In this document: positions 1 through 57,361 of the stretch, in pieces
Layout of the letters: every line of letters begins with the position of its first letter
Position numbering within the stretch: position 1 is the stretch's first letter
DNA from: Candidatus Azambacteria bacterium
GTDB lineage: Bacteria > Patescibacteriota > Minisyncoccia > UBA10092
Reading direction: 5' to 3'
Assembly: GCA_003455995.1 (NCBI GenBank)
Contig: DMPO01000003.1
Span: forward strand, 37,430-94,790
DNA length: 57,361 bases
The notes under the pieces: model-generated
What the model saw: the letters and a program-made list of their open reading frames with translations, nothing else
What the model was told of the DNA's origin: nothing
The model's database searches: none
Position numbers and translations under genes: made by a program

Positions 1-108
1 AATTTTTGGCCTCCCGAAAAGAGAGTGCCATATAACCGCTTCGCTATTATTCTCAACAGTTTGCAAAAACTGCGATTTAATCAATGGGGTCTCCCGACTA
101 ATCTTCAT
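1..108 (-). CDS. 5' end (36 codons, MKISRETPLIKSQFLQTVENNSEAVIWHSLFGRPKI...) of a gene running off the left edge; possibly a third SPASM-type maturase
   Basis: ATG at 108 is preceded by GGAGG and by the same leader motif as the two peptide genes. The N-terminus resembles that of the 4115..5506 radical SAM protein (VIWHSLFGR vs ALFHSISLG). Confidence 0.35.
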   Translation of the reverse strand, partial: MKISRETPLIKSQFLQTVENNSEAVIWHSLFGRPKI

Positions 109-229
109 CTTTTCCGCCCTCCTTTCCTAGCAATTGTTTGTTAAATTGTTAAAAATCTTTACAAAAACACCCTTGTTTTCCGCTTTTCAACTATGTCCGC
201 AACATACACTGCCCCGCAAAGTTTGTCAA
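109..229 (-). promoter_or_regulatory. Promoter (TTGACA-17-TATGTT, 201..229) plus about 90 nt leader carrying the TTAACAATTTAACAA motif (138..152) and a GGAGG SD
   Basis: Hexamers read directly. The leader is homologous to those at 3206..3325 and 5706..5831. Confidence 0.6.
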
Positions 230-251
230 TGGCGAAAATAAAGGGTATAAT
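223..251 (+). promoter_or_regulatory. Promoter TTGTCA-17-TATAAT. Its -35 overlaps the divergent minus-strand -35, and the ATG lies 7 nt after the -10 (leaderless)
   Basis: TTGTCA 223..228, 17 nt spacer, TATAAT 246..251, ATG at 258, no SD. Confidence 0.6.
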
Positions 252-257
252 ATTCAC

Positions 258-1187
258 ATGAAAATGAAAACCACCAAAAATAATATAAAATTAAACATTA
301 CCGTAAGCCGTTGGGCGAATTTTTATTTTTTTGTTCAAAATCTATCCGAATGGAATAATAGAAATAGAAAAGATTATAACACCCTATGGCAAGCGGAGCT
401 CGATCCGTTTTCCGAACGAGAAAAGAATGCCTTGAAAGCATTCAAAAAAGTTAGGTTGCGCTATAAATCGAATCGAGGCGAATTCGAGCGCGCCTTTTTT
501 ACATCGAAAGAACCATTAAAACAATTACAACTTACTCTTCCGACAGACGAATTTATTGTTATCAAAAAAGTTTTCGCTTTGTTCAAAAAAAAGTTTGATA
601 TTTTATATAAAAAGGATTTTCCGCTTTTGAAAAAATGGCAAGAAATTTTATATAGAAAAATAAACAAAAAATCACTGATAAAATCAATAATCTCTCCGAT
701 AGAAATTCTCTATAATGCCACCGCTCCAAAAAAAACCGTAGATATTTATTTATTGCTTTCCGCGCCCAATCATACTGGCGGCGGCGCGAATGTAAACGAT
801 CAGAGCGCCAGCATTGAAATTTCCCGCTATCCTACGCAAGGCATAAATCATGTGTTGGGAATCATTTGGCATGAAGTGATACATTTATGTTTTGAAAAAC
901 AATATTTTGTCCCTTTGCTTGTCGAGTATTTTGGTCGCGCAAGCAAATCTATTGGCTTGATAAGCGAAATCGCCGCGAGTTCTCTTTTGCCCAACGGCAT
1001 ACTCGGGCAAAGTATTTTATATTCTTTGCCTCCAAAGTTTCTTAACATAAGAATCCCAACCAAATTTAATAAAAAGCTGATGAATATAATGGGTGGCTAT
1101 ATGAAAAGTAAAAAACCTTTGGATAAAAAGTATATTCAAAATATCTGGACTATTGCCAAAGTTTTACAGAATAATTGGCAAAAATAA
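258..1187 (+). CDS. HExxH-motif protein (putative zinc metallopeptidase-like), function unknown
   Basis: 309 aa ORF with IIWHEVIHLCFEKQYF. It looks like a paralog of 3329..4060 (AIIAHELLHFMFYDYF). N-terminal SRWANFYFF is shared with the radical SAM protein at 4115..5506. Confidence 0.6.
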   Translation: MKMKTTKNNIKLNITVSRWANFYFFVQNLSEWNNRNRKDYNTLWQAELDPFSEREKNALKAFKKVRLRYKSNRGEFERAFFTSKEPLKQLQLTLPTDEFIVIKKVFALFKKKFDILYKKDFPLLKKWQEILYRKINKKSLIKSIISPIEILYNATAPKKTVDIYLLLSAPNHTGGGANVNDQSASIEISRYPTQGINHVLGIIWHEVIHLCFEKQYFVPLLVEYFGRASKSIGLISEIAASSLLPNGILGQSILYSLPPKFLNIRIPTKFNKKLMNIMGGYMKSKKPLDKKYIQNIWTIAKVLQNNWQK

Positions 1188-1193
1188 AAACAG

Positions 1194-1847
1194 ATGAGAA
1201 AAGAAGCTTACAAACAAAAACAATGCTATTGGGGGGGATTAAAACCAAATTCTACTCTCAAAAAATATCTGGTTAAATTCCCTAAGGGAAAAACTCTTGA
1301 TATCGGCGCCGGTAGTGGCAGAAATAGTGTTTTTTTGGCTAAAAATGGTTTTGAGGTAGAAGCGGTAGATAAAATCGAAGAAGAACTGGAAAAAATTAAA
1401 ATTACAGCAAAAAAATACCAATTGAAAATCAAAACAAAAGCGTGCAATGTAAATGATTTTAAGTTTGGAAAAAACAAGCATTCTTTAATTGTGGCAATTC
1501 ATTCCTTGGACTTTCTCAAAAAGAGCGAATTTGGCTTGATAATAAATAAAATTAAAAAATCAATTATAGCGAATGGATTCATATATCTTTCCGTTTTTTC
1601 AACTAAAGATCCAATGTATAAACTGATAACGGAAAAAGGAATCGGACAAATTGAAGAAAATACTTTTTATTTACCCAAATCTCAAACTTATAGGCATTTT
1701 TTTACCAAAAAAGAACTGCGAGAAAAATTCGAAAATTTCAAAATCATTATATTAAAGCAAAAACAGATATTGGATAAAGGACACGGCGAACCGCATCATC
1801 ATGATATAATTGAACTACTGGCTCAAAAAGAAAAAACGGCGAAATAA
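1194..1847 (+). CDS. Class I SAM-dependent methyltransferase (TehB-like)
   Basis: Motif I LDIGAGSGRNSVFLAKNG, followed by an acidic residue after the beta2 strand (VEAVD). 217 aa. Confidence 0.8.
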   Translation: MRKEAYKQKQCYWGGLKPNSTLKKYLVKFPKGKTLDIGAGSGRNSVFLAKNGFEVEAVDKIEEELEKIKITAKKYQLKIKTKACNVNDFKFGKNKHSLIVAIHSLDFLKKSEFGLIINKIKKSIIANGFIYLSVFSTKDPMYKLITEKGIGQIEENTFYLPKSQTYRHFFTKKELREKFENFKIIILKQKQILDKGHGEPHHHDIIELLAQKEKTAK

Positions 1848-1858
1848 TCCGCCGCTTT

Positions 1859-2953
1859 TTAAGCCAAATGCCAACATTGCGGATCGGGACTAAAAAAATC
1901 ACCCGAAACTCCATGAGATACCGCTCCGCAACCGCGACATCTGTATAATAAAGGACAATTTTTACACTTCTTGTAGCGAGTCAAATTTCTAAGGCGATTC
2001 AACTCTTTGGACATAATGAATAAATCAAATAAACTTTGCTCGGGGACCTTTCCTATCGGACTCTCAAAACGACGACAGGCATAAACCGTGCCATCGGATA
2101 ACACCGAAAGGCTGGCAACCCCTAAACTGCAACCGCTGATTACAATTTCTTGTTTTCTTATTCGTTCTATTTGCCGTTTTTCCTTTATAGAACATTTTTC
2201 GTAAAAGTATAATTCCCATAAATGGTCTTTAAATACGAATTTTGTTCTCGGATAAGTTATGGATAAAATTTTGCGAGCATTGTCAACTTCTTCCAGTAGC
2301 GACCTATATTCTTCGGGAGTGAACATTTGTTCTTTATATTCCTCCATCGACCAACCGCTGGGCTTACAAAATCTCGCAAAAGCAAAGGCACCAAAATTGT
2401 TTTCCATTATTTTTTTCATCACCTCGATTAAATCGGGAGCGTTAAATTTGGACAGAGTAAACATGCAGGTCGGTCTAATACCCGCTTCTTTTAGAATTCT
2501 TGCGGCCCTAAATACATCATGATAGCTGTCATTTTTTCTCAAAAAATCATGTTTTTCTTCTAGGCCATCTAAACTTAACTGATATTTGCGCACGCCTTTC
2601 GTTTTTAATCTTCCAGCCGTTAACTCATCAATAAAAAATGAGTTGCCTAAAATATCAATGGCAGTTTTTGATTTATGTTTTTTTGCCAATTCATTTATTA
2701 CATCCAACACTCGCCAAAAATCAGGATGGAGCATAGGATCGCCACCGGTCAAAACAAAAATAGGGTTGGCATTAAGCTGCAAAACAGTTTTATACATGTC
2801 ATCAACTATCAATGATAAAACATCGATGCATAATTCTTTCTGTTGATTCTCTTGAATGTATTCCGACTGATACAAATAACAATGCTTGCATCGTTGAGAA
2901 CATCGATCCGTAATATGCCATTGGAGATAAAAATTCGGTTTACGAGTTTTCAT
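1859..2953 (-). CDS. Radical SAM / SPASM-domain peptide-modifying enzyme
   Basis: CSQRCKHCY (CxxxCxxC). C-terminal SPASM pattern CSLGVASLSVLSDGTVYAC ... CKNCPLLYRCRGC ... DPQC. AAGGAG SD. Lies immediately downstream of the peptide gene. Confidence 0.85.
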   Translation of the reverse strand: MKTRKPNFYLQWHITDRCSQRCKHCYLYQSEYIQENQQKELCIDVLSLIVDDMYKTVLQLNANPIFVLTGGDPMLHPDFWRVLDVINELAKKHKSKTAIDILGNSFFIDELTAGRLKTKGVRKYQLSLDGLEEKHDFLRKNDSYHDVFRAARILKEAGIRPTCMFTLSKFNAPDLIEVMKKIMENNFGAFAFARFCKPSGWSMEEYKEQMFTPEEYRSLLEEVDNARKILSITYPRTKFVFKDHLWELYFYEKCSIKEKRQIERIRKQEIVISGCSLGVASLSVLSDGTVYACRRFESPIGKVPEQSLFDLFIMSKELNRLRNLTRYKKCKNCPLLYRCRGCGAVSHGVSGDFFSPDPQCWHLA

Positions 2954-2964
2954 TTCTGACTCCT

Positions 2965-3002
2965 TAATAAATAAGGCCGGATTCTTTTTTCGAATTAGGC
3001 CT
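2965..3002 (-). terminator. Imperfect hairpin between peptide gene and maturase (possible attenuator)
   Basis: aggccggattc / gaattaggcct arms (9 of 11 pair), followed on the minus strand by TTATTTATT. Confidence 0.3.
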
Positions 3003-3019
3003 CGGTTGCTGGGCGATAA

Positions 3020-3205
3020 CTAATCGAAATCGCAAGTCGGATCCGCCTGGCAAGGGTCACTATAGCAAGCCACCTGACATGCAGAACATGTAGAACGTGT
3101 TACTCTCATCCGTCTCTTGGGTAAAAAGGATATCTTTAGGGACCGTCTCCAGTAATTATACTTGCCCAAAACCTTCTTAATTTTCAAACTCCTTATCTTT
3201 TTCAT
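3020..3205 (-). CDS. Candidate RiPP precursor peptide, 61 aa, basic leader and Cys-rich C-terminus
   Basis: MKKIRSLKIKKVLGKYNYWRRSLKISFLPKRRMRVTRSTCSACQVACYSDPCQADPTCDFD. GGAGG lies 7 nt before the ATG. Five Cys fall in the last 22 residues. Directly upstream of the rSAM/SPASM gene. Confidence 0.7.
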   Translation of the reverse strand: MKKIRSLKIKKVLGKYNYWRRSLKISFLPKRRMRVTRSTCSACQVACYSDPCQADPTCDFD

Positions 3206-3325
3206 CTCTCGCCCTCCTTTCAGGCAAATTTACTTGTTAAATTGTTAAAAATCTGGCAAAAACCACCCTTTTATTTCCTTATTCAAATCTTCCCGCATTA
3301 TACAAACCCCCGCCCCGCTTGTCAA
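3206..3325 (-). promoter_or_regulatory. Perfect consensus promoter TTGACA-17-TATAAT (3297..3325) plus about 85 nt conserved leader with TTAACAATTTAACAA (3234..3248)
   Basis: Read directly. About 58 nt (3269..3326) are identical to 5775..5832. Confidence 0.75.
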
Positions 3326-3328
3326 GGT

Positions 3329-4060
3329 TTATTTTTTACGCCGTAATAATATTTTAATAAAAGGTTCTATGTCGCTTATGAGATTTTTGATTTTTAGCGA
3401 CATGGGATATTTATATTTTTTTTTGAGTTGAGAAATGATTTTTTTATGCTCCGGATAGGACATGGTTTCTTTTTCAAAAACATCCAGCCAAGTAGGAGAA
3501 TTTTGAACCAAGGAGTTGAAAATTTCCGATATGTGCCATACATAAATGCTATTTTCGGAATGCTTATAACGGGGATAATTTTCGCAAAAATAATCATAAA
3601 ACATAAAATGAAGCAGCTCATGCGCAATGATCGCATTTACATATTTCTTGTTTTTATATTTTATAGGAATCTGAAATGTTTTATCTTCGAGAAATCTTGG
3701 AAACATGCCCCAAATAGTCGCATAAGCAATATACTTCCCCTTTGGCCATGGCCTGTTATGAAAAAGATCTTTGACCAAATTAAAAAACCTGCCTTCCTTT
3801 TTCTTCCAATTAGTTTCGTAAACCTTAAAGTTTGCGGCAGCGACTGCGATATTTTTTTTATATAATCCCTCAATGTATTTTTTGATAAAAAGATAATCGA
3901 TATCGCTCTTTTTTTTGACTATTTTTCTCAATTGCGGATGCTTTTTAAAAATTGCCCATTCCAGATTTCTGCCATCATCAAACCCGGCTTCTTTTATAAA
4001 AGCTTTGAAAGTCGGCAGGTCTTTTTGAGCGTCAATCTTGAATTTTACTTTTGGATTCAT
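3329..4060 (-). CDS. HExxH-motif protein, paralog of 258..1187
   Basis: 243 aa with AIIAHELLHFMFYDYF. The order of conserved segments matches the 309 aa protein. Confidence 0.6.
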   Translation of the reverse strand: MNPKVKFKIDAQKDLPTFKAFIKEAGFDDGRNLEWAIFKKHPQLRKIVKKKSDIDYLFIKKYIEGLYKKNIAVAAANFKVYETNWKKKEGRFFNLVKDLFHNRPWPKGKYIAYATIWGMFPRFLEDKTFQIPIKYKNKKYVNAIIAHELLHFMFYDYFCENYPRYKHSENSIYVWHISEIFNSLVQNSPTWLDVFEKETMSYPEHKKIISQLKKKYKYPMSLKIKNLISDIEPFIKILLRRKK

Positions 4061-4089
4061 AAAAAAGAGGGCGAGTATGCCTCGCCCTC
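4061..4089 (-). terminator. Intrinsic terminator-like hairpin after the second rSAM gene
   Basis: gagggcgag-tatgc-ctcgccctc (9 bp perfect stem), followed on the minus strand by TTTTTT. The next ATG (4060) abuts the T run. Confidence 0.6.
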
Positions 4090-4114
4090 AAGATACCACC
4101 ATAAAACCATTTTC

Positions 4115-5506
4115 TCAAGTAATAAGCTGAGCATATGTCTCCCAAATTAGCCACTCAATGGTCATTTTGCCATGAGCGCAAGCGCGCTCGTCTAGATTCC
4201 AACGACTTCCAGTTTTTAGTTCCGCGCTCGCCGGACAACCGCCGCCACAGATGCCCATCGCCGGGCAATCCAAGCAATCTTTCATAAAAAACGGCGATCG
4301 CCTCTCCCATTCCTTAAAAAGACCAGCCGCCACCGGATCGCTATCTTTGTCTATAACTGACCCTCGAAAGTAAGTGCGCGGCTTTACGAAATCCTGACAA
4401 ACGCCGATTTGGCCATCGGGAGCAATAACCAGTTGATTGCCAATCACGCCGCAGTCGGCATAAATTGGTTGTCTATTGATAAATGCTCCGGCCTTTCTCA
4501 TCATGCGATCTTCATACATTCCGAGCTCTCGAAATTTCTCAAATGCGGCGATTTGGCATCTAACAGCGTCGGAATAATAATTCGGAGGCAAGAAAATATT
4601 CGGGTTAAAATGCAGGATGTTAAGACTAATACCATCAACCCAGCCAACCTCGTCGGTCAGAAAAGCCAGAAGCTTATCAAAGTGCTGTACGGCTTCGGAG
4701 GTCAATGTTACCGAAAGGCCAACCTTGGCTTTATATTTTTTAAGAAGACCCAACGCTCTCATGATAGCGGCAAAAACATCCAGCTCCCCATCCTTAGTCT
4801 TGCGATAGAGATTGTTCATTTCGTGCGGACCATCAATAGACACCCCCACTGTCACTCCTTTCTCGGAAAAAAACCTGGCCATTTCGTCATCAAGAAAAGT
4901 GCCATTTGTCACAATTGCGGTCTCGCACACTGATGGAAGAATCCCACGAGTCTTCAATCCACATATGTAATCAACCGCAAATCGCACCACCCCTCCATTC
5001 ATTAACGGCTCCCCGCCATAAAGATGAATCACCTTTTTCTTTTTGGGATCGCCATATCGAGCAACCATTCTCGCAAAAAGATCCAAAGCGTCCCGCGCGA
5101 TTTCAACGCTCATATGGACCGGATTAAATGGTTCAATCAGAACAGGGGAATCCTCAAAACAATAGCCGCATCTGAGATTGCAGTGGTCGGTTACGAGAAG
5201 ATACATTAGTTCAAGCGTGATTTCTTTTAAAAGTTTTTGCCGCGCCTCTTCAAGATATCCAAAGTCATCAAAATCATCGGTAACCAAAATGCCCTCATTC
5301 ATAAGAGCTTCCACAATATCGGCTCCGACAGATTCTTCAATTTCGCTTATTTCTTTGGACATCCCAATAAGCGGTTTGAGAGAACGAAATGTCTCTTCAG
5401 GAAGAAATACCAGCCCCAAAGAGATAGAATGAAATAATGCCGCTATCCCTGGCCGATTAAAAAAATTGGCCCAACGAGACATTCTAACTATGGTCCGGTT
5501 ATTCAT
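4115..5506 (-). CDS. Radical SAM / SPASM-domain peptide-modifying enzyme with an N-terminal extension
   Basis: CNLRCGYCFE. SPASM pattern CGVIGNQLVIAPDGQIGVC ... CLDCPAMGICGGGC ... ERAC. The track start at 5518 is a GTG lying inside the SD; ATG at 5506 follows GGGAGGA. Confidence 0.85.
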   Translation of the reverse strand: MNNRTIVRMSRWANFFNRPGIAALFHSISLGLVFLPEETFRSLKPLIGMSKEISEIEESVGADIVEALMNEGILVTDDFDDFGYLEEARQKLLKEITLELMYLLVTDHCNLRCGYCFEDSPVLIEPFNPVHMSVEIARDALDLFARMVARYGDPKKKKVIHLYGGEPLMNGGVVRFAVDYICGLKTRGILPSVCETAIVTNGTFLDDEMARFFSEKGVTVGVSIDGPHEMNNLYRKTKDGELDVFAAIMRALGLLKKYKAKVGLSVTLTSEAVQHFDKLLAFLTDEVGWVDGISLNILHFNPNIFLPPNYYSDAVRCQIAAFEKFRELGMYEDRMMRKAGAFINRQPIYADCGVIGNQLVIAPDGQIGVCQDFVKPRTYFRGSVIDKDSDPVAAGLFKEWERRSPFFMKDCLDCPAMGICGGGCPASAELKTGSRWNLDERACAHGKMTIEWLIWETYAQLIT

Positions 5507-5526
5507 AAATCCTCCCACATGATAAG

Positions 5527-5557
5527 TAAAAGCGGGAACGAGTTTTTTCGTCCCCGC
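5527..5557 (-). terminator. Intrinsic terminator/attenuator between the 43 aa peptide gene and the maturase
   Basis: On the minus-strand RNA: GCGGGGACG-AAAAAACU-CGUUCCCGC-UUUUAC. This is a 9 bp stem including one G.U pair. A second hairpin ccgcgg-ttagaa-ccgcgg lies at 5554..5571. Confidence 0.55.
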
Positions 5558-5573
5558 GGTTCTAACCGCGGCT

Positions 5574-5705
5574 TTAGCGGCGGTTGCAGACAGTATAGCA
5601 GCAACTCTCCATGGCCCAATTCACAAAATCCGGATTTGGGCCAAGGATCTTGCCAACTACTTTTACCCTGTCTGCCGGTTTAACCACAATCAGCCGTACT
5701 TTCAT
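5574..5705 (-). CDS. Candidate RiPP precursor peptide, 43 aa (not in the ORF track)
   Basis: Hand translation: MKVRLIVVKPADRVKVVGKILGPNPDFVNWAMESCCYTVCNRR, stop TAA. GGAGG lies 8 nt before the ATG. It has the same promoter and leader as the 61 aa peptide gene and sits immediately upstream of the rSAM/SPASM gene. Confidence 0.65.
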   Translation of the reverse strand: MKVRLIVVKPADRVKVVGKILGPNPDFVNWAMESCCYTVCNRR

Positions 5706-5831
5706 CTCTCTGCCCTCCTTTCGAGCAAATTGGTTAAATTGTTAAAAAACTTTCCTTTTATCCAAAAACCGCCTTTTTATTTCCTTATTCAAATCTTCCC
5801 GCATTATACAAACCCCCGCCCCGCTTGTCAA
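5706..5831 (-). promoter_or_regulatory. Perfect consensus promoter TTGACA-17-TATAAT (5803..5831) plus conserved leader with TTAACAATTTAACCA (5731..5745)
   Basis: Read directly; duplicate of the 3206..3325 module. Confidence 0.75.
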
Positions 5832-5843
5832 GCGCGAAATTTT

Positions 5844-6173
5844 TCAAGAATGAAGGCGGGCGGCGAGGGCGAAATTGAAAAAATAGCGGTTCAAGTCCTC
5901 GAGCGTTGTTTTATATTCTTTGCCGCCGAACATCGCATCAGCTAGCAATTCGCGGGCGCGAATGATTTCCTTGAGCCGAAAACGCCATCTGGGGTCGGCT
6001 ATTGTTAAGTCCAAAAGCTCGAACGCCCTGTCAATGGCATTGTCGTATGATTCTCGGTTTTTATCGCGCCAATTGAGCGCGCGGCTTATTTCGCCACCGA
6101 CATTGCCCAATTGTTCCATTAAAGAAAGTTTTTGCCATCCGCCGCCGGCTAATTCTTTATGTTGAATAACCAT
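5844..6173 (-). CDS. Hypothetical protein (weak MazG-like helical resemblance)
   Basis: 109 aa ORF, last gene of a four-gene minus-strand operon. The segment LMEQLGNVGGEISRAL is only suggestive. Confidence 0.35.
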   Translation of the reverse strand: MVIQHKELAGGGWQKLSLMEQLGNVGGEISRALNWRDKNRESYDNAIDRAFELLDLTIADPRWRFRLKEIIRARELLADAMFGGKEYKTTLEDLNRYFFNFALAARLHS

Positions 6174-6176
6174 AAA

Positions 6177-6521
6177 TTACAAAATCAGCTTGTTGATTAT
6201 ATCCCTGATTTTTATTTGGATTTCCAAATTTTCAACGCTTCTGGATCTGTTGTTTTGCGACGGCCGCACATTTATCATGGAATCAAACTCGACGAATCCA
6301 TTATCAGATTTGTTTATATGCAAATTTACGCCCCACAAATTTTCCTGCTTCGAACCCTCTTCCAAAAGCAATTTTTCTTCATCGGCATGTAAATCGCCGC
6401 CGATAGCCATAATTTCTTTTTCAATATCGATTACGGCCTTTACCAATTCGCCGAATTGATTTTCGGCGATTTTTCGCAATTCATTTTTTGAAATCGAATC
6501 GTTTACAATTTTTATCGCCAT
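6177..6521 (-). CDS. Conserved hypothetical protein (recalled as DUF5674-like)
   Basis: 114 aa. VKAVIDIEKEIMAIGGDLHADEEKLLLEEGSKQENLWGVNL matches a family I recall from archaeal and CPR genomes; this was not verified. Confidence 0.4.
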   Translation of the reverse strand: MAIKIVNDSISKNELRKIAENQFGELVKAVIDIEKEIMAIGGDLHADEEKLLLEEGSKQENLWGVNLHINKSDNGFVEFDSMINVRPSQNNRSRSVENLEIQIKIRDIINKLIL

Positions 6522-6527
6522 AAATAC

Positions 6528-6830
6528 TTAATGGGGATTGATATTAAAAATCGCTTTTTCCCGGACATCTTTTTTGAGTCGGATATTAAATATCGTGGTC
6601 CAAAAATTTAGAACCTTTTCAAACCAAACGCCGCGTCCGGGATTTTTGACAATTTCTTTTATTTCCTCATCAGAATATATTTCTTTAAGCCATTTAATAT
6701 CATCCCATGTGCCATAGTTTAAAACTTGAGAAATAACATAATCTTTGTCGCGATCAAAATTTATAGTTTTTATATCGTACGACCAGAATAGCCACCGCAT
6801 TTTTTGAGGAATTTTTTTATTTTTAGTCAT
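6528..6830 (-). CDS. Small conserved hypothetical protein partnered with the AbiEii-like gene
   Basis: 100 aa. Overlaps the upstream NTase gene by 8 nt. Motif pattern LFWSYD...VISQVLNYGTWDDIKWL. Confidence 0.4.
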   Translation of the reverse strand: MTKNKKIPQKMRWLFWSYDIKTINFDRDKDYVISQVLNYGTWDDIKWLKEIYSDEEIKEIVKNPGRGVWFEKVLNFWTTIFNIRLKKDVREKAIFNINPH

Positions 6831-7446
6831 TTTTTTGATATTTTTTTACTTCCTCTATTAAAAATTCTTTTATTTTTGGCCAAGAAGCGGTGCCAAATAG
6901 ATATAATTTTCTTTGCTGTTTTTTGTCGGCATCGGCAAAATAAGTCAAACCGCGAAGACCGACATAAATATTAAATTCTGGATATTTTTGTTTTACAAAT
7001 GAAAAGATATTTTCAAGAGAAAACTCCTTCATCAAGAAATAAACATCCACAAAGTCTCTTCTGGTTCCTCTATCGGAAACTGCAATTATTTTCATGGCCG
7101 CTATATCTTGCTTTGAAGCAATGCGAAGACCGTTAATTTCTGCAGGAGGAAACACCATTGGGTATGAATAGTAAAAAAAACTTGCGGCAACTTCGTTTAA
7201 TTTCACTATAAGAGTATCTTCCGCTTTCTGTAAAAGAATAACTTTTTCAAATCGCTTTCTTAATTCCTGATATAATTTCGCGCTATCAAACTTCTTATTT
7301 ATATAAAAATCGAAATCAAGGGAAGTTCGATGGCCGATCTGCAAAGCCAAAGCGGTGCCGCCGGCCATATAAAAACCCTGTTTATTTAAAAAACCGAGTT
7401 TTGATAAAAGTTTTTTTCTTTTTGGGTCTAAAATTTCTAAACGCAT
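6823..7446 (-). CDS. Nucleotidyltransferase, AbiEii/AbiGii toxin-like
   Basis: GGTALALQIGHRTSLDFDFY is typical of the AbiEii (DUF1814) NTase family. 207 aa, which is short for the family. Confidence 0.55.
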   Translation of the reverse strand: MRLEILDPKRKKLLSKLGFLNKQGFYMAGGTALALQIGHRTSLDFDFYINKKFDSAKLYQELRKRFEKVILLQKAEDTLIVKLNEVAASFFYYSYPMVFPPAEINGLRIASKQDIAAMKIIAVSDRGTRRDFVDVYFLMKEFSLENIFSFVKQKYPEFNIYVGLRGLTYFADADKKQQRKLYLFGTASWPKIKEFLIEEVKKYQKND

Positions 7447-7506
7447 ATATATTTTGTATTATAGCATAATTTACATAAATTTACCATAGTTTTTTGGCGT
7501 CAACTT

Positions 7507-7515
7507 TGGTAGAAT
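7507..7515 (+). promoter_or_regulatory. Extended -10 (TGgTAGAAT) 7 nt upstream of the lnt ATG (leaderless)
   Basis: TG 7507..7508, TAGAAT 7510..7515, ATG 7522, no SD. Confidence 0.45.
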
Positions 7516-7521
7516 GAATCC

Positions 7522-8922
7522 ATGTTTCTGCCGATTTTATCCGCTATTTTGGGAATCATCGCTTTTCTGCCGATTAATTTTTACCCGGCGGGACTTGTTT
7601 TTTTGGCTCCGCTTTTTATTTTTTTCCTGCGCGAACAAAAACTCCGGCGATTGATTTTAGGGACAGCTCTTTTTCGACTGACCTTTGGCTTGGGAACCGT
7701 TTACTACACTTTAGAGCCGATTTTCTGGCTGACATCGCTTCTCATATTTTTTGGTCTGCCGATATCGATTTGGTTAATTAAAAAATTTTCCGCGCGATTT
7801 CATTCATTATTTGTTATCCGCTATTTATTATTCATTGCCTTGCCTTTTTTATGGACTGTTTTCGACCTTCTCCAAGCCCGATATTCTTTACTGCCGACCT
7901 ATATCATCACTGCCGGCAATAGCTTGGGGTCTTCGCCATTTGTGGGACTGGCTGGCATAGGCGGTTTGGTTCTTCTCACATTTTTTGCCGCCTCAATCAA
8001 TACATTGATCGCAGCAACAATCGCCGCGCCTCCCCTGACAAGGGAAGAAAAAAAGAGGGGTTTTATTCTAATCGGCGTTATTGCCATTCTTATTTTTTCC
8101 GCCTACTTTATTTCCCAATACCGGCTCCAAAAAAATGCGTCTGAATATGATAATCTCCCCAATTCGCTAAAAATAGCGGCGATTTCAACCAATGAAAAAT
8201 TCGAGCGCGGGCAATTTGAAAAACTCAAAGCCGAATTGTCCGGCAAACAATTAGATTTGATAGTTTTTCCGGAAGATATTTTTTCCTCCCGAGCGGATTT
8301 ATTTGATAGCCAGCGGGAATTTTTTCAAAATTTGGCGAAAGAATTAAACGCGGACATCATAACTGTTTTTGACACCATTTCGGAGGGGAAAAAATATAAT
8401 TCCGCTATTTTGTTCGGCAAAAATGGAGAAATCGCCGGCGTTCACAATAAAAACCGCCTAACTTTTATCGGCGAATACTGGCCGTTCGGCGATTGGCGGC
8501 TATCATTCTACGATTGGCTGGCGAAAAAAAATCCAAAAATTAAGAATTACGCTGTTTTTGACATTAAAAACGCTTACGCGCGCGGCGATACCAATATGTT
8601 AAAAATAAAAGAGGCGAATTTTGCCGCGGCTATTTGTTTGGAAATCCAATATCTGTTCGACATCAAAAAATACCGAGAAAACAGCGCGCGATTCGTCGTT
8701 AACCCGACAAGTAATCGCTGGATTGGGAAGGGCGCGAAACATTTTCTTTACATCTCCGACAATTTGAAAAAAATAGAAGCCGTTTGGCTGAAATTGCCGA
8801 TTGTTTCCGGCGGGGTGAAGGACTTCGCCGGCATTATTTTGCCCGATGGCGAGGCGTATTTCGTCAACTACGAAAACAGCCCCAAAGATTGGGGCATGTT
8901 CTTCGGGGAAATAAAATACTGA
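7522..8922 (+). CDS. lnt: Apolipoprotein N-acyltransferase
   Basis: Polytopic N-terminus plus a CN-hydrolase domain. Triad contexts are IVFPED, HNKNRLTFIGEYWPF and AAAICLEIQY. Confidence 0.75.
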   Translation: MFLPILSAILGIIAFLPINFYPAGLVFLAPLFIFFLREQKLRRLILGTALFRLTFGLGTVYYTLEPIFWLTSLLIFFGLPISIWLIKKFSARFHSLFVIRYLLFIALPFLWTVFDLLQARYSLLPTYIITAGNSLGSSPFVGLAGIGGLVLLTFFAASINTLIAATIAAPPLTREEKKRGFILIGVIAILIFSAYFISQYRLQKNASEYDNLPNSLKIAAISTNEKFERGQFEKLKAELSGKQLDLIVFPEDIFSSRADLFDSQREFFQNLAKELNADIITVFDTISEGKKYNSAILFGKNGEIAGVHNKNRLTFIGEYWPFGDWRLSFYDWLAKKNPKIKNYAVFDIKNAYARGDTNMLKIKEANFAAAICLEIQYLFDIKKYRENSARFVVNPTSNRWIGKGAKHFLYISDNLKKIEAVWLKLPIVSGGVKDFAGIILPDGEAYFVNYENSPKDWGMFFGEIKY

Positions 8923-8923
8923 T

Positions 8924-9163
8924 TTATTGAACTTTCAGCAAGCGATAATTCGGCAAAATGCCGGATTTTATCAGCCACGGTCCCAAGACAAAAGTGGCGA
9001 AGAAAAACCAAACCAACGAAAACGCCACTAAAATCGCGCCTTCTTTGCGGTGTTTCTCATCCATTAACACGGCAATGCCGTAAACCAGACCGCCGACAAC
9101 ACTGAAAAGTGACATTACGATGCCGATCCAAAACCATTTTTTATACAACGCAAATTGATCCAT
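8924..9163 (-). CDS. Small membrane protein
   Basis: 79 aa with two hydrophobic helices. Confidence 0.4.
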   Translation of the reverse strand: MDQFALYKKWFWIGIVMSLFSVVGGLVYGIAVLMDEKHRKEGAILVAFSLVWFFFATFVLGPWLIKSGILPNYRLLKVQ

Positions 9164-9229
9164 ATATAAATTTTAATTAAGAATAATTTGTTTACAATTA
9201 CATTATAGCATTGACGCAACCGGAAGTAT

Positions 9230-9238
9230 TGTGGATAA
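9230..9238 (+). promoter_or_regulatory. Perfect DnaA-box 9-mer (TGTGGATAA = complement of TTATCCACA)
   Basis: Exact match, intergenic (xerC 3' end / promoter region of 8924..9163). Confidence 0.4.
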
Positions 9239-9248
9239 CTTCCCGACG

Positions 9249-10163
9249 CTATTTTCTTCTTTTGCTATGAAACGCCTGATGGACTTCGCGGAGTTGTTTA
9301 TTTGTAATGTGAGTATAAATTTGGGTGGTGATGATGCTGGAGTGTCCCAGGAGTTCCTGCACCGAGCGGATGTCGGCGCCGTTCATAAGTAAATCGGTGG
9401 CGAAACTATGGCGTAAACTATGCGGGGTGATTTTTTTTGAAAGCCCCGCCTTGGCGGAATAATGTTTCACCATGCGCTCAATACTGCGGGAAGTGAGACG
9501 CAGGTTGTTTTCTTTGGCGGGATTTTTTCCGCCTCTAATAAATAGCGCCGGATCGATATCGCCGCGTTTTTCAAGATAATTTTTCATTGCCGTTTTGGCG
9601 GTGTCCGATAAAAAGACCAAACGAACTTTATCGCCCTTGCCCCTTACGGCGAATTCTCCGGACTTGAAATTTATCGAATCGCGATTCAAAGCGCATAATT
9701 CCGAAACGCGAAGGCCGGTGGAAAACAATAATTCCAAAATGGCGCGGTCACGCAGATTATCGGGCGCGTTTAACAGTCGCTCCAGTTCATTATTTTCCAA
9801 AAAAATCACCTGCCGTTCCGACTGTTTACCCAGTTCAATTTTATCCGCCGGCAGAATTTTTACATCGCGTTTTGCCGCGTATTTCAAAAGATTTCTCAAA
9901 GCGATGAGATAATAATTTTGAGTATTTTTTTTCAAACCAGCGGGTTTGCCCCGAGCATTGTCGAGGGGTCGAGCGGGTTGTCTATTCAGCCACAACCGAT
10001 ATTGCCTCACCAAGTCCTGCGAGATTTGCTCCGGCTTGGAGATTTTGGCAAAATCCAAAAATCGCTTTAAATATCGCTCGTAATTAACCCGCGTCTTCAC
10101 CGAGCGGTTTTTTTCAATCTCCAAATAGTCCAAATAGTCCTTCAGAAGAGTTTTTATATCCAT
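9249..10163 (-). CDS. xerC: Tyrosine recombinase XerC/XerD family
   Basis: HSLRHSFATDLLMNGADIRSVQELLGHSSIITTQIYTH. The start was moved to MDIKTLLKDYLDYL (ATG 10163). Confidence 0.85.
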   Translation of the reverse strand: MDIKTLLKDYLDYLEIEKNRSVKTRVNYERYLKRFLDFAKISKPEQISQDLVRQYRLWLNRQPARPLDNARGKPAGLKKNTQNYYLIALRNLLKYAAKRDVKILPADKIELGKQSERQVIFLENNELERLLNAPDNLRDRAILELLFSTGLRVSELCALNRDSINFKSGEFAVRGKGDKVRLVFLSDTAKTAMKNYLEKRGDIDPALFIRGGKNPAKENNLRLTSRSIERMVKHYSAKAGLSKKITPHSLRHSFATDLLMNGADIRSVQELLGHSSIITTQIYTHITNKQLREVHQAFHSKRRK

Positions 10164-10220
10164 GCTTCCATTATACAAGACTTTACGAAAACAAAATATC
10201 ATGCTACTATCTACTCCATA

Positions 10221-10487
10221 ATGCTAAAAACCAAGGTAAAATCAAAAATAATCGCCGAGCATAAAATTCACGACACCGACACCGGTTCGGTGGAAGTGCA
10301 GACGGCGATTTTAAGCAAGGCCATCGACCAGTTGGCCAAACATTTGAAAAAAAACCCGAAAGACAATCATTCACGCCGGGGACTTTTGGGAATGGTGTCG
10401 AAAAGAAAGCGGCTTTTGAATTATTTAGTCAAAGAAGACGAAAAAAGACATGGCGCTTTAATTAAAAAAATAGGATTAAAAAAATAA
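10221..10487 (+). CDS. rpsO: 30S ribosomal protein S15
   Basis: 88 aa with TGSVEVQTAILSKAIDQLAKHLKKNPKDNHSRRGLLGMVSKRKRLLNYL. Confidence 0.9.
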   Translation: MLKTKVKSKIIAEHKIHDTDTGSVEVQTAILSKAIDQLAKHLKKNPKDNHSRRGLLGMVSKRKRLLNYLVKEDEKRHGALIKKIGLKK

Positions 10488-10493
10488 TAGAGA

Positions 10494-11039
10494 ATGTCGA
10501 TAATCAAGCATAAAGACCAGCGCGTCGCCATCTTGATAGATGTCCAAAATTTGTATCATTCGGCCAAGAATCTTTACAACGCGCGGGTTAATTTCAGCGA
10601 AATTTTGAAGGCGGCCCTAAGCGGCCGCAAATTGGTGCGAGCCATCGGATATGTCATCAAGACCGAAACCGGCGAAGAAACGGCTTTTTTTGAGGCGCTA
10701 ACTAAAATGGGCATCGAAACCAAAATGAAGGACCTGCAAATTTTTCCCGGCGGGATGAAAAAAGGCGACTGGGATGTCGGGATGGCCGTTGACGCCATCC
10801 GCCTCGGCGAAGCGACGGTGGACGCCGTGGTGCTCGGCACCGGCGACGGCGATTTCGTCCCTTTGGTGGAATATCTCAAGGGCCGAGGCCGCCAGATGGA
10901 AATCATTTCCTTCGGCCGCTCCACTTCGGCAAAATTGAAAGAAGCCGCCGACGATTTTATCGACATGTCGGCCGATCCCAAAAAATTCACCATTCCGATT
11001 AAAAAATCAAGAAATATAAAACCCAAAATAAAACAATGA
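10494..11039 (+). CDS. NYN-domain (LabA-like) protein
   Basis: VAILIDVQNLYHSAKNLY ... VLGTGDGDFVPLVEYLK. Confidence 0.7.
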   Translation: MSIIKHKDQRVAILIDVQNLYHSAKNLYNARVNFSEILKAALSGRKLVRAIGYVIKTETGEETAFFEALTKMGIETKMKDLQIFPGGMKKGDWDVGMAVDAIRLGEATVDAVVLGTGDGDFVPLVEYLKGRGRQMEIISFGRSTSAKLKEAADDFIDMSADPKKFTIPIKKSRNIKPKIKQ

Positions 11040-13141
11040 AAGAGATCAAGAAATACTCAGTTGATTTTGCCGGACAAATCTTAGAAATAGAAATAGGCAA
11101 ACTGGCGGGACAGGCCAATGGCGCTGTAACCGCCCGATTGGGCGATACGGTGGTCCTGGCGACGGCCGTTATGGCCAAAGAGCCGAGAATCGGCGGCGAT
11201 TTCTTCCCATTAAGCGTTGATTATGAGGAAAAATTTTACGCCCGGGGCAAAATTCTCGGCTCGCGATTTATGCGGCGCGAAGGCCGGCCGTCGGAAGAGG
11301 CGGTTTTGAACGCGCGGCTGATAGACCGCGCCATCAGGCCCCTTTTCAACCAAAGCGCCCGAAACGAGGTGCAAATCGTAACCACCGTTCTTTCGGTTGA
11401 CGAAAAAAACGACCCCGATATTTTAGCGATGAACGCCGCTTCCATGGCGCTGATAACTTCCGACATCCCCTGGAGCGGCCCTATCGCCGCGATCAGAATC
11501 GGCAAGATTAACGGCCAATGGATGCTCAATCCCGCTTTCGCCGACCGCGAAAACGGAATTTCCGATTTGGTGGTTTCGGTATCTTCCGATATGAAAATTA
11601 ATATGATTGAAGCCGGTCCTTTGCAGGAATTGAAAGAAGAAGAACTTGTGGAAGGAATTGGTTTCGCACAGGCGGCGCTGAAAAATTTAATTGATTTCAA
11701 CAAAAAAATCGCCGGCGATTTTAACACACCAAAAGCGATTGTCGCCGTTGCCGACACCGATTCAGATTTGAGAGATGAAGTTGCTAAATTTCTTAATGCC
11801 GACAATGCGTTGGAAAAGGCGATCTACGATTACAGCCGAGACAAAACCGAGCGGGAAAACAATTTAGGATCGCTTAAGGACTTGCTCAAAGAGCATATTG
11901 CGGGCATTGACGAAAAAAAAGTAAGAATGGCAGAGATTATTTTTGACGAGGCCATCGATGAAATCGTCCATAAAAACATTTTGGAAAAAGATAAACGGCC
12001 GGACGGAAGAAAGATGGACGAACTCCGCAATTTATCTTCCGAAGTCGGATTCTTGCCTCGCACCCATGGTAGCGGTTTGTTCCAAAGAGGGGAAACGCAA
12101 ATTCTGTCGGCGCTGACATTGGGTTCGCCGTCGGACGAACTGATAATAGAAGGCATGATCATCTCCACCAAAAAACATTTTATGCATCAATACAACTTTC
12201 CTCCGTTTTCGGTGGGGGAAACCGGCCGAATGGGCGCCCCGGGCAGAAGAGAAATCGGCCACGGCGCTCTGGCCGAAAAAGCCCTTTTGCCGATGATCCC
12301 AAAAAAAGAGGATTTCCCCTACGCCATTAGAATCGTTTCCGAGGTTTTGTCGTCAAACGGCTCGTCGTCAATGGGATCGGTCTGCGGTTCCACCCTGGCG
12401 CTGATGGACGCCGGCGTCCCCATCACCAAACCGGTCGCGGGAATAGCGATGGGATTAATGAGCAACAAAAAAGGCGATTACAAAATTTTAACCGATATCC
12501 AGGGGCCGGAAGACCATCACGGCGACATGGATTTTAAAGCGGCCGGCACTAAGGACGGCATCACCGCCATGCAGATGGATGTGAAAATAAACGGCATTGA
12601 CATTAAAATTTTGAAAGAGACGCTGGAACAGACCCGAAAAGCGCGTCTGGAAATTTTGGATAATATAACTAAAACCATCGACAAACCGAGAGCCAATTTA
12701 TCGCCGTTCGCTCCGAGAATCATCACCCTGCAAATTGCGGTTGATAAAATCAGGGAGGTGATCGGATCCGGAGGCAAAGTTATTAACGAGATTATCGCTA
12801 CCACCGGCGCCGCCATTGACATTGAAGAATCGGGGCTGATATTTATCACCGCCGAAAATGAAGAAAGCGGGCTGAAAACCAAAGAAATTATTGAGGGTAT
12901 CGTTAAAGAATATAAAGTCGGCGAAATTGTGACCGGCAAGGTTGTCAATATTCTTGATTTTGGGGCCATCGTGGAATTCGGCAGAGGAAGGGACGGGATG
13001 ATTCACATTTCGGAACTGGCGAACCGCCGCGTGGAAAAAGTTACCGATGTCGTTAATATGGGCGACGAAGTAACGGTGAAAATTAAAAGGGTTGAAAACG
13101 GTAAAATCAGCTTGTCCCTCAAAGATGCTGGCACGAAATAG
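11036..13141 (+). CDS. pnp: Polyribonucleotide nucleotidyltransferase (PNPase)
   Basis: 701 aa with two RNase PH domains, a KH domain and an S1 domain (GEIVTGKVVNILDFGAIVEF). Confidence 0.95.
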   Translation: MKEIKKYSVDFAGQILEIEIGKLAGQANGAVTARLGDTVVLATAVMAKEPRIGGDFFPLSVDYEEKFYARGKILGSRFMRREGRPSEEAVLNARLIDRAIRPLFNQSARNEVQIVTTVLSVDEKNDPDILAMNAASMALITSDIPWSGPIAAIRIGKINGQWMLNPAFADRENGISDLVVSVSSDMKINMIEAGPLQELKEEELVEGIGFAQAALKNLIDFNKKIAGDFNTPKAIVAVADTDSDLRDEVAKFLNADNALEKAIYDYSRDKTERENNLGSLKDLLKEHIAGIDEKKVRMAEIIFDEAIDEIVHKNILEKDKRPDGRKMDELRNLSSEVGFLPRTHGSGLFQRGETQILSALTLGSPSDELIIEGMIISTKKHFMHQYNFPPFSVGETGRMGAPGRREIGHGALAEKALLPMIPKKEDFPYAIRIVSEVLSSNGSSSMGSVCGSTLALMDAGVPITKPVAGIAMGLMSNKKGDYKILTDIQGPEDHHGDMDFKAAGTKDGITAMQMDVKINGIDIKILKETLEQTRKARLEILDNITKTIDKPRANLSPFAPRIITLQIAVDKIREVIGSGGKVINEIIATTGAAIDIEESGLIFITAENEESGLKTKEIIEGIVKEYKVGEIVTGKVVNILDFGAIVEFGRGRDGMIHISELANRRVEKVTDVVNMGDEVTVKIKRVENGKISLSLKDAGTK

Positions 13142-13174
13142 ACATTTTAAATGAATGACATATAATACATTTAT

Positions 13175-13402
13175 ATGACAACAAAAAGAGAATTTACGGC
13201 GGTATATCAAAAACGCGGCAAGTGGTATATCGCTTGGATTGAAGAAATCCCGGGTGTAAACACGCAAGGCCGCACGAAAAAAGAGGCGCGAGAAAATCTT
13301 AAAGAGGCGCTGGTTTTGATTTTGGAAGCGAATAGAAAATTGGAAAAAGATAAAAGCCGCAATTCAATACGGGAATCTTTAATGGTCGCTGTTAGTTTAT
13401 AA
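13175..13402 (+). CDS. hicB: HicB-family antitoxin
   Basis: FTAVYQKRGKWYIAWIEEIPGVNTQGRTKKEARENLKEAL. TATAAT at 13161..13166 lies only 9 nt before the ATG. Confidence 0.65.
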   Translation: MTTKREFTAVYQKRGKWYIAWIEEIPGVNTQGRTKKEARENLKEALVLILEANRKLEKDKSRNSIRESLMVAVSL

Positions 13403-13411
13403 TGAATTTTA

Positions 13412-13606
13412 ATGAAACGCAGTCAGTTATTGAGACATCTAAAAGATTATAATTGTGCTCTACTTCGTGAAGGGAAAAGACATTCTATCTTTTATAATCA
13501 GAAAACAAAAAGAACTTCCAGCGTTCCAAGACATCGAGAAATAGATGATTTCCTTGCAAAGAAAATCTGTAAAGATTTGGGAATTCCGGATCGTGTGGAT
13601 AAGTAA
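13412..13606 (+). CDS. hicA: HicA-family mRNA interferase toxin
   Basis: MKRSQLLRHLKDYNCALLREGKRHSIFYN... (YcfA/HicA pattern). A perfect DnaA-box 9-mer lies at 13594..13602 inside its 3' end. Confidence 0.65.
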   Translation: MKRSQLLRHLKDYNCALLREGKRHSIFYNQKTKRTSSVPRHREIDDFLAKKICKDLGIPDRVDK

Positions 13607-13613
13607 ATAAAAA

Positions 13614-13639
13614 ACATCCCGCCGCTGCGGGATGTTTTT
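13614..13639 (+). terminator. Rho-independent terminator after hicA
   Basis: acatcccgc-cgct-gcgggatgt followed by ttttt. Confidence 0.7.
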
Positions 13640-13656
13640 GTGCTATAATAAAATCT

Positions 13657-14820
13657 ATGGCGGAACAAGTTCAAAATTTGGTGGAAAATATTATCATCAG
13701 AACGATGAAAGGCGACTTGAGCAAAATGTCCCAAGCTATTTCAGCGCCGTCTTTAGCCGATGTTGCGGCAAGTAAATCTTCCGTTGAGACGAAGAAACAA
13801 AACCCGGTTCAACAAAATGCGGCTTCGGCACCAGAACGATCTGCATGGACTTCGGCTTCCCATGAAGCGCGAATTCCCGCATTAAACGTCCCCGTGCCGA
13901 AATTGCCAGCCGTTGAGACGAGGGGACAAGGTCTGGTTCAACAGAAGTCAATTTCGGCACAGGGACGAATCATCCCCCCAAAAAATATCCCTGAACTGCC
14001 CCTGAAACCACTTTATAAAACCACTCCGACCTGGATAAAATTGGGATTTATCGGCTTGGCCGTAATTGCCGCCTCTCTTTCGGGACTTTTCGGCTACTGG
14101 AAATATTTCATCAGAGATAAGGCGCCGACAATAATTCCTCCAACGGCAACGACCACCGTTCCAATTTTACCGACGGCCCCGACAGCAACTACCACCGTTC
14201 CGATAAAATTCTTTAATAAACTGCCAAATAAGTCGGTGACTATTGATTTGCCGTTAAAAACCGCAGACGCTTTGATAAAAGCGCTAAAATCGGAGGCAAA
14301 AGTTGATGAAACCCGCGCCTCGGTCAAACAAATCAAAATAACCTACAAGGGAGATCCGCTAATAACCGAAGAATTTTTAAGCATGATGTCAATTTTCACC
14401 CCCAAGGACTTTTTGCTGAATTACGAAAAAGAATTCGCTTTCGCTTTTTTCAACCAAAAAGAGGGAGTGCGGCCGATTTTAATACTTAAGGCAAAAGACG
14501 CTGATTTCGCCAAGGCGCAAATGGAAAGTTGGGAAAAAACATCGCTCTCCGGCGACATCGCGCCTTTATTTCTCGACAACGCCGTATCGCCTAAACCCCA
14601 ATCGACTTTCAAGTCATACTCATTTATCAATCAGCCCGTGCGTTATTTGAATATAGGCAAAGCGTTCGCCTCATTAAACTACGCGCTCTACGAAAATTAC
14701 CTTGTTTTTACCGCCTCTAGCCCCGGAATGTTTGTTATTTTGCAGGACCTGATCGGCCAAGGAGTTTCAATTGACTATCTGAAATCTCTTGAGGCATCCA
14801 TAAACAAATTTGTTAAATAA
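13657..14820 (+). CDS. Membrane-anchored hypothetical protein with internal repeats
   Basis: 387 aa with one TM helix near residue 130. Repeats: SSVETKKQNPVQQNAAS / PAVETRGQGLVQQKSIS and TATTTVPI (twice). TGcTATAAT at 13641..13649 lies 8 nt before the ATG (leaderless). Confidence 0.6.
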   Translation: MAEQVQNLVENIIIRTMKGDLSKMSQAISAPSLADVAASKSSVETKKQNPVQQNAASAPERSAWTSASHEARIPALNVPVPKLPAVETRGQGLVQQKSISAQGRIIPPKNIPELPLKPLYKTTPTWIKLGFIGLAVIAASLSGLFGYWKYFIRDKAPTIIPPTATTTVPILPTAPTATTTVPIKFFNKLPNKSVTIDLPLKTADALIKALKSEAKVDETRASVKQIKITYKGDPLITEEFLSMMSIFTPKDFLLNYEKEFAFAFFNQKEGVRPILILKAKDADFAKAQMESWEKTSLSGDIAPLFLDNAVSPKPQSTFKSYSFINQPVRYLNIGKAFASLNYALYENYLVFTASSPGMFVILQDLIGQGVSIDYLKSLEASINKFVK

Positions 14821-14825
14821 TCCCT

Positions 14826-14834
14826 TGTGGATAA
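14826..14834 (+). promoter_or_regulatory. Perfect DnaA-box 9-mer just upstream of a TTGACG-17-GAAAAT promoter-like element (14841..14869)
   Basis: Exact TGTGGATAA. The hexamers were read directly. Confidence 0.4.
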
Positions 14835-14869
14835 CTGGGGGTTGACGGGGGTTTTGCGTTTTGAGAAAA

Positions 14870-15108
14870 TAGCAGTAGATCCTTGTTTCTGTTCTACGAT
14901 TCTCTCGGGTGTTCGCACCCGATACGGCCATCTGCTGGCCGCGTTTGATTGGTTCTTTTTATCAAAACTTAATAGGTCTCGACCATAGAACGGATACGAG
15001 GCTCAATATGCAAGAATATGAAGGCACACAAAGGCAGATGTGAGCCTATAAATAAGGGCACCAACCCATTTAATAAAATTTTAGGGGTTCAACGGCGCCC
15101 TTTTTCGT
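14870..15108 (+). ncRNA. Candidate structured ncRNA of unknown class in a 340 nt non-coding gap
   Basis: No ORF with an SD. Hairpins present: cgggtg-UUCG-cacccg, ggcca-tctgc-tggcc, ggctca...tgagcc. A terminal imperfect hairpin is followed by cccttttt. The boundaries are approximate. Confidence 0.35.
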
Positions 15109-15159
15109 TTCTCGTACCTTATTATTGCTTTCTATTTTTATTTTTGATATTCTGAAAAC

Positions 15160-15549
15160 ATGTTAGACCAAAAAACAATTGAAGAATTCAAAACTTCTTT
15201 GGAAAAAGAACGGAGTTTGCTCACCAAAGAACTGGGAACCATCGCCACGCCAGATTCTAATCCGAACATGAAAGACAATTGGAATGTAAAACATTTTGAG
15301 TGGGGAGAAAATCAAATTACCAGCGAAGAGGACTTGGAAAGCGGGGAAAGCGTCAATGAGAGCGACGAAGACATGAAAAATAAGGCGCTTTCCGACCATT
15401 TGGAATTGCGGCTGAAGGAAGTTAGGGAAGCATTAGAGCGGATTGACGGCGGAACTTACGGAATTTGCGAAGTTTGTCAAAAAGAAATCCCCCTTGAGAG
15501 ATTACAAGCTAACCCCGCGGCAAAAACCGACATGGAACATGTCAGTTAG
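15160..15549 (+). CDS. DksA/TraR-family zinc-finger protein (only one CxxC pair retained)
   Basis: The C-terminal GGTYGICEVCQKEIPLERLQANP is family-typical, but the second CxxC is absent. Confidence 0.6.
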   Translation: MLDQKTIEEFKTSLEKERSLLTKELGTIATPDSNPNMKDNWNVKHFEWGENQITSEEDLESGESVNESDEDMKNKALSDHLELRLKEVREALERIDGGTYGICEVCQKEIPLERLQANPAAKTDMEHVS

Positions 15550-17077
15550 ATTGTATTCAGCCGCTTTAAGCGGCATTAACGCGAGAATAGTGGAGGTCGA
15601 GTGCGATCTGGCGCCCGGCCTTTTTAATTTTTCCATTGTCGGACTGCCGGATATGGCGGTTAAGGAATCCAAAGATCGCGTTTCGGCGGCTCTGAAAAAT
15701 TCCGGCGCCGCGCCGCCTTCGCGGCGCAACAAAAGAGTGACCGTTAATCTGGCGCCGGCCGATCTGAAAAAAGAGGGACCGGCTTACGATTTACCGATTG
15801 CCTTAGGATATTTGCTGGTATCGGAGCAAGTAAAATTCGACCCCGAGAAAAAATTGTTCGCCGGAGAATTAGCGCTGGACGGCGCCCTAAGGCCGATTGA
15901 CGGCGTGCTTTCTATCGTCATTGAAGCGAAAAATCGCGGTTTCCAAACCGTTTTTGTGCCGTCGACCAACGCCGCCGAAGCGGCGTTGGTGAAAGATATT
16001 GAAATTATCGGCGCCAATAATTTAACCGAAATAATGGAACATTTGGATGGTAAAAAACTTTTGTCGATCAGCAAGAATTCCGAATTGAGCGATATCTTTG
16101 CCAAAAATTTGGACAGCGATCCTGAAATTGATTTGGCCCTGATTCGCGGACAGGAAAAAGCCAAGCGGGTCCTGGAAATCGCCGCCAGCGGCAATCATAA
16201 TGTGATTTTTTCCGGCCCGCCGGGTTCGGGCAAGACCCTGCTGGCAAAAGCGCTGGCGTCGATTCTGCCAAAATTGAATCTTGAAGAGGCGATAGAAGTA
16301 ACGAGAATCTGGAGCGTCGCCGGACTTTTGAAAAACGACCGATCGTTCCTGTCGCAAAGGCCTTTTCGATCTCCGCACCATACGGCCTCGGGCGTGGCCC
16401 TGGTCGGCGGCGGCGCCTGGCCGAGACCGGGAGAGATTTCTCTGGCCCATAGGGGAGTCCTTTTTCTTGACGAGTTCCCAGAATTTTCCCGCGATGTTCT
16501 GGAAAATCTAAGACAGCCCTTGGAAGAAAATACCGTCACTATTTCCCGCGCCCAAGGAAGTTTGTCTTTTCCGGCGCAATTTTTGATGGTCGCCGCCATG
16601 AATCCCTGCCCCTGCGGCTATCTGAACGACTCGCTAAAAGAATGCGTCTGCGCTCCGCACCAGATTATTCGCTACAAAAGAAAATTGTCCGGCCCGCTAT
16701 TGGACCGGATCGACCTCCATGTGGAAGCGCCGCGTCTGAAATATGAAGAAATGTCCAAAGAAATCCTGAGCGAAACCAGCAAGGTCGTTCGAGAAAGGGT
16801 GGCAAAGGCGCGAGAAATCCAGTTGGCAAGATTTAAGGGAGAGGGAATTTTCACCAACCGCGAGATGTCGGTGAAGCATATTAAAAAATATTGCGCCCTC
16901 GACGAAACGGCGGAAAAAATGATGAAAACCGCGGTCAGCACCATGGGGTTTTCGGCAAGAACCTATCATCGCCTGCTGAAAATTTCCCGCACCATCGCCG
17001 ATCTGGACAATTGCGCCGACATAAAACCCCAGCACCTGGCCGAGGCTCTGCAATACCGCCCCCGGGAGGAAGTTTGA
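15539..17077 (+). CDS. comM: Mg-chelatase-like ATPase YifB/ComM
   Basis: MSVRLYSAALSGINARIVEVECDL..., Walker A GPPGSGKT, VLFLDEFPEF. Internal start chosen (track start 15443); overlaps the preceding stop by 11 nt. Confidence 0.85.
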   Translation: MSVRLYSAALSGINARIVEVECDLAPGLFNFSIVGLPDMAVKESKDRVSAALKNSGAAPPSRRNKRVTVNLAPADLKKEGPAYDLPIALGYLLVSEQVKFDPEKKLFAGELALDGALRPIDGVLSIVIEAKNRGFQTVFVPSTNAAEAALVKDIEIIGANNLTEIMEHLDGKKLLSISKNSELSDIFAKNLDSDPEIDLALIRGQEKAKRVLEIAASGNHNVIFSGPPGSGKTLLAKALASILPKLNLEEAIEVTRIWSVAGLLKNDRSFLSQRPFRSPHHTASGVALVGGGAWPRPGEISLAHRGVLFLDEFPEFSRDVLENLRQPLEENTVTISRAQGSLSFPAQFLMVAAMNPCPCGYLNDSLKECVCAPHQIIRYKRKLSGPLLDRIDLHVEAPRLKYEEMSKEILSETSKVVRERVAKAREIQLARFKGEGIFTNREMSVKHIKKYCALDETAEKMMKTAVSTMGFSARTYHRLLKISRTIADLDNCADIKPQHLAEALQYRPREEV

Positions 17078-17143
17078 AAGTTTTAACAAAAATAAAAAGT
17101 GTAAGTATTCGGACGATCGTTGCTAAACTGACATTTTTAAAAT

Positions 17144-17896
17144 CTATCTCACAAACGGGTTTTGGGCGCCGCGAATTTCAAAGTGCAGGTGACAACCGGT
17201 TGAATTCCCCGAGCCCGGATTGCCCGGATAGCCGCCCATATAGGCAATAACACTGCCTTGATTAACGAATTGGCCGGCAGAGATTAAAATTTCCTTCAAA
17301 TGAGCGTAGCGCGTGATAACGCCGTTCGGATGAAGAAGAATAATATTGTTGCCATAGCCGCTATTGGCCCATCTGGCGGTGCTTTGAGTCGGATAAGCGG
17401 CGCTTATAACGCCGGAAGCGGCGGCGTAAACCGGGATATTGTCATCAATACAGTCACTGCCGCGAGATATATCAACGGCGTTATAGCCGTGAAGTTTTCC
17501 GCGATTATATCCGGTGGTCGGAAAAATAAAATAACCGTCAAGATACGGCCCCGCCGCATAAGACGGCGCCTTGGGTTTTGGCAACGGCTTGGGCGTTGGC
17601 GACGGCTCAGGCGTTGGAACGGTTGCCGGATTTTGGTTCTGAAAAACCGAATCTTGACCGATAATCAATGGATCCCGTTCATCATAAGGTGTAAATTCCA
17701 TATCAATATCGGCATTACTTGCTTGCGCCGATAAAATACTAACTTCATTAGAAATAATATTATTATCCGGCGCCGACACAATCTCCGTAACTTCGCCGCC
17801 GATAATCGTTCCTCTGTTTAATCGGGTCGCATCACCAACAAAAGACGCGAAACCGGCAATTTCAGCAACAAGAACCAAAGAAAAAATCAAAAACAA
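17144..17896 (-). CDS. M23 (LytM-type) peptidoglycan endopeptidase
   Basis: GYGNNIILLHPNGVITRYAHL ... CHLHFEIR, with an N-terminal anchor. Confidence 0.85.
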   Translation of the reverse strand: MFLIFSLVLVAEIAGFASFVGDATRLNRGTIIGGEVTEIVSAPDNNIISNEVSILSAQASNADIDMEFTPYDERDPLIIGQDSVFQNQNPATVPTPEPSPTPKPLPKPKAPSYAAGPYLDGYFIFPTTGYNRGKLHGYNAVDISRGSDCIDDNIPVYAAASGVISAAYPTQSTARWANSGYGNNIILLHPNGVITRYAHLKEILISAGQFVNQGSVIAYMGGYPGNPGSGNSTGCHLHFEIRGAQNPFVR

Positions 17897-18062
17897 AGAA
17901 ACCCCCAGAGGGAATTTACCAATAATCGTCTCAATTTTTTTAAAAATAGTATAAATAAACCGGAATTAAGAGTAATTCCTAGGGCTATTAAACACTGCTT
18001 TATGCTAACAACATTGTTAGGAATGGTCAAGAAACTTGTCCACATGGTATTATGCTGTGGCT

Positions 18063-19952
18063 ATGAAAATATTAGAGGGATTAAACGAACGGCAGAAAGA
18101 AGCCGCGATGGTAGTTGACGGCCCGGTTTTGATTTTAGCCGGCGCCGGCAGCGGAAAAACCAAAACCCTGACGCATCGCATCGCCCATCTTCTGTCTCAG
18201 GGAATAAATCCCGAAAATATTTTGGCCGTTACCTTCACCAACAAGGCCGCCGAAGAAATGCGAATCCGCGTCAATAAGTTATTGATTGAAAATTGTAAAT
18301 TGTCCCGCTGTGCGGGATCCCGCCAAGCGGGAAAAATTGAAAATTTGTTTATCGGCACATTCCATTCTTTCGGCGCCAAAATTTTGAGAGAAGAAATAGA
18401 GTGCTTGGGCTATAATAAAAATTTCGCCATCTACGATGAAGACGATTCTTTTTCCTTGGCAAAAGACATATTGGGCGATATGAATTTGCCGCGCGACCGA
18501 TTCAAGCCAGGCTCTTTTCTAAATTTGGCGTCCAAAATAAAAAGCGAACTGGAGAATCCGGCGTCGTTGGGCGCCGACGATTTTTACAAAAAGCAATTCG
18601 CCGCATTTTACAATCTTTACGGCGGACGCCTTAGGGCCGCCAACGCGGTTGATTTCGATGATTTGATAACTCTACCGGTAAAAATCCTCGAATCGCGGCC
18701 GGAAATTCTGGAAAAATACCAGAATCAATATAAATATATCTTGGTGGACGAATATCAGGACACCAACCGCGCCCAATATGTTTTGATAAATTTGCTGGCT
18801 CAAAAAAATAAAAATCTCTTTGTTATCGGCGACCCCGATCAGGCGATTTACGGCTGGCGGCACGCCGACTTCAGGAACATTTTGAATTTTGAAAAGGACT
18901 ACCCGAACGCCAAAATTGTAAAACTGGAGCAGAATTACCGTTCCACCCAAAATATTTTAACCGCCGCGCACGAAATCATCAGTAAAAACATCGAAAGAAA
19001 AGACAAAACCCTGTGGACCGAAAATTCGGCGGGAAATTTAATAGAAGTGGTCGAAGCAAACGGCGAAAGGGAAGAAGCGGAATTCATTTTGAATAAAATA
19101 GCGGAGTTAAACAAAAATGACGAAATTGGTTTGGATAAAATTGTCGTGATGTATCGCACCAACGCCCAGTCGCGCGTTTTGGAAGAGGCCTGCCTTTACG
19201 CCAATCTGCCCTACCGCGTCATCGGCGCCGTTAAATTCTATCAAAGAAAGGAAATAAAAGATATTCTGGCTTATTTGCGCCTAATCCAAAATCCAAACGA
19301 CGAAATATGCCTGAAAAGAATTATTGGGGTTATCGGTAAAAGAGCGTTTATTTCTCAAAACGGACTCTTTTCCGATTGGGAAAATTTCAGAAAACAAGCG
19401 CCAGCGTTACCGCCAACGGAAATCATAAAATTTGTCGTCAAAAAATCCGGCTATTACGGTTATCTCGAAAAAAAATTCCCCGATTTCGGGCCGGACGGAG
19501 AATTGGAATCGGAATCCAGAATCAAAAACATCAAAGAACTGATCGGCTTGGCCGGTCTTCACGACAATCTTAATACTTTTTTGACCGATGTTGCTCTGAT
19601 GCAGCAGGAAAGAGGCGCCGACAATTCTAAAAAACTTAATCTAATGACGTTGCATTCGGCCAAGGGGCTGGAATTCGACGCCGTGTTCATCGCCGGCGCC
19701 GAAGAAAACCTGATGCCCCATTCCCGCGCCGCTTATTCTCTTGAAGAATTGGAAGAAGAACGGCGGCTTTGCTATGTGGGAATGACGCGCGCCAAAAAAC
19801 ATTTGTGGCTTTTGTTCGCCAAGCGGCGGTTTCTGTGGGGCGAAAGAAAAGAGGCGGTTCCGTCGCGCTTCATCATGGAATTGCCTCCGCATCTGGTAAA
19901 TTTTCGTTCCTTAGCCGACGGCTACAACCTGCCGGATATAGAATTGGAATAA
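18063..19952 (+). CDS. pcrA: ATP-dependent DNA helicase PcrA/UvrD
   Basis: GAGSGKTKTLTHR, VDEYQDTN, YRS, LMTLHSAKGLEFD, YVGMTRAK. Start moved to MKILEGLNERQ. Confidence 0.9.
   Translation: MKILEGLNERQKEAAMVVDGPVLILAGAGSGKTKTLTHRIAHLLSQGINPENILAVTFTNKAAEEMRIRVNKLLIENCKLSRCAGSRQAGKIENLFIGTFHSFGAKILREEIECLGYNKNFAIYDEDDSFSLAKDILGDMNLPRDRFKPGSFLNLASKIKSELENPASLGADDFYKKQFAAFYNLYGGRLRAANAVDFDDLITLPVKILESRPEILEKYQNQYKYILVDEYQDTNRAQYVLINLLAQKNKNLFVIGDPDQAIYGWRHADFRNILNFEKDYPNAKIVKLEQNYRSTQNILTAAHEIISKNIERKDKTLWTENSAGNLIEVVEANGEREEAEFILNKIAELNKNDEIGLDKIVVMYRTNAQSRVLEEACLYANLPYRVIGAVKFYQRKEIKDILAYLRLIQNPNDEICLKRIIGVIGKRAFISQNGLFSDWENFRKQAPALPPTEIIKFVVKKSGYYGYLEKKFPDFGPDGELESESRIKNIKELIGLAGLHDNLNTFLTDVALMQQERGADNSKKLNLMTLHSAKGLEFDAVFIAGAEENLMPHSRAAYSLEELEEERRLCYVGMTRAKKHLWLLFAKRRFLWGERKEAVPSRFIMELPPHLVNFRSLADGYNLPDIELE
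18295..18345 (+). repeat. 51 bp in-frame insertion in pcrA flanked by a 10 bp direct repeat ATTGAAAATT
   Basis: ATTGAAAATT occurs at 18285..18294 and 18336..18345. The insert carries two GC-rich hairpins (cccgc-tgt-gcggg, cccgc-caa-gcggg) in an AT-rich gene. Removing 51 nt restores ...KLLIENLFIGTFHS.... Confidence 0.55.
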
Positions 19953-19997
19953 AAAATAAAAGGACCCGACGCCATATAAGCCGCCGAGTCCCGTTTT

Positions 19998-20586
19998 TTA
20001 AAATTTCCATCCAATCCCCAGGGCAAGCTCGCCCCTGGTCGCCCTTACATAAGGGATGAATTTCGGATTTTTGTAAATCCTATAGGCGGTTAGGATGCTA
20101 TGGGCGACTAGCCCGATTTCCACAAAGCCGGTGTCAACGCCGGTTGCCCGAAGCGTTTCCAGGTCGCCGACTCCGTCTCTTAACTCATTGTCCGCGACAT
20201 ACAGCAACGAATTGAGGATGTTGAATCCCAGCCAACCAAGAACAAATGCGCTGTCCTTGGGGATTTTATCAACCCCCAAGATAATTTCCGTAGAAATTAT
20301 CTGGGCGCCGAATCCGCCCAAGGTGATATTACGAAGCTTACCCTTGTCATGGGTGTCGGCAAGCCACCGATTATCGGCGCCCTGCCAGCTCATCCCAACG
20401 CCCTCAACTCTGGCCACAACTTCGTGACCAAGTTCATGGAAAGCGAACCCGGATAAGAATCCGCCAACAAAGCCAGTGCTTTTTTTGGCCAGAGTCCACC
20501 GCGCAATGGCGGCCTCATCAGCCAAGGCGACACCCACGATCCCAAAAAAACACCATAACCGCGACCAACAATATTGCCCTTTTCAT
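19998..20586 (-). pseudogene. Small M50/site-2-protease-like HExxH membrane protein, interrupted by a frameshift in a homopolymer (A7 on plus strand, 20544..20550)
   Basis: The SD-preceded ATG at 20586 encodes MKRAILLVAVMVFF and then leaves frame. Removing one T gives MKRAILLVAVMVFFGIVGVALADE..., continuous with the 179 aa ORF. That ORF contains FAFHELGHEVVARVEG and FNILNSLLYVADNELRDG. Confidence 0.55.
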
Positions 20587-20671
20587 TTCCAAACCTCCTT
20601 TTTATGAAATTGTTAAAAAATCTGTTAATTTCCACTATGTATAGCATACCATATTAAACATATTTTGTAAA
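20587..20671 (-). promoter_or_regulatory. Promoter-like TTTACA-17-TATGCT (20643..20671) and leader containing TTTTTAACAATTT (20607..20623)
   Basis: Read directly. This is the fourth copy of the leader motif seen in the RiPP-like cluster. Confidence 0.45.
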
Positions 20672-20712
20672 TAGCGACTTTTAGCGTTGATTTTTGCTAC
20701 AATGGCAATTGT

Positions 20713-21663
20713 ATGAATATGAATTTCAACAATCTCAAAATCGCGACCATAATAAAAATTTTACTCCTAATTTTATTGGCGGTTACCGGATATTTTACTT
20801 GGAAAAGTTTTCAAAAACCAGCCGAACTTCATTCCAAACAGACGCTCGCGCCGCAAAAAAATCAGCTTAAAGTAATCGGGGCGTCTTCATTTTCCAAAGA
20901 ATGGCAACTTTTTGCGCCAACCAGAGAAACCGCTGCGCCGTTTTTTGAAACTGTTTACGAAACCGCCAAAACCACCGAAATGAAATTGAAAAACGAAATC
21001 AATTCAGCGATTCAAAACTATTCCGTCTCGCCGCCAAGTCCCAAAATCATCAAAGCGGCGCCGGACGAAATCATGCTTGATTTGACCGACGACGAATTCC
21101 ATTTTCTTTACCCCGACTCTTTTATCAAAAGTTTGATAGACGCCCAGGATCTTTTTGTTAAAAACATAGACCCATCGTATGCGCCGCTGTTAAAAATTGA
21201 AACCGACGCTCAAGTCCGCCTCGTTGAAGAAAAAATCGTAGCCGCCCTTGTATCGCTCAATATGCTGACCGCGGAAGAAGCGCGACGAATTGCCGCCACG
21301 ATCCGTTTTACTTTACCAAAATTACAATTGGCTGAACTTGAAAAACAGAATACATCTGCCCTAAACCGGTATTTTAATTTTACACCATTAACTCAATTAA
21401 ATCCTAAGGGCGTATTTCTTTCCGGTTTATTGGACAAATTCTATGGCGCGCTTGTTCCTAAGGCCAAGGCCGCTATTTGCGGAGCTTGCTACACAACGCC
21501 AGAATGTTACCAGGCGGGAGTGCCGACGGCTACGCCCGGCCCCAGTTTATTAAGAGCGTTTTGTTATTGCACCGGTTGTTATTTCGGACAAGGATGCCTG
21601 GACTTTTGCACGGGCAGAGCGGCAATTTTTGACCCAACAACTTTTATCTGTGGCTGCGGATAA
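20713..21663 (+). CDS. Membrane-anchored protein with an extremely Cys-rich C-terminal tail
   Basis: 316 aa with an N-terminal TM helix. Last 63 residues: AAICGACYTTPECYQAGVPTATPGPSLLRAFCYCTGCYFGQGCLDFCTGRAAIFDPTTFICGCG. Confidence 0.6.
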   Translation: MNMNFNNLKIATIIKILLLILLAVTGYFTWKSFQKPAELHSKQTLAPQKNQLKVIGASSFSKEWQLFAPTRETAAPFFETVYETAKTTEMKLKNEINSAIQNYSVSPPSPKIIKAAPDEIMLDLTDDEFHFLYPDSFIKSLIDAQDLFVKNIDPSYAPLLKIETDAQVRLVEEKIVAALVSLNMLTAEEARRIAATIRFTLPKLQLAELEKQNTSALNRYFNFTPLTQLNPKGVFLSGLLDKFYGALVPKAKAAICGACYTTPECYQAGVPTATPGPSLLRAFCYCTGCYFGQGCLDFCTGRAAIFDPTTFICGCG

Positions 21664-21664
21664 T

Positions 21665-22630
21665 ATGGATTTAACTAATAAAACAGTAATAAAAGACCTG
21701 CTGAAAAAGTACGGGGGAACTGCGGAAAAAAAATTCGGTCAGCATTTTATTTTGTCAAAAAAAGCGCTGGCGAAAATGATTGCCGCGGCGGAAATTAAAA
21801 AGGGCGATACCATTGTTGAAATTGGTCCAGGACTCGGAACGCTCACGCAAGAACTGGCAAAGAGTGGAGTAAAAATCACCGCAATTGAAAAAGACCCTAT
21901 TATGGCCGCCATACTAAACGAGACGCTAAAAGATTTTAAGAATGTAAAAATTATTAAAGCCGATGCCCGCCAACTATCGATTCTAAGAATCAATAGTGGG
22001 AAGAAATACAAAATTGTGGCGAATTTGCCATATAATATCGCGACATTTTTGATTCATCAATGGCTCGAATCGAAAAATCCGCCAAAAACAATGGTTCTAA
22101 TGATCCAAAAAGAAGTAGCGCGACGCATCGTTGCCAAACCGCCCCGGATGAATCTTCTGGCCGTGAGCGTTCAATTTTACGCCGGAGTAAAAATTATTGA
22201 TTATGTAAAAAAGGGGTCGTTCTGGCCGCAACCGAAAGTTGATTCGGCGATAATAGAAATTATTCCGAACCCGCCTGCCACGCCTGCGCGGACATGGCGG
22301 GCAGGAAAAAATGCCGCGTTTTTTGCGGTTGTAAAAGCCGGATTTTCCCAACCGAGAAAACAACTGCTCGGTAACTTGGCAAAAAAATTATCGCTGTCAA
22401 AGGAACAATTAATTTCTATATTCAAAAATATAAACATCTCTGAAAAAGCTCGAGCGGAAAATTTATCCCTGGATCAATGGCGTTCGCTCACCTTCCAATT
22501 AAATCCCAAACTTTATTTTCGCAGAACTCTCGGAGCGATTTTGGATTGGCCCCCGCCAAAGGCGGGGCAAAATCGCGAGAGTGAATGCGCCGAGCCGCAG
22601 GAGCGAGGCGACATGTTTCGGAGAAAATAA
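21665..22630 (+). CDS. rsmA: 16S rRNA (adenine1518/1519-N6)-dimethyltransferase RsmA/KsgA, with its 3' end running into a repeat element
   Basis: FGQHFIL, EIGPGLGTLT, NLPYNI. Start moved to MDLTNKT. The last 40 or so codons and the stop lie inside the repeat at 22501..22642. Confidence 0.85.
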   Translation: MDLTNKTVIKDLLKKYGGTAEKKFGQHFILSKKALAKMIAAAEIKKGDTIVEIGPGLGTLTQELAKSGVKITAIEKDPIMAAILNETLKDFKNVKIIKADARQLSILRINSGKKYKIVANLPYNIATFLIHQWLESKNPPKTMVLMIQKEVARRIVAKPPRMNLLAVSVQFYAGVKIIDYVKKGSFWPQPKVDSAIIEIIPNPPATPARTWRAGKNAAFFAVVKAGFSQPRKQLLGNLAKKLSLSKEQLISIFKNINISEKARAENLSLDQWRSLTFQLNPKLYFRRTLGAILDWPPPKAGQNRESECAEPQERGDMFRRK

Positions 22631-22642
22631 GGTTTGGGGTTT
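22501..22642 (+). mobile_element. MITE-like element, copy A (subfamily 1)
   Basis: Terminal inverted repeats AAATCCCAAACTTTATTTTC / GAAAATAAGGTTTGGGGTTT. Nearly identical to the reverse complement of 53895..54037. Internal hairpin ccccgcc-aaa-ggcgggg. Confidence 0.7.
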
Positions 22643-22654
22643 AGGCCTCGCCAC

Positions 22655-22663
22655 TTATCCACA
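22655..22663 (+). promoter_or_regulatory. Perfect DnaA-box 9-mer TTATCCACA
   Basis: Exact match, intergenic, upstream of the secretion-like gene block. Confidence 0.4.
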
Positions 22664-22721
22664 GAGCGCGATATAAAACTTGCCGCGATATCGGGTTTTT
22701 TATGGTATAATTCCTAATAAA

Positions 22722-23504
22722 ATGGCGATAAAGCATCATTTGCCCGTTGTGTTTGTCATTGCGGCCGGAGTAGCTTTCGGGGTTTTTATGTTTGCGCCCG
22801 TTTCCCAAACGGTTTATGTAAAAAATAGCGCCTTTTACCGCGCTTCCGCGGAAAATAAAATCGGCAACCTCGCAGATACTATTATTCCATCGATCGCCAT
22901 CCCAAAAAATATAACTGAAAATTTTGCCGCTTCGCTGGCGCAAGAATTAATTTCAAAAAATTCCACCCCCAAAACCGACTCGTCCGGCCAACCGGCGCTT
23001 GCCACGCCCGATGTGAACGTGATGGCGGAAAAATTTATTAAAGACGGCTTGACGCGGGCAAATGAAAATATTTTAAACATCAAAATTCCTGATTTGAAAA
23101 TTTCTTCCGACAACAGCAAATCGGCAATTGAAAAATATTTATCCGAAAGCCAGACAATTCTTAATGACAATCTAAAATCTGATATTTCGCTTTTTTCTAT
23201 TCTTGAAAAAATAAACGAAAACAACGGCGCGGGATTGGAAAAACTTCTGCCCGTAATCGACGCCTATGAAACGGCGGCCAATCAATTGGAAGAAAAGTCG
23301 GTGCCGTCAAATTTGAAAGATCTAATGACTGAAGAACCCCGCCTTTTGCGGATTACCGCTAACATACTGAAAGCGATCACCAATGTTGAGACCGACCCGC
23401 TGGGCGCTATGGCGGCGACCAAACAATTTGAGGCCATATTGCAAAGTTGGGACGATCTCCAAAAGAAGATGGATATTTTTATCAAAAATTTCAACAAAAT
23501 TTGA
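22722..23504 (+). CDS. Membrane-anchored hypothetical protein
   Basis: MAIKHHLPVVFVIAAGVAFGVFMF... Internal start chosen; TATAAT at 22703..22708. Confidence 0.5.
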   Translation: MAIKHHLPVVFVIAAGVAFGVFMFAPVSQTVYVKNSAFYRASAENKIGNLADTIIPSIAIPKNITENFAASLAQELISKNSTPKTDSSGQPALATPDVNVMAEKFIKDGLTRANENILNIKIPDLKISSDNSKSAIEKYLSESQTILNDNLKSDISLFSILEKINENNGAGLEKLLPVIDAYETAANQLEEKSVPSNLKDLMTEEPRLLRITANILKAITNVETDPLGAMAATKQFEAILQSWDDLQKKMDIFIKNFNKI

Positions 23505-25042
23505 TGGCTGTTTTTCATAAAAACATTCTGGGCGCAACATTGCTCGTTTTGATTTTATTTTTAATTGTCCCTAAAACGACATCCGCGTCCGTTCCGACTT
23601 TTGAAATGAACCCTCTGTTAACCGGCGGCGTAAAAGCTACAGCCGTTTCAACTTACGCTCAATTGGGGCAAACTATTTGGAAATTCGCCTTAGACGCGGC
23701 CGTTGAGACCTTAAAAAGGCAAATACTTAACATGATGGTTGATCAAATTGTGAACTGGATTCAAGGAGGGGGCGAACCAAAATTCATCACAGATTGGCCA
23801 GCATTTTTCAGGGAAGCAGTTGATCAAGCCGGAGGAAAATTTCTTCAACAAATGGGGTTAAGCCAGCTCTGTTCGCCATTTAAAGCCCTGTTGAGCGCCG
23901 GATTTATTCCTATTCCAACATTCACCACGCGCACTTCCTGCACCTTGACTCAAGTGGGGGTCAATCTTGAGGCGTTCCTGAAAAGCTTTGAAAACGGCGG
24001 ATGGATCGCCTGGAACGAAATGATTCTGAAACCGCAAAATAATGTCTATGGCGCATATATCATGGCCTGGGATCAATATGAAATTGAAAAATCGGCGGCG
24101 GAAAAATCCGCCGCCGCAGAGGCGCAGGCGGGAAGGGGATTTTTGGGCGTAAAAGAGTGTTTGGAATGGGATTCATCGCAAGCCATTAGCGCCTGTTCGG
24201 AAGTATATACCGATTGCAAGGCCCAAGGATCTTCATCGGAAGAATGCGCGCAGATTGAAAAACAGTGCTACGATCAAAATCAGATTTGCAAAAAATACCA
24301 AACCAAGACCCCCGGTTCCGTTGTCGGCGACTTGGCGGCAAAAGCGGTAGGCTCCGACATCGACTGGCTTGTTAACGCCGATGATCTGGCCGCCTATACC
24401 TCGGCAATCGCCAATGCGATTCTCAACAGAATGTTCGCCGAGGGCCTTTCCGGACTTAAAACGGCGCTTACCAGCAATAACAGGGGAGAAAGCGGCGGCA
24501 GAGGATCCGGCGGCGGTTCCGCCGCTCAAGCGCAGTGCGCCCAACTTCTGGGAACGGCGGCCTACAATGACTGTGTCAGCTCCATACAGGCGGGCATGGA
24601 TATGAGAGAGTTTCAAAAAAATACTTTAATCACAATGATAGATGATGAATTAAGTTACCAAAATCAACTATTGGGCGCTAAGCAGGCAACTTTAACTATC
24701 TTGAACCAATCCGCTGACATTCTAAAACAACTCGGCGACTGTCAAGGATCAATCTCCATTAATTTGGCGCCGACGCAAAGTTCCGCGTCAACTACCATGA
24801 GCCAAATCGCCCAGATTCAATCCGACATCATTGCCCTCCAGATGAAGCAACAAGAAATAAAATCCATAACCGATATAAGGCAAATACCCGCGCTTTGGTC
24901 GCAGGTATCGGGCGTGGTCAAACCCGCCGTTACGCAAAGTTTGGCACTATCGGCCCAGCAGGAAACGACCCAAAAACAGCAAAAAATGGACGCTTATCAG
25001 GGGCAATTGGACGCCTGTAAATCAGAACAAAATAACCCATAA
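23504..25042 (+). CDS. Secreted Cys-containing hypothetical protein
   Basis: Signal peptide MAVFHKNILGATLLVLILFLIVPKTTSAS. TGATG overlap with the upstream gene. Confidence 0.55.
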   Translation: MAVFHKNILGATLLVLILFLIVPKTTSASVPTFEMNPLLTGGVKATAVSTYAQLGQTIWKFALDAAVETLKRQILNMMVDQIVNWIQGGGEPKFITDWPAFFREAVDQAGGKFLQQMGLSQLCSPFKALLSAGFIPIPTFTTRTSCTLTQVGVNLEAFLKSFENGGWIAWNEMILKPQNNVYGAYIMAWDQYEIEKSAAEKSAAAEAQAGRGFLGVKECLEWDSSQAISACSEVYTDCKAQGSSSEECAQIEKQCYDQNQICKKYQTKTPGSVVGDLAAKAVGSDIDWLVNADDLAAYTSAIANAILNRMFAEGLSGLKTALTSNNRGESGGRGSGGGSAAQAQCAQLLGTAAYNDCVSSIQAGMDMREFQKNTLITMIDDELSYQNQLLGAKQATLTILNQSADILKQLGDCQGSISINLAPTQSSASTTMSQIAQIQSDIIALQMKQQEIKSITDIRQIPALWSQVSGVVKPAVTQSLALSAQQETTQKQQKMDAYQGQLDACKSEQNNP

Positions 25043-25045
25043 CTT

Positions 25046-27301
25046 ATGGAAAGTTTTTTTATAAAAAATAAAAAATATTTTGTTTTTGTTCTCGCCGCCG
25101 CGGTTGTTTTTAATTTTATGTTTCTGCCGATCGCCGCTTGGGCGCAAGACATCACCGGCGACAGCGCCGCCACGCCCCCCGGTCAGACAACCGCCGCTAA
25201 AGACGATTCCAACGCGGGCGGCGTTGTCGGCTGGTTGGCCGGCAAAGCCGTTCTTTTTACTTCCAGCGTCATTAGCACGGTTCTCGGCGCCATTCTTGGA
25301 GTAATCCTTTTTATTGAAGCACAAATAATTGATTATATGCTCTCGCCGAATAATTTTTCTTTTACCGGTTCGCCGGTAGTCACTCTGGGATGGGGCATTA
25401 CCCGCGACCTTTCCAATATGTTCCTCATTCTGATTCTGTTGGTTATCGCTTTCGCCACGGTTTTGAAAATCCAGTCCTACGCGATAAAACAACTCTGGTG
25501 GAAAGTGGTCGCTGTCGCGCTATTGATAAACTTCAGTTTGGTGTTCGCCGGCGTCATCATTGATTTCGCGCAGGTGATGACTAATTTTTTCTTAAAACAG
25601 GCGCTGGGCGGAGACACTAGTATGGGCGCCGCAGGAACCATCACCACTCGATTAGCATCAAGCATGCAGATTCTTAATTTCTACAACCCCGCAAAACCGG
25701 ACGGCGCGCTCGCCGGCATCGGCCAATTCGGCGCCAGCGCCATAGCCGCGGTCATTGGCATTATTTTAACTTTGGTCGGACTCGTCATTACCGTTTTCGT
25801 TTTCGGCGCCACCGCCGTATTTTTGGTCGTCAGAATTATCTATATTTGGTTCTTGTTAATCGTCATCCCTATTGTCTGCATCTTCTGGATTCTGCCGGCG
25901 ACCAGCGGATATTTCAGCAAATGGTGGAGTACTTTTTTCAATTGGACCTTTTTTGCCCCCGCTTATATGTTCATGATTTATCTTTCTCTTTCGCTTTTTG
26001 ACACGCAAGGCAAGCTCAATCCCAAGGCCTTTTGGGCATTTTCAGGTCCCGGTTGGGACATTGCCCCGCCAGGATTGTCCCAAGTTGGAATGCCGTCGGC
26101 AATTTTCCAGTGGATTCTGGTCATCGCCATGATGTTCGGCTCCCTCATCGTCGCCAAATCGTTTGGAGTAATGTTTGCGGGAGCGTCCGAAAAAATGCTT
26201 ACCGGCTGGGGCGATTCCGCCAAGAACTGGACGGGGAGGCAGTTGAGAAGAGGATATGTGAAAGGCACCAAGCCGGAAACCCCTACGCCTCCGCCGGCCG
26301 GCGCGGGATTAAGGCAACGCATGGGTTATCGCTTCAGACAAGCGGGGGCGGCCATCGGCAAGGGAGCCCTTGCGATTCCCGGGCTTAGAGAAAAACAACT
26401 TAGATATATGACTCAAGAAAACGCGGCCTATAAAGCCACTTATGATAAATATAAGGGCTTGAGCCCGGCGTTATTAGAACAGGTGGAAAGCGGGATACTT
26501 GACCCCAGAGCAAGATTAGCCATCCAGCAATTACAGATGGAGAAAGATGTGTTAAAACCTGGAGCCGCCGGGGCACTAAATCTTCTCGATAAAGCACATG
26601 GATACGGCCAAGAAGCTGAATTCTTGAAAATAATAACCGAAAAACTCGGCAAAAATGGCTGGAAGTCGAAGCCAGATGAGGGCGGTTTTGATGCGGGAGT
26701 AATAGCGCAACTGCTCGATCGCGCGGAAAGATACGCCCCCGCCTTGGAACAAAACCTTTTAAAACAAATGGCTGAAGAAATGAAAAAGGACTTTACGGGA
26801 GCCAATGGTTATGATGACAATGCCCGCAAGAATTTAATCAGAAGATCGCAAAAATTCGGAAAAGAACAGGATTTCCTAAAATTTTTCCCCAACCTTGCTC
26901 CGGCAATAGGCAAAAAAGTTAACGAGACCGTGGCCAAAATAGAAAACGCGGCCGATATTTATGAAGACCAGCTTGTCGCCGATGTTGTTAAAGAATTGAG
27001 CCCAGATCAACTTAAAAGTATAGCAAGAAAGGGCGGCGATGATAAAGTTAGAAAAGTGAGAGATGTTATTGAAGAGGAATATAAGAACATACATCCAACC
27101 ATTAAAAATAAAATTCAAAACGAAATTTTGAATAAAAACATGGAAGTTACCGAAACTGATGCTATGGGGAAAAGAATTACCAAACAAGTTACTATCACAA
27201 AAGAAATGCGAAATCATGCATTGGGAGAACTCGCGCCGGATTTACAAAAAATTGCCCGCGCCAAACACACTATGAAATTGCCGATATGGGATATTTCTTA
27301 A
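25046..27301 (+). CDS. Polytopic membrane protein with a long hydrophilic C-terminus (VirB6/TrbL-like by architecture and position)
   Basis: Signal peptide, then at least 6 hydrophobic helices, then about 330 aa of charged tail. The family assignment is inferred, not matched. Confidence 0.45.
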   Translation: MESFFIKNKKYFVFVLAAAVVFNFMFLPIAAWAQDITGDSAATPPGQTTAAKDDSNAGGVVGWLAGKAVLFTSSVISTVLGAILGVILFIEAQIIDYMLSPNNFSFTGSPVVTLGWGITRDLSNMFLILILLVIAFATVLKIQSYAIKQLWWKVVAVALLINFSLVFAGVIIDFAQVMTNFFLKQALGGDTSMGAAGTITTRLASSMQILNFYNPAKPDGALAGIGQFGASAIAAVIGIILTLVGLVITVFVFGATAVFLVVRIIYIWFLLIVIPIVCIFWILPATSGYFSKWWSTFFNWTFFAPAYMFMIYLSLSLFDTQGKLNPKAFWAFSGPGWDIAPPGLSQVGMPSAIFQWILVIAMMFGSLIVAKSFGVMFAGASEKMLTGWGDSAKNWTGRQLRRGYVKGTKPETPTPPPAGAGLRQRMGYRFRQAGAAIGKGALAIPGLREKQLRYMTQENAAYKATYDKYKGLSPALLEQVESGILDPRARLAIQQLQMEKDVLKPGAAGALNLLDKAHGYGQEAEFLKIITEKLGKNGWKSKPDEGGFDAGVIAQLLDRAERYAPALEQNLLKQMAEEMKKDFTGANGYDDNARKNLIRRSQKFGKEQDFLKFFPNLAPAIGKKVNETVAKIENAADIYEDQLVADVVKELSPDQLKSIARKGGDDKVRKVRDVIEEEYKNIHPTIKNKIQNEILNKNMEVTETDAMGKRITKQVTITKEMRNHALGELAPDLQKIARAKHTMKLPIWDIS

Positions 27302-27319
27302 ATTTTTCAAAAAAATAAA

Positions 27320-28159
27320 ATGTCTGAATTAACAAGAGAAGAAAAATTAAAAATGATTGAAAAACTGCCGCCGCGCTTGCAGGAGTTTTTTTATTCCGAA
27401 GATGCCGGAGCAACTTTATTTTACTTTGGGAGAAAATATAATCTTCCGGATGAAAAAGTTCATTTACTTTCGAAACTGGCGGGCGATGTTGTTTTGAAAA
27501 TCGTTCCCGCAACTTCTTTGGTGCAAGAGATAAATTCAAAAATTTTACCCGATGTTCAAGCGGCAATGAATTTGGCTCAAGAATTATACACCGAATTATT
27601 GGCCCCCATTCTGTCTCCACAAGCGGCACCGGCCGCTACCGCGACTCAACCAAAAACCGCCCCATCGCCGGTGGCGCCTTCGGCGGCGGTTGACCGCTAC
27701 CGTGAATCAATACCTTCGCGGGTGGTTAATTTGAGAAAACCAGCGCCACCTATAGCAGCGCCACAACCGAAAATTGAGACTCCACTTCAACCGGTTATAT
27801 CTAAACCAGTAACGCCTCCGGCACCAATAATTAAACCCACCCCGCCAGTTGCCAAGCCCGCCCCCGCGACGCCAGCGCCACAACCGCCGAAACCATCGTT
27901 TTATTTCGCGCCGTTAAAAAAACCAACACCGCCGCCTATGGCGGAAAAACCAATTTTCAAACTTCCGCTTATTGAAGCGTCTCCTCATGAAATATTGGCA
28001 AAGAAACTGGAACCTATTGTCCCCAATGGACCAAGTCCGATTCAACAAAAGGAAACATCGGCACCGGGGCGACAATTCATTCTCCGTCCGCCGGGGATGC
28101 CGCCAACCGAACTTCCTCATGACATTTTGGATTTAAGAAAAGATAAAGGAGAATTTTAA
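27320..28159 (+). CDS. Proline-rich hypothetical protein
   Basis: 279 aa; the central approximately 140 residues are P/A/T-rich. Confidence 0.5.
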   Translation: MSELTREEKLKMIEKLPPRLQEFFYSEDAGATLFYFGRKYNLPDEKVHLLSKLAGDVVLKIVPATSLVQEINSKILPDVQAAMNLAQELYTELLAPILSPQAAPAATATQPKTAPSPVAPSAAVDRYRESIPSRVVNLRKPAPPIAAPQPKIETPLQPVISKPVTPPAPIIKPTPPVAKPAPATPAPQPPKPSFYFAPLKKPTPPPMAEKPIFKLPLIEASPHEILAKKLEPIVPNGPSPIQQKETSAPGRQFILRPPGMPPTELPHDILDLRKDKGEF

Positions 28160-28584
28160 TGACCCAGTATCAAGTGCCGCAATTCATTGATATGGAAAGC
28201 AGGATTATCGGGCCATTGACGCTCAAACAATTCTTGTATTTGGCCATGGCCGGAGCGATTCTTTTCGTCCTTTGGTTTCTGTTGATCCCCGCCATCTGGA
28301 TGGTTATCGCCGTTCCCGTCGCCGCCATAGCCGCAACCTTCGCGTTTTTGAAAATAAACGATCGGCCGTTTGTCTATTTCTTCCTTTCGCTGTTAAAATA
28401 CTTTGGTAAGCCGAAACTTTATATTTTTTCTCCAATGCCACCGGAAACCAAACAAGAAATCGCGCCAAAAAAAGAAGAACCGGCGATTCTGGAGTCGGTA
28501 GAAAATAAACTGACGCCGTTAAAATTAAAAGAACTGGCGACGATATTAGACACGGGCATGGAAAGGACAGACGAACAACCATAA
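28159..28584 (+). CDS. PrgI-like (VirB3-like) small membrane protein
   Basis: MTQYQVPQFIDMESRIIGPLTLKQFLYLAMAGAILFVLWF... followed by a second TM helix. This is the typical PrgI-family N-terminus. Confidence 0.55.
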   Translation: MTQYQVPQFIDMESRIIGPLTLKQFLYLAMAGAILFVLWFLLIPAIWMVIAVPVAAIAATFAFLKINDRPFVYFFLSLLKYFGKPKLYIFSPMPPETKQEIAPKKEEPAILESVENKLTPLKLKELATILDTGMERTDEQP

Positions 28585-28585
28585 A

Positions 28586-29239
28586 ATGACCGACGCGACA
28601 AAAACAATTAAAGGCCCCGCCACGCAGGAGTTTATCGATATAGATAAAATCCGCGACGGGATAGTGATTATGAAAAACGGAGGGTTGCGCATGGTTTTGC
28701 TATGCGGATCCAGAAATTTGGAACTGGAATCCATCGACAGCCAAAGCGCCATCATCGGCGCCTACGCCGATTTTATCAATTCCTTCGAATGGCCGCTGCA
28801 AATTTTAATTCACTCAAGAAAAATGGATATCAAGCCCTATTTGGCGTCGCTGGAGGAGCGGTTGAAAGTCCAGGAAAATGAACTGCTGAAAATCCAAACC
28901 GCCGAGTATATCGATTTTATGAAAAGTTTTGTGACGCTTTCCGAAATTATGGTGAAAAGATTTTATGTCGTCGTCCCTTTCGACCTCATTGAGTCGTCCA
29001 AAGAGGGGCCGTTGGACAAAATAGGTTCTTTATTCAGGCCGATGTCAAAAAAACCCGAGGAAATGGACGACGAGAAATTCCGAGGATATCAAACTCAATT
29101 ATTGCAGCGGACGGAGCATACTATTTTAACGCTGGCGCATGTCGGCATCAGGTCGGCCGCGCTCCAAACCGAGGAACTGATAGAATTATTTTACAATCTT
29201 TACAACCCCGAAGAACATGAATCAAACATCTCAAAATAA
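28586..29239 (+). CDS. VirB4-N-terminal-like protein
   Basis: 217 aa. Overlaps the VirB4-like ATPase ORF by 23 nt in another frame. The combined length (about 795 aa) equals a typical VirB4. Confidence 0.45.
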   Translation: MTDATKTIKGPATQEFIDIDKIRDGIVIMKNGGLRMVLLCGSRNLELESIDSQSAIIGAYADFINSFEWPLQILIHSRKMDIKPYLASLEERLKVQENELLKIQTAEYIDFMKSFVTLSEIMVKRFYVVVPFDLIESSKEGPLDKIGSLFRPMSKKPEEMDDEKFRGYQTQLLQRTEHTILTLAHVGIRSAALQTEELIELFYNLYNPEEHESNISK

Positions 29240-30953
29240 CGCCGCCGCCGCTTTGCGCGATATTTTGGCGCCGGCGGCGCTGGAAATCGCTTCCGGTTTT
29301 ATTCGCATCAACAAAGTGCTGGCGCGGACATTTTTTGTTTTTAATTACCCGAGATTTCTGAACACCAACTGGTTTTCGGATGTCATCAATCTGGACCGGA
29401 CTATGGATATCAGTTTTTTCGTGCACCCCATAGACACCGGCGCCGCCCTTAAAGACCTGCGAAGAAAAGTGGCCGAAGTGGAATCGGAAATTTCCATGCG
29501 CGAAGAAAAAGGAATGGTGCGCGACCCGATGTTGGAAACGGCCTATCAGGATCTGGAGGACTTGCGGGACAAGCTTCAGCAGTCAAGGGAAAGATTTTTC
29601 AAGTTCGGTCTCTATATCACCGTTTACGGCAATTCCGCGGAAGAATTGGATAAAATAGAAACGGCGCTCCGCTCCATTCTGGAAGCCAAGCTGGTTTACG
29701 GCAAGTCGGCGATTTATCAGCAGGATGTCGGCTTTAAATCAACCCTTCCTTTGGCCAACGACATGCTTGCTATAAACACAGCAATGAATTCCAGCCCCAT
29801 CGCGGCGACCTTTCCTTTCGTGTCATCGGACCTGACATCCGACAATGGCATTCTCTACGGCATCAACCGGCATAATAATTCTTTAATACTTTTTGACCGC
29901 TTCTCGCTGGAAAACGCCAATACCGTTATTTTCGGCAAGTCCGGCGGCGGCAAATCATACGCCGCCAAGCTGGAAATTTTGAGATCTTTAATGTTCGGCA
30001 CCGAAGTAATAATCATCGATCCGGAAAACGAATATCAATATCTTGCCGAAACCATCGGCGGCGCTTTCTTCAAAATTTCGCTGACATCGGACCATCACAT
30101 TAATCCCTTTGACTTGTCCGCGCCAAGGGAAGATGAAAGCGCCGCCGATCTTTTGAGATCCAACATCATTAACTTGGTCGGACTGGTGAGAATCATGCTC
30201 GGCGGGCTGACTCCGGAAGAGGACGCCATCATCGATACCGCCATCACCCAGACCTACGCCAGCCGCGACACCACTCCGACCATGGCCGATCTGAAAACCG
30301 TTTTGGAAAATATGGCGGGCGCGGAATCGCTGTCTCGGCGGCTGGAAAAATATGTCAGCGGCTCCTATTCAGGATTTTTGAATAATCCCACCAATCTTGA
30401 AATAAAAAATAAACTGGTGGTTTTCAGCATCAGGGATATGGAAGAAGAATTGCGGCCGATCGCCATGTATATGATTCTGCATTTCATCTGGAATCTGGTT
30501 CGCGCGGAATTAAAAAAGCGGATTCTAATGGTTGATGAAGCGTGGTTATTGTTAAAATATGAAGACGGCGCGTCGTTTATGTTCGGCATCGCCAAAAGAG
30601 CCAGAAAATATTTCCTGGGAGTCACCACTATCACGCAGGATGTCAGCGACTTTTTGCAATCCGCCTACGGCCGGCCGATTCTGACCAATTCATCGTTGCA
30701 ATTTCTGTTCAAGCAGTCGCCGGCCAATATAGACACGATTCAAAAAATATTTAACTTAACCGACGAGGAAAAGTTTTTATTGCTGGAATCGGAAGTGGGC
30801 GAGGGTTTGTTTTTCGCCGGCGCCAAACATGTCGCCATTAAAGTCATCGCTTCCTATACCGAAGACCAGATCATCACTTCCGACCCGAGCCAAATTCTGC
30901 AAATCGAGCAGGCGAAAAAAGAACTGGAACGAGCCGAAAAAATGGCCCCTTAA
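29217..30953 (+). CDS. VirB4/TraE-like type IV secretion ATPase
   Basis: Walker A IFGKSGGGKSYAAK and Walker B RILMVDEAW, with GVTTITQD downstream. Confidence 0.75.
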   Translation: MNQTSQNNAAAALRDILAPAALEIASGFIRINKVLARTFFVFNYPRFLNTNWFSDVINLDRTMDISFFVHPIDTGAALKDLRRKVAEVESEISMREEKGMVRDPMLETAYQDLEDLRDKLQQSRERFFKFGLYITVYGNSAEELDKIETALRSILEAKLVYGKSAIYQQDVGFKSTLPLANDMLAINTAMNSSPIAATFPFVSSDLTSDNGILYGINRHNNSLILFDRFSLENANTVIFGKSGGGKSYAAKLEILRSLMFGTEVIIIDPENEYQYLAETIGGAFFKISLTSDHHINPFDLSAPREDESAADLLRSNIINLVGLVRIMLGGLTPEEDAIIDTAITQTYASRDTTPTMADLKTVLENMAGAESLSRRLEKYVSGSYSGFLNNPTNLEIKNKLVVFSIRDMEEELRPIAMYMILHFIWNLVRAELKKRILMVDEAWLLLKYEDGASFMFGIAKRARKYFLGVTTITQDVSDFLQSAYGRPILTNSSLQFLFKQSPANIDTIQKIFNLTDEEKFLLLESEVGEGLFFAGAKHVAIKVIASYTEDQIITSDPSQILQIEQAKKELERAEKMAP

Positions 30954-30959
30954 AAACAT

Positions 30960-31409
30960 ATGGCATTTACGGAAAAATTAAAAATCAACTTAAATGAAAG
31001 GTCTCAAGAAATATCCTCAGAAACCAAAGATGGGGATGAAAAACCACCCATTGACGGAATGGATTGGTTATTGCTTTTTATGGCCGCCGGTTATATTGAT
31101 ATTCTTTTTATTATTTTAACCATTATCGCTTTCATTCCTTTTATCGGATTTGTCGCCTATAGCGTCTTGGATCCAGTTTTAAATCTCACCACAACTTTTA
31201 TTTTCTGGTTTTATCTCATATCCAAGGGACGGGGGGAATATTGGTGGCTGGCGTTCGGCGGCGGCTTGGCGGGATTAGTGCCCGTCGTCAATTGGTTTAG
31301 TTGGATTGTCTCGGTAATGGTTTTTTATGGCTTGGTGAAGGCGGAAAAAATCCCCTTGGCCGGCGAAGCGATTAAAGTGGCGGCGCAAGCGGCGTCAAAA
31401 ATAAAATAA
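30960..31409 (+). CDS. Integral membrane protein
   Basis: 149 aa, 3-4 TM helices. Confidence 0.5.
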   Translation: MAFTEKLKINLNERSQEISSETKDGDEKPPIDGMDWLLLFMAAGYIDILFIILTIIAFIPFIGFVAYSVLDPVLNLTTTFIFWFYLISKGRGEYWWLAFGGGLAGLVPVVNWFSWIVSVMVFYGLVKAEKIPLAGEAIKVAAQAASKIK

Positions 31410-31418
31410 AAAAACAAA

Positions 31419-32594
31419 GTGAAAAGACCAAATAAAAATGAATTTTCCGACGCTTATGAAGCCATTTTGGCGTGGTCTCCCGCGAAGCGGGAGCAAAATG
31501 AGCTTCATCGGACAATGAGTCTTCCGGTGGACGACGAATGTCGACGCCGGCGACCGAGCGCGCGAGGAAAATTATATTTTTGTTTGGTCGGTGCATTCAC
31601 TATTTGTTTCTCGTCATTTTTTACCGCCAGCGCGCAGTTTGGGTTGCCGGCGAATCAACTGCCGAATTTGAATATGAGACCGATTTTGACCATGACGGCC
31701 GAACCGACGACACCGTCGCCCAATTCAATTTTGAATATCACCGCCAATCTTTACGGAATTACCACCGTCAATAATTCTAATTTCACCTGGTTTGTAAATG
31801 ATATAAAGCAAAAAGATTCGTCTGGGCTTAATAAAAACACTTTCCTTTTGCGAACCGGCAATATCGGCACGATTTACAAGATTACCGTCAATATCGCGAC
31901 GCCCGGCGGAGACAGTTTGTCGGACTCGATGCTGTTTACCGTCAGTGATTTCGACTTGACTTGGAGCGCCTCTTCACGGGCGCCCGCCTCATATAAAGGA
32001 AAAATATTGCCCACCAAAAACTCCGCCGTTAAAATTATGGCGCTGCCGACGGTCTATCGGCCGGGAACCAAGGTCTTGGTTAGAACTGACAATTTAATTT
32101 TTAATTGGACCGTTGACGACAAATTTCAATCCGCCAAATCGGGCGCCGGCAAATCCAGTTTGGCTTTTACGATCCCCGATTTTGTCGGCGCCAATAAATC
32201 CGTTTTATTGAATATAAAAACAGTTGACGGCGCGGTTTCACTGAATAAAAGCGTTGAGATCCCCGTCGTCAGACCTCAAACCGTCATCCGCTGGGTCGAT
32301 CCCAAAACGGAAGCGCCTTATGGCGGCGCGTTGAAAAATTTATCCGTTAAACTCCCTGTGTCATTAAACTTCATCGCCCAGAATTATTTTTTCAACGCGC
32401 CGCCGGACGGCCTGCGGTGGCAGTGGTTTGTCAACGGAGAAGAGGCGGCCGCCGCCGGCGCCAAACCCTGGTTGGCCTCGCTGAATTTTCCAGACATCAA
32501 AACCGTTTTTTCCATTCAAATAAAAGCGGAGGCCAAAAATCCAGATTCCGATTTGGAAACGGCGCAAGCAACCGTTAATATTAATATAAAATGA
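31419..32594 (+). CDS. Secreted hypothetical protein; start uncertain because the first 55 or so codons lie in the repeat element
   Basis: A signal-peptide-like LVGAFTICFSSFFTASAQ begins right after the repeat. The only in-frame ATGs upstream lie inside the repeat. Confidence 0.5.
   Translation: MKRPNKNEFSDAYEAILAWSPAKREQNELHRTMSLPVDDECRRRRPSARGKLYFCLVGAFTICFSSFFTASAQFGLPANQLPNLNMRPILTMTAEPTTPSPNSILNITANLYGITTVNNSNFTWFVNDIKQKDSSGLNKNTFLLRTGNIGTIYKITVNIATPGGDSLSDSMLFTVSDFDLTWSASSRAPASYKGKILPTKNSAVKIMALPTVYRPGTKVLVRTDNLIFNWTVDDKFQSAKSGAGKSSLAFTIPDFVGANKSVLLNIKTVDGAVSLNKSVEIPVVRPQTVIRWVDPKTEAPYGGALKNLSVKLPVSLNFIAQNYFFNAPPDGLRWQWFVNGEEAAAAGAKPWLASLNFPDIKTVFSIQIKAEAKNPDSDLETAQATVNINIK
31430..31586 (+). 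mobile_element. MITE-like element, copy D (subfamily 2)
   Basis: Homologous to the reverse complement of 49301..49445 (for example cttatgaagccattttggc, gcaaaatgagcttcatcggaca, cgaccgagcgcgcgag), with an extra internal segment. A/T-rich inverted ends. Confidence 0.65.
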
Positions 32595-33181
32595 AAAAAA
32601 CCCTTTTAATTATCTTTTCAATAGCGATAATTTTTACAGCCCATGGTGCGGCGGCGCAAACGCGGCTTGACATGGCTCTGCCGGAAATAGCCGACATCGA
32701 CCCCGGCGCGGGCATCGCCTCGTTCATAAAATATATTTTTGTTTTCGGCCTGGGCGCCATCGCGCTCCTGGCGCTGGCGCAAATGATGATCGGCGGCATT
32801 GAATATCTGCTGGCGGCGGGCAATGTCGTCAAGCATGAAGACGCCGTGGATCGCATTCAGCAAGCGCTCATCGGCTTGGGAGTATTATTAGTTTCTTATC
32901 TGCTATTAAACACCATCAACCCCGATTTGGTAAATTTAAAAGAACCGTCGCTTAAGCCGATTTTATTTAAAGGCGGCACCACCAAAGATATAAACACTAA
33001 AGATTTTATAAAGATAGAAGAAGATAGAACTGCCACCGACGAGGCGTTAAAAAAAATATCATCGCAACCGGCCGGCACCAGAATAGATACGCCCTTGGGT
33101 TTTGTCCAAAAAATAAACAATGCTGGAGAAATTAGAATATGCAAATCATTGGATTGTACCTATAGCACTATTAAAAAATAA
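32591..33181 (+). CDS. Type IV secretion pilin-like protein (TrbC/VirB2-like)
   Basis: Signal peptide ...TAHGAAAQ, then two hydrophobic helices around MMIGGIEYLLAAGNVVKHEDAVDRIQQALIGLGVLLVSYLL. Confidence 0.55.
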   Translation: MKKTLLIIFSIAIIFTAHGAAAQTRLDMALPEIADIDPGAGIASFIKYIFVFGLGAIALLALAQMMIGGIEYLLAAGNVVKHEDAVDRIQQALIGLGVLLVSYLLLNTINPDLVNLKEPSLKPILFKGGTTKDINTKDFIKIEEDRTATDEALKKISSQPAGTRIDTPLGFVQKINNAGEIRICKSLDCTYSTIKK

Positions 33182-33183
33182 TA

Positions 33184-34068
33184 ATGTCCAAAAAAACTTT
33201 TTACATAATCTTAATAGTCGTCGCCGGAGCTCTAGTAATTGGAGGGATGATTTGGTTTTTCTTTTTCCGATCTGCAACACCGGCGGCAACGCCCGAAGGC
33301 CCGGGGTTTACCACTCCCGATCAAAAAAATTCTTTTGAATGGGCGCCTATCAGCGAAGGTCTGGTGGTTTCCGCCCATTTCGACGGCAATGATATTTTCT
33401 TTTCCGATTTTTCCGGCCAGTTCTGGCGTCTGGCGGATGGAGAGGCCAAACCATCGCCGATAACTCCGGCTGGCATCCCCAACCCCGCCAAAACCATACC
33501 ACCCGCGGTGAAAAATTTGCCACTTACCGATGTTGTTTTCAAATGGATTAAGCCAAAGCAAATTGCTGCCATTTCTAAACCGAGCGGTCTCGCGCCGGGC
33601 AGTTTATGGACTATAGACGCCGTCAGCGCGCGGTTAACCAAGATAATTGACGGCAAGTTCGGACTGGAAGCGTTGTTTGCTCCGAATGGAGATAATTTCG
33701 TCTATTCCTCCGTCGATCGGAGCGGTTTAAATCCCATTTTAACGGCGGTGAAAAACGGCATGGCAAAAAATATTGAAAATTTTTCCACCATAACGGATAA
33801 GTGCGCGTGGGCCAAGGACTCGGTAGTTTTATATTGCGCCGTTCCCACATCTTGGTCGGATGCAGCATTATTGCCGGACGATTATTACAAAAACGCGCTC
33901 ACCACCATGGATAATTTATGGTCGGTCAACACGGAAACCGGAGAAAAAAATATTCTTTTTCAGAATATTGGCGATATCAATAATTTGGATACGAATGCCG
34001 ACGACAGTGTTTTAATTTTCATCTCCCGCGACACCGGATTTTTGTATCGGCTAAAATTAACCCCCTAA
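33184..34068 (+). CDS. Membrane-anchored hypothetical protein
   Basis: 294 aa with an N-terminal TM helix. Confidence 0.5.
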   Translation: MSKKTFYIILIVVAGALVIGGMIWFFFFRSATPAATPEGPGFTTPDQKNSFEWAPISEGLVVSAHFDGNDIFFSDFSGQFWRLADGEAKPSPITPAGIPNPAKTIPPAVKNLPLTDVVFKWIKPKQIAAISKPSGLAPGSLWTIDAVSARLTKIIDGKFGLEALFAPNGDNFVYSSVDRSGLNPILTAVKNGMAKNIENFSTITDKCAWAKDSVVLYCAVPTSWSDAALLPDDYYKNALTTMDNLWSVNTETGEKNILFQNIGDINNLDTNADDSVLIFISRDTGFLYRLKLTP

Positions 34069-34125
34069 ATCCCCCTTATCAAGGGGATTTTACACCCGCC
34101 CTGATAAGGGAGGGTGAGGGTGGGT

Positions 34126-34590
34126 TTACTCTATATATTTCACCACGACGCGGCGCTGGACGCCTTCGCCGGCGCTTTCGGTTTTAATATCGGGATGCAC
34201 CGCCAGTTCGGTATGAATAATTCTTCTATTATATGCCGACATCGCCTCCAAAGCGACCGGCTGTTTGTAAAATCTGGCGCGGCGCGCCGCTTTTTTAGCT
34301 AATTCTCTCAACGCTTCGTCTTTGGAGCTTCGATAATTATTAATATCCAGACGCAACAGGGGCGCTTGCGCTATTTGTTTTTTTATCATCAGCCGCAAAA
34401 GCACCTCAAAAGCGGCAATGTTCTGGCCACCTTCACCAATGCAGGCGCTGGCATCCTCCGCGAAAATCGCGACATTTAAATGTTCGCTGCCAATTCTCTC
34501 AACACGCCGGACTTCACATCTTGTAATTTTAGCATGGGTGAAAAAATCACTAACAATATCTTTAATTTGGTTTAATTGATCCTCGGTCAT
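34126..34590 (-). CDS. jag: Jag/SpoIIIJ-associated KH-R3H RNA-binding protein
   Basis: R3H motif NRRIIHTELA. Located downstream of yidC. Confidence 0.8.
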   Translation of the reverse strand: MTEDQLNQIKDIVSDFFTHAKITRCEVRRVERIGSEHLNVAIFAEDASACIGEGGQNIAAFEVLLRLMIKKQIAQAPLLRLDINNYRSSKDEALRELAKKAARRARFYKQPVALEAMSAYNRRIIHTELAVHPDIKTESAGEGVQRRVVVKYIE

Positions 34591-35272
34591 TTTGGTGAAT
34601 ATATTGTTGAAGTAAGGTTAACAGCGTTACTACGATCCAATATAGGGGTAGCGCGGCTGGCAGCGACCAAAAAATCACTATACTTATAACCGGGCCCATA
34701 TAAAGCATTTGTTTAGCCATTATACTGCTAAAATCGTTTTTGGCGGAGGCGGTTGCCGGCGGCATGATCATTTTTGTTTGAAAATACTGCAACGCGCCGG
34801 CTAAGATGGCCAATACCACATTTCTTTTAGACAAATCAATAAACCCCAAAAACGCCATTTGTATGTAGGTGGGGGCGCTAATAAAAGAATAAAGATCGAC
34901 GACATTAAAATCAACAATGCGAAGAAAAACCTGCCACAAAGCGATAATAATAGGGATTTGTATTAGAAGCGGCAAAAAGCCCGCCAAAGGATTAATCTTG
35001 TTGTCCGCGTAAATCTTCATCAATGCCTTGGCTTGTTCTTCTTTATTGTCCTTTAACTTTTTTCTAACCTCTTCAATCTGCGGTTGGATTTTTGCCAGAA
35101 TTTTTTGATTCTTAATGCCTTTATTGGTAAGCGGCCAAAGAATAAATCTAATAAGCGCGGTTAAAATAATAATGGCAAACCCCAAGTCATGGCCGGGAAT
35201 GATATTATATAAAAAAACCAACCCATTAAAGAGTGGTTTATAAAAAATTAGATTAAACCAATAAGAAATCAT
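34562..35272 (-). CDS. yidC: Membrane protein insertase YidC (short form)
   Basis: 236 aa with the PLAGFLPLLIQIPIIIALW pattern, in rnpA-yidC-jag synteny. Confidence 0.85.
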   Translation of the reverse strand: MISYWFNLIFYKPLFNGLVFLYNIIPGHDLGFAIIILTALIRFILWPLTNKGIKNQKILAKIQPQIEEVRKKLKDNKEEQAKALMKIYADNKINPLAGFLPLLIQIPIIIALWQVFLRIVDFNVVDLYSFISAPTYIQMAFLGFIDLSKRNVVLAILAGALQYFQTKMIMPPATASAKNDFSSIMAKQMLYMGPVISIVIFWSLPAALPLYWIVVTLLTLLQQYIHQNDRGSIKPN

Positions 35273-35597
35273 TTTTGATTAAAATTTCTTTAAGCGCGTT
35301 TAATATGTGAGAATAATCGGACTTTACGCAAATAATTTTAGGCCAAATCACAATGTCGATGCCCGGTCTGATATTTTTCAATAAAGCGCTTGCGGCGAAA
35401 CGCAATCGCCGCTTAATTAAATTGCGCGCAACGGCCCGCTTGGCCAATTTATTGCTTATCACAAAACCAAAACGAGAATGTTTTTTTTTGTTTTTGATAA
35501 ACTTAATTTTTATTAAAGTATTTTCCGAATTTTTTCCGGCGCGAAATACTTTTTGAAAGTCGTCGTCCAATTTTAGACGATTTATCTGGGGTAACAT
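35253..35597 (-). CDS. rnpA: RNase P protein component
   Basis: RFGFVISNKLAKRAVARNLIKRRLR, downstream of rpmH. Confidence 0.85.
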   Translation of the reverse strand: MLPQINRLKLDDDFQKVFRAGKNSENTLIKIKFIKNKKKHSRFGFVISNKLAKRAVARNLIKRRLRFAASALLKNIRPGIDIVIWPKIICVKSDYSHILNALKEILIKNDFLLV

Positions 35598-35603
35598 AAA
35601 AGA

Positions 35604-35738
35604 TTAAACCGCCAAACGGCTCCGGCTTTTCTGGCGACGCCTACTCACAACCTTTTTGCCACTGGCGCTTTTCATCCTTACCAAGAAGCCGTGCTTTTTT
35701 TTTCTTTTTACCTTTTTTGGGTTGAATGTTTTACTCAT
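35604..35738 (-). CDS. rpmH: 50S ribosomal protein L34 (not in the ORF track)
   Basis: Hand translation: MSKTFNPKKVKRKKKHGFLVRMKSASGKKVVSRRRQKSRSRLAV. Confidence 0.9.
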   Translation of the reverse strand: MSKTFNPKKVKRKKKHGFLVRMKSASGKKVVSRRRQKSRSRLAV

Positions 35739-35887
35739 AACTAACGATACTTTAACATAAAAATAAATCTTGCGTCAACTATTTTTATTAACCTATAATT
35801 TTCCACAGATCATCAACACATTATACACTGTATTATTCTAAAATTTTTAATCGCCACATTTAAAAATGTGATATACTCTAAAATAAT
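35739..35887. promoter_or_regulatory. dnaA upstream region with DnaA-box-like sites and the dnaA promoter
   Basis: TTTTCCACA at 35799..35807 and TTATACACT near 35821. TGaTATACT at 35869..35877 lies 11 nt before the ATG. Confidence 0.5.
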
Positions 35888-37270
35888 ATGGAACTAAACG
35901 AGCTTTGGAAAGCGGCATTGGGAGAAATAGAATTACAGGTTTCAAAAGCAAATTTTAAAACCTGGCTTCGAAACACCTCTATTGTTGAAAAGAGGGGGAG
36001 TGCCGTTGTTATTGGCGTGCCAAACAGTTTTACCAAGGAATGGTTGGAAAACAAGTATCATAAATTTATTCTGGGGTCGTTAAGAAATTTAGAATCGGGG
36101 ATTAAAGAGGTTTCATACCAAATTAGACAAAATTCCGACAATGAAAATGTAAAAAACCAACCCATTAATCGCGAGGAAGGGGGGAAAATATTTGGCAAGC
36201 AATTGGATTTTCAAGAATTAACAACCGACGCCATAACAAATTTAAATCCTCGCTATACGTTTGATAATTTTATTGTCGGGTCATCCAATGAATTAGCGCA
36301 TGCCGCGGCAATGGCGGTAACCCAAAATCTTGGTAGAAAATATAATCCTCTTTTTATCTACGGTGGAGTCGGACTTGGTAAAACCCACCTTATTCAGGCT
36401 ATCGGCAATGCGGTGAAAAAAGAAAATCCCGCCAAAAAAATTAAATATGTGACTTCAGAAAGATTTACATCGGAAGTTATTTCCGCCCTAAGATCTGGGC
36501 ATTTAAGGCCGAATGAAATAGATGAATTTAAGAAGCGATGGCGAGAAGTTGACCTATTAATTATTGATGATATTCAGTTTTTGGCGGGCAAAGAAAAAAC
36601 CCAAGACGAATTCTTTCATACCTTTAACGCATTATATGACGCCGGTAAGCAAATTATTTTGTCGTCAGATAGATCTCCAAAATCAATCCAGACCCTGGAA
36701 GAAAGGTTAAGATCGCGCTTTGAGGGTGGCATGATCGCGGATATAGCGTATCCCGATTTAGAAACTAGGATAGCTATTTTAAAATCTAAAGCCAACGAAA
36801 GATCTGTGGAATTATCAGATGAAGTTTTTGAATATGTGGCCCAAAATATAAAGAAAAATGTAAGAGAACTTGAGGGCGCCCTAAATCGTTTAATCGCGGC
36901 AAATTATCAATCTAAAAAAGCGGCGGATTTGAATGAGGTTAAAAAATTATTGAATTCCGTCCTAAGCGCCCCAAAGAAAAGCACCACATTAAAAGGCGTT
37001 ATTAAGGCGGTGGTTGAATTTTATGATATCAGTGAGAAAGAATTATTGGAAAGATCGAGAAAAAAAGAAATTGTAAAACCAAGACAAATCATAATGTATT
37101 TACTAAGGGAAGAAATGAAGAGTTCATTTCCTTTTATAGGAATGAAAATAGGCGGCCGCGACCATACAACGGCGATACATGCGTGTGAAAAAATAAAAAA
37201 AGAATTAGAATCCGATCAGGGGCTAAACGATGAGATAAATTCAATAAAAGAAAGACTCTATTTAATTTAA
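35888..37270 (+). CDS. dnaA: Chromosomal replication initiator DnaA
   Basis: GGVGLGKTHL, LLIIDDIQFL, and the C-terminal DNA-binding helix region. Confidence 0.95.
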   Translation: MELNELWKAALGEIELQVSKANFKTWLRNTSIVEKRGSAVVIGVPNSFTKEWLENKYHKFILGSLRNLESGIKEVSYQIRQNSDNENVKNQPINREEGGKIFGKQLDFQELTTDAITNLNPRYTFDNFIVGSSNELAHAAAMAVTQNLGRKYNPLFIYGGVGLGKTHLIQAIGNAVKKENPAKKIKYVTSERFTSEVISALRSGHLRPNEIDEFKKRWREVDLLIIDDIQFLAGKEKTQDEFFHTFNALYDAGKQIILSSDRSPKSIQTLEERLRSRFEGGMIADIAYPDLETRIAILKSKANERSVELSDEVFEYVAQNIKKNVRELEGALNRLIAANYQSKKAADLNEVKKLLNSVLSAPKKSTTLKGVIKAVVEFYDISEKELLERSRKKEIVKPRQIIMYLLREEMKSSFPFIGMKIGGRDHTTAIHACEKIKKELESDQGLNDEINSIKERLYLI

Positions 37271-37492
37271 TTTTAGCAACTTGTTCCTAATTGGTGGATT
37301 ATTAGTTGTTAAAGTGAGTAAAATAAAAAAATAAAATAAATAATACATAGATATATATAATTTATCAACAAATTTATTAACAAGTTGATGGCTAAAAAAT
37401 CGCTCATCTTACGCATTATTCCTAATTTTCCACAGATATGGTCGCTATAATAATAGTAATAAGTATTAATAAATAATTAAATACTAATAATA
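37271..37492. promoter_or_regulatory. Candidate oriC (dnaA-dnaN spacer): very AT-rich with DnaA-box variants
   Basis: TTATCAACA, TTATTAACA and TTTTCCACA (37426..37434), plus long A/T tracts suited to unwinding. Confidence 0.55.
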
Positions 37493-38623
37493 ATGAATGT
37501 CATTTGCACCAAAGAAAATTTAAAAGAAGTTGTAGATAACGCATTAAGAATTGTAAAACATAATTCTAGTTTGCCTATTTTGAATAATTTTTTATTAATT
37601 GCCGACAAAGGAAGGTTTGAAATTTCCTCAACCGATTTGGAAATTGGATTCACCTCTTTTGTTTCGTCAAAAATTATAAAAGACGGGGGCATTACGGTTC
37701 CGGCGCAGCTTTTTAATCAATTTATTAATAATCTTCCCAGTAAAAATATTGGTTTGGAAGTAAAAAATCAAAAACTCCAAATAAGTTGCGATAATATTGC
37801 CGCCACCATTAATGGTTTGGGGGTTGAAGATTTTCCCATCATACCAAAAGTAAAAAATACCGCCACTCTAAATATTGATTCGAAGATTTTAAAAGACGCG
37901 TTTTTAAGTGTCGTGGGCGCCGCCGCCCTTTCCAACGCCAGACCGGAAATTTCCAGCGTTTATTTAAAAATGGAACCAAATATATTGAAATTTATTTCGA
38001 CAGACAGTTTTCGTTTGGCACATAAGACGCTATTTCTCTCTTCCGATGAATTGAAGGAAAAAATTAAAATTGATTATCCAAAATCGCATAATATTATAAT
38101 TCCTTTGAGGACGGTTGGCGAGATTATTAGAATTTTATCAGACAAAAATACCAATATCACAATCGGCATTGATGAGAATCAAATAGTATTTAATGTGGGC
38201 GACGCAAAACTAATCTCTCGGTTGATAAATGGCAATTACCCGGATTATGAGGCGATTATTCCAAAATCTTTTGAAACGCAATGCTTTACTTCTAAAAATG
38301 AACTTGAAGAGGCGGTAAAATTGTCGGGATGTTTTTCTTCAAGATTAAATGAAGTATCGATTAAAACCAGTGGCGGGAAATCGCATATGGAAGTGTCATC
38401 CGGAGATAGTGAAATTGGCGAGCACAAAGCAAGAATTGATTCAGAAATAAAAGGTGGCGATATCGCCGCTACATTTAACTGGCACTATCTACTTGATGGG
38501 CTAAAAAGTATTAGTGGTGATGATATTATTTTTGAATTTAACGGAGATCAAAAACCCGCCATGATTAGGCCGGCTTCCGGAAGTGATTTTTTCTATATTA
38601 TTATGCCCATTAGAAACGTTTAA
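37493..38623 (+). CDS. dnaN: DNA polymerase III beta sliding clamp
   Basis: 376 aa in the position after dnaA; three-domain clamp pattern. Confidence 0.9.
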   Translation: MNVICTKENLKEVVDNALRIVKHNSSLPILNNFLLIADKGRFEISSTDLEIGFTSFVSSKIIKDGGITVPAQLFNQFINNLPSKNIGLEVKNQKLQISCDNIAATINGLGVEDFPIIPKVKNTATLNIDSKILKDAFLSVVGAAALSNARPEISSVYLKMEPNILKFISTDSFRLAHKTLFLSSDELKEKIKIDYPKSHNIIIPLRTVGEIIRILSDKNTNITIGIDENQIVFNVGDAKLISRLINGNYPDYEAIIPKSFETQCFTSKNELEEAVKLSGCFSSRLNEVSIKTSGGKSHMEVSSGDSEIGEHKARIDSEIKGGDIAATFNWHYLLDGLKSISGDDIIFEFNGDQKPAMIRPASGSDFFYIIMPIRNV

Positions 38624-40872
38624 CGGTCGTAATCGTTTGGCATTCGATTGAATGTGTTTGGAAAGTTGGCGCTCAACCAATTTTGTAATGACGCCTCCCA
38701 GTTTTTAAATTGAGAATCATTTTCAGGATTGTCGGGCGGGGCGCCCTGGGGGTCGTCTTTATTCAACCAATAAAAAATCGAATGCACTTCGGTAAATAAT
38801 TTTTCCTGTGCTAATTCCGGCGGCGTTTTTTGGGTTGCGATAAGACCATTATTTTTATTAATTTTGAGCGCGGTTTGTATTTGATATTGGCCGTTTAATA
38901 TTGGCTTATCCGTTATAATTGGATCTGGCGGCGTAAAATTTTCGATTGGCGAATCTTTTAGCGCTTGTGTCATAAAATCGCGCCAAATAGGTCCGGCGGC
39001 GGCAACTCCGCCGCCGCTTTTTTCTATCGGAGTATTATCATTATTACCAGCCCATACGCCGGCGACCAGCGATGGCGTATACCCAACAATCCAAGCGTCT
39101 TTTGCTTTGGTTGGGTCGTCAAAGGATTGCATGGTTCCGGTTTTTGCTGCCGCCGGCCGATTGCCCAACGAAAGGGAACTGTAAAGGCCAAACATCGGCG
39201 CTCGCGCATTATTATCAGAAAGCATATCATTTATACCTCTCGCCGCCTGTTCGTTTAAAACTCTTTGATTTTTATTTTCATATTCTTCCAGAATTTTTCC
39301 CTTGCCGTTTTCAACTTTTAAAATACCCACTGGATTATTTTTTACGCCTTCCTGACTAAAAACGCCATAGGCCGAGGTGATTTCCAATAATTTTACCTCT
39401 CCAGCCCCCAAAACGAGAGAAAGGCCATGGCGAGATTGGTCTTTTAACGAGTTGATGCCTAAATTTTCAGCCATGTCTATAGAATTATTAATACCCGCCA
39501 AATACATTACCTCTACCGACGGCACATTTAATGAATTGGCCAGCGCGTATTTTATGGTTACCGGCCCTCTAAAACGACCATCATAGTTTTTGGGCTTGTA
39601 ACATGTTTCCTGATCGGCGCCGTTTTCAGCAATACCATTCCATGAGCACATTGGATTAAATTCGGTTGGGATGTCCCAGAGTATCGTATCTGGGGTGTAG
39701 CCCTTGTTCAACGCCGTAGCGTAAACAAGTGGTTTGAAAGAAGACCCCGGCTGTCTTAAGCGGGTGGCGACATTGACATTGGGCTCAAATTGGCAATTTT
39801 TTCCCGGCTCACAACCAATTGGCTCCGGTTCACCAAAATAATTTTTGGAACCCACCATGGCCAATATTTGACCCGTTTTCGGATCGATGGCAACTAAAGA
39901 GGCGTTTTTGGCGTTGTAAAATTCATTGCGCTTGGCGCCGTCCGCCACAACCTTTTCCGCTATTTTTTGGAATTCAAAATTGAGAGTTGTGGTAACTTTC
40001 AATCCGCCTTTTTCCACCACTTCTTCTCCGTATTTCTCCGTCAGGTAGTCGCGGACAAACATAACAAAATGAGGCGCCGTCATGTTGGTTTTTTGACCGA
40101 CAAAATTCGCGCTGGTTTGAGAGGCATTTTTGTAATCGTCTTCGGAAATATATTTTAATTCGCGCATTCTATTAAGAATGTGGTTGGCGCGCGCCTTTAA
40201 TTCTTGTCTGTGATTTCCGTAAGGTGAAAAATATGACGGCGCCTTTGGCATAGCCGCCAGATATGCCGCCTCGGTCAGATTTAAGTCCCGAGATCGTTTT
40301 CCGAAATATGTTTCCGCCGCAGCCTCAATGCCGTAGGAATTGGACCCGTAGGGAATTTGATTCAAATAAAAATTAAATATTTCATCTTTGGAATATCTTC
40401 TTTCCAGCGCGATGGTTAGGACAAGTTCTTTAATTTTTCTGTTGAAGGTGCGTTCCGGCGACAGATAGGCGTTTTTTATGAGTTGTTGGGTGATGCTAGA
40501 ACCCCCCTCGGATAAATTACCACCCCTAATATCGTTAATAATTGCCCTGATAATACCGCGCGCGTTAATACCCGAGTGCCGATAAAATTCAGCATCTTCG
40601 GCAGCCAGCGTGGCGTTTTTAACCATCTGGGGCATTTCATTGAAGGGAATAACAGTTCTCTTTTCTTCTCCGTGAATTTCGTATAAAAGATGTTCATTGT
40701 CGCGGTCATAGATTTTAGTGGACTGAACAACTCTTCTATCTTGCCAAGCATTGGGGTTTGGCAATTGGCGGCTATAATAGAAAAATAAAAAAATAAACAA
40801 TAAAACTGCCGAGAAAAAAACCATAACAATCCAAAATACCAAATGGGGCAAAAATCTTCGTTGTTTTGACAT
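38620..40872 (-). CDS. Class A penicillin-binding protein (transglycosylase/transpeptidase)
   Basis: EDAEFYRHSGI, GGSSITQQL, SSFKP, KTGT. Confidence 0.9.
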   Translation of the reverse strand: MSKQRRFLPHLVFWIVMVFFSAVLLFIFLFFYYSRQLPNPNAWQDRRVVQSTKIYDRDNEHLLYEIHGEEKRTVIPFNEMPQMVKNATLAAEDAEFYRHSGINARGIIRAIINDIRGGNLSEGGSSITQQLIKNAYLSPERTFNRKIKELVLTIALERRYSKDEIFNFYLNQIPYGSNSYGIEAAAETYFGKRSRDLNLTEAAYLAAMPKAPSYFSPYGNHRQELKARANHILNRMRELKYISEDDYKNASQTSANFVGQKTNMTAPHFVMFVRDYLTEKYGEEVVEKGGLKVTTTLNFEFQKIAEKVVADGAKRNEFYNAKNASLVAIDPKTGQILAMVGSKNYFGEPEPIGCEPGKNCQFEPNVNVATRLRQPGSSFKPLVYATALNKGYTPDTILWDIPTEFNPMCSWNGIAENGADQETCYKPKNYDGRFRGPVTIKYALANSLNVPSVEVMYLAGINNSIDMAENLGINSLKDQSRHGLSLVLGAGEVKLLEITSAYGVFSQEGVKNNPVGILKVENGKGKILEEYENKNQRVLNEQAARGINDMLSDNNARAPMFGLYSSLSLGNRPAAAKTGTMQSFDDPTKAKDAWIVGYTPSLVAGVWAGNNDNTPIEKSGGGVAAAGPIWRDFMTQALKDSPIENFTPPDPIITDKPILNGQYQIQTALKINKNNGLIATQKTPPELAQEKLFTEVHSIFYWLNKDDPQGAPPDNPENDSQFKNWEASLQNWLSANFPNTFNRMPNDYDR

Positions 40873-40940
40873 GTTTCAGTATTTATACAACATGGGGCGG
40901 CAGTTTGGCAAAAGTTTGATAATTTGGTAGAGTTTTAATT

Positions 40941-42140
40941 ATGAAAGTCGTCGCCGAAGAAAAAATTAAAACACTTCTAACCAGGGCGGTTTCCGAGGTG
41001 ATTATCAGAGACCATTTGGAGGCCGCTTTAAAGTCCGGTAAAAAATTAAGAATCAAGCTCGGCATTGATCCTACGGCGCCCGATATTCATTTTGGCCACG
41101 CGGTTTCATTGTTGAAATTAAGGCAATTTCAAGAATTGGGGCATCAGGCGGTTTTAATTATCGGCGATTTTACGGCGAGAATCGGGGACCCAACCGGCCG
41201 GATGGAAGCAAGACAGGCGCTGTCGTCTCAAACTATAAAAAGCAATTTAAAAAATTATTTGAAACAAATTGGCAAAATTATTGACATTGGTAAAACGGAA
41301 ATTCACTATAATAATAAGTGGTTTGGTAAAATGGGCGCCCAAGAGTTTTACAATCTAACCTCAAGCGTTACGGTTCAGCAGGTTATGAAAAGGGATGATT
41401 TTCGAAAGAGAATCGAGAATAATCACGATATTGCCATAAGTGAAATGATGTATCCGTTGTTTCAGGGCTATGATTCGGTGATGATTAGAGCCGATGTTGA
41501 ACTTGGCGGCGAAGACCAGAAAGTTAATTTATTAATGGGTCGCAGGGTCCAGCGCGCGCACGATATGCCGGAACAGGATGTTTTAACGACGCGGCTCATT
41601 GAGGGTACCGACGGGAGCAAAAAAATGAGTAAAAGCTCGAACAATTATATAGGAGTCGCGGAAAAATCGGATGTCATGTTCGGGAAAATTATGTCCATTC
41701 CGGACTCATTGATTCTAAAATATTTTGAGGCGCTGACCATGGTACCCGACTCGGAAATTGAAAAGATTGGTTTGAAATTAAAATCCGGAGAAAATCCCAA
41801 GAACATTAAGATGCAACTGGCCGGTGAAATAGTAAAAATCTATCACGGCGAGAAAAAAGCTGAAAAGGCGGCGTTGGAATTTGAAAGAGTATTTTCTAAA
41901 AAAGAATTTCCGGATAAAATCGCAACGGTAATATTGTCCGATGAGGGGCGCAATATTTTAAATTTATTATCAGAAATGTTGCTGGTAAAATCAAAAAGCG
42001 AGGCGCGCCGATTGATTTTAGAGAACGCGGTAAAATTGGACGGCAAGATTATTAACGATCCGAGGGCAAAAATATCTATAAAAAAAGACGCTATACTGCA
42101 AGTGGGCAAAAAGCGTTTTGTAAAAATCAAAATAAAATAA
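40941..42140 (+). CDS. tyrS: Tyrosine--tRNA ligase
   Basis: DIHFGH, KMSKS, and a C-terminal S4 domain. Confidence 0.9.
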   Translation: MKVVAEEKIKTLLTRAVSEVIIRDHLEAALKSGKKLRIKLGIDPTAPDIHFGHAVSLLKLRQFQELGHQAVLIIGDFTARIGDPTGRMEARQALSSQTIKSNLKNYLKQIGKIIDIGKTEIHYNNKWFGKMGAQEFYNLTSSVTVQQVMKRDDFRKRIENNHDIAISEMMYPLFQGYDSVMIRADVELGGEDQKVNLLMGRRVQRAHDMPEQDVLTTRLIEGTDGSKKMSKSSNNYIGVAEKSDVMFGKIMSIPDSLILKYFEALTMVPDSEIEKIGLKLKSGENPKNIKMQLAGEIVKIYHGEKKAEKAALEFERVFSKKEFPDKIATVILSDEGRNILNLLSEMLLVKSKSEARRLILENAVKLDGKIINDPRAKISIKKDAILQVGKKRFVKIKIK

Positions 42141-42172
42141 CCCCGCCTATGAAAATGGCGGGGTTATTTTAT
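42139..42172. terminator. Bidirectional terminator hairpin
   Basis: aaccccgcc-tatgaaaat-ggcggggtt, flanked by A and T runs between convergent genes. Confidence 0.65.
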
Positions 42173-42361
42173 TTATTCTTCCTTAAAATCTTCTAATTCT
42201 TCATCGGCGTTATCCAGCCAGTCGTCGTCCGTGCTGACACTCTTGGTTTTGAAGCCGCCAATCTCCGCGTCTTCTTCGCCCATTTCCGAGACCTCTGAAT
42301 CTTCTAAGTCATCGGCGAAATCCAAACCGCTTTCATTGCTTAGGAGATATTTTGAAGCCAT
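42173..42361 (-). CDS. Small highly acidic protein
   Basis: 62 aa, D/E-rich, downstream of ruvC. Confidence 0.4.
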   Translation of the reverse strand: MASKYLLSNESGLDFADDLEDSEVSEMGEEDAEIGGFKTKSVSTDDDWLDNADEELEDFKEE

Positions 42362-42364
42362 GTT

Positions 42365-42862
42365 TTATTTATTAATGAATAATTTAGGGATAGTATAGCA
42401 AGCCGTTATGGCGATGGCAAGGGCGTCGCTGGCGTCGTCTAATTTGGGCGGTTTTTCAATTTTTAAAATACGGCAGGCCATTTTTCTCACCTGATCTTTT
42501 TCCGCTTTTCCGTAGCCGGCAACGGCCAGTTTGACTTCCGGAGGCGTGAAATCGAATATTCGTATATTTTGCGAATTAGCGCGGTCGATGATAACGCCTC
42601 GCGCTTCCGATACCGTAAAAGCCGTTTTGGCATTTTTGGTAAAAAACAATTTTTCAATCGCTAAAATTTCCGGCCGATATTTGGAAATCAGATCGGCGAC
42701 GAAAACGGAAATTTCACTCAGGCGATCTTTTTGTTCTTTATTTTTGGTTTCCAAACACCCATAGGTTAATATGACGAGAGTGTCGGCGTCTTTTTTATCA
42801 ATTATTGCGTAACCAATTCTGGTTGTGCCCGGATCAATCCCCAATATTATCATAAATTTCAC
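42365..42862 (-). CDS. ruvC: Holliday junction resolvase RuvC
   Basis: IILGIDPGTTRIGYAII ... DASDALAIA. Confidence 0.9.
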   Translation of the reverse strand: MKFMIILGIDPGTTRIGYAIIDKKDADTLVILTYGCLETKNKEQKDRLSEISVFVADLISKYRPEILAIEKLFFTKNAKTAFTVSEARGVIIDRANSQNIRIFDFTPPEVKLAVAGYGKAEKDQVRKMACRILKIEKPPKLDDASDALAIAITACYTIPKLFINK

Positions 42863-43373
42863 TTACATCTTGCTGCTCATCTATGGCGCCGTAGAGCGTC
42901 TCCAATTCTTTTTTTACATTTTCATCTTCTATTTTAATGGGATTGTTGGGGGCCCAATCGGCGCCATCGCGGCGAAACATCCACTGGATGGAATTGAGTT
43001 CGGCGAATTTGGCGTTGTGGTCGGATAATATTTTTTTGACTTCGGCCAATGTTCTATTTTTATTGTCGGTGATGGCGGTTATTAAAATGACAACGCCGCC
43101 GGCGCCGAAGGCGCCGTAAATAACTTCTTCCGGCGCGGCGCCGGTGATTTCTCCAGTTCCTCTTTTGATGGCGCGCTCGATATTTTCTTTGGGCACATTT
43201 ACTTCGCGGGCATTTTCAATCATGGTCCGTAGGGTGGGGTTGTCGGCGGGGTTGCCGCCTTTTTTGGCGGCGATAGTAATGAGCGAGGTGATTTTTGAAA
43301 AAACCTTTGATCTTTTAGCGTCGGTTATCGCTTTCTTGTGCTTAATTGTTGACCATTTTGAATGCCCAGACAT
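42834..43373 (-). CDS. yebC: YebC/PmpR-family protein (short, 179 aa)
   Basis: MSGHSKWSTIKHKKAITDAKRSKVFSKI. Confidence 0.85.
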   Translation of the reverse strand: MSGHSKWSTIKHKKAITDAKRSKVFSKITSLITIAAKKGGNPADNPTLRTMIENAREVNVPKENIERAIKRGTGEITGAAPEEVIYGAFGAGGVVILITAITDNKNRTLAEVKKILSDHNAKFAELNSIQWMFRRDGADWAPNNPIKIEDENVKKELETLYGAIDEQQDVSEIYDNIGD

Positions 43374-43484
43374 ATTGCAGTAAATATACTATAATATTTA
43401 TATTTTTTCACCATTGACACAATAATATTGCCGTGTAATAATGCGGTAAAAGTTGATTAAAGTTCATTAAAATAAGGAGGTTTT

Positions 43485-43766
43485 ATGGAGATGGAGACGG
43501 TTGCGATTTTGATTGCAGTTGCTGTTTTGGTTGGCGCAATTTCAGGTGCTATAGGGTACAATGTTTCTCGCAAAAGAGCACCCTGGATAATAGCAATACC
43601 CAGTGCCTTTGTTGGCATATGGTCGTGGGATAAAATACCCCCCCCTTTTTTAATACTAATGAGAGGATTGGGATTGATGATAATAGCGTTGGTTGTTGGC
43701 ACTATCACTTTAGTTATTTTCAGCTATATTGCCAATCTACTCTACCATCCGGACAAAAAAGACTAA
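43485..43766 (+). CDS. Small membrane protein
   Basis: 93 aa, three hydrophobic helices. AGGAGG SD. Terminator at 43790..43811. Confidence 0.5.
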   Translation: MEMETVAILIAVAVLVGAISGAIGYNVSRKRAPWIIAIPSAFVGIWSWDKIPPPFLILMRGLGLMIIALVVGTITLVIFSYIANLLYHPDKKD

Positions 43767-43789
43767 TTTAGTTTCCAGAATGAAAATCG

Positions 43790-43811
43790 GCGGCGCAGTA
43801 GCGCCGCTTTT
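43790..43811 (+). terminator. Rho-independent terminator
   Basis: gcggcgc-agta-gcgccgc followed by tttt. Confidence 0.7.
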
Positions 43812-43953
43812 GTTTTTGTTTTGAGAAAAAAGTAGTAAAATAATAGTGTGGAGCAAAAAAAGGCCCCATGAGGACAAAACCTCATAGGGGGATCTTTTCC
43901 GTTGGTGATATTTATAGTGTAGCAAAAATTCACTAAAAGTCAATAAGTGTTTT

Positions 43954-44973
43954 TTATAATAAACTCTGGTTTTCCGGGGGGAGCTGGAAACCCAGGTGCT
44001 CGTAGGCGAGTTTGGTGGCGATGCGGCCGCGCGCCGTTCGTTGCAGGAATCCGATTTGAAGCAGATAGGGCTCATTTATATCTTCAATGGTATCCAACTC
44101 TTCCGAGGTGGCGGCGGCCAGCGCTTGAAGGCCGACCGGCCCGCCGTTGAATTTTTTAATAATCGCTTCAATGAGCCGGCGATCGGTCAGTTCGAGGCCC
44201 AGATGGTCAACTTCCAATAGCGCCAGCGCTTTTTGCGTCATTTCTTGAGTTATAATGCCGACGCCTTCCACTTCCGCGTAATCGCGGACTCTTTTGAGCA
44301 GGCGGTTGGCGACACGGGGTGTGAATCGGGAAGAAATGGCGATTTGCCTCAATGCGTCCGGCTCGGCCGACAAACTCATCAGCGCCGCAGATCTTTTCAA
44401 GATATTTTCAATGTCTTCTTGAGTATAGAAATCAAGCCGAAAAGTAACGCCGAATCTGGAACGCAAAGGATTGGATAATAGGCCGACGCGCGTGGTGGCC
44501 GCGATGAGTGAAAAGGGCGGTAAATCAAGCTGAAGCGTCCTTGCCGAAGGACCCTTTCCTATTATAATATGCAATATGCGATTTTCCATTGCCGGATAGA
44601 GAACCTCCTCAATCGTTTTGTTTAACCGGTGCGCTTCATCAATAAATAAAATATCTCCACTATTGAGATTTGTCAGTACGGACGCTAAATCTCCGACTTT
44701 TTCGATAGCCGGCCCGGAAGTGATCCTGATATTGGCGCCCATCTCTCGCGCCACGATATACGCCAAGGTGGTTTTGCCAAGGCCGGCGGGTCCGTATAAG
44801 AGCAAATGATCAATGGGTTCGGCCCGTTTTTTGGCCGCTTCCAAAAGGATTTTCAGATTGGCTTTAACTTTATCCTGGCCAATGTACTCGTCCCAAGCGC
44901 GGGGCCTTAAGGCCTGATCAAGCGTCTTGTCTTCGGGTTTGAGTTTTGAGCCGGTCGAGTTTAAATTTTCCAT
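43954..44973 (-). CDS. ruvB: Holliday junction helicase RuvB
   Basis: [23 protein letters not shown]. Confidence 0.95.
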
Positions 44974-45002
44974 TTGACAATTATGTAATTTATTGGTATA
45001 AT
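44974..45002 (+). promoter_or_regulatory. Perfect consensus promoter TTGACA-17-TATAAT pointing into a region with no plus-strand gene
   Basis: TTGACA 44974..44979 and TATAAT 44997..45002. It abuts the ruvB start codon on the opposite strand. Confidence 0.6.
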
Positions 45003-45024
45003 TAGTAAAGTGATAGTGGTGCGT

Positions 45025-45188
45025 CGCTCCTAATGACCTCGAGGCAATAAAGACGTAAAATTCAAATACTTCGTCTTTCCGGGGCCTTTCCTTGCTTGGG
45101 TAGCCCGGTTTCGGCTAGGTTATTACACAAATTGGTCCTATCCCTTCAAGCCTGCTTGAAGGACTATTGCCTCGAGATTATTAAGAAC
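45025..45188. ncRNA. Candidate structured RNA (about 165 nt) closed by a 25 bp helix; strand unresolved
   Basis: 45025..45049 pairs with 45164..45188. Internal hairpins: aagacg...cgtctt, tagcc-cggtttc-ggcta, ccttcaag-cctg-cttgaagg. Confidence 0.4.
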
Positions 45189-45190
45189 GA

Positions 45191-46846
45191 CTATCCCATT
45201 TTTCCCATTACCCTCTCCACCTCTTCAATCGTGGTGGTCCCATTTGTTATTTTTATAACTGCGTCTTGCGTCATGGTTACCATGCCGCTTTTCAGCGCCG
45301 ATTCCCTCAATTTGGCTTCGGTTGGTGATTCCAAAATCAGCCGTTCCACGGTATCGTCAACTTTGAATAATTCTACTATGGCGGCGCGTCCCAAATAACC
45401 ATTGTGGCAATTTTCACAACCGCGCGCTTCCAATATGGTGGTTCTTTCGTCAAATTTAAAATCAACTCTCGGCGGCAGATTGTTTAATATCTTTTTGAAA
45501 TTTTGGGTTTCCGCTTCGGTTAAAGGTCTTTTGGTCGCGCATTTTTTACAGACCGTTCGCAGAAGCCGTTGCGCCATCAGCAAGTTAATGGCGGGCGCGA
45601 TGACGGGCGGTTTTATCCCCAAATCAATCAGGCGGGGGATGGCGCCGATGGCATCGTTGGTATGCAGAGTGGAAAAAACAAGGTGTCCGGTGAGAGCGGC
45701 GTGGGCGGCAATTTCCGCCGTTTCGTAATCCCTAATTTCTCCAACCAGAATAACATCCGGATCCTGGCGGACAATGGATCTTAATCCATTTTCAAAAGTA
45801 TAGCCCTTGTCCGGTTCCACCTGGGTTTGGGATATCCCGTCGATGCGGTACTCGATAGGATCTTCAATGGTGATAATTTTAATATCGGAGGTCAGAATTT
45901 TTTTGATAAAGGCGTAAAGAGTGGTGGTTTTGCCGGAGCCGGTGGGGCCGGTGGTGAGAATCATGCCGGTCGGCCTTTGCAGTTCTTTATTGATAATTTC
46001 CAAATCATCTTCTCTTATCCCCAAACTATCCACATCAATTTTAATGACGCGAGGGTCCAGAATTCTCATGACGATATTTTCACCGTAGGCGCCGGGCAAT
46101 GCCGAGGTTCTTATTTCGATATTAATGTCGTCGGAGATGACGCTGAATCTGCCGTCTTGCGCTTTTTCGCGGATGTTTAATTTCAATCCCGACAACAATT
46201 TAATGCGGTTAAGCGCCAATGCGTAGACCTGTGGCGGCATTTGTATCACATCTTCCAAAACCCCGTCGAGGCGGAGCCGGATGCGAACCGTCGCCTCTTC
46301 CGGTTCCAAGTGAATATCCGAGGCCTTTAAAATCAGCGCGCCCGCTAAAAGTGCTTCTATAATCTGGGATGTTTTTGCTTCAAACAATCCTGCGATGGTT
46401 GTTTTTAGGTCTTTGACGCCAATGATTTGTTTTTGGAAATTCGATAGCAGGTTGTTTGAGATTTGCACCTGTCCGGTTATTTCCTTATCCAATTCCGGCG
46501 GCGGGTAGTGGGATAGCGCTTTTTTTAATCCCGTTTCCGAAACGATAAAAATTTTTATCGAATAGCCGGCGACTTGCAGTTCCTTGATTAACAATCTGGC
46601 GGCGGGATTTTCCGGGTCCGAAACGGCAAGACGCAATGTCTTGGCTTCTATGTTTATGGCAGCGGCATTGGCCTTCTCCGCCTTTTCCCGAGGGATCAAT
46701 TTTAGGGCGTCAGTTTCAATTGGGATGAAAGCCAGATCAAGATAGGGAAAATTCATTTTTTCCGCTAAAAGCTTCGCCCGCGCTTCTTCTTCCCGGCGAC
46801 GAACTTTTATCAGCAGATCTTCTTGTTTTTCTTCCCCCTTGAACAT
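45191..46846 (-). CDS. PilB/GspE-family type II/IV secretion ATPase
   Basis: GPTGSGKTTTL, Asp/His boxes, and a C-terminal CKKC...CENC zinc motif. Confidence 0.9.
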   Translation of the reverse strand: MFKGEEKQEDLLIKVRRREEEARAKLLAEKMNFPYLDLAFIPIETDALKLIPREKAEKANAAAINIEAKTLRLAVSDPENPAARLLIKELQVAGYSIKIFIVSETGLKKALSHYPPPELDKEITGQVQISNNLLSNFQKQIIGVKDLKTTIAGLFEAKTSQIIEALLAGALILKASDIHLEPEEATVRIRLRLDGVLEDVIQMPPQVYALALNRIKLLSGLKLNIREKAQDGRFSVISDDINIEIRTSALPGAYGENIVMRILDPRVIKIDVDSLGIREDDLEIINKELQRPTGMILTTGPTGSGKTTTLYAFIKKILTSDIKIITIEDPIEYRIDGISQTQVEPDKGYTFENGLRSIVRQDPDVILVGEIRDYETAEIAAHAALTGHLVFSTLHTNDAIGAIPRLIDLGIKPPVIAPAINLLMAQRLLRTVCKKCATKRPLTEAETQNFKKILNNLPPRVDFKFDERTTILEARGCENCHNGYLGRAAIVELFKVDDTVERLILESPTEAKLRESALKSGMVTMTQDAVIKITNGTTTIEEVERVMGKMG

Positions 46847-46888
46847 AGTGGTATATTGGCAATATTAAGAGTGGGGAGTCAAATTTTT

Positions 46889-46897
46889 TGTGGATAA
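46889..46897 (+). promoter_or_regulatory. Perfect DnaA-box 9-mer 21 nt upstream of a promoter
   Basis: Exact TGTGGATAA. Confidence 0.4.
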
Positions 46898-46917
46898 GTT
46901 GTTGAAAATAAGTGAAT

Positions 46918-46946
46918 TTGACAAATGAATTACTTAAGCGTATAAT
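46918..46946 (+). promoter_or_regulatory. Perfect consensus promoter TTGACA-17-TATAAT for 47005..47340
   Basis: Hexamers and the 17 nt spacer were read directly. Confidence 0.65.
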
Positions 46947-47004
46947 ATAAACATTGAAATTTGATGTTTGAAAACTAACAATATAGAGAAGAAAGGAGGT
47001 TTTT

Positions 47005-47340
47005 ATGAAAAAGACAATTTGCGTTTTTTTAGTTGTTTGTTTTTTTATCGCGGCGACTTCTAAGCCGGCTCGCGCCGATGGGTTTTCCGTCGGGGCGGCG
47101 CTGTTGGGTGGATTTTTGATCGGCACCATCTGGGCGCCGAGAGTGGTAACTGGGCCACCAATGATCCACGGGCCGGCGGTTCAATACCACTATCCGCAGC
47201 CGCAATATCGCGGTGGATATTACGCCGCGCCGCCCCCACCGTACTATGCGCCGCCTCCGGCGCGCTATGTGCCAGAACCGACAACGGTTTGCGCGCAGGA
47301 CATTTACGGCAATATAAATTGCCGGACAATTCAATATTAG
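47005..47340 (+). CDS. Small secreted P/Y-rich protein
   Basis: Signal peptide ...SKPARADG. AGGAGG SD. Terminator ggcgc-ttc-gcgcc-tttttt at 47341..47360. Confidence 0.6.
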   Translation: MKKTICVFLVVCFFIAATSKPARADGFSVGAALLGGFLIGTIWAPRVVTGPPMIHGPAVQYHYPQPQYRGGYYAAPPPPYYAPPPARYVPEPTTVCAQDIYGNINCRTIQY

Positions 47341-47397
47341 GGCGCTTCGCGCCCTTTTTTATTTTGCCGTGATTATGCTATTATCAAAATAGGATTT

Positions 47398-47557
47398 TTT
47401 GAGTTGGTTCGAATTCAAAGAAAATTGGGAGAATTTATAGGTAAAAAAGTCGATCTTTTAACTCCGCAATCGCTGAGTAAGTTTTTTAGGGAAAAAGTAC
47501 TGGCGGAAGCGGAAGATATTTATGAAGGATGATCTTATTTATTTAAAGCACATTTAG
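47398..47557 (+). pseudogene. Decayed MNT-type nucleotidyltransferase / HEPN(DUF86) toxin-antitoxin remnant
   Basis: The frame ending at 47532 encodes ...LVRIQRKLGEFIGKKVDLLTPQSLSKFFREKVLAEAEDIYEG with no start codon or catalytic N-terminus. The overlapping ATGA is followed by MKDDLIYLKHI and then a stop (47522..47557). Confidence 0.5.
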
Positions 47558-47598
47558 GGAAGTAACTTGCAATAAAAATTACAAACTTAAATAAAACA

Positions 47599-48174
47599 AT
47601 GAAAACTACAATATTGATTATTATCGGAATTTTAATATTGAGTAGTATTTCGTACGGCTCTTACTATTGGTGGCCGAAAGACGAAACCGCTAACTGGCAG
47701 ACATATAAAAATGAGCAATATGGATTTGAAGTGAAATATCAGAAAAATAAATTTGCTAACTGTGGCCCCGATAAGATAGACCCGGAGATTTTTAGTCTTT
47801 TTCCATCCGACGAAATGGATGAGATAAAGTATTGTGAGAGTATTAATAACACAGACACATTTTCTGAAATCGTTATGGAAATTGTAAAAATAGATGGTGT
47901 TGTGACAAAAAGTGGCCAGCGAATTATTCAGTATCAGAATGGATTAAATAGAAGCCCTCTTTCATCGAAAGAAATTATCGTTGGTAATCTAAAAATAGCA
48001 GAGAAAAGTTATGAATTTACAGAACAAGACGGCCCGCTTGCTCAATTAAAAGGATATCAAGAGGTAATGATAGACAATGGAAAAATCACAATAGTAGCGA
48101 CTCACTTGGGGGTGAATGAATCGGGCGTTAAATTATTTGAGCAAATCCTTTCCACTTTCAAATTCACGAAATAA
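47599..48174 (+). CDS. Secreted or anchored hypothetical protein
   Basis: 191 aa with an N-terminal hydrophobic helix. Confidence 0.5.
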   Translation: MKTTILIIIGILILSSISYGSYYWWPKDETANWQTYKNEQYGFEVKYQKNKFANCGPDKIDPEIFSLFPSDEMDEIKYCESINNTDTFSEIVMEIVKIDGVVTKSGQRIIQYQNGLNRSPLSSKEIIVGNLKIAEKSYEFTEQDGPLAQLKGYQEVMIDNGKITIVATHLGVNESGVKLFEQILSTFKFTK

Positions 48175-48240
48175 ATAAAGATTTTGAAATTTATTTAGAT
48201 GCTTTACTTTAAGCAGGGGGCTTGTTACAGTATAGGCACT

Positions 48241-48465
48241 ATGAGTAATTACCATTTCTCAATTATTGTTGAACAAGATAGTGACGGTTATTTTGTTTTT
48301 TGCCCGGAGTTACAAGGTTGCTGCAGCCAAGGAGAGACATACGAAGAGGCGGTTCAAAATATAAAAGACGCTATTAAATTGCATATCGCGGATCGGCTTA
48401 CCAATAGGGAAGAATTGCCGGAGACAAAATCCATTAGTTTATCCACCGTGGAAGTAGCGATTTGA
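48241..48465 (+). CDS. hicB: HicB-family antitoxin
   Basis: MSNYHFSIIVEQDSDGYFVFCPELQGCCSQGETYEEAVQNIKDAI. Confidence 0.65.
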   Translation: MSNYHFSIIVEQDSDGYFVFCPELQGCCSQGETYEEAVQNIKDAIKLHIADRLTNREELPETKSISLSTVEVAI

Positions 48466-48466
48466 A

Positions 48467-48676
48467 ATGTCTGGACTCCCCAAGGTAACAGCCAAAGAAA
48501 TAATAGCCGCGCTTGAAAAAGCCGGTTTTATTTTTTCCCGTCAAAGCGGCAGCCATAAAATATACAAAAATACCAAGGGCATTCGGGCAACCGTGCCATT
48601 TCATGGCAGTAAAATTTTACATCCGAAAATTATCAAAAGAATTTTAGACGATACCGGAATTGAAATTGAGAAATAA
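48467..48676 (+). CDS. hicA: HicA-family toxin
   Basis: KVTAKEIIAALEKAGFIFSRQSGSHKIYKN. Confidence 0.65.
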   Translation: MSGLPKVTAKEIIAALEKAGFIFSRQSGSHKIYKNTKGIRATVPFHGSKILHPKIIKRILDDTGIEIEK

Positions 48677-48830
48677 CAAAGACGGAGTTGTGGATGGTTC
48701 GTGTTTTTCTTTATCTTAGTTTGTGCGCTGTTTAATGCTATTTCAACGATCGTCCGAATAGCATTAAGACCAATAGAATAAAAAAACCGCCCTTTTTAAT
48801 TTTGGGTTTATTTGCTACGATGGAGGCAAT

Positions 48831-49301
48831 ATGGAAACGACGCAAGCGGTGGAAATAATCACCAAATCGGCGGAAGAAACGAAAAAGGCGGGAGTTGCCT
48901 TGGCAAGATCACTTGCGAAAGAACCGATTAAAATAGGGCGGGCGATGGTCATCGCTTTTGAAGGCGATTTGGGCGCCGGCAAGACCTCGTTTATTCAGGG
49001 CTTCGCCCGAGGATTGGGAGTAAAAGAAAGCGTTTTGAGTCCGACATTTGTTATACAAAAAGATTTTTCTATCGCACTGAGTAGATACAAGAATTTTTAT
49101 CATATCGACGCCTATCGTCTAAAGAATCCAGAAGAACTTCTTGAATTGGGGTTTGAAGATATTATTAAAAATCCGGAAAATATTGTCGCCATCGAATGGG
49201 CGGATAAAGTGAGAACAATACTGCCGCGCGAAATTTTAAAAATAGAATTAGAGAATTTGGGAGCAAACAAAAGAAAAATTGCCATAGTAACAGAATATTA
49301 A
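48831..49301 (+). CDS. tsaE: tRNA t6A biosynthesis ATPase TsaE
   Basis: FEGDLGAGKTSFIQGFARGLG ... HIDAYRL. Confidence 0.85.
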   Translation: METTQAVEIITKSAEETKKAGVALARSLAKEPIKIGRAMVIAFEGDLGAGKTSFIQGFARGLGVKESVLSPTFVIQKDFSIALSRYKNFYHIDAYRLKNPEELLELGFEDIIKNPENIVAIEWADKVRTILPREILKIELENLGANKRKIAIVTEY

Positions 49302-49445
49302 AAACAATATAAATCATTTTTCTCGCGCGCTCGGTCGCCCAGCGGCTTCCTCGCTGTCCGATGAAGCTCATTTTGCTTCGCCAAGGCGGAGACCATGCCA
49401 AAATGGCTTCATAAGCTTCGGAAAATAATTTATATTATTTTTTTA
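49301..49445 (+). mobile_element. MITE-like element, copy C (subfamily 2)
   Basis: Inverted ends AAAACAATATAAATCATTTTTC / GAAAATAATTTATATTATTTT. The core ttttgcttcgccaaggcggagaccatgccaaaatggc is shared with subfamily 1. Confidence 0.65.
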
Positions 49446-49452
49446 TAAAACC

Positions 49453-52116
49453 ATGAAAAAATTCATTTTAATCGACGCTTACGCTCTGATCCATCGCGCG
49501 TATCACGCTTTGCCGCCGCTGACGGCCAAGGGCGGCGAGATGGTGAACGCCGTTTTTGGTTTTTCTTCCATTTTGATTAAAACCATCAATGAATTTAAGC
49601 CCGACTACATGGCCGCCGCTTTTGATATGGCCGAGCCGACTTTTCGCCACAAAGAATATAAAGAATACAAGGCCAAAAGGCCCGAAGCGCCGCCGGATTT
49701 ATACGCTCAAATTCCGCGAGTGAAAGAAATTCTTAAAGCGTTTGGGATTCCGACTTATGAAAAATCCGGCTACGAGGCGGATGACATCATCGGCACCATA
49801 GTTAAAAAACTGGAAAACAACAAAGATGTTGAAATCTTAATCCTCACCGGCGACATGGACACGCTTCAACTTGTTGGTAAGGGCGTCAAGGTCTTTACGC
49901 CGAAGCGCGGTTTGAGCGATCCAATTCTTTACGATGAAAAGAAAGTTATGGAAAGATTTGGGGGGCTGAAGCCGGATCAGTTGAACGATTTTAAAGGTCT
50001 GAAGGGCGACCCGTCGGATAACATCCCCGGCGTTAAAGGTATTGGAGAAAAAACCGCCATTAGTTTATTTAATCGCTATCAGACGCTTGAGGGACTTTAT
50101 AAAGCGATAGACGATAATGAAATTGAGGGCGTCAGTGACTCTGTGGTGGAAAAATTGCAAAACGACAAGAAGATGGCTATTTTTTCAAAAAAACTTTCGA
50201 CTCTTGATAGGGATGTCGCCATTACATTCAGTTTGGAAAAAAATAAGTTTGATAAATCGGGCAAGGTTAAAAATAAAGCCGCCGAAGCATTCAGGGAATT
50301 GGGGTTTGTCAGTTTGATTGAGAGATTGAAGCCCGCCGGCGAGCAGGGGTCGTTGCCGATGTCGGAAAAAAAACAGGCGCGCATCGCATACAAAAAAATT
50401 CCTCAGGATTTAAGTTTTATAAAACTGAATGACGAACTGAAAAATAATCAAGAAATTTTTTTATCTTACAAACTTCAAGAAAACGGCAACTTGGAGTCGC
50501 TGGCGATGGGCGATGGCGAAAGCGTTTATGTTCTGGACAATAATTTTTCGAGTGTAGCGAAAATTTTATCCGACAAAAAAATCAAAAAAGTCGGATGCGA
50601 TTTCAAACCGCTTATTAAAGCGCTATGGCAGGAAAATATTAATTTGGAAGGAGTGGAATTTGATGCCGCCATTGCGACCTATGTTTTGAATCCGGGCGAG
50701 CGCGACTATGGAATCGCGAAATTAGCTCTCAAAGAATTCGGAGAATCGGTTGCGGATGATTCCGATGAGGATCTGGCGCTTCAAATAGGTATTTTAAGGC
50801 GATTGAAACCGATTCTGTCGGCGCGTCTTGAGGAAACCGAAACCCGATATATTTTTGAAGAAATCGAAATGCCCCTGATTCCAGTTTTGGCAAAAATGGA
50901 AGAGATTGGCGTTAAAATTGACGGGAAAAAATTGAATAAAATCAGCAAACAATTAGAAGGTGGATTGGCGATGCTGGAAAAAGAAATATATGAATCGGCC
51001 GGAGAAGAATTTAACATAAATTCTCCGAAACAGATGGCGGAAATTCTTTTTGAAAAATTGAAAATTACGGGATCGATGAAAGGCGGGCGGATAAAAAAGA
51101 CGCCCGGCGGCGCGCTTTCAACCAATGCCGGAGAATTGGAAAAAATGAAAGGCCGGCACAAAATTATCGAATATATTTTAAATTATCGCGAACTGGCGAA
51201 ATTGAAGTCAACTTATGCCGACGCATTACCTGCATTAATGGATAAAAAGGGTCGCATTCACACCACCTACAATCAAATGGGGACGGCGACCGGCCGCCTT
51301 TCCAGTCAAGATCCGAATCTACAAAACATTCCGGCCCATGGCGGTTTTGGCGACGAAATTAGAGAAACATTTATAGCCGAGTCGGGGTATCAGTTTGTTT
51401 CCATCGATTATTCTCAAATCCAATTAAGAATTATCGCCGCTCTGGCCGACGACTCAAAAATGATCGAGGCATTTGCCAAAGGATTGGATATCCACAAATT
51501 TACGGCGGCGGAAATAAATAATGTCGCGCTGGACAAGGTGACTCCGGAAATGCGTTTTGCCGCCAAGGAACTTAATTTTGGCATCATTTTCGGCATGGGC
51601 GGCCAGAGTTTTTCGGAATCGGCCCGTATTAGTCGGGAACAGGCGGATAAATTCATCGGCGAATATTTGAGGGATTTTTCCGGTGTCGCCCAATATATGG
51701 AAAAATTAAAAGCCGACGCGCGCCAAAACGGTTTTGCAGTCACTTTTCTGGGCCGCCGCCGCTATTTGCCGGAACTGAATTCTCCCAATTATAGGTTGCG
51801 CTCCCAAGCGGAAAGAATAGCGGTTAATATGCCGATTCAAGGACTTGAGGCCGATATTATAAAGAAGGCGATGACGGCAATTGATCGGTGGGCGCGAAAA
51901 GAAAATTTTGGCGACAACTTCAAGATGTTGCTGCAGGTTCATGACGAATTGCTGTTTGAAGTCAAGGAAAATTTGATTGCAAAAGTAACGCCGAAAATTA
52001 TGGCACTAATGGAAGGCGTAATAAAATTAAAAGCGCCCATTACCGCCGAAGCAAAAAGCGGCGGCAATTGGGCGGAACTACATGCCCGAACTTCCAGAAG
52101 TACAAACAATCGTTAA
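49453..52116 (+). CDS. polA: DNA polymerase I
   Basis: 5'-nuclease N-terminus, then polymerase motifs DYSQIQLRI and QVHDELLFE. Confidence 0.95.
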   Translation: MKKFILIDAYALIHRAYHALPPLTAKGGEMVNAVFGFSSILIKTINEFKPDYMAAAFDMAEPTFRHKEYKEYKAKRPEAPPDLYAQIPRVKEILKAFGIPTYEKSGYEADDIIGTIVKKLENNKDVEILILTGDMDTLQLVGKGVKVFTPKRGLSDPILYDEKKVMERFGGLKPDQLNDFKGLKGDPSDNIPGVKGIGEKTAISLFNRYQTLEGLYKAIDDNEIEGVSDSVVEKLQNDKKMAIFSKKLSTLDRDVAITFSLEKNKFDKSGKVKNKAAEAFRELGFVSLIERLKPAGEQGSLPMSEKKQARIAYKKIPQDLSFIKLNDELKNNQEIFLSYKLQENGNLESLAMGDGESVYVLDNNFSSVAKILSDKKIKKVGCDFKPLIKALWQENINLEGVEFDAAIATYVLNPGERDYGIAKLALKEFGESVADDSDEDLALQIGILRRLKPILSARLEETETRYIFEEIEMPLIPVLAKMEEIGVKIDGKKLNKISKQLEGGLAMLEKEIYESAGEEFNINSPKQMAEILFEKLKITGSMKGGRIKKTPGGALSTNAGELEKMKGRHKIIEYILNYRELAKLKSTYADALPALMDKKGRIHTTYNQMGTATGRLSSQDPNLQNIPAHGGFGDEIRETFIAESGYQFVSIDYSQIQLRIIAALADDSKMIEAFAKGLDIHKFTAAEINNVALDKVTPEMRFAAKELNFGIIFGMGGQSFSESARISREQADKFIGEYLRDFSGVAQYMEKLKADARQNGFAVTFLGRRRYLPELNSPNYRLRSQAERIAVNMPIQGLEADIIKKAMTAIDRWARKENFGDNFKMLLQVHDELLFEVKENLIAKVTPKIMALMEGVIKLKAPITAEAKSGGNWAELHARTSRSTNNR

Positions 52117-52957
52117 CGATTTAAACAAGAAAGTTAAGGGCTCGACTATAACCAATGTTATGACTGATTGGCCGAAATCATTCTGGCGTTCACCGGGCGG
52201 TTTCAATGGTTTTAGAAAGGAAGTGAAGGGGAGGAAAATAATCAAGATTTGGAGAATCGGAAAAAATATAATTTTTGATTTATCCGGAAATGAGGAAATG
52301 CTTATCCACCAAAAAATGACAGGACATCTTCTTGTTGGGGAATGGGAAAGGCGAGACGGAAAATGGGTGTCAAAACAAAAAGGGGCGTTGGCGGAAAAAG
52401 TAAACAGTTATATCCGCGCCATGTTTTTCTTGTCTAAGGGCAAGATGATAGCATTTTCCGACATGAGGAAATTCGGGAAAATTTTAGCGGTTAAAAAAGA
52501 AGATTTTAAAAATCTTGAAGATGTGAAAAATATCGGGCCCGATCCATTAACGATCAAGTTTAATGAGTTTAAGAGTTTAATCAGTAAAAAACGGGGACCG
52601 ATCAAGAAAATCTTAATGGACCAGAATATCGTTTCCGGCATCGGCAACATCTATGCCGACGAGATTTTATTTGTCGCCGGAATCCATCCCCTTGTCAAAA
52701 CGGAAAAATTAAATAACGAAAAATTAAAGCGAATTTTTAACGCCGGTAAAAAAATTCTTAAAAAGGCGGTAAAATTGCGGGGGACTTCCACCTACGACTA
52801 TCGAGATACGGCCGGCAAGCCGGGCCATTATGGAGAGGCGCGGTTGGTTTATCAAAGGACGGGCGCCAGATGCCCCAATCGATGCGGCGGCATAATTGAA
52901 AAAGTTAAAATTGGCCAGCGATCGGCGCATTTTTGCCCCGCCTGCCAAAAGTTATGA
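52082..52957 (+). CDS. mutM: Formamidopyrimidine-DNA glycosylase
   Basis: MPELPEV N-terminus and a C-terminal zinc finger CPNRCGG...CPACQ. Overlaps polA by 35 nt. Confidence 0.9.
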   Translation: MPELPEVQTIVNDLNKKVKGSTITNVMTDWPKSFWRSPGGFNGFRKEVKGRKIIKIWRIGKNIIFDLSGNEEMLIHQKMTGHLLVGEWERRDGKWVSKQKGALAEKVNSYIRAMFFLSKGKMIAFSDMRKFGKILAVKKEDFKNLEDVKNIGPDPLTIKFNEFKSLISKKRGPIKKILMDQNIVSGIGNIYADEILFVAGIHPLVKTEKLNNEKLKRIFNAGKKILKKAVKLRGTSTYDYRDTAGKPGHYGEARLVYQRTGARCPNRCGGIIEKVKIGQRSAHFCPACQKL

Positions 52958-53880
52958 TAATATTTTTATACGGCGAAGATTCTTATAGAATCAACCAAAA
53001 AATCAAGGAAATAGTAAAAGGATATGAAGCCAAAAATCCTAGCGGTTTTAATTTGGCTGAGATTGATTTAGAAGAAAGTAAGATAGATGATTTTTTTGAA
53101 ACAGCCAGAGCGGGCTCGCTAATTCCAGAAAAAAAATTGATTATTTTAAAAAACATATTCTCCGCCGACTCGGAAAAGATTTTAGAATTTTTCCAGCCAA
53201 AGCAGGCGCCTTTGGCGGATAAATTCCAAGATATAATTTTTCTTATTATTCATTTTGGCGGCTCCAATAAAGATAAACTTTTTGAATATCTTACCGCCAA
53301 GCCGAATCAATCCCAGAATTTCAAAATACTGAAAGAATACGAGATTAAGTCATGGGCGCGGCAATTCGCCAATTCTTTGGATATAGATTTCGCGAGCGAC
53401 GCGATTGATTTTTTGGTGGCCAATCGCGGCGCCGATCTTTGGCGGCTTGATTCGGAAATCAGAAAATTGGCAGATTACAAAGTGAAAGGTGTTTTGAGCA
53501 AATCGCAGGTTGAAGAATTGGCGGCGGCCGGCGCCGATTACAAAGTTTTTGAATTAACCGACGCCATGGCCAGAAAGGATAAGAAAAAAGCGCTAGCGGC
53601 GCTTTACAAAACATTGGATGGCGGTGAAAAACCAACGGAAATGCTGGGTTTGCTGGCCTGGCAGGTCAGAAACCTTTTAAGATTTAAGATGAATCCGAAT
53701 AATCCGGCGGAACTAAAACTCCATCCCTTTGTTTTGGAAAAAACAAAAACCGCGGCAAAATTATTTTCCATTGAAGAACTGAAAACAATTTTGTCGCGGA
53801 TTATTGATTTGGATTTAACGCTCAAAACCAGTGACTCCGACGCCAAGACCGCGCTATCCCTTTTAATTGCGGAATTGTAG
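52954..53880 (+). CDS. holA: DNA polymerase III delta subunit
   Basis: MIIFLYGEDSYRI.... Length and helical C-terminus fit. ATGA overlap with mutM. Confidence 0.7.
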   Translation: MIIFLYGEDSYRINQKIKEIVKGYEAKNPSGFNLAEIDLEESKIDDFFETARAGSLIPEKKLIILKNIFSADSEKILEFFQPKQAPLADKFQDIIFLIIHFGGSNKDKLFEYLTAKPNQSQNFKILKEYEIKSWARQFANSLDIDFASDAIDFLVANRGADLWRLDSEIRKLADYKVKGVLSKSQVEELAAAGADYKVFELTDAMARKDKKKALAALYKTLDGGEKPTEMLGLLAWQVRNLLRFKMNPNNPAELKLHPFVLEKTKTAAKLFSIEELKTILSRIIDLDLTLKTSDSDAKTALSLLIAEL

Positions 53881-53894
53881 AAAATTAGTATTAT

Positions 53895-54037
53895 AAAATC
53901 CCAAATTTTGTTTTCTCCGAAACATGTCGCCTCGCTCCAGCGGCTCGGCGCATTCACTCTCGCGATTTTGCCCCGCCAAGGCGGGGACCAATCCAAAATC
54001 GCCCCGAGAGTTCTGCGAAAACAAAATTTGGGATTTT
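53895..54037 (+). mobile_element. MITE-like element, copy B (subfamily 1)
   Basis: Perfect 21 bp terminal inverted repeats AAAATCCCAAATTTTGTTTTC / GAAAACAAAATTTGGGATTTT. Internal hairpin ccccgcc-aa-ggcgggg. Confidence 0.75.
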
Positions 54038-54043
54038 ATTTTT

Positions 54044-54304
54044 CTACAGTTTATTAACCGTTTTGGTTAAGCGTGATTTCATTCTTGACGCGGTGTTTTT
54101 CTTGATGAGATTGTTTTTTGCCGCTTTGTCCAGCGCTTTGTAAACCTTCGGCAACGCTTCGCCGGCGCCTTTTTTGTCTTTGGCGATCACCAGTTTTTTC
54201 AGCGATTTTACTTCGTCTTTAAGCGATCGCGATTGCTTCACATTTCTGATGTGACGCCTTTTGTTTTGTCTTAGGGCCTTTTCGGCCGATTTTGTTATTG
54301 GCAT
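54044..54304 (-). CDS. rpsT: 30S ribosomal protein S20
   Basis: MPITKSAEKALRQNKRRHIRN.... Confidence 0.9.
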   Translation of the reverse strand: MPITKSAEKALRQNKRRHIRNVKQSRSLKDEVKSLKKLVIAKDKKGAGEALPKVYKALDKAAKNNLIKKNTASRMKSRLTKTVNKL

Positions 54305-54500
54305 ATATTGAATAAAATTTTCAATTCTTAATTTTCAATTTTCAATGAATGCCCCTAATGAATTAATGTTTAAAGAATTAAAACATTAGAAATTGATTGG
54401 AAATTAAAAATTGGAAATTAGAAATTAACCAAGTGCTATACTATATTATATTTCTAATTTTGGCAAATTTTAGTTATACTTATAGAAGAAGAAAAAATTT

Positions 54501-55079
54501 ATGATTTCTCATCTTGAAGGTAAAATTTTAGACAAAAACGATAAATTTTTTGTGGTTGACATTAATGGTGTCGGCTATAAGGTTTTTTCTCATAGCGGAA
54601 TTTTGGTGAAAATTCCGGAAATTGGCCAAACAGTTAAAATTTGGACTCATCTTTGTGTCCGTGAAGACGCTATGGATTTATATGGATTTTTAAATAACGA
54701 AGAGGTGGATTTTTTTGAGACGCTTATTTCCATTTCCGGCATCGGTCCGCGGTCGGCGTTGGGTATTTTGGAAGTGGCGCCGGTTTCCGGTTTGAAGCAG
54801 GCCATTGTTTCCGAAGACGAAACATTTTTTACCAAGGTCTCCGGCATCGGCAGGAAAACGGCGCAAAGATTGATTTTGGAACTGAAAACCAAATTGGCCA
54901 AAACGGTGGTTTTGGAAAAGGGAGGAAGATTTAAAGAAATGGGAGACGCCTTTGAGGCGCTGGTGTCTTTGGGCTACAAAGCGGGCGATGTTAGGAATAT
55001 TCTTAACGAATTGCCGAAGGAAATGGAAAGCGTGGAAGATAAGGTCAAAGCGGCGCTGAAAAAACTGGGCCGCGGCTGA
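54501..55079 (+). CDS. ruvA: Holliday junction DNA helicase RuvA
   Basis: MISHLEGKI..., with HhH motifs ISGIGPRSA and VSGIGRKTA. Confidence 0.9.
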   Translation: MISHLEGKILDKNDKFFVVDINGVGYKVFSHSGILVKIPEIGQTVKIWTHLCVREDAMDLYGFLNNEEVDFFETLISISGIGPRSALGILEVAPVSGLKQAIVSEDETFFTKVSGIGRKTAQRLILELKTKLAKTVVLEKGGRFKEMGDAFEALVSLGYKAGDVRNILNELPKEMESVEDKVKAALKKLGRG

Positions 55080-55161
55080 CTCTTGATTTTTTACTTAGTG
55101 CGGAGTAATCTAACCTCTATCAAAAATAGGGGTTATTTAACATTTTAATAGGAGGTGTGAG

Positions 55162-56532
55162 ATGGGCGATTTAAAGGTTAGTTTGATGGCAACTTGCGGC
55201 GATCCGCAGTTGATTGCCGCGGCCGGAGCGCTGGGCTGTTTCGAAGAGGACTCTTCAGCTAAAATTTTGGAGGGTCTTTTGGCTCTTTCTACGGAGGAGC
55301 GCGACAAAAAATGCAAGGCGGTTTTGAAGAATAGTTTCGGGATGGGCCACGGCTCGGTTGGCGATCAGGGAATATTTATTTTCAGCATTGAAAATCTGCC
55401 CCGGTCGGCCACGCTTCAGCTTTGCCTGCCGGAATTCGCCTCACACTTGCAGCAGTCCTTAAGGCGCGCCAAGCCGGATCGAGGGTTTTATCTGCCGAAG
55501 AAAATTATAGATGATAAATACATCTCCATCGCATGGGATATTTTATCGGAAAGTTTTGAATTTTATCAGGAAATGTCGGCGGCCGGTATCCCCGGAGAAG
55601 ACGCCCGGTATATTTTACCGCTTTACACTAAAACCAATATCCAGACCGCGCTTAGCGCCAGAGAGTTATGCCATTTAAGGGCGGCGTCAAATAAAGATGT
55701 GACGCCATATATAGTGTGGTTTGTTGTTGAAGAAATGTGGAGGTTTGCCCATGAGGTGGCGCCGTATCTTTTTGAGGACTTTGGCGCCAATTATGAACCG
55801 CTCGCGTGGTATCCGTCGTCTCAACTTTTTGCCGATAAAAATTTAACCATGGATCGCCTCGTCGACAAATATGCCGCCAAAGATTGCAAAGTAGCGCTTG
55901 TTTATCAGCCGTGGTTAATTGGTGCAATAACGGCAAGAACAATTCACGAAGCGGTTAAAAATCGGAATGAAGCCGAATTAGCCAATCTGAAACACATCCA
56001 TTTTGAATTTTTGGTAAAAATGTCGCTGGCCTGTTTCCATCAGGCGACGCGCCAGAGAACCTGGAATCAATCGGTGGAACCAATTTATGACGCCGCTCAA
56101 GCCGATTTTGATAATCCCTTTAGTCGGATGTTTGCTCCCGCGTCTATTAAAAGATCTGATTTTGCGGACAAATACAGAGAGATGTACATGAAAATGATGT
56201 CTTTGTATATAAAATTGATACAAAGGAACATGCCAAGGAGTGAGGCCATCGGGGTCGTCCCGCATTCCTTAATGGTTTACGACTGGATTCATGTCAATGG
56301 TTGGAACGCTATTCACGCCATCGGCAAGAGAACCTGTGAAAAGGCGCAATTGGAAATTCGCCACATCGCTTGGGCGATGGCGAAGTATATAAAAACCGCG
56401 ATGCCGATTTTTGAGGGATTTGTGGAGCCACAGTGCGTCACCTACGGCAAGTGTCCGGAAAAAGATCCTTGCGACTATTTGGAAAAAAGAAAAAGAAAGA
56501 CCGTCAAACATGACGGTTTGCATATCGACTAA
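55162..56532 (+). CDS. ThyX-like (flavin-dependent thymidylate synthase family) protein with two tandem ThyX-like repeats
   Basis: Repeat 1: GMGHGSVGDQ, ASHLQQSLRR, ARYILPLYTKTNIQTALSARELCHL. Repeat 2: TRQRTWNQS, VVPHSL...NAIHAIGKRTCEKAQLEIRHIA. Confidence 0.5.
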   Translation: MGDLKVSLMATCGDPQLIAAAGALGCFEEDSSAKILEGLLALSTEERDKKCKAVLKNSFGMGHGSVGDQGIFIFSIENLPRSATLQLCLPEFASHLQQSLRRAKPDRGFYLPKKIIDDKYISIAWDILSESFEFYQEMSAAGIPGEDARYILPLYTKTNIQTALSARELCHLRAASNKDVTPYIVWFVVEEMWRFAHEVAPYLFEDFGANYEPLAWYPSSQLFADKNLTMDRLVDKYAAKDCKVALVYQPWLIGAITARTIHEAVKNRNEAELANLKHIHFEFLVKMSLACFHQATRQRTWNQSVEPIYDAAQADFDNPFSRMFAPASIKRSDFADKYREMYMKMMSLYIKLIQRNMPRSEAIGVVPHSLMVYDWIHVNGWNAIHAIGKRTCEKAQLEIRHIAWAMAKYIKTAMPIFEGFVEPQCVTYGKCPEKDPCDYLEKRKRKTVKHDGLHID

Positions 56533-56544
56533 TTTAGAAACAAC

Positions 56545-56566
56545 AACCCCGCATTGCGGGGTTTTA
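56545..56566 (+). terminator. Rho-independent terminator
   Basis: aaccccgc-att-gcggggtt followed by tt. Confidence 0.7.
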
Positions 56567-56573
56567 TGTTTTA

Positions 56574-56654
56574 TGGGCGGGGAGGGAGTCGAACCCTCAT
56601 GCCTTGCGGCACACGATTTTGAGTCGTGCGTGTCTGCCATTCCACCACTCGCCC
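56574..56654 (-). tRNA. tRNA-Leu (anticodon CAA), class II with a long variable arm; CCA not encoded
   Basis: Hand-folded: acceptor GGGCGAG/CCCGCCC (one A-C mismatch), anticodon stem CACGA/TCGTG with loop CTCAAAA, variable arm TGCC-GCAA-GGCA, T arm GAGGG-TTCGACT-CCCTC. Confidence 0.85.
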
Positions 56655-56725
56655 GAAAATTGTTCCGTAAAACAAAATTTATTATTGATATTGCCACAAA
56701 AATATCTTATAGTAAAGATATCAAC

Positions 56726-57361
56726 ATGGCGAAAGTTATCAGCGTTGTTAACGCAAAAGGCGGCGTCGGGAAAAGCACTACGGCGGTAAATCTCGGCGCC
56801 TATCTTGCGGCGCTCGGGAAGTATGTTTTACTGGTTGATTTGGACCCGCAGGCCAATGCCACTGTGGGCGTCGGCGTCAATTGGCGGAAACTGGATAGGC
56901 ACTTGTATCATTCCTTGGCGGAATTCGTGGAGCCGGACGAGATTATCCAAAAAACCGGTCTGTTCGGCTACGATCTTCTTCCGGCGGCGCCGGCGTTAGC
57001 CGGCGCGTCGGTTGAATTGATAAATCTCGAGCGCCGCGAATGGCGCCTGTACGATCTGTTGAGAAAAATCAGGACGAATTATGACTATATTATTGTTGAT
57101 TCTCCGCCTTCGCTCGGCCTTTTGACCATCAATGGTTTGGTGGCAGCCGAGGAAGTGATTATTCCGGTGCAATGCGAGTATTACGCGCTGGAAGGATTGG
57201 GGCAGCTACTTGAAACAATTAATTTAATACGCGATAATTTAGGGCGGGAGTTGAAAATAAAAGGAGTGCTACTGACCATGTATGACAAGAGGCAAAGATT
57301 GAGCAGGGAAGTTGTCAAAGAAGTGCGCCGCAATTTCCCGGGATATGTTTTTGACACGTTG
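56726..57361 (+). CDS. parA: ParA/Soj chromosome-partitioning ATPase (3' end beyond the window)
   Basis: MAKVISVVNAKGGVGKSTTAVNLGAYLAALGKYVLLVDLDPQANAT. The open frame runs to the window end. Confidence 0.9.
   Translation, partial: MAKVISVVNAKGGVGKSTTAVNLGAYLAALGKYVLLVDLDPQANATVGVGVNWRKLDRHLYHSLAEFVEPDEIIQKTGLFGYDLLPAAPALAGASVELINLERREWRLYDLLRKIRTNYDYIIVDSPPSLGLLTINGLVAAEEVIIPVQCEYYALEGLGQLLETINLIRDNLGRELKIKGVLLTMYDKRQRLSREVVKEVRRNFPGYVFDTL

Follow-up and report, generated by a model that had tools for sequence, protein, structure and literature searches.

The ranthipeptide systems, PapA/PapB (freyrasin), SCIFF CteA/CteB and QhpC/QhpD, place a radical SAM (rSAM)/SPASM enzyme beside a short precursor whose C-terminal core is rich in Cys, and the same arrangement is found at positions 1-5832 of the window, the 57,361-nucleotide stretch of DNA analysed here. 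PapB joins Cys to Asp across spacings of CX1-5D (PMC9413430), and the repeated Cys-x2-Asp of pep1, one of the candidate precursors (Table 1), is compatible with such Cys-Asp thioethers. However, rSAM-2 scores far under the PapB family cutoff (128 against 340 bits), and the cores of our locus, for which we infer the chemistry, differ and are much shorter (nine residues in pep2). The accessory proteins are novel HExxH proteins and a TehB-like methyltransferase, in contrast to the C39-peptidase ABC exporters of ranthipeptides.

The best model for rSAM-1 is TIGR04340 (rSAM_ACGX), a hypothetical equivalog with a computational definition only, which aligns over the full length at 311 bits, yet under its cutoff of 400. 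JGI applies the ACGX name to rSAM-1 homologs of 58-64% identity, and an enzyme so named by NCBI (L125, 43% identical to rSAM-1) is preceded by a candidate ORF with a Cys/Asp-rich end, a looser version of the pep1 type, and followed by a TehB-like gene. Unlike the ACGX system, pep1 is without ACGX repeats; a search of open-access papers for the TIGR04340 family returned no mention. For rSAM-2 the best model is TIGR04136 (FibroRumin), which covers nearly the whole protein (residues 14-462 against model positions 2-454) at 268 bits, yet again below a 400-bit cutoff. The host is a member of the Patescibacteria, whereas that of FibroRumin is Fibrobacter or Ruminococcus, and the Pfam and NCBIfam libraries contain neither the precursor family (…CCYTSCTRC) nor its partner HExxH-2. 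Among solved structures rSAM-2 is closest to TigE (PDB 8VPO), with which it shares an RRE, rSAM and SPASM architecture in a full-length alignment that includes the TigE RRE (E 7.8e-23), although similarity is low (84 bits) and the TigE/TvgB substrates are Val/Ile repeats while the candidate core for rSAM-2 is Cys-rich. As this closest solved relative makes cyclopropyl groups and not thioethers, the chemistry of rSAM-2 is not fixed by homology. The GYW sequence is a signature of cyclopropyl synthases (PMC10878394), and none was noticed when the rSAM-2 translation was read by eye. Makarova et al. 2022 (PMC8939145) describe graspetide loci of CPR bacteria in which peptidases of the zincin superfamily occur together with methyltransferases and SPASM rSAM enzymes; those loci, however, are built on ATP-grasp ligases, of which this cluster has none. 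The cluster appears to be of a known kind, that of rSAM/SPASM Cys-rich RiPPs, in a new form.

The initial annotation had described a two-precursor cluster, lacking a dedicated exporter, in a CPR-type host. The gene features that it listed were all found at or near their coordinates, and homolog names and the source assembly both place the host in the Patescibacteria. The count of two precursors did not hold, as the window cuts the cluster and a third candidate precursor lies off its left edge. When the source contig was read, positions 1-5832 proved to be the right-hand half of a ~12-kb locus that runs ~6.5 kb past the left window edge, about twice the size that the window showed. The window is identical to MEZB01000001.1 across 6 kb, and the off-window genes therefore belong to the same locus; they encode a nucleotidyltransferase, a kinase-like protein and two more rSAM/SPASM enzymes, as well as one further Cys-rich precursor and one further HExxH protein, the third of each kind. 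Neither an exporter, as had been noted, nor an immunity gene is present among the genes of the ~12 kb. The gene cluster is real, its products are very likely small cysteine-rich modified peptides, and its building blocks are recurrent in many related bacteria. Positions 1-5832 are probably part of a ~12-kb RiPP-type supercluster of five cassette-driven units.

Table 1. Features of the cluster in window coordinates, from left to right, followed by the off-window units.
Feature	Position	Strand	Description
rSAM-3 N-terminus	1..108	-	36 codons, MKISRETPLIKSQFLQTVENNSEAVIWHSLFGRPKI, running off the left edge
Cassette C	109..229	-	TTGACA-17-TATGTT; 16-mer 155-140; SD
HExxH-1	258..1187	+	309 aa, IIWHEVIH; second uncharacterised zincin-like family
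Methyltransferase	1194..1847	+	217 aa; TehB-like class I SAM methyltransferase, Pfam TehB 63 bits
Bidirectional terminator-like hairpin	1831..1860	.	Between convergent methyltransferase and rSAM-1
rSAM-1	1859..2953	-	364 aa; radical SAM core and SPASM, no N-terminal RRE
pep1	3020..3205	-	61-aa precursor candidate, ends ...STCSACQVACYSDPCQADPTCDFD
Cassette B	3206..3325	-	-35 3325-3320; -10 3302-3297; 16-mer 3251-3236; SD 3218-3213
HExxH-2	3329..4060	-	243 aa, AHELLH; uncharacterised zincin-like protein
Terminator-like hairpin	4067..4089	-	Between rSAM-2 and HExxH-2
rSAM-2	4115..5506	-	463 aa; N-terminal RRE-like region, radical SAM core, seven-Cys SPASM
Two stem-loops	5532..5570	-	Between pep2 and rSAM-2; second (5557-5532) terminator-like with T-run
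pep2	5574..5705	-	43-aa precursor candidate MKVRLIVVKPADRVKVVGKILGPNPDFVNWAMESCCYTVCNRR, ends ...ESCCYTVCNRR
Cassette A	5706..5831	-	-35 5831-5826; -10 5808-5803; TTTTTAACAATTTAAC 5748-5733; SD AGGAGG 5719-5714
Unit C (off-window)			rSAM-3, nucleotidyltransferase, kinase-like protein
Unit D (off-window)			rSAM-4, pep3, HExxH-3
Unit E (off-window)			Secreted 187-aa protein

Five copies of one promoter/5′UTR cassette of ~125 nt are spread across the cluster and would give rise to five transcription units. The perfect TTGACA-17-TATAAT promoter ascribed to each peptide/rSAM pair is present at 5831..5803 and 3325..3297 (12/12 in each); a 29-mer, TTGACAAGCGGGGCGGGGGTTTGTATAAT, is identical in promoters A and B with no other copy in the window (0 expected from shuffles), and the 16-mer TTTTTAACAATTTAAC is invariant and confined to the cassettes. 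Cassette C is 67-74% identical to A and B, with 16-mer and SD intact and a -10 of TATGTT, and feeds (229..109) straight into rSAM-3, the third gene with an rSAM N-terminus that had been reported at the left edge. In pep1 and pep2 alike an AGGAGG SD lies 7-8 nt 5′ of the ATG, and each is indeed a short Cys-rich ORF directly upstream of its rSAM gene.

Both rSAM-1 and rSAM-2 are matched by Pfam Radical_SAM, and both carry the CX3CX2C and complete seven-Cys SPASM motifs attributed to them: CSQRCKHC at 18, Cx13Gx4C at 275 and CKNCPLLYRCRGC...C from 330 (last Cys 360) in rSAM-1, and CNLRCGYC at 109, Cx13Gx4C at 352 and CLDCPAMGICGGGC...C from 411 (last Cys 443) in rSAM-2. The Pfam SPASM model matches rSAM-1 only, the motif of rSAM-2 being read directly from its sequence. 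Gene callers start rSAM-2 at ATG 5506 behind a GGGAGG SD, and its longest ORF reaches GTG 5518. The top matches of rSAM-2 and rSAM-3 include the PapB, SCIFF and QhpD models, and scores for rSAM-1 (SbtM, the second-best model, 155; AhbD 110) and rSAM-2 fall below the curated cutoff of every named family.

The core of the initial reading, an rSAM/SPASM RiPP-type cluster with precursors alongside, HExxH proteins and a methyltransferase, withstood two bioinformatic checks: both enzymes score far higher on peptide-maturase models than on those of sulfatase maturases or cofactor enzymes, and the small ORFs recur beside homologous rSAMs. Of 29 loci with an rSAM-2 homolog, 27 have a pep2-type ORF ending CC[YFHWN]TxC[TS]RC at 45-110 nt upstream of that gene, and pep1-type ORFs precede rSAM-1 homologs of 47-75% identity in L119, L120, L121 and L122. 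While pep2 has no match among Pfam and NCBIfam models, its core is nearly invariant (CCYTSCTRC) even though rSAM-2-type enzymes share only ~47-67% identity. The copy in the window may be altered, since the last near-invariant Cys is missing (CNRR, not C[TS]RC). The region between pep2 and rSAM-2 folds with an MFE of -25.5 kcal/mol (z = -3.2), and a matching precursor-to-enzyme hairpin of unrelated sequence is present in 19 of 21 homologous loci (mean z = -4.3), so that position is kept and sequence is not.

In unit B, the leader of pep1 is basic (KYNYWR) and its core is CSACQVACYSDPCQADPTCDFD, with an Asp at +3 of each of the last three Cys; the pattern KYNYWR...CQVAC[HY]SDPCxAxPxCxxD recurs before close homologs of rSAM-1, and metagenomes of Patescibacteria commonly contain rSAM-1 homologs at 57-80% identity. 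The class I methyltransferase noted earlier is TehB-like and adjoins every rSAM-1 homolog or remnant examined, convergently in the window, L004, L047, L056, L119 and L121 and co-directionally in L120, L122 and L125. It persists in three other genomes where rSAM-1 has decayed, which weakens the claim that it acts on the peptide alone. HExxH-1 ends 6 nt ahead of the methyltransferase gene. The two HExxH proteins of the window had been called paralogs; both have the motif, which is borne out, while their relationship is only remote (BLASTP E = 0.07, in the motif region alone; hhalign probability 27%, E 6.5e-4, both HExxH-x27-E). The invariant residues are H205, E206, H209 and E237 in the HExxH-1 family and H147, E148, H151 and E179 in that of HExxH-2, which has 756 representatives (50%-identity clusters, E <= 1e-3).

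Maturation in unit A would probably proceed as follows. The strong SD would drive translation of pep2, and the hairpin past its stop codon probably holds the precursor transcript above that of the enzyme. The RRE-like domain at the N-terminus of rSAM-2 would bind the hydrophobic/basic leader (..V.K..DR.KV.G.I). After reductive cleavage of SAM, the enzyme would introduce cross-links into the tiny core at the C-terminus (CCYTxCxRx), most likely as thioethers from Cys to a neighbouring side-chain carbon. HExxH-2, as a cytoplasmic zinc-dependent HExxH-x27-E protein, would then cut off the leader. Unit B with the convergent HExxH-1/methyltransferase operon is an ACGX-system-like cassette, in which rSAM-1 would form Cys-Asp thioether rings at the three conserved C-x2-D motifs of pep1 by PapB- or QhpD-type chemistry and the methyltransferase would tailor the product.

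A less likely reading is that the enzymes act on the adjacent peptides by C-C cross-linking, cyclopropanation, epimerisation or thio-oxazole-type chemistry, the Cys being metal ligands or engaged in disulfides. The affinity of rSAM-2 to the cyclopropyl synthase TigE points this way, as do the SbtM match of rSAM-1, with 38%-identical homologs beside YcaO cyclodehydratases, and the sub-cutoff scores of both enzymes. However, Cys predominates among the invariant residues in both cores, alongside Thr, Asp or Arg acceptors, Cys-x2-Asp occurs three times in pep1, fitting PapB/QhpD chemistry, and no GYW was noticed on reading the rSAM-2 translation; we favour thioethers. A more distant suggestion, that the rSAMs are anaerobic sulfatase maturases, cofactor enzymes or viperin-like antivirals beside spurious small ORFs, draws on weak cross-matches (sulfatase maturase, 97 bits for rSAM-2 and 56 for rSAM-1; AhbD/NirJ; pVip 36-78 bits). 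These lie far under the family cutoffs and below the peptide-maturase scores, and protein-level conservation of the ORFs extends over dozens of loci, with an SD before and a hairpin after each ORF, which effectively rules out such an identity.

Near-invariant cores such as that of pep2 are typical of cofactor precursors and not of arms-race bacteriocins, and the products could be conserved intracellular or surface small molecules (a peptide-derived redox cofactor, metal-binding peptide or signal, cf. PQQ, mycofactocin and QhpC) instead of secreted antimicrobials. The HExxH proteins without signal peptide, the missing exporter and immunity genes, the MftC and AhbD models that score best on rSAM-4, the QhpD match of rSAM-2 and cupredoxin genes close to two related loci (L038 and L121) would fit. 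We nevertheless consider it unlikely, as no conserved dehydrogenase or other cofactor-using partner lies beside the modules, an ABC exporter sits between modules in L122, the system is missing from many Patescibacteria, and 17 of the 46 HExxH-2 loci are orphans without an adjacent rSAM. Those same orphans (37%, with unrelated neighbours) would favour the view that the HExxH proteins are not leader peptidases of these pathways but metalloproteins with a separate CPR role in housekeeping, immunity or regulation that often happen to be encoded close by. Different HExxH families also cluster together with no rSAM-2 homolog directly adjacent (L043 and L113), and neither HExxH-1 nor HExxH-2 has a Pfam, NCBIfam or PDB match, their AF2 models (pLDDT 93.3 and 92.8) finding no fold in the PDB (at E < 1 for HExxH-2) and resembling no solved peptidase. 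Against such independence, which we likewise doubt, an rSAM-2 homolog directly precedes HExxH-2 in the other 29 loci (63%), on the same strand, with a 50-100 nt gap and in widely diverged genomes, far above chance; each of the three HExxH families is paired with its own rSAM/peptide module, the invariants are exactly HExxH plus a Glu 28 residues downstream, and zincin peptidases were independently noted in CPR RiPP loci (PMC8939145).

In unit C, rSAM-3 has a full length of 467 aa (L033 13953-15356, source contig); it resembles PapB, and its SPASM motif is complete. Homologs of HExxH-1 in L122-L124 adjoin another rSAM/SPASM enzyme and a small acidic Trp-rich peptide.

The left end of the window holds conserved modules of precursor, enzyme and accessory genes with intact catalytic motifs and a shared promoter, and the cluster appears, from its sequence, to be a radical SAM (rSAM)/SPASM pathway for a Cys-rich RiPP of the ranthipeptide or sactipeptide type. 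The gene map proposed in the initial annotation was borne out by the ORF listing and by direct reading of the sequence: both enzymes, rSAM-1 and rSAM-2, are present with CX3CX2C and the full SPASM cysteine pattern, and Pfam Radical_SAM matches both; each precursor-enzyme pair has its perfect TTGACA-17-TATAAT promoter (5831..5803 and 3325..3297, both 12/12), with AGGAGG 7-8 nt upstream of the ATG of each peptide, pep1 and pep2; and the third gene said to run off the left edge was found as a diverged promoter/UTR copy (229..109) that leads straight into an rSAM N-terminus. With gene map, promoters, enzyme motifs and third unit all as stated, that observation is confirmed. The cluster extends past the left edge to about 12 kb in all, and no exporter or immunity gene lies within it. 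The HExxH-2 protein is present on public contigs including MEZB01000001.1 (GCA_001774215.1, 585 kb), which is identical to the window across the 6 kb compared. Per-gene GC ranges from 0.30 to 0.49 across the cluster against a window mean of 0.43, a heterogeneity that we note and do not interpret as proof of horizontal transfer.

Features of the cluster, its leftward continuation and related elements (L-numbers denote related loci; L033 is the source-contig locus left of window position 1)
Feature	Position	Strand	Remarks
pep2	5705..5574	-	43 aa, ends ...ESCCYTVCNRR (ORF listing)
Two stem-loops between pep2 and rSAM-2	5570..5532	-	
rSAM-2	5506..4115	-	ORF listing
Hairpin between rSAM-2 and HExxH-2	4089..4067	-	
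HExxH-2	4060..3329	-	ORF listing
pep1	3205..3020	-	61 aa, ends ...STCSACQVACYSDPCQADPTCDFD (ORF listing)
rSAM-1	2953..1859	-	ORF listing
HExxH-1	258..1187	+	convergent with rSAM-1
Methyltransferase	1194..1847	+	starts 6 nt after HExxH-1; convergent with rSAM-1
rSAM-3	off-window, left		467 aa, complete SPASM motif, top match PapB (123 bits)
rSAM-4	off-window, left		465 aa, MftC/AhbD-like (181 bits), weak PqqD-like N-terminus
pep3	off-window, left		54-aa ORF, strong SD, Cys-rich end ...GGCPSCCTCLCPST, terminator-like hairpin behind
HExxH-3	off-window, left		motif AHETAH
Nucleotidyltransferase, Pol-beta-type	off-window, left		238 aa
P-loop adenylate-kinase-like protein	off-window, left		197 aa
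187-aa protein with signal peptide	off-window, left		behind fifth cassette copy
Cassette copies	window 5831-5706, 3325-3206, 229-109; L033 17077-17196, 19529-19657		
rSAM-1 remnants	L004 6992-7861; L047 4098-4235; L056 5895-6065		

The main check on the initial annotation was whether the small ORFs that it took for precursors are conserved beside homologous rSAM genes, and they are. From 83 loci collected around HExxH-2 homologs, the pep2 scan took all those (n=29) in which HExxH-2 stands directly behind an rSAM-2 homolog (47-90% identical); an ORF of 38-86 aa lies 45-110 nt upstream of the rSAM-2 homolog in 27 of these, ending in CC[YFHWN]T[SAQGVD]C[TS]RC and always preceded by a recognisable leader, ..(V/I)x(K/P)..(D/Q)R(A/S)K(V/L)LG.I... 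The window copy is the exception: it ends in CNRR (5574-5582), whereas 26 of 27 relatives end in C[TS]RC, sometimes with one further residue. A CGC codon stands where relatives have Cys, so that a single T-to-C change would explain the lost, near-invariant last Cys, and the window pep2 may be functionally altered. For pep1, ORFs of 57-61 aa precede rSAM-1 homologs of 63-75% identity at three loci (L119, L120, L121), sharing the conserved leader motif KYNYWR and a core of the form CQVAC[HY]SDPC[QS]A[DP]P[ST]CxxD. Looser Cys/Asp-rich versions accompany more distant homologs: at L122 (47% identity) a called 53-aa ORF matches pep1 by BLASTP, and at L125 (43%; named 'ACGX system' by NCBI) there is only an uncalled candidate ORF of uncertain start. 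Each of the last three Cys of pep1 has an Asp at +3 (CYSD, CQAD, CDFD).

A strong hairpin separates precursor from enzyme in 19 of the 21 loci of pep2 type (z averaging -4.3 versus shuffles) and also in those of pep1 type, with sequences that differ; a hairpin behind the precursor is the usual RiPP operon layout, in which precursor transcript is kept in excess. Both peptides thus show the marks by which RiPP clusters are recognised, namely a short precursor adjoining its enzyme, a leader and core, and co-conservation across genomes. None of the Pfam and NCBIfam models matched pep1, pep2 or their relatives, and relaxing the NCBIfam threshold to E <= 10, for the window precursors and for canonical family members alike, brought up no peptide model.

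Membership of the enzymes in the radical SAM superfamily is clear from PF04055, which scores rSAM-1 at 64.3 bits and rSAM-2 at 59.9 (cutoff 29.5), with CX3CX2C at residues 18 and 109, respectively. The seven-Cys SPASM motif, sought as Cx9-15Gx4C, gap, Cx2Cx5Cx2-3C, gap, C, is complete in rSAM-1, -2, -3 and -4; the Pfam SPASM model passes its cutoff with rSAM-1 (30.9) and rSAM-4 (32.0), is unreported for rSAM-2 and falls well short with rSAM-3 (10.7 bits). Rival assignments were weighed against the NCBIfam scores. An anaerobic sulfatase maturase (TIGR03942, cutoff 349 bits) is at odds with 97.3 bits for rSAM-2 and 55.9 for rSAM-1, and peptide-maturase models score best: rSAM_ACGX (TIGR04340) at 311.3 bits for rSAM-1, ahead of SbtM (155) and AhbD (110), and the FibroRumin maturase (TIGR04136) at 267.7 bits for rSAM-2, ahead of PapB (128.4), nif11 (111), QhpD (110) and SCIFF (105). 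Both enzymes therefore group with peptide maturases rather than with sulfatase maturases or cofactor enzymes, a result that favours the initial reading. A defence-system (viperin) assignment was also set aside, PADLOC having given only generic rSAM-core similarity to pVip.

Neither rSAM-1 nor rSAM-2 is a member of any curated family. Module B, that is pep1 and rSAM-1 with the convergent HExxH-1 and methyltransferase genes, resembles the computationally defined ACGX system, but rSAM-1 falls short of that model's cutoff of 400, and pep1 has SACQ and VACY and no ACG repeat, the repeat being, to judge from the family name, what we take to define the TIGR04340 peptide. rSAM-2 likewise misses the FibroRumin cutoff of 400, and rSAM-1 (74.7), rSAM-2 and rSAM-3 are all under the 340 bits of the PapB family (NF047865). 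Among solved structures TigE (8VPO) is the nearest to rSAM-2, and the two align over the full length, the N-terminal RRE of TigE included; rSAM-1 has no N-terminal extension. Literature searches on ACGX, FibroRumin and their TIGR accessions found no description of these modules, and those on Patescibacteria with ranthipeptide or radical SAM left them undescribed in the searchable literature. The precursor families and their HExxH partners are in no library, and every named family's cutoff is missed. In two further loci, rSAM-1 homologs of 38% identity (L001 1001-2383, L002 3056-4438) are extended at the C-terminus by a stretch similar to a nitrile-hydratase-type leader, and a YcaO-like cyclodehydratase of 744 aa precedes them, in an SbtM-like arrangement. 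The rSAM-3 unit (L033 13953-16896) has no adjacent precursor and is co-transcribed with the Pol-beta-type nucleotidyltransferase and the P-loop adenylate-kinase-like protein, which may have tailoring, resistance or unrelated roles.

The initial annotation described the HExxH proteins as paralogs. Two such proteins are present in the window, but the term is too strong: BLASTP finds motif-level similarity only, profile-profile comparison links the two only marginally (probability 27%, E 6.5e-4), and HExxH-3 weakly matches both profiles. They are better described as three zincin-like families of remote relationship, each of which is associated with rSAM/peptide modules. HExxH-2 has more than 380 homologs by word-indexed search, nearly all unnamed and the named ones mostly from Patescibacteria, and 756 representatives of 50%-identity clusters by exhaustive profile search; HExxH-1 is a separate family of 94. 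Both have the HExxH helix and downstream Glu of zincins/gluzincins at identical HExxH-x27-E spacing, with H147, E148, H151 and E179 invariant in 40 homologs of HExxH-2 and H205, E206, H209 and E237 in 38 of HExxH-1. Their AlphaFold models are confident (pLDDT 92.8 for HExxH-2, 93.3 for HExxH-1), and Foldseek of both against the PDB found nothing at E < 1 (best E 1.9), the low-ranking local matches including ADAM, PepN, selecase and ArdC. No Pfam or NCBIfam model matched, nor did the HExxH-2 family profile match PDB sequences significantly. Among the 46 loci with enough upstream sequence, HExxH-2 directly follows an rSAM-2 homolog in 29 and is an orphan in 17. Zincin peptidases have been noted earlier, in general terms, in the graspetide loci of CPR bacteria, where SPASM enzymes also occur (PMC8939145).

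HExxH-1 homologs in three genomes adjoin a different rSAM/SPASM enzyme of 335-377 aa, to which they are convergent (L122 6938-8111, L123 6960-8289, L124 6947-8230), and behind it lies a 42-58-aa acidic peptide, in which Trp, Asp and Asn abound and Cys is absent (for example ...DWDQWNNWDDLGGDDPGWGDISD). This pair looks like another RiPP family, possibly of the cyclophane type. Separately, L122 carries an ABC exporter.

The methyltransferase passes the Pfam TehB cutoff (PF03848; 63 bits against 20.4) and misses those of the NCBIfam TehB equivalogs (58-73 bits against 218-303), and is therefore a TehB-fold enzyme rather than TehB itself. It adjoins every rSAM-1 homolog or remnant examined, convergently in the window and at L004, L047, L056, L119 and L121 and co-directionally at L120, L122 and L125. 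In three Patescibacteria genomes rSAM-1 is reduced to a C-terminal fragment of 45-289 aa next to an intact convergent methyltransferase, which suggests either that the module is being lost or that the methyltransferase has a function of its own.

The cluster is further united by a promoter and 5'UTR cassette of about 125 nt, present in five copies. The 29-mer promoter shared by the pep1 and pep2 units has no further copy in the 57-kb window and is identical in three of the five; the fourth promoter/UTR copy, off-window, is exact, and the fifth precedes the signal-peptide protein. Conservation is highest in the promoter hexamers, the SD and an invariant 16-mer box, TTTTTAACAATTTAAC, which lies about 25-30 nt ahead of the SD in all five cassettes and is absent elsewhere in the window. 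A known riboswitch was rejected for want of an Rfam match, the UTR being unmatched in the whole window at gathering threshold and positions 1-7000 giving chance-level matches only at E <= 1. No significant fold was predicted (z = -1.0), and a four-copy alignment yielded only 6 weak pairs and no convincing RNA structure. We infer that the five cassettes form a co-regulated regulon, and the conserved 16-mer looks more like a putative protein-binding site. Both the fivefold repetition of the cassette and the stacking of four distinct SPASM enzymes in so reduced a genome are unusual.

We tentatively propose the following route to the products. Ranthipeptides carry thioethers from a Cys sulfur to a non-alpha carbon of the acceptor residue, and sactipeptides to the alpha carbon; the threefold Cys-x2-Asp pattern of pep1 and the Cys, Thr and Arg of pep2 appear compatible with this class. 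The leaders would dock on their enzymes, for rSAM-2 via its RRE-like N-terminus; the 5'-deoxyadenosyl radical would take a hydrogen from the acceptor, and the sulfur of a Cys bound to auxiliary cluster I would then close the ring. PapB forms its Cys thioethers at the beta-carbon of Asp and works with CX1-5D spacings (PMC9413430), which together with the Asp at +3 makes Cys-Asp rings our best guess for pep1. Candidate acceptors in pep2 are the invariant Thr, Arg and aromatic residues. Homology fixes no chemistry here, since TigE, the closest solved relative of rSAM-2, makes cyclopropyl groups. The cytoplasmic HExxH proteins would take off the leaders. TehB relatives methylate soft nucleophiles, and the TehB-like enzyme may, in the most speculative step, methylate a thiol or carboxylate.

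CPR bacteria, with their minimal genomes, are commonly portrayed as nearly or wholly devoid of secondary metabolism. This genome nonetheless reserves some 12 kb for the cluster, in which one promoter cassette, repeated five times, heads the genes for four rSAM/SPASM enzymes, for three uncharacterised proteins with zinc motifs and for three candidate precursors. Many related genomes also contain two of its modules, with strongly conserved peptide cores. The triad of pep2, rSAM-2 and HExxH-2 occurs in many Patescibacteria lineages with an almost invariant nine-residue core, CCYTSCTRC; given this core and the lack of export genes, we keep a cofactor, metal-binding or signalling role under consideration. 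On a more ambitious joint reading, which we consider unlikely as a whole, the triad would make a small, conserved molecule rich in thiols or thioethers that belongs to the core physiology of CPR bacteria, as a peptide-derived cofactor, metal chelator or host-interaction signal, and is not an antibiotic; the HExxH-x27-E proteins would constitute a family of RiPP leader peptidases with a new fold, and TTTTTAACAATTTAAC would be the hallmark of a dedicated regulon under the control of a putative regulator. The cluster is real, conserved and directly testable, and embodies no new principle unless its products prove to have a core physiological role. It offers two small precursor/enzyme pairs whose chemistry is open to direct assay by heterologous expression; two or three protein families that have confidently predicted structures but no solved relative, with leader peptidase as a clear functional hypothesis; and a possible handle on small molecules made by episymbiotic bacteria. 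Were the products cofactors, metal binders or host-interaction signals, they would bear on the CPR way of life.

Type IV pilus/T2SS genes (pilins, prepilin peptidase, T2SSE/F) flank the triad in three lineages (L036 1-4222; L038 11186-12720; L072/L075), and cupredoxin genes lie near L038 and L121; three lineages being too few, we treat both linkages as coincidence. The gene upstream of cassette A, p109, has no homolog in the 83 related loci and is not counted as a cluster member. Directly to the right of the cluster (5844-10202) lie an unannotated 109-aa gene, DUF5674, a DUF6922/AbiEii toxin-antitoxin-like pair, an apolipoprotein N-acyltransferase and a XerC-like integrase, and a tRNA-Leu(CAA) at 56574-56654 is the sole Rfam or ARAGORN match in the window.

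What the first reader, a model, noticed from the sequence alone, without database searches (positions are those of the whole stretch)
5574..5705. Unannotated 43-codon ORF is the likely substrate of the second maturase
The ORF is below the track's length cutoff. It has ATG, GGAGG at 8 nt, the duplicated promoter and leader, and a CC-x3-C C-terminus. It ends 55 nt before the maturase SD. Its start (MKVRLIVVKP..VKVVGK) loosely parallels the 61 aa peptide (MKKIRSLKIKKVLGK).
Basis: seen in the sequence. Interest (0 to 1): 0.7.

Follow-up and report, generated by a model that had tools for sequence, protein, structure and literature searches.

The report
Cys-rich precursor peptide for radical-SAM maturase
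The 43-codon reading frame is a real, conserved gene for a small cysteine-rich peptide that the neighbouring radical-SAM enzyme most likely cross-links; it belongs to an unnamed peptide family found here only in loci labelled as candidate-phyla-radiation bacteria, or mislabelled ones.

Summary
ORF 5574-5705 (minus strand) encodes MKVRLIVVKPADRVKVVGKILGPNPDFVNWAMESCCYTVCNRR. It sits behind a perfect sigma-70-type promoter, a ~97-nt leader and a GGAGG 8 nt from the ATG.

Of 73 loci whose radical-SAM enzyme is at least 42% identical and that have upstream sequence, 71 carry a homologous small ORF 37-110 nt upstream (53 distinct peptides). The shared leader motif is DRxKVLGxI and the shared core is CC[YF]T[SA]C[TS]RC. 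Conservation is at the codon level (dN/dS 0.11-0.23).

The cassette has three genes: peptide, RRE-rSAM-SPASM enzyme, and a 243-aa HExxH zincin-like protein. Strong hairpins lie in both spacers.

The peptide family is a remote relative of NCBIfam's FibroRumin precursors (TIGR04135; hhalign 94.5%). Both the peptide and the enzyme fall below the curated cut-offs. Every called homologue that carries a source name is 'hypothetical protein'.

The cross-link chemistry is inferred, not shown; I favour thioether. The window's peptide alone lacks the near-invariant last Cys (R43). The resemblance to the 61-aa peptide is a 7-residue motif and is not significant.

Verdict: a new variant of a known kind, of moderate interest.

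The parts
5803..5831 (-). Sigma-70-type promoter, TTGACA-17 nt-TATAAT
   Evidence: 12/12 consensus match. It lies within a 57-nt block identical to 3269-3325.
5706..5802 (-). 5' leader with the conserved TTTTTAACAATTTAAC element and the SD GGAGG (5718-5714), 8 nt before the ATG
   Evidence: The module is repeated 3 times in the window and 5 times in the island. No Rfam family reaches its threshold.
5574..5705 (-). Precursor peptide gene, 43 aa. Leader is roughly residues 1-33 (motif DRVKVVGKI); core is roughly CCYTVCNRR
   Evidence: Orthologous ORFs in 71/73 loci. dN/dS 0.11-0.23. Invariant C35, C36, C40; at least 90% R13, T38, R42, C43. hhalign 94.5% to FibroRumin precursors.
5522..5557 (-). 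Intercistronic stem-loop (10 bp, 7 GC) followed by TTTTACTTAT; terminator-like
   Evidence: the terminator stem is in both the MFE and centroid structures; the 74-nt spacer as a whole folds at -25.9 kcal/mol, z -2.4. The hairpin alone is -18.7 kcal/mol. A hairpin is present in the same spacer in 51 of 52 distinct loci; median -20.7 kcal/mol, median z -5.35.
4115..5506 (-). RRE-radical SAM-SPASM peptide maturase, 463 aa from the ATG at 5506 (SD GGGAGG 5516-5511)
   Evidence: Best NCBIfam hit is TIGR04136, 267.7 bits against a cut-off of 400. CxxxCxxC is C109/C113/C116 and there are seven SPASM cysteines. TigE 8VPO aligns over the full length. AF2 pLDDT 94; Foldseek to TigE and CteB TM 0.71-0.80.
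4067..4089 (-). Second stem-loop (9 bp, 7 GC) plus a T-run that runs into the ATG of the next gene
   Evidence: A hairpin with z < -2 occurs in this spacer in 47 of 50 distinct loci.
3329..4060 (-). 243-aa HExxH protein, a candidate zincin-type leader peptidase
   Evidence: Directly downstream of the rSAM in 67 of 72 family loci. Invariant H147, E148, H151; E179 at least 90%. Weak Pfam hits to DUF3267, DUF5700 and SprT-like zincins.
3211..3326 (-). Second copy of the promoter/leader/SD module, driving the 61-aa peptide (context)
113..230 (-). Third, more diverged copy of the module. It drives a 467-aa rSAM that runs off the left end of the window (context)

Best explanation
The ORF encodes the ribosomal precursor of a small modified peptide (a RiPP). 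It is the first gene of a three-gene cassette.

Proposed mechanism:
1. A consensus promoter and strong SD give high expression of the 43-aa peptide.
2. A stable stem-loop with a U-tract in the 67-nt spacer (stop codon to the maturase ATG) lets only part of the transcripts continue, or stabilises the short upstream mRNA. The precursor therefore outnumbers the enzyme.
3. [quoted passage not shown]
4. The radical-SAM cluster (C109-x3-C113-x2-C116) generates a 5'-deoxyadenosyl radical, which abstracts a hydrogen in the C-terminal core CC-Y-T-x-C-x-R-(C).
5. With the two SPASM auxiliary clusters, cysteine sulfurs are joined to carbon atoms of neighbouring residues as thioether (sacti- or ranthi-type) cross-links. 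The near-invariant Thr38 is a plausible acceptor.
6. The co-conserved HExxH zincin-like protein then removes the leader.

Shown here: the gene is real and under purifying selection; it is strictly syntenic with this enzyme family; the enzyme architecture; remote homology to FibroRumin precursors.

Inferred: leader binding, the attenuation role of the hairpin, thioether chemistry (my estimate about 0.55 given that it is a substrate), and the protease role of the HExxH protein (about 0.5).
For: - Synteny: 71/73 orthologous loci carry the peptide, and there are 53 distinct sequences.
- Selection: purifying, dN/dS 0.11-0.23.
- Conserved residues: invariant C35, C36, C40 and near-invariant R13, T38, R42, C43.
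- Homology to curated precursors: hhalign 94.5%, E 7.7e-8. Intermediate candidate-phyla-radiation peptides hit TIGR04135 at E 6e-6 to 5e-4.
- Enzyme family: full-length best hit is TIGR04136. The next hits are thioether formers: PapB, QhpD and the SCIFF maturase.
- Structure: the top matches are TigE and the thioether synthase CteB, both RRE-rSAM-SPASM (PMC10878394).
- Hairpin: present in the spacer in 51/52 distinct loci.
- Protease candidate: the HExxH gene is downstream in 67/72 loci, with an invariant HExxH.
- Background: rSAM-SPASM enzymes acting on Cys-rich peptides form C-alpha, C-beta or C-gamma thioethers (PMC10114670).
Against: - There are no expression, proteomic or chemical data.
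- The peptide gets no hit to TIGR04135 even at E <= 10, and the enzyme scores 267.7 against a cut-off of 400. Family-level transfer of function is therefore weak.
- I found no publication on the FibroRumin family in the searchable library; as far as I know it has no published chemistry.
- The best solved-structure hit, TigE, makes cyclopropylglycine, not thioethers.
- Pfam does not detect a SPASM domain in the window's enzyme.
- The window's peptide lacks the near-invariant last Cys (R43), so this allele might be impaired.
- No transporter is conserved in the cassette.
- The HExxH protein has only sub-threshold zincin matches, and its single-sequence model was poor (pLDDT 41).
Confidence: 0.85

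Rival explanations
1. It is the enzyme's substrate, but the modification is not a thioether. Alternatives include a C-C or C-O cross-link to Tyr37, epimerisation, Cys oxidation as in anSME, or cyclopropanation as in TigE. This overlaps with the best explanation and differs only in the chemistry.
For: The best PDB hit is the cyclopropylglycine synthase TigE. anSME also ranks high. The aromatic residue at position 37 and R42 are conserved. rSAM-SPASM chemistry is diverse and hard to predict from sequence (PMC10114670).
Against: TigE's diagnostic GYW motif is absent: the window has YEDRMMRK at that position (PMC10878394). The only invariant core residues are cysteines. The highest-scoring named families after FibroRumin are thioether formers: PapB, QhpD and the SCIFF maturase.
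Confidence: 0.3
2. It is a regulatory leader ORF. Translation of the Cys-rich frame controls formation of the downstream terminator hairpin (attenuation), and so controls maturase expression. On this reading the peptide itself has no function.
For: A terminator-like hairpin starts 17 nt after the stop codon. By eye, a second possible hairpin (CCGCGGTT-AGA-AACCGCGG) overlaps its 5' arm by 4 nt. Cys codons cluster near the stop.
Against: Amino-acid-level conservation extends over the whole peptide, including leader residues R13 and KVLGxI. The peptide is homologous to RiPP precursors. Many orthologous hairpins have no U-tract, and the overlapping alternative hairpin is not evident in L001 or L004. 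A similar hairpin also follows the rSAM gene.
Confidence: 0.04
3. It is a small unmodified Cys-rich peptide, for example a metal- or Fe-S-binding partner or a toxin, that is merely co-transcribed with the rSAM.
For: Three to four cysteines in nine residues could bind metal. No modification has been observed.
Against: Adjacency to an RRE-bearing peptide maturase is strict in 71/73 loci. The layout is leader plus core, with the conserved leader motif shared with FibroRumin precursors whose cores differ.
Confidence: 0.06
4. It is a chance open frame in a non-coding leader region.
For: 43 sense codons in a row are not rare by themselves. The NCBI record does not call the ORF.
Against: Promoter plus SD plus ATG. 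Conservation in 53 distinct sequences with third-position bias.
Confidence: 0.01

Closest known systems
FibroRumin system (NCBIfam TIGR04135 Cys-rich RiPP precursor and TIGR04136 radical SAM maturase)
   Same: TIGR04136 is the best-scoring family for the enzyme, over its full length. Both have a short precursor directly upstream. The leader motif is shared: x-x-[KM]-[LMV]-[FLV]-G-x-I. hhalign of the two peptide profiles gives 94.5%. Intermediate peptides from candidate-phyla-radiation loci give sub-threshold TIGR04135 hits.
   Different: - Both curated cut-offs are missed: enzyme 267.7 against 400; peptide has no hit.
- The core is one short CC[YF]TSCTRC unit at the very C-terminus. Classical members have long C-x-C-x2-C runs followed by an acidic ...EW tail.
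- There is one precursor per cassette, whereas the classical loci seen here usually carry a tandem pair.
- A conserved HExxH gene follows the enzyme. It is absent from the classical loci of Firmicutes, Fibrobacter and Proteobacteria.
- The host range of the loci found here is Patescibacteria.
SCIFF / thermocellin system (CteA precursor, CteB maturase; PDB 5WGG, 5WHY)
   Same: The architecture is RRE-rSAM-SPASM. Foldseek TM is 0.73-0.80 over the full length. The target is a Cys-rich C-terminal core. Thermocellin carries an S-C-gamma link (PMC10114670), and this core has a near-invariant Thr.
   Different: Only about 20% identity. TIGR03974 scores 104.7 against a cut-off of 425. The leader and core motifs are different.
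PapB / freyrasin and QhpD ranthipeptide-type thioether synthases
   Same: These are the second and fourth best NCBIfam hits (128 and 110 bits). They are rSAM-SPASM enzymes that link Cys sulfur to side-chain carbons.
   Different: Both are far below their cut-offs (340 and 453). PapB targets Cys-X3-Asp/Glu motifs (PMC9413430), and no conserved acidic acceptor exists in this core.
TigE / TvgB cyclopropylglycine synthases (PDB 8VPO)
   Same: TigE is the best solved-structure match by sequence (E 7.8e-23, residues 3-454) and by fold. Its domain boundaries are the same: RRE 3-85, RS 108-332, SPASM 352-469 (PMC10878394).
   Different: The diagnostic GYW motif is absent. The substrates are Val/Ile repeat peptides, not Cys-rich ones.
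ACGX-repeat system (TIGR04340 rSAM), the neighbouring cassette in the window
   Same: It uses the same promoter/leader module and has a Cys-rich C-terminus (CSACQVACYSDPCQADPTC). Its rSAM (1859-2953) has TIGR04340 as best hit, 311 bits against a cut-off of 400.
   Different: The enzyme belongs to a different clade and has no N-terminal RRE. The 61-aa peptide is not detectably homologous to the 43-aa peptide.

Membership tests
RiPP precursor peptide (generic) | Short ORF adjacent to, and co-oriented with, its maturase, conserved across loci | tested here: met
   71/73 orthologous loci, with a gap of 37-110 nt.
RiPP precursor peptide (generic) | A conserved leader recognition motif plus a separate modified core | tested here: met
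   Leader DRxKVLGxI (R13 at least 90%). Core invariant at C35, C36 and C40. A variable linker lies between them.
RiPP precursor peptide (generic) | The peptide is post-translationally modified and the leader is removed | not testable with these tools
   Needs expression and mass spectrometry.
FibroRumin precursor, TIGR04135 | Score of at least 45 bits against the curated model | tested here: not met
   No hit even at E <= 10 for the window peptide. Classical members score 60-68 bits and intermediates 20-26 bits.
FibroRumin precursor, TIGR04135 | Profile-level homology to family members | tested here: met
   hhalign A3 against A5: probability 94.5%, E 7.7e-8, 42 columns spanning the leader and the start of the core.
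FibroRumin precursor, TIGR04135 | Extended multi-Cys core followed by an acidic tail ending in Trp. This is my reading of the classical members collected here, not a curated definition. | tested here: not met
   A5 has an invariant W50 and at least 5 conserved Cys. The window peptide ends CCYTVCNRR.
FibroRumin maturase, TIGR04136 | Score of at least 400 bits | tested here: not met
   267.7 bits, but it is the best family and the match is full length: residues 14-462 against model positions 2-454 of 458.
Radical SAM / SPASM peptide maturase | CxxxCxxC radical-SAM cluster motif | tested here: met
   C109, C113 and C116 are invariant in 28 homologues. Pfam PF04055, E 4.6e-16.
Radical SAM / SPASM peptide maturase | Seven-Cys SPASM motif for two auxiliary clusters | tested here: met
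   C352, C370, C411, C414, C420, C424 and C443 are invariant. They align with the TigE SPASM domain. The Pfam SPASM model itself does not fire on the window protein, though it does on homologues.
Radical SAM / SPASM peptide maturase | N-terminal RiPP recognition element (winged helix) | tested here: met
   Residues 3-96 align to TigE 4-104, and TigE's RRE is residues 3-85 (PMC10878394). The AF2 model has beta-strands followed by three helices in residues 6-70 with block-mean pLDDT 80-97. Full-length Foldseek alignments to CteB and TigE.
Sacti-/ranthipeptide | Cys-S to C-alpha, C-beta or C-gamma thioether cross-links in the product | not testable with these tools
   Inferred only from enzyme relatives and the Cys-rich core.
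Cyclopropylglycine synthase (TvgB/TigE) | Strictly conserved GYW motif whose Tyr ligates Aux I | tested here: not met
   TigE 338-340 (GYW) aligns with the window's YEDRMMRK segment (PMC10878394).
Zincin metallopeptidase (for the 243-aa protein) | HExxH plus a downstream third ligand; a significant family match | tested here: inconclusive
   H147-E148-x-x-H151 is invariant and E179 is at least 90% conserved. Pfam gives only sub-threshold hits: DUF3267 in 13/25 members (best E 0.021), DUF5700 in 4/25. There is no PDB sequence hit. The AF2 single-sequence model is unusable.

The most novel reading that the evidence does not exclude
These may be the founding members of a RiPP class, so far seen only in loci labelled as candidate-phyla-radiation bacteria or mislabelled ones. 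The product would be a roughly 9-residue core (CCYTSCTRC) carrying a cross-link pattern or chemistry not seen in known sacti- or ranthipeptides, released by a dedicated and so far unclassified zincin. It would be produced from a multi-cassette island (four rSAM maturases and five copies of one promoter/leader module) that these reduced-genome, host-dependent bacteria may use to act on their hosts or competitors.
Probability: 0.25. Interest if true: 0.75.

Novelty: new variant of a known kind. Interest (0 to 1): 0.5.

Why it matters
Candidate-phyla-radiation (Patescibacteria) bacteria have tiny genomes. One MAG survey read here found no biosynthetic gene clusters in its Patescibacteria MAGs (PMC11613949).

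This study shows a conserved three-gene peptide-maturation cassette: more than 50 distinct precursors across the loci fetched, and 48 cluster representatives in a 1.84-billion-protein library. No curated model names the peptide or the protease-like partner. The precursors are often not even called as genes.

The result gives a concrete and cheap target. The core is 9 residues, there is one enzyme and one putative protease. That makes it a practical route to learning what chemistry the uncharacterised FibroRumin-type maturases perform and what small molecules these bacteria make. The C-terminal consensus is also a practical search handle for annotating these short genes.

Tried and rejected
- Direct search with the single 43-aa peptide found only itself. 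The word index is too coarse, so homologues were recovered through the enzyme's loci instead.
- NCBIfam and Pfam on the peptide: no hit.
- Rfam on 1-7000: nothing near any gathering score, so the repeated leader is not a known riboswitch or RNA.
- Homology between the 43-aa and 61-aa peptides: rejected.
The single-sequence model had pLDDT 41 and was not used for a fold search.
- Profile search of the HExxH family against PDB sequences: no meaningful hit.
- Literature searches for FibroRumin, TIGR04135/6, and Patescibacteria with RiPP and SPASM returned nothing relevant.
- The cyclopropyl-synthase reading suggested by the top PDB hit was rejected because the GYW motif is absent.
- Two long proteins (3063 and 1729 aa, with many short stretches) in the full-library search look like repeat or low-complexity matches. 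I did not inspect them.

Full report
**1. What is in the sequence**

On the minus strand, 5705-5574 reads ATG...TAA and encodes MKVRLIVVKPADRVKVVGKILGPNPDFVNWAMESCCYTVCNRR.
- GGAGG lies at 5718-5714, 8 nt from the ATG.
- A perfect TTGACA-17-TATAAT promoter lies at 5831-5803. An identical one lies at 3325-3297, in front of the 61-aa peptide.
- A 57-nt block is identical at the two sites, with none expected by chance.
- The promoter/leader/SD module is triplicated in the window. A more diverged copy sits at 113-230.
- Fetching the flanking DNA showed five copies in a 15-kb island.
- GGAGG-N5-10-ATG occurs only 12 times in the whole 57-kb window, and three of these belong to the modules.
- The ORF's stop is 55-57 nt from the SD of the next gene, whose likely start is the ATG at 5506.

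**2. Is it a gene?**

The single peptide finds only itself in the 5.8-billion-protein index, so I went through the enzyme.
- The 463-aa radical-SAM protein has hundreds of homologues. The source names shown for the listed ones are mostly Patescibacteria group.
- An alignment of 28 of them was used to fetch 160 loci from genomes and metagenomes.
- Scanning the 400 nt upstream of each enzyme gene found a small ORF with a CC[YFW..]TxC core in 80 loci, giving 53 distinct peptides.
- Among loci with an enzyme at least 42% identical and at least 250 nt of upstream sequence, 71 of 73 have it. One of the two exceptions has only a partial match to the enzyme, starting at residue 174.
- Close orthologues are exactly 43 codons long. 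For example, L001 reads MKARLVIVKPADRAKVVGKILGPRPDFVNWAMDTCCWTSCTRC and L004 reads MKTQLVVPSAADRAKVVGKILGPRPDFVKWVMETCCFTTCTRC.
- Nei-Gojobori estimates among five such orthologues give dN/dS 0.11-0.23 where dS is not saturated. Differences concentrate at third positions, for example 5/5/23.

**3. Anatomy of the peptide family**

- Alignment A3 (48 sequences) has invariant C35, C36 and C40, and at least 90% R13, T38, R42 and C43. An independent alignment of database-called members gives the same picture.
- The consensus is ...V-x4-DRxKVLGxI-(variable 8-15)-CCYTSCTRC, usually ending the protein.
- The window's peptide is the only one of the 53 that lacks the last Cys. It has Arg, CGC instead of TGC.
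- A 93%-identical variant from another sample ends CSRC.
- The R43 allele is indexed in 78 blocks of the collection, so it is not a read error.

**4. The cassette**

- The enzyme has the CxxxCxxC motif and seven SPASM cysteines, all invariant in the family.
- Its best solved relative is TigE (8VPO), aligned over residues 3-454. TigE's published domains are RRE 3-85, radical SAM 108-332 and SPASM 352-469.
- An AlphaFold model built with the family alignment has pLDDT 94. Its N-terminus is strands followed by three helices.
- Foldseek puts TigE and the thioether synthase CteB on top, with TM 0.71-0.80.
- TigE's diagnostic GYW motif is absent.
- Directly downstream, 67 of 72 family loci carry a homologue of the window's 243-aa protein. 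The five exceptions have a different core type.
- That protein family has invariant H147-E148-x-x-H151 and a conserved E179. It has only sub-threshold matches to putative zincin families.
- Both spacers hold strong stem-loops.
  - Peptide-enzyme spacer: 51 of 52 distinct loci, median -20.7 kcal/mol, median z -5.35. The sequences differ but the pairing is kept. In the window it is 10 bp followed by TTTTACTT.
  - Enzyme-HExxH spacer: 47 of 50 loci.

**5. How it most likely works**

See the best explanation for the full sequence of steps. The steps resting on direct evidence here are:
- the existence of the gene and the selection on it;
- its fixed partnership with this enzyme;
- the enzyme's RRE-rSAM-SPASM architecture.

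The inferred steps are:
- leader-RRE binding;
- the hairpin setting the precursor-to-enzyme ratio;
- thioether formation;
- leader removal by the HExxH protein.

Thioether formation is favoured for three reasons. The only invariant core residues are Cys. The closest named enzyme families are PapB, QhpD and the SCIFF maturase. CteB is a top structural match.

**6. Comparison with what is known**

- NCBIfam holds a computationally defined pair: TIGR04135 (FibroRumin Cys-rich RiPP) and TIGR04136 (its maturase).
- The window's enzyme scores best against TIGR04136 but below its cut-off, 267.7 against 400. The peptide gets no hit.
- Classical peptides recovered next to the 31-35%-identical enzymes in Firmicutes, Fibrobacter, Spirochaetes and Proteobacteria score 60-68 bits, above the 45-bit cut-off. 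Peptides from candidate-phyla-radiation loci with intermediate cores score 20-26 bits.
- Profile-profile comparison of the two peptide sets gives 94.5% probability over the leader and the start of the core.
- The family is therefore a divergent branch of the FibroRumin type. It has its own short core, a single precursor per cassette, and an added HExxH gene that the classical loci lack.
- I found no paper on FibroRumin or on this family in the searchable library.
- Among the called homologues, every one that carries a source name is 'hypothetical protein'.
- A full HMM scan of 1.84 billion representatives finds 48 clusters.

**7. The 61-aa peptide**

It shares the promoter module and has KKVLGKY where the family has xKVLGxI. 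That is all: hhalign probability is 0.9% and BLASTP finds no alignment. Its own rSAM is ACGX-like and lacks an RRE. Whether the shared heptad matters cannot be decided here.

**8. Verdict**

It is a new variant of a known but uncharacterised kind. I give confidence 0.85 for the assignment, about 0.55 for thioether chemistry, and interest 0.5.

Noticed in passing
window 113-230, 3211-3326, 5712-5832 (minus); L168 1187-1289, 3638-3740, 6882-6984, 9978-10080, 12484-12586: One promoter/leader/SD module is reused five times in a 15-kb island, at 2.4-3.2 kb spacing, in front of five transcription units. It contains a conserved TTTTTAACAATTTAAC element that is otherwise nearly absent from the window. 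This suggests common regulation or repeated recombination.
   Followed up: partly
window 1-112 (minus) and beyond the left end; L168 5448-6851: The third module copy drives a 467-aa RRE-rSAM-SPASM enzyme directly (best hit PapB family, 123 bits) with no small ORF next to it. It is an orphan maturase that might act in trans on one of the two peptides.
   Followed up: partly
L168 1358-3740 (left of the window): There is a fourth rSAM-SPASM enzyme (465 aa; best hit the mycofactocin radical SAM maturase model, 181 bits, followed by heme-b-synthase and NirJ-type models). It is followed, not preceded, by a 54-aa Cys-rich ORF (...GGCPSCCTCLCPST) and another HExxH protein (CVAHETAHILF).
   Followed up: no
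window 5574-5579: The window's peptide ends NRR. All 52 other distinct family members keep a Cys at the last core position, and a 93%-identical variant (P0122) ends SRC. The difference is a single base (CGC versus TGC), and the R43 allele is indexed in 78 blocks of the collection.
   Followed up: partly
window 3020-3205 (minus): The 61-aa peptide carries KKVLGKY, which matches the leader motif of the 43-aa family. Its own ACGX-like rSAM (1859-2953) has no RRE domain. The match is not statistically supported.
   Followed up: yes
window 4067-4089 (minus) and the same spacer in 47 of 50 loci: A conserved strong hairpin lies between the rSAM and the HExxH gene. In many loci a TATAAT-like string precedes it, and in the window the T-run ends in the ATG. 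The HExxH gene has no obvious SD.
   Followed up: partly
window 258-1187 (+) and 1194-1847 (+): A 309-aa paralogue of the HExxH protein (HEVIH) and a TehB-like SAM methyltransferase converge on the second cassette. Related methyltransferases lie near the cassette in 7 of the fetched loci (27-58% identity).
   Followed up: partly
L117 5448-5603: Only the last 52 codons of a homologue of the 364-aa rSAM remain, next to the methyltransferase. The second cassette may therefore be present or absent among related genomes.
   Followed up: no
L028-L056 and related loci: The more distant enzyme homologues, mostly in loci labelled as candidate-phyla-radiation bacteria, have at least two further core types behind the same leader motif: KCGTCACKCACRYNN...SPW and a 32-33-aa form ending CACGCSC. 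Most of those loci also carry the HExxH gene.
   Followed up: partly
L001 7937-9071: In a related contig, an ATP-grasp (MvdD/RimK-like) gene with an overlapping 47-aa ORF sits 1 kb downstream of the cassette. This may be a graspetide-type second RiPP.
   Followed up: no
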